Origin: a virus
Taxonomy: Duplodnaviria; Caudoviricetes
Virus record (IMG/VR): IMGVR_UViG_3300020044_003383
Coordinates: 1-29,979 of that record
Length of the DNA: 29,979 bases
Reading direction: 5' to 3' (one strand)
A model generated the notes under the pieces. That model made no database searches, was not told the origin of the DNA, and worked only from the letters and a program-made list of their open reading frames with translations. Every line of letters begins with the position of its first letter. Position 1 is the stretch's first letter. Of this stretch, positions 1-29,979 are shown one piece after another. The translations under genes and the position numbers were made by a program.

Positions 1-121
1 ACAACACCAAGAAAATCAAGTATAACAATTAAATTTTAATCAAATGAGCAGACAAGCAGAATTTCAGACACAAAGTTCAAATCCTACAAAGTATTATTTT
101 GAATGGAAATCAGACGACAAA
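1..121. repeat. Terminal direct repeat, left copy (circular assembly overlap)
   Basis: Bases 1-121 are identical to 29859-29979. The repeat cuts through ORF 29463-29897 and the start of ORF 44-700, as expected for an assembler k-mer overlap. Confidence 0.95.
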
Positions 122-700
122 ACCTTTGCATATTATGACAAAGAAAAAAAAGAAAACGTAAAAATCGAATTACCATTTAAGTTTCTTACTTTGATGGAAT
201 TTCACACAATTAAAGGTTGGAACGACAAAAATCAATCTGGCGTTTATTCTAACGAAGTGAAATCAATCGGTAATGACGAAATCAATGTCAGACTTTTCAA
301 AGGCAATCAATCGGTAAAAGGTATCTACAAAGACATCAAAGAAACCATTGTTGCAATGGGCGGTCATTACACGAAATCGATTTACATTATGTTAGAATCT
401 GGCGAAATTGCAAACGTAAACATCAAAGGAAGTTCGGTTCAATCTTGGGGCGATTTCACACAAAAATCACGTTCACGTTTAAGTGATGAATGGATTCAAG
501 TTTCAAACGCAATTGAATTGAAAAAAGGAAAAGTTGAATATTCGATTCCAGAATTTAAATTCGCACATACTTTGTCAGCAGACCAGGCAATTCAAGCCGA
601 TAATGCTTACAATGAATTAAGAAAATACATTGATTCATATTTGGCAAAATCAATTGAAGTAATTGAAGACGAAGAAGTTTCAGTTGAAGACATTTTTTAA
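44..700 (+). CDS. Putative single-stranded DNA-binding protein
   Basis: 218 aa, beta-rich and aromatic, with an acidic C-terminal tail ending in Phe (EDEEVSVEDIF) typical of SSBs; lies at the head of the replication block. Confidence 0.5.
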   Translation: MSRQAEFQTQSSNPTKYYFEWKSDDKTFAYYDKEKKENVKIELPFKFLTLMEFHTIKGWNDKNQSGVYSNEVKSIGNDEINVRLFKGNQSVKGIYKDIKETIVAMGGHYTKSIYIMLESGEIANVNIKGSSVQSWGDFTQKSRSRLSDEWIQVSNAIELKKGKVEYSIPEFKFAHTLSADQAIQADNAYNELRKYIDSYLAKSIEVIEDEEVSVEDIF

Positions 701-715
701 TAAAATCACCTCACG

Positions 716-1198
716 ATGTATAGGTCAATCGTTTTTTATATTATGGAAAACATAAAACTTTTAAAAGACATTACAACAATTACTGGAATCGATATAAGTA
801 AACCATCACGAAGACGTGAAATTGTAGAAATCAAAGCGATTTTTTGTAATATTTTAAGACAACAAAATTTTACTTTACAAAGTATTGGCGACACAATAAA
901 TATGAAACATTGTTCAATTTCGCACTTACTTAATTTGTATAAAATTATAAATCATTTGCCACATATTCGACGAATAGAAAATAAAATAAAACTATTGAAT
1001 GAAGGATTTGATTTTAAATTTTTAGAATATCAAAATAAAATTGACGAATTGAAACTTGAAAACGATGAATTGAAACAAAAAATAAATTTAAAAAACAATG
1101 ATTTTTTTGAAAAACTTTTTATTTTAGCAAATGACAATCAATTCATTTATGACAAATTAGTTAGTTTTTACAATATTAATTCAAAACTAAAATTTTAA
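716..1198 (+). CDS. DnaA C-terminal (domain IV)-like HTH DNA-binding protein with coiled-coil tail; start may be 743
   Basis: ISKPSRRREIVEIKAIFCNILRQQNFTLQSIGDTINMKHCSISH follows the DnaA domain IV pattern (S..R...I...R.I..Y..R.....L..IG......H..V.H). Confidence 0.65.
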   Translation: MYRSIVFYIMENIKLLKDITTITGIDISKPSRRREIVEIKAIFCNILRQQNFTLQSIGDTINMKHCSISHLLNLYKIINHLPHIRRIENKIKLLNEGFDFKFLEYQNKIDELKLENDELKQKINLKNNDFFEKLFILANDNQFIYDKLVSFYNINSKLKF

Positions 1199-1395
1199 TG
1201 AAGCCAGAAACTTACAAATCGATTCCGTCGCACATTCGAAATCGAGCAATTGAAAAGATTGGAAAAAGAACTACAACAATATACAACGCAATTTTTTTTC
1301 AATTCGGAAAAATACCGACAACATTCATTCCAACACTTAAAACAGAAATTGACAATGAAATCAAATATCTTAAATCAATCAAAGAAAAAATCTGA
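1198..1395 (+). CDS. Hypothetical protein
   Basis: 65-aa ORF coupled to the upstream gene through TAATG. Confidence 0.6.
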   Translation: MKPETYKSIPSHIRNRAIEKIGKRTTTIYNAIFFQFGKIPTTFIPTLKTEIDNEIKYLKSIKEKI

Positions 1396-1501
1396 CATTC
1401 AGCAAATGTCTAATTTTTATGAATGGCTTTTAAAAGTCAAAAATGTATATTTGCACGACAACAATAAAATTGACAAAGCATTTCAACGTGTAATACAATG
1501 A
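1355..1501 (+). CDS. Small hypothetical protein (ATG at 1355 or 1406; ORF track 1250-1501)
   Basis: Fills the gap before the primase leader; start uncertain. Confidence 0.4.
   Translation: MKSNILNQSKKKSDIQQMSNFYEWLLKVKNVYLHDNNKIDKAFQRVIQ
1446..1453 (+). promoter_or_regulatory. Bacteroidota sigma-A -7 element TATATTTG upstream of the primase-helicase
   Basis: Exact TAnnTTTG match about 150 bp before ATG 1602; the -33 element is poor. Confidence 0.45.
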
Positions 1502-1585
1502 CGCAAAATTCTTATTAACGAACCACAACGAAAATAAAACGACACGACACAAATTTTTTTGACTTTTTTGCGTCTTTGCGTCTAA
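1499..1585. promoter_or_regulatory. Operator-like module in the primase leader (TGACGCAA ... CTTATTAAC ... TTTTGCGTCTTTGCGTCTAA)
   Basis: 1566-1585 is identical over 20 nt to 10048-10067; the other two motifs occur in the same order at 9974-10001. Confidence 0.7.
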
Positions 1586-1601
1586 TTAAAAAACAATTAA
1601 A

Positions 1602-3962
1602 ATGAAAATATCAGTATTTAAATCACTTTACAAAACAGATGACGTTCCGTTTGACCTGGACATTGTGAAAGTTTTGGATCGCATCAAAAATGGTGCGTCA
1701 AAAGATAAGATTTTACAGATTCGAACAATGCCAGAATGCGAAGAAAAGAAACAATTAAAAAATTCATTGATTTCAATTCTATTCAATGGAACTTTTTCAA
1801 CAAGAAACGACAACGCATTGATTGAACATTCTGGACTTTGCATTCTTGACTTTGACAAATATGAATCTGAAGACAAAAAAGAAAAAGAACGTAAAAGATT
1901 AATGAAATGCGAATATGTTTTTTCAGTTTTTGAATCACCAAGCGGAAACGGATTGAAAGCATTGATTCGAATTCCGAAATGCGACAAAGAAAATCATAAA
2001 AGATACTTCAAAGCATTTGGCGAATATTTTAAATCCGATTATTTTGACTTTAAAAATTCAAACGTTTCACGTGTTTGTTTTGAAAGTTATGATCCAGACG
2101 TTTACATAAATGAAAACGCAACTATTTGGGACAAATTAAACGAAGACGAAGGATTTTCAGTTTATGAAAAGAAACCATTATTGCCTTTGCAAGACGAAGA
2201 CGAAATCATTAGACGTTTGTTGAAATGGTGGGATTCAAAATACGGATTTAAAGAAGGCGAACGCAATAATAATCTTTTCATTCTTGCAATGGCGCTTTGT
2301 GAATTTGGTGTTCAATTCGATTATGCTATTGGCTACGTTCAAAACAATGTTGTTTATGGTAATTTTTCAGAATTTGAATTGACAACTTTATTTCAAAGTG
2401 CGTATAAACGTGCAACACCTTCATCAAAATATTTCGAAGACCAAAATAAGATTGACAGAATAAAAAACAATTTGTCAAAAGGAATGCCAAAGACAGAAAT
2501 CGCAAATTTTTTAAAAATCGACGAAAAAATAATTGACGAAATAAACGAAATAAACGAAGACGAAGATTTCTGGCAAAAGTATGAAGACAAAAAAGGAAAT
2601 ATTTCTGTAAAGATTGATTCATTAAAATACAAGTATTGGCTTGAAAGAAAAGGTTTTAAAAAGTATTACCCAGAAAGTTCAAATCAACCTACATTTGTAC
2701 ATATTAAATCAAACAAAGTCAATCAATCGAGTACAGATATAATCAAAGACATCGTGTTGCAACACTTACTGGACAGAAACGAAATCGAAGTCTTCAATTT
2801 TTGTTCAAAATCAAGTCAAATGTTTAGCGATTATTATTTGACAATGTTGGAATCAATAGAATTAAAAATGATTAAGGATTCAAAGTCTGAAGCATTCATT
2901 CCGTTTTTGAATGGTGTTGTTAGAATTACAAAATCAAAAGTTGAATTGATTGATTTTATCGATGTCGATGGCTATATTTGGGAAAATCAAATTATAAACA
3001 GAAACTTTGTAAAATCTGACAACGTTGAAAACGATTTTAAAGATATGGTTTCAAAAGTTTCAGCAAAAGACGAAACAAGAATCAACGCATTAGAACACAC
3101 ACTTGGATATTTGATTCATTCTTACAAAGACAAGACGGACCAAAAAGCAATCATAATAAACGACCAGGAAATTGACGACAATCCGAACGGGGGTTCTGGA
3201 AAAAGTTTAATGATTTCCGCTTTGTCTAATTTTAAAAAAGTTGTTAAGATTGACGGGAAATCATTTGACACCAAGAAAAGTGATTTCATTTATCAACGTG
3301 TTTCAATTGATACACAAGTATTGGCGTTTGACGATGTGAAAAAGAACTTTGAATTTGAACAATTATTTTCAATCATTACTGAAGGAATTACAATCAACAG
3401 AAAAAACAAAGACGAAATATTCGTTCCGTTTGACCGCTCGCCAAAAATTATAATAACAACAAATTATGTAATTAATGGAAGTGGAACATCACACGACAGA
3501 CGAAGACACGAAATTGAATTTTTTCAGTACTTCAACGGAAAAAGAAATCCATTGACTGAATATGGTCGTTTGCTTTTTGATTCTTGGCAATCTGAAGACT
3601 GGATTTTGTTTGATAATTATATGATTCAGAATTTACAAAAGTTTTTGAAAAACGGATTGATTGAATCGATTTCAATTAATGCAGACATAAAAAGATTCAT
3701 TCAAAGTACAAACAAAGATTTTTACGACTGGATTGAAGACGGAAACCTTCTTGAAAACGTCAGAATTTACAATACAGACATTATTTCAAAGTTTACGTCT
3801 GAATATAAGAATTATAATTTAATGACGTCTAAAACGTTCTTAAAATGGATACACGAATATTGTAAATTCAAAAATTACGAATTAGAAAAAGACAAAGACC
3901 ACATAGGTAGATATTTTTATATCAAAACAGATTCAGAAATCAATAATGAAATACCATTTTAA
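1602..3962 (+). CDS. Primase-helicase (VirE-N/BT4734-like primase domain, PriCT domain, P-loop helicase)
   Basis: N-terminal HSGLCILDFD, SPSGNGLK and NVSRVCFESYD motifs; PriCT-like GERNNNLF; Walker A GGSGKS; Walker B LAFDD; IIITTN sensor; acidic C-terminus ending EIPF. Confidence 0.85.
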   Translation: MKISVFKSLYKTDDVPFDLDIVKVLDRIKNGASKDKILQIRTMPECEEKKQLKNSLISILFNGTFSTRNDNALIEHSGLCILDFDKYESEDKKEKERKRLMKCEYVFSVFESPSGNGLKALIRIPKCDKENHKRYFKAFGEYFKSDYFDFKNSNVSRVCFESYDPDVYINENATIWDKLNEDEGFSVYEKKPLLPLQDEDEIIRRLLKWWDSKYGFKEGERNNNLFILAMALCEFGVQFDYAIGYVQNNVVYGNFSEFELTTLFQSAYKRATPSSKYFEDQNKIDRIKNNLSKGMPKTEIANFLKIDEKIIDEINEINEDEDFWQKYEDKKGNISVKIDSLKYKYWLERKGFKKYYPESSNQPTFVHIKSNKVNQSSTDIIKDIVLQHLLDRNEIEVFNFCSKSSQMFSDYYLTMLESIELKMIKDSKSEAFIPFLNGVVRITKSKVELIDFIDVDGYIWENQIINRNFVKSDNVENDFKDMVSKVSAKDETRINALEHTLGYLIHSYKDKTDQKAIIINDQEIDDNPNGGSGKSLMISALSNFKKVVKIDGKSFDTKKSDFIYQRVSIDTQVLAFDDVKKNFEFEQLFSIITEGITINRKNKDEIFVPFDRSPKIIITTNYVINGSGTSHDRRRHEIEFFQYFNGKRNPLTEYGRLLFDSWQSEDWILFDNYMIQNLQKFLKNGLIESISINADIKRFIQSTNKDFYDWIEDGNLLENVRIYNTDIISKFTSEYKNYNLMTSKTFLKWIHEYCKFKNYELEKDKDHIGRYFYIKTDSEINNEIPF

Positions 3963-3964
3963 TT

Positions 3965-4642
3965 ATGAATATAACAGATAAAATCACAATAACAAACGAA
4001 GACAACATTCAATTGATGTCAAGGTTTCCAGATAATTTTTTTGATTTGGCAATAGTCGATCCGCCTTATGGAATTAATGTATCAAAAACAATACATCATC
4101 AACCAAACACAATAAACAAAATAACTAATTATAGTAAAAAAGAATGGGATAATATAATACCTAATAAAAAATATTGGAATGAATTATTTAGAGTTTCAAA
4201 AAATCAATTTGTTTGGGGAGGAAATTATTTTACAGAATATTTAAAACCTACTAAAGATTGGATTATATGGGATAAAGAACAACCAGCAGAAATGCACTTT
4301 GCTCAAGCTGAATTATGTTGGTGTTCATTTGGTAGAGGTTTGAGAATATTTAAAAGAAGTATTGCTAAAGACCAAAACAGAGTATCAAATAATAAAACAA
4401 AAGCATTAGAATATTGTAGAATACACCCAACACAAAAACCAGTTGCATTATACAAATGGATTCTTGACAAATACGCAAAGCCAGGCGACAAAATTCTTGA
4501 CACACATCTTGGTTCTGGAAGTATTGCAATAGCGTGCCACGATTATAAATTTGAATTGACGGCTTGTGAACTTGACAAAGAATATTTTGATAAAGCAATT
4601 CAAAGAATTAAAAATCACGTTTCACAACAAAAACTTTTTTAA
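3965..4642 (+). CDS. Orphan DNA amino-methyltransferase (N6-A/N4-C, beta class)
   Basis: Motif IV DPPY near the N-terminus, then HPTQKP, then motif I DTHLGSGS near the C-terminus. Confidence 0.93.
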   Translation: MNITDKITITNEDNIQLMSRFPDNFFDLAIVDPPYGINVSKTIHHQPNTINKITNYSKKEWDNIIPNKKYWNELFRVSKNQFVWGGNYFTEYLKPTKDWIIWDKEQPAEMHFAQAELCWCSFGRGLRIFKRSIAKDQNRVSNNKTKALEYCRIHPTQKPVALYKWILDKYAKPGDKILDTHLGSGSIAIACHDYKFELTACELDKEYFDKAIQRIKNHVSQQKLF

Positions 4643-4644
4643 CA

Positions 4645-4845
4645 ATGATATATTTCGATGAAATTTTAGAAACTAATCAAAACACAAAACAAATGAAACA
4701 ATTTAAATTTTATTACTGGGTTGAAAAGAATGACGAATGTCAAGATTATGAAATCACAATTCAAGCAATTGACATCAAAAATGCAATCGATATTTTCAAA
4801 GACGATTTCACACGTGCAAAAATAAGAAGTATTGATTTTTTATAA
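4645..4845 (+). CDS. Hypothetical protein (start may be 4693)
   Basis: Tightly packed + strand ORF. Confidence 0.6.
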   Translation: MIYFDEILETNQNTKQMKQFKFYYWVEKNDECQDYEITIQAIDIKNAIDIFKDDFTRAKIRSIDFL

Positions 4846-4857
4846 AACATATTAGAT

Positions 4858-5046
4858 ATGACACTAAAAGAAAAAATAGGAAATGTATTGGTTGATAAAA
4901 GTATTTCAGAAAATTTAGAAAAATTAACAGACGATTATGCTATTGAAATTTTAGAATATTATCATAATGGTTTGTTTTTTATACCATTAAAAAAAGGTGA
5001 AGCAAAAAAAATAGTAGAACATATTAAAAAAGAAAAAAACTTATGA
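4858..5046 (+). CDS. Hypothetical protein
   Basis: 62-aa ORF with ATGA overlap to the next gene. Confidence 0.6.
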   Translation: MTLKEKIGNVLVDKSISENLEKLTDDYAIEILEYYHNGLFFIPLKKGEAKKIVEHIKKEKNL

Positions 5047-5186
5047 ACTTAAAAAAAGAACTGAAAACTTTGACACCACTACAAAGAATTAAACGAATAA
5101 TGCTATTCAATTACAATCGCGGAAACAACAAAGAATCTGTAAATCGTGTATACTATAACATTTTAAAGTCAAAATTTAACAAATGA
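5043..5186 (+). CDS. Small basic hypothetical protein, 47 aa (not in ORF track)
   Basis: MNLKKELKTLTPLQRIKRIMLFNYNRGNNKESVNRVYYNILKSKFNK; ATGA overlaps at both ends. Confidence 0.65.
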   Translation: MNLKKELKTLTPLQRIKRIMLFNYNRGNNKESVNRVYYNILKSKFNK

Positions 5187-6391
5187 TTTTGCGCGACTAT
5201 CAAAACGACATCGTTATCAAAGGAAAATCGATTCTGAATCAATTCGGAATTGTTTACCTGGCGATGGAAGTTCGAACTGGAAAAACCGCAACCGCTTTGA
5301 AAATTGCAAAAGATTATAAACGCGTTTTGTTTATAACAAAGAAAAAGGCAATACAATCAATTTTAGACGATTTCAGCGCATTAAATTACAATTACGAACT
5401 TGTTGTCATAAATAATGAATCGTTGCATAAAATCGACGGCAAATTCGATTTGATTATATCTGACGAACATCATAGAAACGGAACTTTTCCAAAGCCGAAT
5501 CTTTCAGCAAAATTCATTAAGAAAAACTTTTCACATTTGCCAATGATTTTTTTGTCTGGAACACCTTCGCCAGAATCTTATTCGCAATTGTTTCATCAAT
5601 TTTGGGTTTCTGACAAGTCACCATTTGCACAATATAAAAACTTTTATTCTTGGGCAAAAGATTATGTAAATGTCAAAGAAAAAAACTTCGGCTATATTGT
5701 AAAAGATTATTCAGATGCAAAATTTTCTGACATAAATGCTTGTGTATCAAAATATTTTATTAAATTTACACAAAATGATGCTGGTTTTTCAACCAAAGTA
5801 AATGAAAACGTTCTTATTTGTACCTTAAAAGATAGTACATACAACATAATTAATAAACTAAAACGTGATTTGATTGTAATTGGCAAAGACGAAGAAATTG
5901 TTGCAGACACAAAAGTCAAGTTAATGCAAAAAATTCATCAATTGTCTTCGGGAACTATTATCTTTGAATCTGGAAACGCAAAAGTCATTGACGATTCAAA
6001 AGCACAATTCATAAAAGAAACGTTCAAAGGAAAAAAGATTGCAATATTTTATAAGTTTCAACAAGAATTGAACGCTTTGAAATCAGTGTTCAAGGATTCC
6101 TTGACAACTGACTTGAATGAATTTAATGAAACGTATAAACATATATGTTTACAAATTGTGTCTGGTCGTGAAGGTATAAGTTTAAAAAACGCAGACGTTT
6201 TGATTTATTATAATATTGATTTCAGCGCATTGTCATATTGGCAAAGTCGGGACAGACTTACAACAATGGAACGAAAAACGAATGACATTTATTGGATCTT
6301 TTCAGACAAAGGAATTGAACGACAGATTTATAAACAAGTCATTGCAAAAAAAGATTATACATTGAATCATTTTATTAAAACAGAATTATGA
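5183..6391 (+). CDS. SF2 (SNF2-like) phage helicase
   Basis: Q-motif LRDYQ, Walker A EVRTGKT, Walker B IISDEHH, motif III LSGTP, motif V GREGISL, motif VI QSRDR. Confidence 0.88.
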   Translation: MILRDYQNDIVIKGKSILNQFGIVYLAMEVRTGKTATALKIAKDYKRVLFITKKKAIQSILDDFSALNYNYELVVINNESLHKIDGKFDLIISDEHHRNGTFPKPNLSAKFIKKNFSHLPMIFLSGTPSPESYSQLFHQFWVSDKSPFAQYKNFYSWAKDYVNVKEKNFGYIVKDYSDAKFSDINACVSKYFIKFTQNDAGFSTKVNENVLICTLKDSTYNIINKLKRDLIVIGKDEEIVADTKVKLMQKIHQLSSGTIIFESGNAKVIDDSKAQFIKETFKGKKIAIFYKFQQELNALKSVFKDSLTTDLNEFNETYKHICLQIVSGREGISLKNADVLIYYNIDFSALSYWQSRDRLTTMERKTNDIYWIFSDKGIERQIYKQVIAKKDYTLNHFIKTEL

Positions 6392-6564
6392 AAATAAGCG
6401 AACACATAATTTCAAATGAAAACGCAACTGAATATTTTAATATTTTTTTTAAAGTTTCAAATCAAACAGATTTAACTTTTGAACAATATAATGAAATTGA
6501 ATACTTAATTTATAAAAAGTTAAATGATTATAAAAACGAAATAAAAGAAATTGAAAAATTATAA
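6388..6564 (+). CDS. Small hypothetical protein, 58 aa (not in ORF track)
   Basis: MKISEHIISNEN...NEIKEIEKL; ATGA overlap with the helicase stop. Confidence 0.6.
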   Translation: MKISEHIISNENATEYFNIFFKVSNQTDLTFEQYNEIEYLIYKKLNDYKNEIKEIEKL

Positions 6565-6567
6565 ATT

Positions 6568-6795
6568 ATGACACCAAAAGAAAAAGCCGAAGAGTTAGTA
6601 GATAAATATATGAATTTAAATAAAGTAAAGTTATCTGACTATTCAGTGATTTATACACCAACAGCCAAACAATGTGCATTAATAGTAGTTGATGAGATAT
6701 TAGATTTAAATTTAGGATTATCTAACTGTGATGAAAATAATTGGGCTATTGAAAAATTTTATAGAGAAGTAAAACAAGAAATTGAAAAATTATGA
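6568..6795 (+). CDS. Small accessory protein (MTPKEKA...EVKQEIEKL type)
   Basis: 75-aa ORF flanked by 18-bp direct repeats. Confidence 0.7.
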   Translation: MTPKEKAEELVDKYMNLNKVKLSDYSVIYTPTAKQCALIVVDEILDLNLGLSNCDENNWAIEKFYREVKQEIEKL

Positions 6796-6959
6796 AAATA
6801 GAAATTAAACATTACGGAAATACATACACAGTAGAAACGGAAAACGACGATTTCACAACAGACGAAATGTTTGACATTTTTACTGGTTTACTAATTCAAT
6901 TAGGGTATCAACAACAAAGCATTAATGAAGCAATAAAAGAATTAGCAGATGACTTGTAA
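6792..6959 (+). CDS. Small acidic hypothetical protein, 55 aa (not in ORF track)
   Basis: MKIEIKHYGNTYTVETENDDF...AIKELADDL; ATGA overlap. Confidence 0.65.
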   Translation: MKIEIKHYGNTYTVETENDDFTTDEMFDIFTGLLIQLGYQQQSINEAIKELADDL

Positions 6960-6991
6960 ACAAAAATTTAAACTAATTAATAAATATATTT

Positions 6992-7246
6992 ATGATACCA
7001 CAAAACAAAGCGATTGAAATTTACAATCAATTCAAATTTGAAACCGCAAACGAAGACGTCAATAAAATGCTCGAAGACGTTGCATTCTTTTCTTGCAAAA
7101 TTTTCATCAACGAAATTCTAAAAAATTGCTCAATCAAAAAACGAGTATATTGGCAACAAGTGAACAAATTCATTTTGGAACATTACACAAACAAAATACT
7201 AAATGTTAGAATCAAACATACAGAAGAAAATAATTCAGAGGTATAA
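6992..7246 (+). CDS. Hypothetical protein, probable diverged paralogue of 6568-6795
   Basis: MIPQNKAIEIY..F / IFINEIL / YWQQVNKFI aligns by eye to MTPKEKAEELV..Y / IVVDEIL / FYREVKQEI. Confidence 0.6.
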   Translation: MIPQNKAIEIYNQFKFETANEDVNKMLEDVAFFSCKIFINEILKNCSIKKRVYWQQVNKFILEHYTNKILNVRIKHTEENNSEV

Positions 7247-7439
7247 AGACGACGGCTGGATTGTCGTCAAACTTATTAAGACAAACACAAACGGCATTCC
7301 AGATTTGATGTGTCTTAAAAATAACGAAACGATTTTCATTGAAGTAAAACGACCAGGCGGGAAACTATCTGAACTTCAAAAGCATAGAATCAAACAATTA
7401 GAAAACGAACAATTCAAAGTTTTAGTGTTATATGAATAG
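7203..7439 (+). CDS. VRR-NUC (PD-(D/E)XK) nuclease, probable Holliday-junction resolvase
   Basis: E..IQ, GIPDL, FIEVK and GKLSELQ motifs. Confidence 0.9.
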   Translation: MLESNIQKKIIQRYKDDGWIVVKLIKTNTNGIPDLMCLKNNETIFIEVKRPGGKLSELQKHRIKQLENEQFKVLVLYE

Positions 7440-7653
7440 TAGTATTATTAATGAAGACGGTTCTGTCAATCAAAAAATTTTTGAAATCGAAGGACTCAAA
7501 CTTGAATTTGTTGCAACCGAAGAAGGTATTTCATACAAAGCAATCGATGCAATTGATACAATCTTGAATCATAACACTGGCAAAAAAACAAAATGGCATA
7601 GACTTAAATTAAAACAATTTTATGATTCTCGATATATTAGCAAAACGGCATAA
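7432..7653 (+). CDS. Hypothetical protein
   Basis: 73-aa ORF overlapping both neighbours. Confidence 0.6.
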   Translation: MNSSIINEDGSVNQKIFEIEGLKLEFVATEEGISYKAIDAIDTILNHNTGKKTKWHRLKLKQFYDSRYISKTA

Positions 7654-8101
7654 TGAATGGATCAAACTTGCAAACAAAATTTGCAAGAATCCAGAACGTT
7701 CAAAAGACTTGGTTCAAGATATGTATATTCGAATCTATAATTCGGGGAAATCAATCGACCAAATAAATGAATGTTATATTTATTTCATTATGCGAAATCA
7801 GTTTTATAACGAAATCAAAAAAGAAAAAGAAACCATTTTATTAGATGACTTTTCAAACATCGAAATATTTGCTGAAGACTACGACAAACAAAAAGACGAA
7901 ATACTTTCAATTTTAGAAAAAGAACGTCAAAAATTATCTTGGTACGAAAAACAAATAATTGATTTAACAACCGAATTTGGACAACGTGAACTTTCACGTC
8001 AAACTGGAATCCATATTCAAACAATACACAACACAACAAAAAAAATTAAAAACAAATTATGGCAAAGCGTAGAAAAAAAATCGAAGGACTTGGGGACATA
8101 G
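7622..8101 (+). CDS. ECF-type RNA polymerase sigma factor (probable late sigma)
   Basis: Region 2 SKDLVQDMYIRI...YIYFIMRN; region 4 HTH QRELSRQTGIHIQTIHNT; sits directly before the packaging genes. Confidence 0.8.
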   Translation: MILDILAKRHNEWIKLANKICKNPERSKDLVQDMYIRIYNSGKSIDQINECYIYFIMRNQFYNEIKKEKETILLDDFSNIEIFAEDYDKQKDEILSILEKERQKLSWYEKQIIDLTTEFGQRELSRQTGIHIQTIHNTTKKIKNKLWQSVEKKSKDLGT

Positions 8102-8433
8102 TCGAACAAGTAACAAAAGCAACTGGAATCAAAAAAGTAATTGGCGATTGTGAAGGGTGCGAACAAAGAAAATTCTTGTTGAATAGAATATTTCCATTCA
8201 AGCGAGTAAACAAAATTATGACAGACGAACACAAAGCACAATTTGAAGTGTTCTTGTCTGAATGCGGAAATCGTGTTTTAGAAAATCGTATTACAGACAT
8301 CACAAATCACGTTCCGTTTTTAAATGAATTGTACAAAGAATATTTCGGAATTACAATCGAAGTGTGCGAATCGTGTTCAAACATTCACAAAGCAATCATT
8401 CGTGATTTGAATAAATTATTTCAAAATTCGTAA
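8059..8433 (+). CDS. Hypothetical protein with two CxxC motifs (probable Zn binding)
   Basis: GLGDIVEQVTKATGI...CEGC...CESC; overlaps the sigma gene. Confidence 0.7.
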   Translation: MAKRRKKIEGLGDIVEQVTKATGIKKVIGDCEGCEQRKFLLNRIFPFKRVNKIMTDEHKAQFEVFLSECGNRVLENRITDITNHVPFLNELYKEYFGITIEVCESCSNIHKAIIRDLNKLFQNS

Positions 8434-8454
8434 AAATATAATTATATTTAATTT

Positions 8455-8790
8455 ATGTTACAAGAAGAACAAGAAATTCAAAGCGGAAAAGGTATAAAAG
8501 GATTCCAAAAAGGACACAAAGGTTTCAAGCCAAAAGGTGTAACACACGCAATGACAATTGAAGCAAGGGAACTTTTTATCTTGACACTTGAATCGCAAGT
8601 TCCAAACATACAACAAGCATTTGCCGATGTACTCGAAAAAGATCCAGCGAAATACTTGGATTTGTTTTCGAAATACGCGCAATATTTCATTCCGAAAAAA
8701 GTTGAATCCGAAGTCAACTTCAACATTGAAAAACCAATCTTTAAACAATTAGAACTCGATGTCATTTCAAACGACGACAGCACAAAGTAA
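8455..8790 (+). CDS. terS: Terminase small subunit (putative)
   Basis: GFQKGHKGFKPKG N-terminal motif; directly upstream of and overlapping TerL. Confidence 0.6.
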   Translation: MLQEEQEIQSGKGIKGFQKGHKGFKPKGVTHAMTIEARELFILTLESQVPNIQQAFADVLEKDPAKYLDLFSKYAQYFIPKKVESEVNFNIEKPIFKQLELDVISNDDSTK

Positions 8791-9922
8791 AATTGCCAGA
8801 TTAAGAAAACGGATTCGAATTGTTCAAGGCGGAACTTCGTCTTCGAAAACTTTTTCGATTATACCTTTGTTAATTTCGTATGCGATTGAAAATCCAATGT
8901 CGGAAATTTCAATCGTGTCGGAATCAATTCCGCATTTAAAACGTGGTGCAATAAAAGACTTTCAAAAGATTATGATTCTTTGCGATTTGTACAAAGATTC
9001 GCAATTCAATAAGTCAGATTTAAAGTATCGTTTCAAGAATGGTTCCTACATTGAATTTTTTAGTGTGGATCAACCAGACAAATTGCGAGGTGCAAGACGT
9101 GATATTCTATTCGTAAACGAATGCAACAACATCGACTTTGAATCATACCAGCAATTGTCAGTTCGTACAAAGAAATTTATTTATTTAGATTACAATCCAA
9201 CAAACGAATTTTGGGTGCATACTGAATTAATGAATGACATCGATACAGACTTCGTTGTTTTGACTTACAAGGACAATGAAGCGCTTGACAACGCAATTGT
9301 CAAAGAAATTGAAAAGGCACGGGAAAAAGCAAAGACGTCATCGTATTGGGAAAACTGGTGGAAAGTTTACGGACTTGGACAACTTGGTTCGCTTGAAGGT
9401 GTCATCTTTAATAATTGGCAAATCATTGACAACATTCCAACTGAAGCAACTTTACTTGGGTTCGGTCTTGACTTTGGTTTTTCAAACGATCCATCGTCTT
9501 TGATTGCGGTGTTTCAATGGAATGATAAAATCATTTGCGATGAACGAATCTATGCAACGGGTTTACTCAATACAGACATTATTCGATTAATGAACCAGGA
9601 CAAGCGACTTCCTATTTGGGCGGATTCAGCAGAACCAAAATCAATTGAAGAAATTCGACGTGCTGGTTTCAATATCAAGTCAGTTGAAAAAGGAAAAGAT
9701 TCAATCGTGTACGGAATTAGCGTTTTGCAAGACAAAGACATTCTTGTTACAAAGTCAAGTGTCAATCTTATAAAAGAATTACGTTCGTATTCTTGGGACA
9801 CTGACAAAGCCGGAAAGAAATTGAACAAACCAATTGACGATTTCAATCACGCAATTGACGCTTTGCGATATTTCGCAATGATGCACTTCAAGAATAGCAA
9901 TCGACGTTTCAAAATCACTTAA
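8759..9922 (+). CDS. terL: Terminase large subunit (PBSX/SPP1-like, headful type)
   Basis: Walker A QGGTSSSKT, Walker B LFVNE, coupling motif DYNP, nuclease GLDFG...DSAEP...NHAIDALRY. Confidence 0.95.
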   Translation: MSFQTTTAQSKIARLRKRIRIVQGGTSSSKTFSIIPLLISYAIENPMSEISIVSESIPHLKRGAIKDFQKIMILCDLYKDSQFNKSDLKYRFKNGSYIEFFSVDQPDKLRGARRDILFVNECNNIDFESYQQLSVRTKKFIYLDYNPTNEFWVHTELMNDIDTDFVVLTYKDNEALDNAIVKEIEKAREKAKTSSYWENWWKVYGLGQLGSLEGVIFNNWQIIDNIPTEATLLGFGLDFGFSNDPSSLIAVFQWNDKIICDERIYATGLLNTDIIRLMNQDKRLPIWADSAEPKSIEEIRRAGFNIKSVEKGKDSIVYGISVLQDKDILVTKSSVNLIKELRSYSWDTDKAGKKLNKPIDDFNHAIDALRYFAMMHFKNSNRRFKIT

Positions 9923-9928
9923 TAAATT

Positions 9929-9954
9929 GCAACCTTAATCGGTTGCTTTTTTTT
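9929..9954 (+). terminator. Rho-independent terminator after terL
   Basis: GCAACC-TTAATC-GGTTGC followed by T8. Confidence 0.85.
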
Positions 9955-9959
9955 GTCCG

Positions 9960-10210
9960 TGACGCAAAGACGATGACGCAAGACAGAAATCCCTTATTAA
10001 CCATTTACTATAAGAACTTTTTTGATGCCCTCACGAAAAAGTTGAAATTTTGCGTCTTTGCGTCTAAGTCAATTTAACTTATTTTAAAGAACTCAATAAT
10101 ACCAACGTTTGACAAAGATAAATAATATAAAAACAATTAGACGATGACGTTTCATTTGCGTCTGTTATCAACAATTTGCGTCTTTTATTAACACGTTTGC
10201 GTCTTTTTTT
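9960..10210. repeat. Iteron-like array (GACGCAA / TTTGCGTCT), putative replication origin
   Basis: GACGCAA at 9961 and 9975; TTTGCGTCT at 10049, 10057, 10155, 10175 and 10196; followed by a very AT-rich tract; largest non-coding region in the genome. Confidence 0.7.
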
Positions 10211-10276
10211 TATACTATTTTAAAGATTTGGTCGAATAATCAATAAAATAATAAGTAATAGTATAAAGATATAATG

Positions 10277-10301
10277 CTTATTTAGAATGATTCTAAATAA
10301 G
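10277..10301. promoter_or_regulatory. Perfect 12-1-12 palindrome CTTATTTAGAAT-G-ATTCTAAATAAG (Fur-box-like operator)
   Basis: Palindrome seen directly; a second degenerate copy lies at 28371-28392. Confidence 0.7.
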
Positions 10302-10340
10302 GAATTGATTAAATTCAAATTTTAGAACAAAACATTTCAA

Positions 10341-10370
10341 AACAATATTGGTTTTATTTGTTATATTAAT
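10341..10370 (+). promoter_or_regulatory. Putative late promoter 1 (WACAA-N15-TTAT-N6-ATG)
   Basis: Same motif and spacing before ATGs 17659 and 20379. Confidence 0.6.
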
Positions 10371-11063
10371 ATGAGAATCACGATACCAACACAATTAAGC
10401 GAAATCACCTTGAATCAATATTTAAGGTTTTCGAAAACGTTGCAAGACAATCCAGACGATGAAACATTTGTTGCAATTCAGATGGTGTCAATATTTTGCA
10501 ATTTGAACATTGAACAAGTTATGCAAATACCAGTGTATGACTTTGAAGAAATTATTGAACAATTGTCAAAAGTGTTGCAAGACAAACCGACACTTGTCAG
10601 ACAATTCAAATTGAATGGTGTGAAATATGGATTCGTTCCAAACTTAGACGAAGAATCAATCGGAACGTTTTCATATATTGACACGTTAATTGGAAACGAA
10701 GACAACTGGACAAAGTTAATGTCGGCAATGTACAGACCAATAACAAAGTCGTTTGGTAATATGTACGAAATTGAAAAGTTTCAAGGCGACAAGTTCGCTG
10801 AAGAATTTGCCAATATAAAAATGGATTGCGTAATCGGTTCGCTGGTTTTTTTTTGGAGTTTAAAAATAGAATTATTGAACAATATTCTCGACTATTCAAC
10901 AAAGATTCTAACGACGACGGACAATTTGGAAGTGGCGGATCTTTTCAAGAAGTCTGGGGTTGGTACCATTCAATTGTCAAAATTGCAAGAGGAAATATAT
11001 TTGACATTGAACGAGCAGAATCAACAAACATCCATAATGCGCTTACCTTCCTTTTGTATTTAA
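10371..11063 (+). CDS. Putative tail assembly chaperone (0-frame product)
   Basis: First gene of the tail operon; contains a T9 slippery run at 10846-10854 leading into an overlapping -1 frame ORF. Confidence 0.55.
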   Translation: MRITIPTQLSEITLNQYLRFSKTLQDNPDDETFVAIQMVSIFCNLNIEQVMQIPVYDFEEIIEQLSKVLQDKPTLVRQFKLNGVKYGFVPNLDEESIGTFSYIDTLIGNEDNWTKLMSAMYRPITKSFGNMYEIEKFQGDKFAEEFANIKMDCVIGSLVFFWSLKIELLNNILDYSTKILTTTDNLEVADLFKKSGVGTIQLSKLQEEIYLTLNEQNQQTSIMRLPSFCI

Positions 11064-11116
11064 AAGAATCGGAAATTGAAGAAGCAAAAAGAATAAAATC
11101 AAATTTTGAAAAATGA
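10853..11116 (+). CDS. -1 frameshift extension of 10371 (G-T-like product, about 248 aa in total)
   Basis: The -1 frame is open from the T9 run to a stop that overlaps the next ATG (ATGA 11113-11116); it has no ATG start of its own. Confidence 0.7.
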   Translation: MEFKNRIIEQYSRLFNKDSNDDGQFGSGGSFQEVWGWYHSIVKIARGNIFDIERAESTNIHNALTFLLYLKESEIEEAKRIKSNFEK

Positions 11117-11565
11117 AAGAATTTTACGACGTAGTCGCTTACTTAAAACAATTGCTTGAATCAAATCCTTTGGTTCACACAATCACGCACGGAACACCAG
11201 ACTTAATCGATATTGATAAAAAAAATATCTATCCATTGGCGCACTTAAACGTAATTTCTTCAAGTGTTCAACCTGGTGTGGTTGTATTTAGTTTTGAGGT
11301 TACAATATTAGATATTAGAAACGTTTCAAAAGTTCAAGTTCAAGACAAGTTTCTTGGTAATGACAACGAACTTGACAATCTTAATACGTGCCACGCAATT
11401 TTGAATTATGTAGTTACAAAAATGAAATTACAAAACAACGATTTTGATATTGAACTATTGAACGAACCACAATTCGAACCGATGCTTTTAAAATTTTCAA
11501 ATCAACTTGACGGCTGGAGAACGACTTTAGATTTGGCGATTGCTAACAATGTTTTTGTTTGTTAA
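11113..11565 (+). CDS. Putative tail terminator/completion protein
   Basis: 150 aa with IYPLAHL and terminal LDGWRTTLDL strands; size and position fit a tail terminator. Confidence 0.5.
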   Translation: MKEFYDVVAYLKQLLESNPLVHTITHGTPDLIDIDKKNIYPLAHLNVISSSVQPGVVVFSFEVTILDIRNVSKVQVQDKFLGNDNELDNLNTCHAILNYVVTKMKLQNNDFDIELLNEPQFEPMLLKFSNQLDGWRTTLDLAIANNVFVC

Positions 11566-11569
11566 AAAG

Positions 11570-12094
11570 ATGGAACAAAAAGAAGTCAAAAAAACGTTTG
11601 AAGAATTTGGAAATTACGTAATTGAAAAAGCGAAATCGAATTTAAAAAAAGACGGAAAAAATGCGTCTGGCAAATTATATGATTCGTTAGATTTTGAATT
11701 TAAACAAAATCAAAATTCAATTGAATTTGATTTCTTTGCTGAAGACTATTGGACATTTGTTGATAAGGGTGTAAAAGGAAAAACGAGTTCAGCAAAAGCA
11801 CCAAATTCGCCATATCAATTTGGAAGTGGAACTGGAAAAAAAGGCGGACTTCGTGCATCGATTGACAAGTGGGTAATTCGAAAAGGATTGACAAATACAA
11901 GAAACGAAAAAGGTCAATTCATAAATCGTAAACAAATGGTGTCAATGATTTCGTCAGCGATTTACAATCGAGGTTTGGAAACAACTGAATTTTTTAGCAA
12001 ACCATTTGAAGAAGCGTTTAAAACATTACCAGATGAAATTCTTGAAGCATACGGACAAGACTTAAATAAATTTTTAATAAAAGAATTACAATAA
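11570..12094 (+). CDS. Putative neck/tail completion protein
   Basis: Basic protein with ASGKLYDSL...YWTFVDKG...FFSKPFE pattern; ATG 11570 preferred over TTG 11540. Confidence 0.55.
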   Translation: MEQKEVKKTFEEFGNYVIEKAKSNLKKDGKNASGKLYDSLDFEFKQNQNSIEFDFFAEDYWTFVDKGVKGKTSSAKAPNSPYQFGSGTGKKGGLRASIDKWVIRKGLTNTRNEKGQFINRKQMVSMISSAIYNRGLETTEFFSKPFEEAFKTLPDEILEAYGQDLNKFLIKELQ

Positions 12095-13122
12095 TGAAAA
12101 AAATATTTGTGCGTTCACCTTACACAATAGCAATTAATGAAGTTGGACAAATTGGATCAAAAGTTGAATTGTTTATTTGGAACGCAAATATTTCCGAACC
12201 AACAACACCGACTTATACAATGTCGAAAAAAATTGTTTCAGAAACGCAAACAGAAAACGTTTACAATATTTCAAACAAATGCGTTGAATTTATAAACGAA
12301 AAGAATCCGATTTATACTTCAATTGTAGCAACTGAATCTTTTAAAAACTGGTGCTTTGCAAAAGTAAAAAGATACAAAGAAACTTCGTCAAATGTTTTTG
12401 TTTTAATTGACGAAGAAACATTCATTTGTTTTGATGGTTACACTTCATTTTTGGCTGGTGCAAATCAAGATGAAACAACAGACAATGTTCCATTGTTTAA
12501 TACAGATATTAAAATTTATAAACAAGAAGGCACAACTGAATATGTAAATGTGTGGCTTGATGAAAGTCCGAACTGGTATTTTGAAGACGCAACGGAAACT
12601 TTGTTTCAAATTGAAAGTATTGGTTCGCTTTACAAAATACCTTATTCAGTAAATGGAACTTATAAAATTTTAAAATTGGGTGCTACTTTAAGGGAAAAAT
12701 TCAGATTTAAAGTTGAATCTATTTGCGAGGCGAAATATACACCGATTGTTTGTTCGTTTATTAATCGTTTTGGCGGTTGGTCGTTCTTGACATTTTTCAA
12801 AGCGCATCAAAAATCAATCGAAGTTAAATCGTCGACATTTAATTTGATGCCCGAATCTTGGAACTATGATACATTTGTCGGTTCGAATAAACAATTCAAT
12901 TTCAACGGAACAAGAAAAATCACTTGCAACACTGGCTGGGTTGATGAAAATTATTCTGAATTGATTCAAGACTTACTTGTTTCACAAGTCATATTGCTTG
13001 ACGACATTCCAGTTGTTTGTAAATCAACTTCGAATGAAGAAAAAACGCAATTGAAAGATAAGAATATTAATTACACAATAAATTTTGAATACAATTTCAA
13101 TCTTTTAAACGACGTGATTTAA
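12094..13122 (+). CDS. Tail structural protein (distal-tail-like)
   Basis: Beta-rich 342 aa with FINRFGGW and NTGWVDE motifs; translationally coupled within the tail operon. Confidence 0.5.
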   Translation: MKKIFVRSPYTIAINEVGQIGSKVELFIWNANISEPTTPTYTMSKKIVSETQTENVYNISNKCVEFINEKNPIYTSIVATESFKNWCFAKVKRYKETSSNVFVLIDEETFICFDGYTSFLAGANQDETTDNVPLFNTDIKIYKQEGTTEYVNVWLDESPNWYFEDATETLFQIESIGSLYKIPYSVNGTYKILKLGATLREKFRFKVESICEAKYTPIVCSFINRFGGWSFLTFFKAHQKSIEVKSSTFNLMPESWNYDTFVGSNKQFNFNGTRKITCNTGWVDENYSELIQDLLVSQVILLDDIPVVCKSTSNEEKTQLKDKNINYTINFEYNFNLLNDVI

Positions 13123-15428
13123 TGGAAGTAAAACTTTTTATATATCAAGACGCAACAATTTACAATCAAATCGGAATCACTGCCGATAGTACGTTGATTA
13201 CTGCCGATAGTACGTTGATTACTGCGGACAGAACATTCGAATTGGTCCCGTCTGTTTCAAGGGTTGCAATTCCTATTGACTTATTTAATGACGAAGTAAT
13301 TACTTTAAATTCAAGCATACAAAATATAAATGATTTAAGTCGAGTGTTTACCGATTATAGTCAGAGTTTTACGGTTCCAGCGTCTAAAAAGAACAATGAA
13401 ACTTTTCGTCATTGGTACGAAAACGAAGTTGACAACGGGTTCAATCAATTAATTCGTTATGATGGTTTTATTGAAATTGACAACGAAATTTTTCGTGTTG
13501 GAAAGTGGCAATTGGAAAGTGCTTCAATAAAACAAAACAAAATTGAAAACTATAAACTTACTTTTTATGGTGTTCTAACTTCATTGACTGACAAATTCCG
13601 TGAAGACAAATTGAAAGATTTGGAAACTTTAAACGATTACACAATTGAATATTCTGGATCAAACGTTGAAACAAATATTGAAACAACAAACAACGATGAC
13701 GTTTCGTTTCCTTTGATTAGTTCAAGCAAAGTTTGGCAATATGGCGGTGGCGGTTCTACATTATTAAACTGGGACATTTCAAACAACGCAACGCCTATGT
13801 CATACACGGAATTGTTTCCAGCAATTAAAATCGCAAGAATATTTGATGCAATCGAATCGAAATACAACGTTTCATTTCAAGGTAATTTCTTGACGCAATC
13901 AAGATTCACCGAAGCGTTTTTGTGGCTAAAAAACAAAGAAGCATTTGTTCCGTCTTCATCACCAGTTCGTGTTGATATTTCAACAATTGTTTCAACACCA
14001 TTTGATACAAGTGTTCAAATTTCATTTGACACATTAAACAATACTTATGAAGTTCTTCAAGAATTTGGAACAATTGTATTTCAAGCGTTATTGTCAGTAA
14101 ATTCAACGTGGATTGTTTCTATTTTTAAAAACAATCAATTTTATACAAATCAAAGTGGAACTGGAACTTTTATAAATGTAAATTTACCAAATGAAGTTGG
14201 AACTTTTTATTTGACAATTCAAACAAGTTCTTCTTGTACTTATAATTCTGACATTATAGGACATTATCAAGAATGGAACGATCCGTTCGGTTACTTTGAA
14301 TGGATTGATTATCAAATAATTGGTGGCGGAAGTGGAACAACAAATTCACAACTTGATTTGACGCAATACGTTCCAGATATGAAGGTGTCGGATTTTGTTT
14401 CAGCAATTTTGAAAATGTTTAATTTGACGGCTTTTTCTGAAAACGAATCAGTTTACACTTTGGAACAACTTGAAAATTGGTATTATCAAGGTCAAATCAA
14501 AAACTTGACACAATACACAATTACAGATTTGGAATTTGAAAGAATAAAACCATATAAGAAAATCAATTTCGAATATGAAAAATCTGAAAGTTTTATGAAT
14601 CGTGCATTCTTTGACAATGTTGCAAGGGAATATGGAAATTTGAGTTATACATTTAACACTGACGGAAACGATTATACAATAAAACTTCCTTTTGAAAATT
14701 TACTATTTAATAAATTTAACGATATAAATTTACAAGTAGGCTATTCAATAAATAAAACGTTTCAAACGTACATACCAAAACCAGTAATTTTGTATAAACT
14801 TGGAAACGTTGCAAGTGGTGATTTTAAATTCAATAACGGAACAACAACAAGCACCATTTCAAACTATAATGTTTTCGGACAAGATACAAACTATCAAAAT
14901 ACAAAACAGACTTTGAATTGGGGCATTGAAATAAGTTCGTATTATTTGAACACAATTACAAACACTTTATTTCAAAATTATTATTTCAATTATTTAAGCA
15001 ATTTATATTCACTTAAATCAAGAATGGTAAAAGTTTCAATGCGACTTCCTTATTCTGAATTATTGAATTTAAGATTGAACGACCGAATCGTTATTCGTGA
15101 TAAAAGATATATTATAAATCAATTCACGACAAATTTAAAAACGTTTGAAGTGCAAATGGAATTGATTCAAGATTTTAGAAATATTCTTTTCAATAATTCA
15201 GTTGGAAGAATAATTGATTCATCGGCTCAAACTTTAAGATTTGACACGACATCAAACGAACCTTTGACGTGGACAATTCAACAAGATTTAAACGGACAAA
15301 TAATTTCAATAAATGATTTTGATTCTTACGTTGAAGTTGAAACAAAAGCAAATTTCACTGGATCAGATTTATTTTATAGTATAATTTCAAATAACAATGA
15401 TATAATCGTAATTACACAAAATGGATAA
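13122..15428 (+). CDS. Large tail tip/hub protein
   Basis: 768 aa, beta-rich, with YSQSFTVPAS..NN..F motif and a C-terminal LRLNDRIVI..KRYIIN barrel. Confidence 0.55.
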   Translation: MEVKLFIYQDATIYNQIGITADSTLITADSTLITADRTFELVPSVSRVAIPIDLFNDEVITLNSSIQNINDLSRVFTDYSQSFTVPASKKNNETFRHWYENEVDNGFNQLIRYDGFIEIDNEIFRVGKWQLESASIKQNKIENYKLTFYGVLTSLTDKFREDKLKDLETLNDYTIEYSGSNVETNIETTNNDDVSFPLISSSKVWQYGGGGSTLLNWDISNNATPMSYTELFPAIKIARIFDAIESKYNVSFQGNFLTQSRFTEAFLWLKNKEAFVPSSSPVRVDISTIVSTPFDTSVQISFDTLNNTYEVLQEFGTIVFQALLSVNSTWIVSIFKNNQFYTNQSGTGTFINVNLPNEVGTFYLTIQTSSSCTYNSDIIGHYQEWNDPFGYFEWIDYQIIGGGSGTTNSQLDLTQYVPDMKVSDFVSAILKMFNLTAFSENESVYTLEQLENWYYQGQIKNLTQYTITDLEFERIKPYKKINFEYEKSESFMNRAFFDNVAREYGNLSYTFNTDGNDYTIKLPFENLLFNKFNDINLQVGYSINKTFQTYIPKPVILYKLGNVASGDFKFNNGTTTSTISNYNVFGQDTNYQNTKQTLNWGIEISSYYLNTITNTLFQNYYFNYLSNLYSLKSRMVKVSMRLPYSELLNLRLNDRIVIRDKRYIINQFTTNLKTFEVQMELIQDFRNILFNNSVGRIIDSSAQTLRFDTTSNEPLTWTIQQDLNGQIISINDFDSYVEVETKANFTGSDLFYSIISNNNDIIVITQNG
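13179..13229 (+). repeat. 21-bp tandem repeat (two perfect copies plus a partial third) encoding ITADSTL-ITADSTL-ITAD
   Basis: ACTGCCGATAGTACGTTGATT at 13179-13199 and 13200-13220, then ACTGCGGAC. Confidence 0.92.
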
Positions 15429-15564
15429 TTTACAACAATTACTGAAATTGGCACAAGATTTTGAACAAAACGAAATCATTGCAAGTGCAAAGGGGAAATA
15501 TCAATTTCCAAAAACATTAAAAGAAATAATTAAAAAAGCAAGACAATGGCAATTGAAAAAGTAA
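15421..15564 (+). CDS. Small protein, 47 aa, upstream of the tape measure gene (not in ORF track)
   Basis: MDNLQQLLKLAQDFEQNEIIASAKGKYQFPKTLKEIIKKARQWQLKK; overlaps both neighbours and fills the gap exactly. Confidence 0.65.
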   Translation: MDNLQQLLKLAQDFEQNEIIASAKGKYQFPKTLKEIIKKARQWQLKK

Positions 15565-17620
15565 TTGACGTAAAAATACAAAGCGAACAAGCCGAAGGGG
15601 CGGTCAAATCTTTAAAGCAACAATTTCGTGAGGCACAAAACGAAGTAAATGAATTGAGCGCAAAATTTGGTGCGACATCACAAGAAGCGGTCAATGCCGC
15701 AAAAAAAGCGTCTGAATTAAAAGACGCAATCGGTGATGCCAAATCTTTGACAGACGCATTCAATCCAGATGCGAAGTTTAAATCTTTGACGTCTTCATTG
15801 TCTGGTGTTGCTGGTGGATTTTCAGCGGTTCAAGGTGCAATGGGGCTTGTTGGCGCTCAATCTGAAGACGTTGAAAAAACACTTTTAAAAGTTCAAAGCG
15901 CAATGGCATTATCAACTGGGTTACAACAACTTGGTGAAAGTGCCGACGCATTCAAACAATTGAAAGCGGTTGCAATAAATGCTTTCAACGGAATCAAAGC
16001 CGCAATCGGTTCTACTGGTATTGGTTTACTTGTTATCGCATTAGGTGCTATTTACACATATTGGGATGACATCAAAGAAGCGGTTTCTGGTGTGTCTGAA
16101 GAACAAAAACAATTGAACGCATTAAGTCAAAAAAATCTTGATTCTGAAAAAGGAAAACTTGACGCAATCGGAAGTCAAGACAATGTTTTGAAATTACAAG
16201 GAAAATCTGAAAAACAGATTTTGCAAATGAAAATTGCACAAACGGACCAAACAATTAAGGCTGGTGAAATCAATATTCAAAATCAAATTGTTTCAAACAA
16301 ATTAGCACTTGAAGCCGAAAAAAGAAATTACAAATTATTGAAATCTTATCTTGACGCAATTTCAATTCCTTTGAATTTTTATACAAAGCTGGTGCAAAAG
16401 CAATAAATGGGATAATTGATTTGATGAATAAAATTCCAGGTGTTGAAATTGAAACAAAACTTGATACAAAACTTGTTGAAAAATCCGCTGACTGGTTGGC
16501 GAAACTTGCATTCGATCCAAAGAAAACTGAAGAAGACGGAAAAAAACAAGTTGAAGAACAACAAAAATATTTGGCTAAATTAAAAAATGACAAGGCTGGT
16601 TTGCAATTACAAATAAACGGAATTGACAAAAAAGCATCTGAAGACTCACAAAAAAGACAAGAAGAAAAAAACAAAAAAGATGAAGAAGCACGTCAAAAAG
16701 AAAAAGACGAACTTCAAAAACAAAAAGACGCATTAAAATCTATTGAAGAAAAAGCGTCAAAAGAACTTGAAGACTTAAAAGCGAAAACGGATCGTGAAAA
16801 ATTAGAGTTACAAAAGAAACGTGATTTGGAAGAACTTGACAATATTAAATTGTCTGAAGAAGAAAAAGCAAAAGCACGTTTTGACATTTTAGAAAAGTAC
16901 AGAATAAAAAGCGAAGAACTTGACGCGATTGAAGCGGAAAAGAAAACGACAAAAGAAATTGAAGACAAGCAAAAAGAATTAGAAGACCAGACACTTACTT
17001 TTGAAGAACGTCGTGCAATTCTTGATGAACAAAACGCAATCATAACTGAAGGCGATTTTAAGACTGAAGAAGAACGAACAAAAGCAAAAGATGCGAATGT
17101 AAAAGCAAGAATTGAGCTTGACAAATTAGAAGGAAAAGCAAAGATTGACGCACTTGACGCCGTTTCTCAAACTTTGAATGGTGCATCTGAATTACTTGGA
17201 AAAGAAACTGCGGCTGGAAAAGCAATGTCCGTTGCAAGTGCAACAATTTCAACATTCTTATCAGCACAAAAAGCGTATGATGCGACAATTGGAATTCCTT
17301 ACGTTGGACCATTTCTTGCACCGGTGAATGCTGGACTTGCAATTGCATCTGGTATAAAAAACGTTAAGTCAATTTTATCTGTAAAAGTTCCAGGCGGTGG
17401 CGGTGGTGCTTCAGCGCCTTCGATTTCATCAAGTGCAACGGCTGGAGTTACTTCAGCACCGAATTTTAATGTTGTCGGAAACGCTGGAACAAATCAATTG
17501 GCGTCAAGTTTAGGCAACGCAATGCAACAAAATCCAATACAAGCGTATGTTGTTTCTGGTGCGGTTACAACTGCTCAATCGTTAGACAGAAACATCATTT
17601 CAAATGCATCACTTGGATAA
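15546..17620 (+). CDS. Tail tape measure protein, interrupted by a -1 frame change near 16376-16380 (ORFs 15546-16406 and 16421-17620)
   Basis: Ala/Gly-rich helical and hydrophobic segments plus a long coiled coil; adding one T to the T5 run gives a continuous 691-aa reading (...PLNFLYKAGAKAINGIIDLMNKIPGV...). Confidence 0.8.
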
Positions 17621-17628
17621 AAGTTTAT

Positions 17629-17658
17629 AACAAAATAACAAATTTTAATTATTATTAT
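17629..17658 (+). promoter_or_regulatory. Putative late promoter 2
   Basis: AACAA at -30 and TTAT at -10 relative to ATG 17659. Confidence 0.55.
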
Positions 17659-18756
17659 ATGGAAACATTCGAAGTAATTTTCAACGAAGGACAGACAGAC
17701 GGAGTTTTTGGCATTTCTTTAGTAGAAACACCAGCCACAGACGCACAATTCATTGCATTGAGTAAACAAAAGCAAATTAAATTGTCAACTATTGACAACG
17801 AAAAAAGACTTTTACTTGGTGCGGTTTTAGTTCCAGATTTGGAAATATACAGAAATCAAAATGGACACGAATTTTTTATAAAGTTTTCAAAAGAAACGAT
17901 TCGCAAATCGATGGAAAACTTTTTCAAAATGTCGTATCAACAAAATTCATCATTGGAACACGACAAAGAAATTGAAGGTGTTACTTTTGTAGAATCTTGG
18001 ATCAAAGAAGACGACGTTCACGACAAGTCAGTTCAATACGGAATGAACGAACCTATTGGCACTTGGTATGCAACTATGAAAGTTGATAACGAAGAAATCT
18101 GGAACGACTACGTTAAAACGGGACAAGTGAAAGGATTTTCAATTGATGGAATGTTCGATTTGGAAAAAATCAATTTAACACAAACAAATATGAATTTAAC
18201 TGAACAAATTACAAATGCAATCAAATCTGGATTTGATGCGGTTTTGAACAAGACTGAAAAAGTCGAAATCAAAATGGCTCAAATGAAGTTGGTTGATGGT
18301 GTTACAATTTTAGAGGCTGAATCTTTTGAACCAGGACAAGCGGTTTTTATCGTTGCTGAAAATGGGGATTTAATTCCAGCGCCAATTGGTGAACACGAAC
18401 TTGAAGACAACACAATTCTTGTAATTGTTGAAGAAGGCATCATTGCTGAAATCAAAGTGAAAGAAGAAGTTGAAACTGAAGAAGAAGTTGTTGTTGAAGA
18501 AGAAGTTGAAATGTCTGACGACGCAACTGAAAAATTGACAAACTTAATCAAAGAAATGATGATGCAATTTTCAAAACAAGTTGGAACGGAAATTGAAACA
18601 ATCAAAACTGAATTAACAAAACAAATCGAAGAAATTAAACTTTCAAAAGAAGTGAAATCTTCAGTGAAATTCACACCAGAAACAACGCAAGTTGTTGAAG
18701 TGAATTTAACAAAAAAACAAAGAATTTTAAAAAACGTTAAAAATTTAAACAACTAA
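17659..18756 (+). CDS. Prohead protease (XkdF/S78-like) fused to an acidic scaffold domain
   Basis: GISLVETPA, SLEH and VKGFSIDG (catalytic His/Ser context); acidic helical C-terminal half; directly upstream of the capsid gene. Confidence 0.8.
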   Translation: METFEVIFNEGQTDGVFGISLVETPATDAQFIALSKQKQIKLSTIDNEKRLLLGAVLVPDLEIYRNQNGHEFFIKFSKETIRKSMENFFKMSYQQNSSLEHDKEIEGVTFVESWIKEDDVHDKSVQYGMNEPIGTWYATMKVDNEEIWNDYVKTGQVKGFSIDGMFDLEKINLTQTNMNLTEQITNAIKSGFDAVLNKTEKVEIKMAQMKLVDGVTILEAESFEPGQAVFIVAENGDLIPAPIGEHELEDNTILVIVEEGIIAEIKVKEEVETEEEVVVEEEVEMSDDATEKLTNLIKEMMMQFSKQVGTEIETIKTELTKQIEEIKLSKEVKSSVKFTPETTQVVEVNLTKKQRILKNVKNLNN

Positions 18757-18759
18757 AAA

Positions 18760-19689
18760 ATGGCTACAACAACAACAGTAACATCAAATTACAATGGAAA
18801 AGCGGCTGGTGCAATTATCGGTCAAGCATTCAAAGAAATTGACACAATTTCAAAGAACATTGTTACAATCGCTGAAGACGTAAACTTCAAATTAGCATTA
18901 AGAAAAATTCAGTACACTAACGGAACGACTGCATATTCTTGCGGATTCACACCAGCGGGTGCAATGGTTTTAAACGAAAACACTTTAGAGCCTAAAAAAT
19001 TCAAAAATGATTTAGACGTTTGCAAGGAAGATTTCCGTGCAACTTGGTCTGACGGAATTATGGGTGCAAACGCATCAAATCCAAACGCACCAGCTGACAT
19101 AATGGAAGCAATTCAAATGGAAGTTTTAGGCGCTATGGCTGAAAAATTAGAAACTGACATTTGGCAAGGTTCTGACGCAAACGCTGACGAATTTGACGGA
19201 TTCATCACATTATGGGCGGCTGACGCTGACATTATCAAAGGCGGTAACGGATTGACAAATCCAAGTGCGGTTGTATCTGAATCAAACGTTTTAGATTCTT
19301 ATTTAAAACCAGCATTGAATGCGGTTCCTTACGCATTAAGACGTAAAGAATTAGTTGTTGCGGTTTCACCAGACGTTGCACAAATGTATGCTTTCAAATT
19401 AGCAACTGCGGGTGTAACTAACGGATTAGGAAATACAGATTTCGCATTATCAATTGGTCGTTATGCAATCGAGGTTGTAAACGGATTACCAGACAACACG
19501 GTTGCGGTTTTCGAAAGAAAAAATCTTGTTTTCGGAACTGGTTTACTTGCTGACTACAACACATTTACTTTAGTAGATGAAGACGAAATCGGTTTATTAA
19601 CTGGAAAAGTTCGTGGGAAAGTTGTTTATGCGGCTGGAGTTGGATATTACAATCCAAGTGAAATCGTTTGGTTAACTTACGAAGACTAA
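18760..19689 (+). CDS. Major capsid protein
   Basis: 309 aa following the protease-scaffold; ETDIWQGS...FDGF motif; high-expression codon bias; followed by a hairpin. Confidence 0.8.
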   Translation: MATTTTVTSNYNGKAAGAIIGQAFKEIDTISKNIVTIAEDVNFKLALRKIQYTNGTTAYSCGFTPAGAMVLNENTLEPKKFKNDLDVCKEDFRATWSDGIMGANASNPNAPADIMEAIQMEVLGAMAEKLETDIWQGSDANADEFDGFITLWAADADIIKGGNGLTNPSAVVSESNVLDSYLKPALNAVPYALRRKELVVAVSPDVAQMYAFKLATAGVTNGLGNTDFALSIGRYAIEVVNGLPDNTVAVFERKNLVFGTGLLADYNTFTLVDEDEIGLLTGKVRGKVVYAAGVGYYNPSEIVWLTYED

Positions 19690-19703
19690 TTCACAAAAAA
19701 TAA

Positions 19704-19733
19704 AAACCGACATTTGAAAAAGTGTCGGTTTAT
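19704..19733 (+). terminator. Stem-loop (terminator/attenuator) after the capsid gene
   Basis: AAACCGACATTT-GAAA-AAGTGTCGGTTT, 12-bp stem with one G-U pair and a GNRA loop; weak U tail. Confidence 0.75.
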
Positions 19734-19757
19734 TAACTAATTTTAAATAAAAAATAT

Positions 19758-20288
19758 ATGTCTTGTTTAGTTTCAAAAGGAAAATTGCTTAATTGCAAGG
19801 ATCAAAAAGGCGGAATCAAATCAATTTATTTCGCAAACGGAACTGCTGAAGATTTTGCATTCGTAATTGCATCGCATCAAGTTACATCATTGGGAACTTT
19901 AGACGAAGTTTTCAAATATGAAGTAAAAGCAACAACAAACACATTGACTGAAACTGGAACTTCTTCGGAAGACAACGGAACATTCTTTGTTGCTCAAGCG
20001 TTGGCGGTTACATTGCCAAAATTGTCAGCGGATTTACAAGCACAAGCACAATTGATTTGTGCTGGAAGACCAAGCGTTTTTGTTGAAGACTACAACGGAA
20101 ACATTGTTCTTGTAGGTGCTTTAAATGGTACTATGTCGAATATGACAAAAGTAACGGGCGGAGCCTCTGGCGACTTGTCGGGCTTTACTTTAGCAATCAA
20201 CGCTGAAGAAAAAGACAATTCACCATTCTTGGATTCAGCAATGAAAACTGCATTAAAATTATTAGTATCTGACGTGGTGGTTTCATAA
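19758..20288 (+). CDS. Putative major tail (tube) protein
   Basis: 176 aa, beta-rich, high-expression codon bias, flanked by terminators. Confidence 0.6.
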   Translation: MSCLVSKGKLLNCKDQKGGIKSIYFANGTAEDFAFVIASHQVTSLGTLDEVFKYEVKATTNTLTETGTSSEDNGTFFVAQALAVTLPKLSADLQAQAQLICAGRPSVFVEDYNGNIVLVGALNGTMSNMTKVTGGASGDLSGFTLAINAEEKDNSPFLDSAMKTALKLLVSDVVVS

Positions 20289-20308
20289 AAATCGGATTTT
20301 AATTGTTG

Positions 20309-20344
20309 AAAAACGCATTGCATTCATTTGTAATGCGTTTTTTT
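20309..20344 (+). terminator. Rho-independent terminator
   Basis: AAAAACGCATTGCA-TTCATT-TGTAATGCGTTTTTTT. Confidence 0.85.
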
Positions 20345-20348
20345 GTGT

Positions 20349-20378
20349 TACAAAAACAAATTAAATTGTTATTTTAGT
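20349..20378 (+). promoter_or_regulatory. Putative late promoter 3
   Basis: TACAA at -30 and TTGTTAT ending at -7 relative to ATG 20379; immediately downstream of a terminator, where a new promoter is required. Confidence 0.6.
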
Positions 20379-20687
20379 ATGGTAGTATTCAATCCAACAG
20401 ACGAAATTCATTCATTGCGTTGCATTCCAAGATTAAATTCGGAATTTGTAACCTTAAAATTACGCAATGAATTAAAAGATACAACAGAAACATTCGAAAT
20501 TGAGTCAATAAATTACAATTCTTATATGATTTTGGAATTTGTGAAGACATTTGTTGAGGGCGAAAGTTCAGAAATCGAAATATTTGATTCAATTACTGAC
20601 GAATTATTGTATCGTGGCAAATCTTATGCAACATCGCAAACAGATTTGGAAAATTACAAACTAACAAAAGGAGTTTTAAAAGTATAA
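20379..20687 (+). CDS. Small virion structural protein (true start probably ATG 20379)
   Basis: In frame with track ORF 20343-20687, whose listed start overlaps the terminator tail. Confidence 0.6.
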   Translation: MVVFNPTDEIHSLRCIPRLNSEFVTLKLRNELKDTTETFEIESINYNSYMILEFVKTFVEGESSEIEIFDSITDELLYRGKSYATSQTDLENYKLTKGVLKV

Positions 20688-20688
20688 A

Positions 20689-22620
20689 ATGGAAAATAAA
20701 ATACAAATATTTCAATTAGCAAACTACAATCGACCAGAAATCAAAGAAGTTTCTGGTAAAAAGTGGGTTTTAAATGGCGACAAGAATCAATTTTATTATG
20801 ATATTATTGACGCTTACAACGGATCGCCTACAAATTCAGCAATAATTGATTCATATTCGCAATTCATTTACGGAAAAGGATTGACATCAAAAGACAAAGT
20901 TTCAAAAGCATCGAATTGGGCTTACGTTATGTCAACACTTTCAAAGTCAGACTTGCGAAAAGTTTGTAAAGATTTTGAAATGTTTGGTGAAGCGTCTTTG
21001 GAATTGAAATATATTGACAATAAATTGCAAAAAATATATCATATTGCAAAACAATGTATTGCACCAGAAATCGCAAACGAAGACGGCGAAATTAGTGGAT
21101 ATTATTTTTCGTATGATTTTAGAAATGTAAACAAATACAAACCAACACGAATCGATGCGTTCGGATATGGTGAACCGACAAAAGGTGAACGAAGTGAAAT
21201 TTTTATTATTTCAGATTATCAAGTTGGACAATTTTATTATAAAAACCCTTCATATATTTCGGGACTTCCATATTCAATGATGGAATCGGAAATTGCAAAC
21301 TATTGTATCAATCACATTCAAAACGGATTGTCATTCGGACACGTTATAAATATGAATACGGGTGTGCAATTGTCTGAAGAAGAAATTCAACAAAACACGC
21401 AACAAATCAAAAATCATTTGACTGGTTCTGGTAATGCTGGAAAATTCTTTTTAAATTGGAACGACAATAAAGATTCAGAAATTACAATCACACCGCTTGA
21501 AGTTAGCGACGCACACCAACAATACCAATTTTTAAGTGCTGAATCACGTCAACAAATTATGACATCACACAAATTGACGTCTGGTTTAATTGTTGGAGTT
21601 GGTGCATCAAGTGGATTTTCTTCAAATGCTGACGAATTAGAAGTTGCATTTCAAGAATTAATGATAAATGTAATTCGACCAAAACAAGAAATCATTCTTG
21701 ATAATTTAATGGAAATTTATGCAAGTCAAAACGTTTCAATTGATTTGTCTTTTATTTCATTACGTGCATCTGACGTTGTTTCACAAGACAATGTTCAATC
21801 TGAAGTTATTGAAACAAATCTTTCGTATAATGAAAATCAAATTTCAAGTGCGATTGACATAATTGCAAAAGTAAAAGAAGGAATTTTGACACAAGAACAA
21901 GCGATTGTTTTCTTGGTTCAATTCTTATCATTACCAGCTGAAGTTGCACAAGCAATGTTCACAAGTCAAGTTGCACCAATAACACAATTATCACAACAAA
22001 TTTGTTGTTCAAAAGAAAAAACAAACGAAGACGAAGAAATGATTCTGAATCAAATTGCTGAAAGTTTGATTGAATTAGGCGAAGACGAAGACTTGGAAAA
22101 TTACGAAGTAATTGACGAACGCAAACAAGATGAAATTCCACAAATTACGGAATTGACTTTAAAATTGGCAAGTGTTCCGACATCGTTTCCAAACGTAACA
22201 AGCGAACAAGACAATGACTTGTTTAAAATTCGCTATCAATACGCACCATTAAGAACAAGCGGAAATTCACGTGAATTTTGCAATAAAATGGTGAGTGCAT
22301 CAAAAGTTTACAGAAAAGAAGACATTTTGTTTGCAAGTCAAAATCCAGCAATCAATCCTGGTTTTGGTCCAGGTGGTGCAGACACTTACAATTTATTTTT
22401 ATACAAAGGCGGTGTCAATTGTTCACATTTTTGGACACGAAAAATTTACTTAAAAAGAAACAACAAATCAATTTCAGTAAATGAAGCAATAAGAATAATA
22501 AATGAATTAGAACCAAGCGAACGCGCTGGTGCAAGACTTGAAACAAATCCAATTGAGGTGGCGCAAGTTGCTGAATCGTCAAACAATTATTGGTCGTTAG
22601 ATCCAAATTATAGAAAATAA
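20689..22620 (+). CDS. Portal protein with C-terminal MuF/gp7-like extension
   Basis: The first ~360 aa has portal motifs (SPTNSAII, FEMFGEA, LTGSGNAGK, IMTSH, NVIRPKQ); the C-terminus has YQY...SREFC...GGVNCSHFW. Confidence 0.8.
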   Translation: MENKIQIFQLANYNRPEIKEVSGKKWVLNGDKNQFYYDIIDAYNGSPTNSAIIDSYSQFIYGKGLTSKDKVSKASNWAYVMSTLSKSDLRKVCKDFEMFGEASLELKYIDNKLQKIYHIAKQCIAPEIANEDGEISGYYFSYDFRNVNKYKPTRIDAFGYGEPTKGERSEIFIISDYQVGQFYYKNPSYISGLPYSMMESEIANYCINHIQNGLSFGHVINMNTGVQLSEEEIQQNTQQIKNHLTGSGNAGKFFLNWNDNKDSEITITPLEVSDAHQQYQFLSAESRQQIMTSHKLTSGLIVGVGASSGFSSNADELEVAFQELMINVIRPKQEIILDNLMEIYASQNVSIDLSFISLRASDVVSQDNVQSEVIETNLSYNENQISSAIDIIAKVKEGILTQEQAIVFLVQFLSLPAEVAQAMFTSQVAPITQLSQQICCSKEKTNEDEEMILNQIAESLIELGEDEDLENYEVIDERKQDEIPQITELTLKLASVPTSFPNVTSEQDNDLFKIRYQYAPLRTSGNSREFCNKMVSASKVYRKEDILFASQNPAINPGFGPGGADTYNLFLYKGGVNCSHFWTRKIYLKRNNKSISVNEAIRIINELEPSERAGARLETNPIEVAQVAESSNNYWSLDPNYRK

Positions 22621-22621
22621 G

Positions 22622-23128
22622 ATGACAACAATACTTTTAAAAGAAAACGAACTGACAAAAAACACCCCTTTGGGTGGCAATATTGACGTTGACAAATACG
22701 TTTTAGCGATTGCAGACTTTCAACGCATTAGAGTTGAAGAAATTCTTGGCGAAACACTTTACAATAAAATTTGCGAAGACTTTGAAAACGACGATTTGGT
22801 TGATGAATATTTAACTTTGTACGAAAATTATTTAGTTCCTTATATCATTCACGGATCGGCAATGGAATATTTGTTGTTTGGTGCATATCAAATAAATAAT
22901 GGCGGAATCACAAAGCACAATCCAGCGGATTCAACTTCAGTTGACAAAGTTGAGGTTGATTATTTAGTGAATCAACAACGTTTAAAAATGGAAATGTACG
23001 AATCACGTTTGGAACGTTGGCTTTGTAAATTTCATTTGCCAGAATATGTTTCAAATTCAAACAATATTGTAAATCCAATTAAATCAAAGTTAGTTTGTGG
23101 AAAATGGTACTTACAAAATCCATATTAA
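22622..23128 (+). CDS. Putative head-tail adaptor
   Basis: 168-aa helical protein after the portal, with ILGETLY motif. Confidence 0.55.
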   Translation: MTTILLKENELTKNTPLGGNIDVDKYVLAIADFQRIRVEEILGETLYNKICEDFENDDLVDEYLTLYENYLVPYIIHGSAMEYLLFGAYQINNGGITKHNPADSTSVDKVEVDYLVNQQRLKMEMYESRLERWLCKFHLPEYVSNSNNIVNPIKSKLVCGKWYLQNPY

Positions 23129-23130
23129 AA

Positions 23131-23250
23131 ATGCGAAAAGTAGATAAAAGAACTGAAGAAAACATCAAAAAACTAAAACTATTTTTAAAAAATGCAAACA
23201 CTATTAAACGGAGTAACCACAACAACAACGTCAGCGAAAAAAACAATTAA
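23131..23250 (+). CDS. Small basic ORF, 39 aa (not in ORF track)
   Basis: MRKVDKRTEENIKKLKLFLKN...; starts 2 nt after the previous stop. Confidence 0.45.
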   Translation: MRKVDKRTEENIKKLKLFLKNANTIKRSNHNNNVSEKNN

Positions 23251-23461
23251 TGGATTGCATACAATTGTGTGCAAAGGATTGAAAGGTTACAAGCAATTTA
23301 TAGATTTCTATATTAGTGTTGACAATGTGCATTTTGTACTTTATAAGACGGTGATTTTAGGTGATGAGGTTTTCAATTTCAACGTTGGTAATTGTCATAT
23401 TTATTGTAAATTTGAAACGGAACTTGAAGACAACAATCCGATTTTTGTTCACATGACTTAA
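23192..23461 (+). CDS. Hypothetical beta-rich protein
   Basis: 89-aa ORF before the fibre gene. Confidence 0.55.
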   Translation: MQTLLNGVTTTTTSAKKTINGLHTIVCKGLKGYKQFIDFYISVDNVHFVLYKTVILGDEVFNFNVGNCHIYCKFETELEDNNPIFVHMT

Positions 23462-23512
23462 TTGTTGAAATTGAAATAAAAAAAATAAATAATTAAAATA
23501 TAAAAACCAATT

Positions 23513-25273
23513 ATGGCAATTGAAATTATAAATGTTGGAACAAGTCCAAATGACGGAAATGGTGATCCAATTCGTGATGCTTTCATAAAATGCAACGACA
23601 ACTTCGACGAACTTGAAACAACAAAAATAAGTGGAAGTGGAACAGATGACTATATTCCAAAATTCAACGGATCAGATGGTATTGAAAATAGTCAGATTTT
23701 TGACAACGGAACAAATGTCGGAATTGGAACAACAAGTCCGATAACTGGTAATTTAGTTATTGCACCAACAACAGCATCCGCTAATGTTGAGGGTATTTCT
23801 GTTTTATTTCACCCAGACGGAAACATAACAAGAGAACGTATAAAAATTTGGATAAATAATTTTAACGGACAATTAGATTTAAAAGATAGTGGAGAAGTTA
23901 AAAAAGTTCAAATTAATTCAAACGGAAACTCTTATTTAAACGGTGGAAACGTTGGAATTGGAACGACTTCGCCAAATGGTATTTGGTCTGGAACTAATAG
24001 GTCTTTACAAATTAGTGGTTCAACAAATACTTCAAGTGAATTAGTCCAAACAAGACCAGGTGCAAATATTACAAGATTTTTATCTGGAACAAATGATGAA
24101 TTTGGTGTTTATACTGATAGCGCATTAAATTATACACTTTACACAAATGGTGCTGAAAGATTTCGTATCACTTCAAGTGGACAAGTTCAAATATCAAGTC
24201 CAATTTCAGACGCTTTAAAATTAACAAATTCAAATAGTGGTGCATACAACGGAGTTTTAATTCAAAATGATGCTTCAAATCAAGTTGTTATTGGTATTGG
24301 TGGCTCAAGTGTTGGTGGTTCAAATCAAAATAGAGGTTATAGCGGAACTATTTCAAATATAGATTATTATTTGATGACTAACAACACTGAAAGAATGCGA
24401 ATTGATTCAAGTGGAAACGTAATTATTGGCGCAACTTCTGGTCCGCATAAATTTTCAGTAAACGGAAAAATTGGTGGAAATATATTTAGCGATAGTTTTT
24501 TGGAATTTACGTCTGGCGGAAATACTTTATTAAAAGCAAATGACGATGTAATTATTGGCTATTCTCAAAATACAATTATAAAACAAAACGGTAACTTTGG
24601 TATTGGAACGACAAGTCCTTCAAATTATAGCGGTTACACAACACTAACTTTAAACAATGCAACAAGCGGTGGTTTAATTGATTTACAAAACAACGGAACG
24701 AGTGCATTAAGAATTTCGGCAGATAGTTCAACACAAGTTTCAATATATGGTGCGACTGCGGTTCCTATGATATTTACAACAAACGCTTCCGAAAGAATGC
24801 GTATCACTTCAAGTGGTAACGTTGGTATTGGAACGACAAATCCTTTAAAAGCATTACATATATCAAGACCAGCGGTTTCAGCACCAGTTTTAAGATTGCA
24901 AACAACAGATATAAGTTCAATAAATGGTACAATTGAATGGGCAAATAGTTCAAATTCAGTTTTGGCTTTTATTGGCTCAAACTATAATGTTGGCGATAAT
25001 TTTGGAAATCTTGAATTTGCAACTGGTGGAACATCAACAAGAATGGTAATAAATTCAAGTGGAAATGTTGGAATTGGAATTTCAACACCAGATGCAAGTT
25101 CAATACTTCATTTGCGTTCAAATTCAAAAGGCTTTTTGCCGCCTACAATGACAACTGGTGAAAGGGATTCAATAGGTGGTCCAGCAGACGGATTGATAAT
25201 TTATAATACAGATACACAAACTATAAATGTTTTCACAAATAGTGGTGGTTGGAAATCTTTACTTTACATATAA
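23513..25273 (+). CDS. Tail fibre/receptor-binding protein
   Basis: N-terminal INVGTSPNDGNGDPIRDAFIKCNDNF (T4 gp9/gp10-like anchor); repeated ERMRI.SSGNVGIGTT modules; C-terminal KGFLPP..MT...GLIIYNT module. Confidence 0.85.
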   Translation: MAIEIINVGTSPNDGNGDPIRDAFIKCNDNFDELETTKISGSGTDDYIPKFNGSDGIENSQIFDNGTNVGIGTTSPITGNLVIAPTTASANVEGISVLFHPDGNITRERIKIWINNFNGQLDLKDSGEVKKVQINSNGNSYLNGGNVGIGTTSPNGIWSGTNRSLQISGSTNTSSELVQTRPGANITRFLSGTNDEFGVYTDSALNYTLYTNGAERFRITSSGQVQISSPISDALKLTNSNSGAYNGVLIQNDASNQVVIGIGGSSVGGSNQNRGYSGTISNIDYYLMTNNTERMRIDSSGNVIIGATSGPHKFSVNGKIGGNIFSDSFLEFTSGGNTLLKANDDVIIGYSQNTIIKQNGNFGIGTTSPSNYSGYTTLTLNNATSGGLIDLQNNGTSALRISADSSTQVSIYGATAVPMIFTTNASERMRITSSGNVGIGTTNPLKALHISRPAVSAPVLRLQTTDISSINGTIEWANSSNSVLAFIGSNYNVGDNFGNLEFATGGTSTRMVINSSGNVGIGISTPDASSILHLRSNSKGFLPPTMTTGERDSIGGPADGLIIYNTDTQTINVFTNSGGWKSLLYI

Positions 25274-25297
25274 ATTAATAACTAAATAAATAAAAAA

Positions 25298-25615
25298 ATG
25301 ACAAATTACAATTGGACAATTTCAGCGATGGAATGCTTAAAAAAAGATAACGATTTAAACGATGTTGTTATAACAATACATTGGCGATACAATGCAGAAA
25401 AAGAAGGTTTCAACGCTGAAACTTATGGTGCAACTTCAATGCCTTTGCCAACTGGTGAAGAATTTACACCTTATGAAGAATTAACAAAAGACCAAGTTGT
25501 TGGCTGGTTAGTTTCTGAATTAGACGTTGATGCAATGAATGAAAATTTAAATGCACAAATTGATTTGTTAATCAATCCAATTAACGTAACTTTACAACCA
25601 CCATTCGAAAACTAA
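25298..25615 (+). CDS. Fibre-associated small acidic protein (possible fibre chaperone)
   Basis: Follows the fibre gene; FTPYEELTKDQVVGW motif. Confidence 0.55.
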   Translation: MTNYNWTISAMECLKKDNDLNDVVITIHWRYNAEKEGFNAETYGATSMPLPTGEEFTPYEELTKDQVVGWLVSELDVDAMNENLNAQIDLLINPINVTLQPPFEN

Positions 25616-25641
25616 TTAATTAATAAATAAACTTTAAAATT

Positions 25642-25785
25642 ATGGAAACCAAACAAGCAATTGAAATTTTAGTACAAGTCGCACATTTAGCGCAAAAAGC
25701 TGGATTGTTGGCATTAGCCGACGCGGTTCACGTTGCACAAGCGATTGAAACATTAACACCAGAAACGGAAGAAAAATCTGAATAA
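25642..25785 (+). CDS. Small helical protein, 47 aa (not in ORF track)
   Basis: METKQAIEILVQVAHLAQKAGLLALADAVHVAQAIETLTPETEEKSE; good A-rich start context. Confidence 0.7.
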   Translation: METKQAIEILVQVAHLAQKAGLLALADAVHVAQAIETLTPETEEKSE

Positions 25786-25788
25786 AAA

Positions 25789-26208
25789 ATGAAATCTATT
25801 TTAAATTATATTCTTGTTTCTTTTTTTCTTTTTTTTGCACCAATAAAAGGACTTCTTATTGCGGTCGGTATTGCAATTGCACTTGACACAATATTTGGTA
25901 TTTTTAAAGCAATTAGAATCAAAGAAGAAATCACGTCAAGACGAATGTCAAACATTGTGTCAAAATTTGTTCTTTACGAAATGGCAATTTTACTATTGTT
26001 TGCAATGGACAAATTTTTGCTTGGCGAGTTTTTCAAGATATGGTTTGAAATAGATAATTTTTTTACAAAAGTAGTTGCAATAATTTTGATATTTATTGAA
26101 ATGACTTCAATAAAAGAAAATTTCGAAGTTGCATTCAATGTGAATATTTGGAAACTTTTAAAAACCACAATTCAACGTGCTAAATACATAAAGAATGAAA
26201 TTGAATAA
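25789..26208 (+). CDS. Holin
   Basis: Three hydrophobic segments with D...G...A, ITSRRM and E..SI.EN motifs; directly upstream of the endolysin. Confidence 0.85.
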   Translation: MKSILNYILVSFFLFFAPIKGLLIAVGIAIALDTIFGIFKAIRIKEEITSRRMSNIVSKFVLYEMAILLLFAMDKFLLGEFFKIWFEIDNFFTKVVAIILIFIEMTSIKENFEVAFNVNIWKLLKTTIQRAKYIKNEIE

Positions 26209-26644
26209 TGAAGGATATCAACTTATAACAAAACACGAAGGACTTGTTTTAAAGCCTTATTTGTGTCCAGCGAAAGTTCCGACAATTGGATATGGTAACA
26301 CCTATTATGAAGACGGAAAACGTGTTACATTGTTAGACAAACCAATTACAAAAGAACGTGCATTTGAAATGTTCAAAGAAATTGCTGACCGATTCGCAAA
26401 AGCCGTGTCGCAAAGCGTTGTTTCTGACTTAAATCAAAGACAATTCAATGCGTTGGTTTCTTTTGCTTACAATGTAGGTGTTGCAAACTTTAAAAAATCT
26501 ACATTATTAAGAATAGTAAATGCAAATCCAAACGACAAACAAATTGAAAATGAATTTAGAAAATGGACAAAAGCAAATGGCAAAGTTTTATCTGGACTTG
26601 TCAAACGTCGTCAAGACGAATCGAACTATTATTTTTCAATATAG
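26195..26644 (+). CDS. Endolysin, GH24 lysozyme
   Basis: HEG...PYLCPAKVPTIGYG, QFNALVSFAYNVG, W.K.NGK.L.GL..RR..E. Confidence 0.95.
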   Translation: MKLNNEGYQLITKHEGLVLKPYLCPAKVPTIGYGNTYYEDGKRVTLLDKPITKERAFEMFKEIADRFAKAVSQSVVSDLNQRQFNALVSFAYNVGVANFKKSTLLRIVNANPNDKQIENEFRKWTKANGKVLSGLVKRRQDESNYYFSI

Positions 26645-26885
26645 GGACATTATTTATATTATTGTAATAGTTTTATTGTTATTATTTAGAAGTAGTCGCA
26701 AAACGCAAGAAAACGACATCATTCAAAGCGAAAAGAAAATTGATTCAATTGAAAAAGAAATAATTCAGACAAAATCGAATATTATAAAATATGAAGAAGT
26801 TAAAATTGATTTTGTTGATACTATTCAACGTGATGACATCGAAAAGTTTTTCGCAAAAAGATACAATAATAAAAATTCCAATTGA
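26577..26885 (+). CDS. Putative i-spanin (Rz-like); start 26520-26577 uncertain
   Basis: Single TM segment (IIYIIVIVLLLLF) followed by a coiled coil; overlaps the endolysin and the next gene. Confidence 0.55.
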   Translation: MAKFYLDLSNVVKTNRTIIFQYRDIIYIIVIVLLLLFRSSRKTQENDIIQSEKKIDSIEKEIIQTKSNIIKYEEVKIDFVDTIQRDDIEKFFAKRYNNKNSN

Positions 26886-27210
26886 TTACGCAAGAAATAT
26901 TGTAAAAGAATTACTTCAGTTTGACGCTTGCAAAGACCAAGTAAAAAAACAAAGTGATTTAATTGGTTTATTTGAACTAAAACAAATCGAACAAAACAAT
27001 ATTATTGATAATCAAAGAAAATTATTGATTGACAAATACAGATTTTCGCAAAATGTTGGTGGTTCCTGGTTTTTAAATACACCTTATTTGTTCACAAACT
27101 TAAATTTTGGTACTTCAAAAATCAATTTTGCACTTCAAATGAACGTACCATTTACAGAAAAACCGCACTTTGCAATTTTATTTTCTTATAATTTGTGGAA
27201 AACTAAATAA
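26791..27210 (+). CDS. Secreted/outer-membrane protein at the o-spanin position
   Basis: Signal peptide ending SFS-Q, a coiled coil, four amphipathic C-terminal beta strands; 95-nt overlap with the Rz-like gene. Confidence 0.55.
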   Translation: MKKLKLILLILFNVMTSKSFSQKDTIIKIPIDYARNIVKELLQFDACKDQVKKQSDLIGLFELKQIEQNNIIDNQRKLLIDKYRFSQNVGGSWFLNTPYLFTNLNFGTSKINFALQMNVPFTEKPHFAILFSYNLWKTK

Positions 27211-27243
27211 AAAGTTGTATATTTCGACAATTAAAATTCACTT

Positions 27244-28365
27244 ATGGATTCAAAAATCTACTACAATGACATTGATTTTAGTTTAAATCACATTGATAAT
27301 TTAAATTTAATTGTAAAAAAACACGATTTAAAATTGTCGAGTACTGAAAAAGACACTTTGCGTTTTTACATTCGAAGACAAATCAATTCAAAAGGTATTA
27401 TTGAAGCGTGTCAAAACGTTGGAGTTGATCCAACAACTGCGCCAATGTTATGGTTGAAGACAAAAACGGAATCTGTTCGTGTTACAAACCCGTTATTTGA
27501 AAAACCCGAAGAAAAAGAATTTAAACAATTAGCCGATGCGTTGATTGAAGACTTGCAAAAATTCACACCTATATTTCCAGTATTTGAAAGGTCGTATATT
27601 AAAGACGGACATTGTCTTGTTTTAAGTCCAGCCGACATTCATATTGGAAAACTTTGCAACGAGTGGGAAACGGGCGAAAAATATAATCAAAACATTGCGG
27701 TTCAAAGAACTTTGGAAGGTGTCAAAGGTATTCTTGACAAATCTTCTGGTTTTAATATTGACAAAATTGTTTTTATTGGCGGAAATGACATTTTACACAT
27801 TGACAATCCAAAACGAACTACAACAAGCGGAACACCGCAAGACACAGACGGAATGTGGTATGAAAATTTTATGATTGCAAAGCAATTATATGTCGATGTT
27901 TTAAAAATGTTGATACCAGTTGCAGACGTTCACTTTGTTTTCAATCCATCAAATCACGACTACACAAACGGATTTTTCCTGGCTCAAGTTATTCAATCAT
28001 ATTTCAAAGATTGTATCAATATAACGTTTGACGTGTCAATTTCGCATCGTAAATATTACAAATATTACGACAATCTTATTGGTTCTACTCACGGCGACGG
28101 CGCAAAATTAGAAAATTTACCTTTGCTTATGGCTTCAGAATCAAAAGACTGGACAAATTCAAAGCACCGATATATTTACACACACCACGTTCACCATAAA
28201 ATTGCAAAAGATTTTATCGGTTGCACGATTGAAAGTCTTCGTTCACCAAGTGGAACCGATTCTTGGCATCACCGAAACGGGTATCAACACGCACCAAAAG
28301 CGATTGAGGGATTTTTACACCATAAAAACTTCGGACAAATTGCCAGATTGACGCATATTTTTTAA
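27244..28365 (+). CDS. Calcineurin-like metallophosphoesterase
   Basis: DIHIG, GNDILH, SNHD, HGD and HHVHH metal-binding motifs in canonical order. Confidence 0.85.
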   Translation: MDSKIYYNDIDFSLNHIDNLNLIVKKHDLKLSSTEKDTLRFYIRRQINSKGIIEACQNVGVDPTTAPMLWLKTKTESVRVTNPLFEKPEEKEFKQLADALIEDLQKFTPIFPVFERSYIKDGHCLVLSPADIHIGKLCNEWETGEKYNQNIAVQRTLEGVKGILDKSSGFNIDKIVFIGGNDILHIDNPKRTTTSGTPQDTDGMWYENFMIAKQLYVDVLKMLIPVADVHFVFNPSNHDYTNGFFLAQVIQSYFKDCINITFDVSISHRKYYKYYDNLIGSTHGDGAKLENLPLLMASESKDWTNSKHRYIYTHHVHHKIAKDFIGCTIESLRSPSGTDSWHHRNGYQHAPKAIEGFLHHKNFGQIARLTHIF

Positions 28366-28370
28366 TTGTT

Positions 28371-28392
28371 CTTATTTAGAATCATTATAAAT
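28371..28392. promoter_or_regulatory. Second Fur-box-like palindrome CTTATTTAGAATCATTATAAAT
   Basis: Left arm CTTATTTAGAAT is identical to 10277-10288; the 19-bp core differs at two positions. Confidence 0.6.
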
Positions 28393-28425
28393 TATCGTTT
28401 TTTTTCATCTTTTTTAATAATTTAT

Positions 28426-28455
28426 TTTGTATTAATAAAAAACGTCTTATATTTG
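28426..28455 (+). promoter_or_regulatory. Early promoter, Bacteroidota sigma-A type (TTTG-N18-TATATTTG)
   Basis: Both consensus elements are present in the intergenic gap ahead of the small early genes. Confidence 0.75.
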
Positions 28456-28485
28456 TCAAAGAAATAACAACTAAAAAAAAATATT

Positions 28486-28683
28486 ATGTTATCAAAATAA
28501 ATCGAAGAAAGAGCAATTATCTTAATACAAAACGGAGTTGAAGTATTAGAAGCGGTTAAATTAGCAATCATTGAAGAAAACAATTTTATTTCTGAAATGT
28601 TAGAGCAAACAACTGAAAGAAGTAAAAAAGCAAAAAATACAATTTGCAAAAATGTTTATGGTTTAATTCACATAAATTATTAA
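28486..28683 (+). pseudogene. First early gene, 65 codons, with in-frame TAA at codon 5
   Basis: ATG TTA TCA AAA TAA ATC GAA GAA AGA...; the frame stays open for 60 further codons, ending 2 nt before the next ATG. Confidence 0.7.
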
Positions 28684-28685
28684 TT

Positions 28686-28880
28686 ATGTTTATTTATTTT
28701 TTAGAAGTTGTTTTATCAAATGGACTTAAAAAAAGTTTTGATATTACATTGTTAGAAGCATTTCAAGAATTAAGAGATTCAAAATGCATTAGATTATATT
28801 TAAAAGACACCACATTTGATATTATTGAAGACTATCAAAAATTTGTAAATAAATTAAATAAAATAAAAACAACATTATGA
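28686..28880 (+). CDS. Early hypothetical protein (ATG 28686)
   Basis: In frame with track ORF 28644-28880; ATGA overlap downstream. Confidence 0.6.
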   Translation: MFIYFLEVVLSNGLKKSFDITLLEAFQELRDSKCIRLYLKDTTFDIIEDYQKFVNKLNKIKTTL

Positions 28881-29080
28881 AAAAATTATCACAAAAAATG
28901 TCATTAGAAAATAGAATGATTCTTTTAAATGACAAAACAGAAATGTCAAATTTTTTACTTCAGTCATTAGACGAAAAAATTTCTTGGACTGAATTAACTT
29001 TAAAAGATTGTTTTTATTTAAATCAAATATTTGATTTGGAATTGAACATCGAAAAAATTAATACTTTTTTTAATAACTAA
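28877..29080 (+). CDS. Early hypothetical protein
   Basis: 67-aa ORF, coupled to the upstream gene. Confidence 0.6.
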   Translation: MKKLSQKMSLENRMILLNDKTEMSNFLLQSLDEKISWTELTLKDCFYLNQIFDLELNIEKINTFFNN

Positions 29081-29084
29081 AATT

Positions 29085-29234
29085 ATGAAAACATTTACTA
29101 TTTTATTATTTGCTTTTATAGCATTGCACACTGAAAATTTAAGTTTGAAAATATGGATCACAATTGCGCTTGTAATTTATACCATTTACGAAATAAATAA
29201 AAACGATAACAATAACAATTTAAAATCAAATTAA
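29085..29234 (+). CDS. Small membrane protein, 49 aa (not in ORF track)
   Basis: MKTFTILLFAFIALHTENLSLKIWITIALVIYTIYEINK...; two hydrophobic segments. Confidence 0.65.
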   Translation: MKTFTILLFAFIALHTENLSLKIWITIALVIYTIYEINKNDNNNNLKSN

Positions 29235-29235
29235 A

Positions 29236-29460
29236 ATGAAACAAACAGCAGTAGAATATATAGAAAAAGCATATAGTGATGCTTCTTATAATATGATAAT
29301 TCATAAAATACAAATTCATAAAGATTTTTTACCAAATTTATTTGAAAAAGCCAAAGAAATGGAAAAACAACAGATTATTGATGCTTATGAAACAGCTGAC
29401 AAATATAAATTAGAAGTACCAGGACAACAATACTATAACGAAACATTTAAAACTAAATAA
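29236..29460 (+). CDS. Small accessory protein (MKQTAVE...AKEMEKQQI...QYYNETF type)
   Basis: 74-aa ORF in the early cluster. Confidence 0.7.
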   Translation: MKQTAVEYIEKAYSDASYNMIIHKIQIHKDFLPNLFEKAKEMEKQQIIDAYETADKYKLEVPGQQYYNETFKTK

Positions 29461-29462
29461 TT

Positions 29463-29897
29463 ATGAGCAAACAACTTTTTGAATTAATGCAAGAACAAGA
29501 ATCTTTTCCGATTCATTTCGGAAAAAAAGATTACATTTCACGAGGAAAAGAAATCGTGAATGAAGTTCTTCAGAATGGCGAAATTGACAAAATTGAATTT
29601 TGGACAAAAGTCGCAAAGATTAAAGAAACCATTAATGCAATGGATTCACAACTTCGTGAACAAATTACATTGACAGAAAAAACCACATTGAACAATGTCG
29701 AGTTCAATCCAGTTCAAGGCGGATTCGTTATTAATTACGACGATGACATCGTTTATCAAGAATTTAAGAAACAATTAAAAGAACGTGAAGAACTTTTAAA
29801 ATTAGCACAAAGAATTGACGTATTTGATGCATACGGGAACGAAGTTCCGAAAGTATCGACAACACCAAGAAAATCAAGTATAACAATTAAATTTTAA
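29463..29897 (+). CDS. Hypothetical protein preceding the SSB-like gene on the circle
   Basis: 144 aa; its 3' end is repeated at 1-39. Confidence 0.75.
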   Translation: MSKQLFELMQEQESFPIHFGKKDYISRGKEIVNEVLQNGEIDKIEFWTKVAKIKETINAMDSQLREQITLTEKTTLNNVEFNPVQGGFVINYDDDIVYQEFKKQLKEREELLKLAQRIDVFDAYGNEVPKVSTTPRKSSITIKF

Positions 29898-29979
29898 TCA
29901 AATGAGCAGACAAGCAGAATTTCAGACACAAAGTTCAAATCCTACAAAGTATTATTTTGAATGGAAATCAGACGACAAA
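29859..29979. repeat. Terminal direct repeat, right copy
   Basis: Identical to 1-121. Confidence 0.95.

Follow-up and report, generated by a model that had tools for sequence, protein, structure and literature searches.

To our knowledge, the host iron sensors known to act on phage DNA do so at toxin cargo genes and by repression: the stx1 promoter of lambdoid prophages is repressed by Fur, and tox of corynephages is repressed by DtxR.

In Riemerella anatipestifer, the available passages of PMC5609570 (Results and Discussion) give the predicted Fur box as ATTTAGAATTATTCTAAAT, which is the sequence that the preliminary description of the present DNA had correctly given; the abstract of that paper prints another 19-mer, which its Discussion calls the general Fur consensus. 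The same passages mention -7/-33 promoter elements and report that promoter fragments of iron-uptake genes are shifted by Riemerella Fur in EMSA. Further sources on this regulator are PMC7976709, PMC10986502, PMC10434265, and PMC11967795. According to the passages available from the later Riemerella papers, rhuB has a near-identical box and is shifted by Fur in EMSA, and binding is Mn-dependent; feoAB is derepressed 4-5-fold in a fur mutant, and deletion of the Fur box derepresses rhuH. The passages of the five papers hold no footprint of Fur on these boxes, and they describe the box only at chromosomal iron-uptake genes and only as a site of repression. In Caulobacter crescentus, the activating Fur sites of sdhCDAB, nuoA-N, and acnA lie upstream of the promoter, with sdh and nuo activated about two-fold from sites upstream of -35, whereas sites that overlap the promoter repress uptake genes, including feoA (available passages of PMC2724300).

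The phage genome described here carries two boxes of the Riemerella type, with the same 9-1-9 sequence, in intergenic DNA and near -7/-33 promoters; unlike the Riemerella sites, they lie on a phage, one of them upstream of the core promoter and before early genes. The likeness to stx1 and tox is that a host iron regulator would have a site on phage DNA, but those sites repress cargo toxin genes, whereas the site here would serve the early programme of the phage itself, in which, unlike the stx1 and tox phages as described, no integrase or repressor was recognised. The Caulobacter arrangement is likened below to a split within Bacteroidota between sdhC/nqrA (upstream sites) and feoA (overlapping sites), although Caulobacter belongs to another phylum, uses another box sequence, and has the split at host genes only.

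Results

Two Fur-type boxes in a circular phage genome

The window, meaning the whole 29,979-nt stretch analysed, is a complete circular phage genome (~29.9 kb, 31% GC) with a 121-nt terminal overlap, in agreement with the earlier placement of both boxes on a circle. PHROGs and Pfam identify a terminase, portal, tape measure, tail fibre, endolysin, primase-helicase, methyltransferase, and sigma-factor-like gene. The window proteins scanned (39 PHROGs, 28 Pfam) gave no match to an integrase, a repressor, or Fur, in line with the earlier remark that the phage has no recognisable repressor. The terminase is closest to those of Flavobacterium psychrophilum phages (55% identity), and we infer that the host belongs to the Bacteroidota. 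Two DNA runs with the labels lake water and freshwater leave none of the 30 bins of positions 8500-12500 uncovered. The positions of the features discussed are collected in Table 1.

Table 1. Positions of boxes, predicted promoters, repeats, and selected genes in the window
Feature	Position	Strand	Basis and remarks
Copy 1, perfect 12-1-12 Fur-type box, CTTATTTAGAAT-G-ATTCTAAATAAG	10277..10301	.	Sequence; top site under three host-derived matrices
Copy 2, Fur-type box	28371..28394	+	Promoter-side half reads ATTATAAAT, like host sdhC and nqrA
Predicted early sigma-A promoter	28426..28455	+	-33 TTTG (28426-28429), 18-nt spacer, -7 TATATTTG (28448-28455); sequence and pattern scan
Terminator-like hairpin GCAACC-N6-GGTTGC with T run, after terL	9929..9954	+	Sequence
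Seven GACGCAA/TTGCGTC repeats (2 forward, 5 reverse), origin- or packaging-site-like	9961..10203	.	Function inferred
AT-rich stretch between repeat array and copy 1	10204..10276	.	Sequence
Predicted late promoter AACAA-N12-TTGTTATAT, likely read by phage sigma factor	10341..10366	+	Conserved in alignment; function inferred
Second late-type promoter, before protease and capsid genes, without box	17629..17658	+	
Second small cluster of the GACGCAA repeat, directly upstream of primase-helicase gene	1500..1583	.	
Weak DnaA C-terminal HTH protein	716..1198	+	PF08299 E 2e-04, below curated cut-off
Phage sigma-factor-like gene, candidate late sigma	7622..8101	+	PHROG 1740 E 3e-09; Sigma70_r2 E 7e-08
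Terminase large subunit (terL)	8759..9922	+	PHROGs; upstream of intergenic region
First structural-operon gene	10371..11063	+	PHROG 32199, unknown function; anchor for copy 1 relatives
Exonuclease-family gene	27244..28365	+	PHROG 704; stops 5 nt before copy 2; copy 2 anchor

Some gene features were recorded in passing. The first early ORF (28486-28683) has an in-frame TAA after four codons (ATG TTA TCA AAA TAA) at a position where a near-identical relative (L147) has TCA, either a nonsense variant or an assembly error. The tape-measure gene (15546-17620) is split into two ORFs of 286 and 399 aa, each with a match to tape-measure families, and a frameshift in the assembly may be the cause; a 96-aa ORF (10826-11116) overlaps the 3' end of the first structural-operon gene in another frame, as would be expected for a tail-chaperone frameshift pair.

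The 25-bp palindrome reported in the preliminary description is present and perfect, and it exceeds every other palindrome in the genome in length; the AACAA element of the predicted late promoter begins 40 nt past its end. The second copy, reported upstream of the early sigma-A promoter, is also found there, ending 31 nt before the -33 element and 53 nt before the -7 element. Its 23-mer (28372-28394) has two mismatches to the palindrome. Both copies fit the 9-1-9 inverted repeat ATTTAGAAT-N-ATTCTAAAT, with 0 and 1 mismatches, respectively, and they are the only sites in the genome within four mismatches of the 23-mer. The palindrome of copy 1, taken alone, is borderline against chance, with arms of at least 12 arising in 8 of 200 third-order Markov genomes, and it is not used as proof. 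The published 19-mer is matched with at most one mismatch at two sites in the window, whereas none of 300 fourth-order simulations contained even one, so that chance does not account for this match; with up to three mismatches allowed, two matches were reached in 4 of 100 shuffles.

The motif in bacterial genomes

The exact 21-mer is present at no fewer than 120 loci in bacterial genome contigs, with ~560 estimated. Among the 80 listed loci with full flanks, 68 come from Bacteroidota, Ignavibacteria, or Balneolaceae by title, and 41 adjoin iron, haem, Fe-S, metal, or peroxide genes by our own sorting of Pfam matches (TonB plug at 8, fur at 4, and FeoA, SufB, HmuY, imelysin, NqrA, cytochromes, and others); a further 25 have no Pfam match nearby. 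Each of five host genomes holds 8-11 sites of the pattern, against 0-1 for a reversed control, and these sites adjoin similar iron-type genes or fall inside prophages. Sites in Bacteroidota lie mostly at iron-uptake and iron-using genes, with some at SOD. In Firmicutes and Leptospiraceae, the identical motif also lies ahead of fur-family, peroxidase, and P-type ATPase genes, sites that would fit PerR boxes. A near-perfect box was noted ~300 nt upstream of the chromosomal dnaA gene of Dysgonomonas mossii (L310; G004:C2 335453).

Motif discovery by EM, applied to the regions upstream of 30 feoA genes in the genus of Flavobacterium sp. ALJ2, was left unseeded because circularity had to be avoided, and it recovered the motif in 27 of these regions. 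Under the resulting matrix, which derives from one gene family, the two phage boxes rank 1 and 2 in the phage genome (13.8 and 10.4 bits; best other site, 4.6), and under its symmetrised form they reach 20.1 and 15.8 bits, with the next site at 10.9; scoring against a host-derived Fur matrix, a check put forward in the preliminary description, thus places both boxes on top. A matrix from nqrA is circular, since its sites were picked by likeness to the phage box. The comparisons support the identification of the motif as a Bacteroidota Fur-family box, which is known already. The other three feoA regions (L341, L343, and L346) carry another palindrome, TTAGA-N4-TCTAA, in place of the Fur-type box, and this may be the site of a DtxR/MntR-type regulator.

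Phage and host sites differ at the central base, which is C or G at 108 of 122 viral sites but at only 44 of 120 bacterial sites, among the matches listed. GANTC methylation was considered as the cause of this bias and dropped, since the genome shows no depletion of GANTC (121 observed against 102 expected) and relatives differ at the centre of copy 2.

Conservation in related phages and spread of the boxes

The positional conservation that the preliminary description proposed to examine is found for both copies. Of 24 loci compared, all 18 with a first structural gene at least 68% identical keep copy 1 with at most one mismatch, one of these being nearly the same genome, and copy 1 is invariant across 10 aligned intergenic regions; all six relatives at 47-48% identity lack both copy 1 and the whole intergenic insert in which it lies. 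Copy 2 is kept in all 20 relatives counted whose exonuclease is at least 77% identical. These derive from 37 exonuclease loci, of which 21 reach that identity, with one that ends at the gene left uncounted; among the 16 distant loci, 4 have copy 2 and 12 do not. Exactly these two sites, and no others, are present in each of the four complete clade genomes; G049 and G050 carry one box and G048 none.

Across viral contigs, the perfect form is found in ~150 stretches and the copy-2 form in ~610, against 0 for the reversed control. Annotated phages with matches are mostly phages of Flavobacterium, Polaribacter, Prevotella, and Cellulophaga; a BLAST match in a muminvirus was ignored, as it lies inside a gene. 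In one phage (G025:C1 24096), a perfect box stands upstream of a TTGACA/TATAAT-type promoter, and because of this promoter type the phage may not infect Bacteroidota.

Copy 2 lies at a helically phased spacing from the predicted early promoter

Copy 2 lies wholly upstream of the predicted core promoter and does not overlap the polymerase footprint. Taking TAnnTTTG, the -7 consensus, as reference, the distance from the end of copy 2 to the -7 element is 53 nt in the window, and the same value recurs in 18 of 18 clade members whose DNA extends far enough, with two loci omitted as too short. One copy-2-type viral site was then taken from each of 64 sequence clusters, and TAnnTTTG was found within 80 nt downstream in 38 of them; searched in the other direction, it was found in 11 of 64. 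The phage spacings of 20-80 nt fall at 31-35, 42-45, 49, 53-55, and 63-64 nt and are helically phased (R = 0.82 at period 10.5, n = 32), with a nominal p of 4e-10 that overstates independence, the 64 clusters being partly related, and a window count of 30/32 for which the windows were chosen post hoc. The 53 nt of copy 2 fits the phage series 32-33, 42-45, and 53-55. In other Bacteroidota phages, perfect boxes are positioned 1-14 nt before the -7 element, over the promoter core, ahead of structural genes.

Host promoters fall into corresponding layouts. At feoA, the -7 element begins 30-31 nt before the end of the box in 25 of 27 loci (a count that omits the three loci with another motif), which places the box over the inferred start site. 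At sdhC, the -7 element follows the box by 34 nt in 12 of the 13 loci scoring at least 10 bits (26 examined, with four weak matches left out). At nqrA, a box precedes the -7 element by 32-55 nt in 16 of 30 loci and in none of 30 reversed controls, with spacings of 32, 36 (and a second -7 at 44), 41-44, and 53-55 nt; the other 14 loci have no box. On the side facing the promoter, most of the upstream host sites share the ending ATAAAT with copy 2. Because its upstream, phased spacing is like that of sdhC and nqrA, and because Caulobacter Fur sites split in the same way, copy 2 is likely to be an activation site for iron-loaded Fur. According to the available passage on Riemerella RNA-seq, sdh genes fall under iron restriction in the wild type and the fur mutant alike, with no mutant-versus-wild-type value given there; these data give no support for direct activation by Fur in that species. 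Activation by a Fur of Bacteroidota did not come up in our literature searches.

Copy 1 lies beside a repeat array

Copy 1 belongs to an insert that separates terL from the structural operon and contains the terminator, the seven repeats, the AT-rich stretch, copy 1 itself, and the late-type promoter. The repeat array is conserved; it is the densest repeat cluster in G016, G046, and G047, and relatives at 47% identity lack the GACGCAA array. Because the repeat recurs before the primase-helicase gene and the product of 716-1198 has a weak DnaA-HTH match, the array is likely to be an origin or packaging site, and 716-1198 is a candidate binder of the array rather than of the box. In one relative (G011:C1 23500-24100), a dense cluster of AGTTGGC repeats lies upstream of the primase-helicase gene.

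Control of the late operon by copy 1, as proposed in the preliminary description, is not borne out. In the window, 57 nt separate the box from the late -10-like element; the distances across relatives are 27, 32, 36, 37, 43, 44, 57, 88, 159, and 179 nt, with no phasing (R 0.38, p 0.32); moreover, the second late-type promoter has no box. With no fixed distance to the late promoter, and with the box travelling together with the array, late gating is not supported, and the association of copy 1 is with the origin-like intergenic insert, not with the late promoter. The distance from the last repeat to copy 1 is 63-64, 72-75, 104, or 108-109 nt among relatives; these lengths are suggestive, but phasing with the repeats is not significant over the four length classes (R 0.59, p 0.26). 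No conserved leftward sigma-A promoter from copy 1 was found across the intergenic alignment. RNA-library contigs of relatives from two studies cover terL and the structural genes and leave ~9700-10375 uncovered, a gap to which no weight is given because fast-diverging intergenic DNA may fail the 90% cut. Among relatives, four loci (L132, L133, L135, and L140) have an insert of 100-120 nt with short repeats of its own between the box and the late promoter, and in another (L126) copy 1 is tandemly duplicated, with the two boxes 61 nt apart.

Candidate phage-encoded binders

A six-frame search gave no PF01475 match to Fur in the phage, and a Fur-like gene scores above the cut-off in 1 of 46 phage records, a count that could miss very divergent regulators. 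Polaribacter phage Danklef_1 (L304, MT732458.1) encodes a Fur-like protein; its gene (44806-45234) lies directly before terS, and the match covers only the N-terminal part of the family profile; the same phage has three boxes (344, 7754, and 16014) over sigma-A promoters in the structural region. None of 15 candidate stretches in viral contigs was confirmed as a relative of this protein, and the main text of the Danklef/Freya paper contains neither "iron" nor "ferric", although its supplements may mention the Fur-like gene. The ORF 8059-8433 of the window, tried as a Fur-like protein, does not align with the Danklef protein and was rejected. In a prophage of Flavobacterium sp. ALJ2 (G001:C2 95805, 110698, and 136698), boxes precede the fibre-holin-lysin genes and the head genes, each followed after 12 nt by a -7 element, and a further box lies 5 nt before a repressor-like gene. 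The protein encoded by 716-1198, named in the preliminary description as an alternative binder, is not needed to explain the boxes: it has a homologue in only 7 of 36 box-bearing phage records, and a PDB search gave no meaningful match for it.

Discussion

We consider it somewhat more probable than otherwise that host Fur binds both boxes and that copy 2 would let iron-loaded Fur activate the first genes of the phage, as is predicted for host nqrA and sdhC. The binder of the two palindromes would be host Fur itself, and the position of copy 2 upstream of the early promoter would, by analogy with Caulobacter, lead to activation; from activation of the first genes it would follow that infection gets under way more quickly in cells with ample iron. 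The strongest Fur site is likely to be copy 1. Its role beside the repeat array is a best guess, held weakly: most likely it would load Fur there as an accessory factor, which is the weak step of the scheme. In a bolder version, which we regard as possible but doubtful, Fur would both activate the early promoter and license replication beside a repeat-array origin, so that iron is checked at two steps, and Bacteroidota phages would broadly have copied the layout of respiratory genes. What stands of the earlier suggestion that Fur couples early and late transcription is thus the part that concerns copy 2, in the geometry of activation rather than repression; the part that concerns late control by copy 1 finds no support.

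Binding of host Fur to both boxes as a repressor, such that iron starvation or peroxide stress would open the early and late genes, is unlikely in our estimate. Fur is known only as a repressor at this motif in Riemerella, in the passages available; repression also fits the perfect boxes over the promoter core of other Bacteroidota phages, and several relatives have 27-37 nt between copy 1 and the late -10-like element. Copy 2, however, ends clear of the core promoter, with a spacing and an asymmetric sequence like those of the iron-using sdhC and nqrA and unlike feoA; a steric block needs no strict phasing, and copy 1 can lie as far as 179 nt from the late promoter. We give a similarly low probability to another host protein, a PerR- or Zur-like paralogue or a redox regulator, that shares the motif and reads peroxide, another metal, or respiration. 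The five host genomes checked each encode two to six Fur-family matches, which would provide candidates, and the Firmicutes and Leptospiraceae loci, the differing central C/G bias of phages and hosts, and an sdh response to iron that is independent of Fur in the Riemerella passage all fit such a protein. Against it, the motif is found at feoA, TonB receptors, imelysin, and HmuY, and promoters of this kind are bound and controlled in Riemerella by Fur itself, according to the same literature; the TTAGA-N4-TCTAA palindrome at 3 of 30 feoA loci may in turn belong to a DtxR-type regulator.

Titration, also raised in the preliminary description, would have replicating phage DNA soak up Fur and derepress host iron uptake. 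Copy 1 would suit such a decoy, being perfect, probably of high affinity, free of any fixed promoter geometry, and duplicated in tandem in one relative, but the invariant 53-nt spacing and oriented phasing of copy 2 are neither needed nor predicted by it, so that titration is possible for copy 1 only. There are just two sites per genome, and Fur is abundant in model bacteria; we consider a decoy quite improbable. The chances are slimmer still that the boxes are operators of a phage-encoded protein, whether 716-1198, the sigma-like protein, or a phage Fur or repressor. Danklef_1, with its three boxes and its own Fur-like gene, and the ALJ2 prophage, with a box next to a repressor-like gene, would be examples of such an arrangement, but in the present phage no PF01475 match was found, the one above-threshold match among 46 records and the patchy occurrence of 716-1198 do not follow the boxes, 8059-8433 is unlike the Danklef protein, and the motif is frequent in host chromosomes away from prophages.

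The box itself is known, but our literature searches turned up no case in which it lies ahead of the early promoter of a phage with the geometry of an activator site. No paper on Fur boxes at Bacteroidota phage promoters came up in our searches, which covered main texts only and subscription journals thinly. The host comparison also predicts direct activation of sdh and nqr by Bacteroidota Fur, which we did not find in print. Such boxes are carried by the cultured phages Danklef_1 and laban6-1, so that tests are feasible.

One study reports that iron limitation slows some marine viruses and not others (10.1101/2024.07.22.604475), and an iron sensor at the level of the promoter makes this virus-to-virus difference in iron response testable. 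If true, activation of phage early genes by Fur would give iron a direct way of setting phage output in aquatic Bacteroidota.
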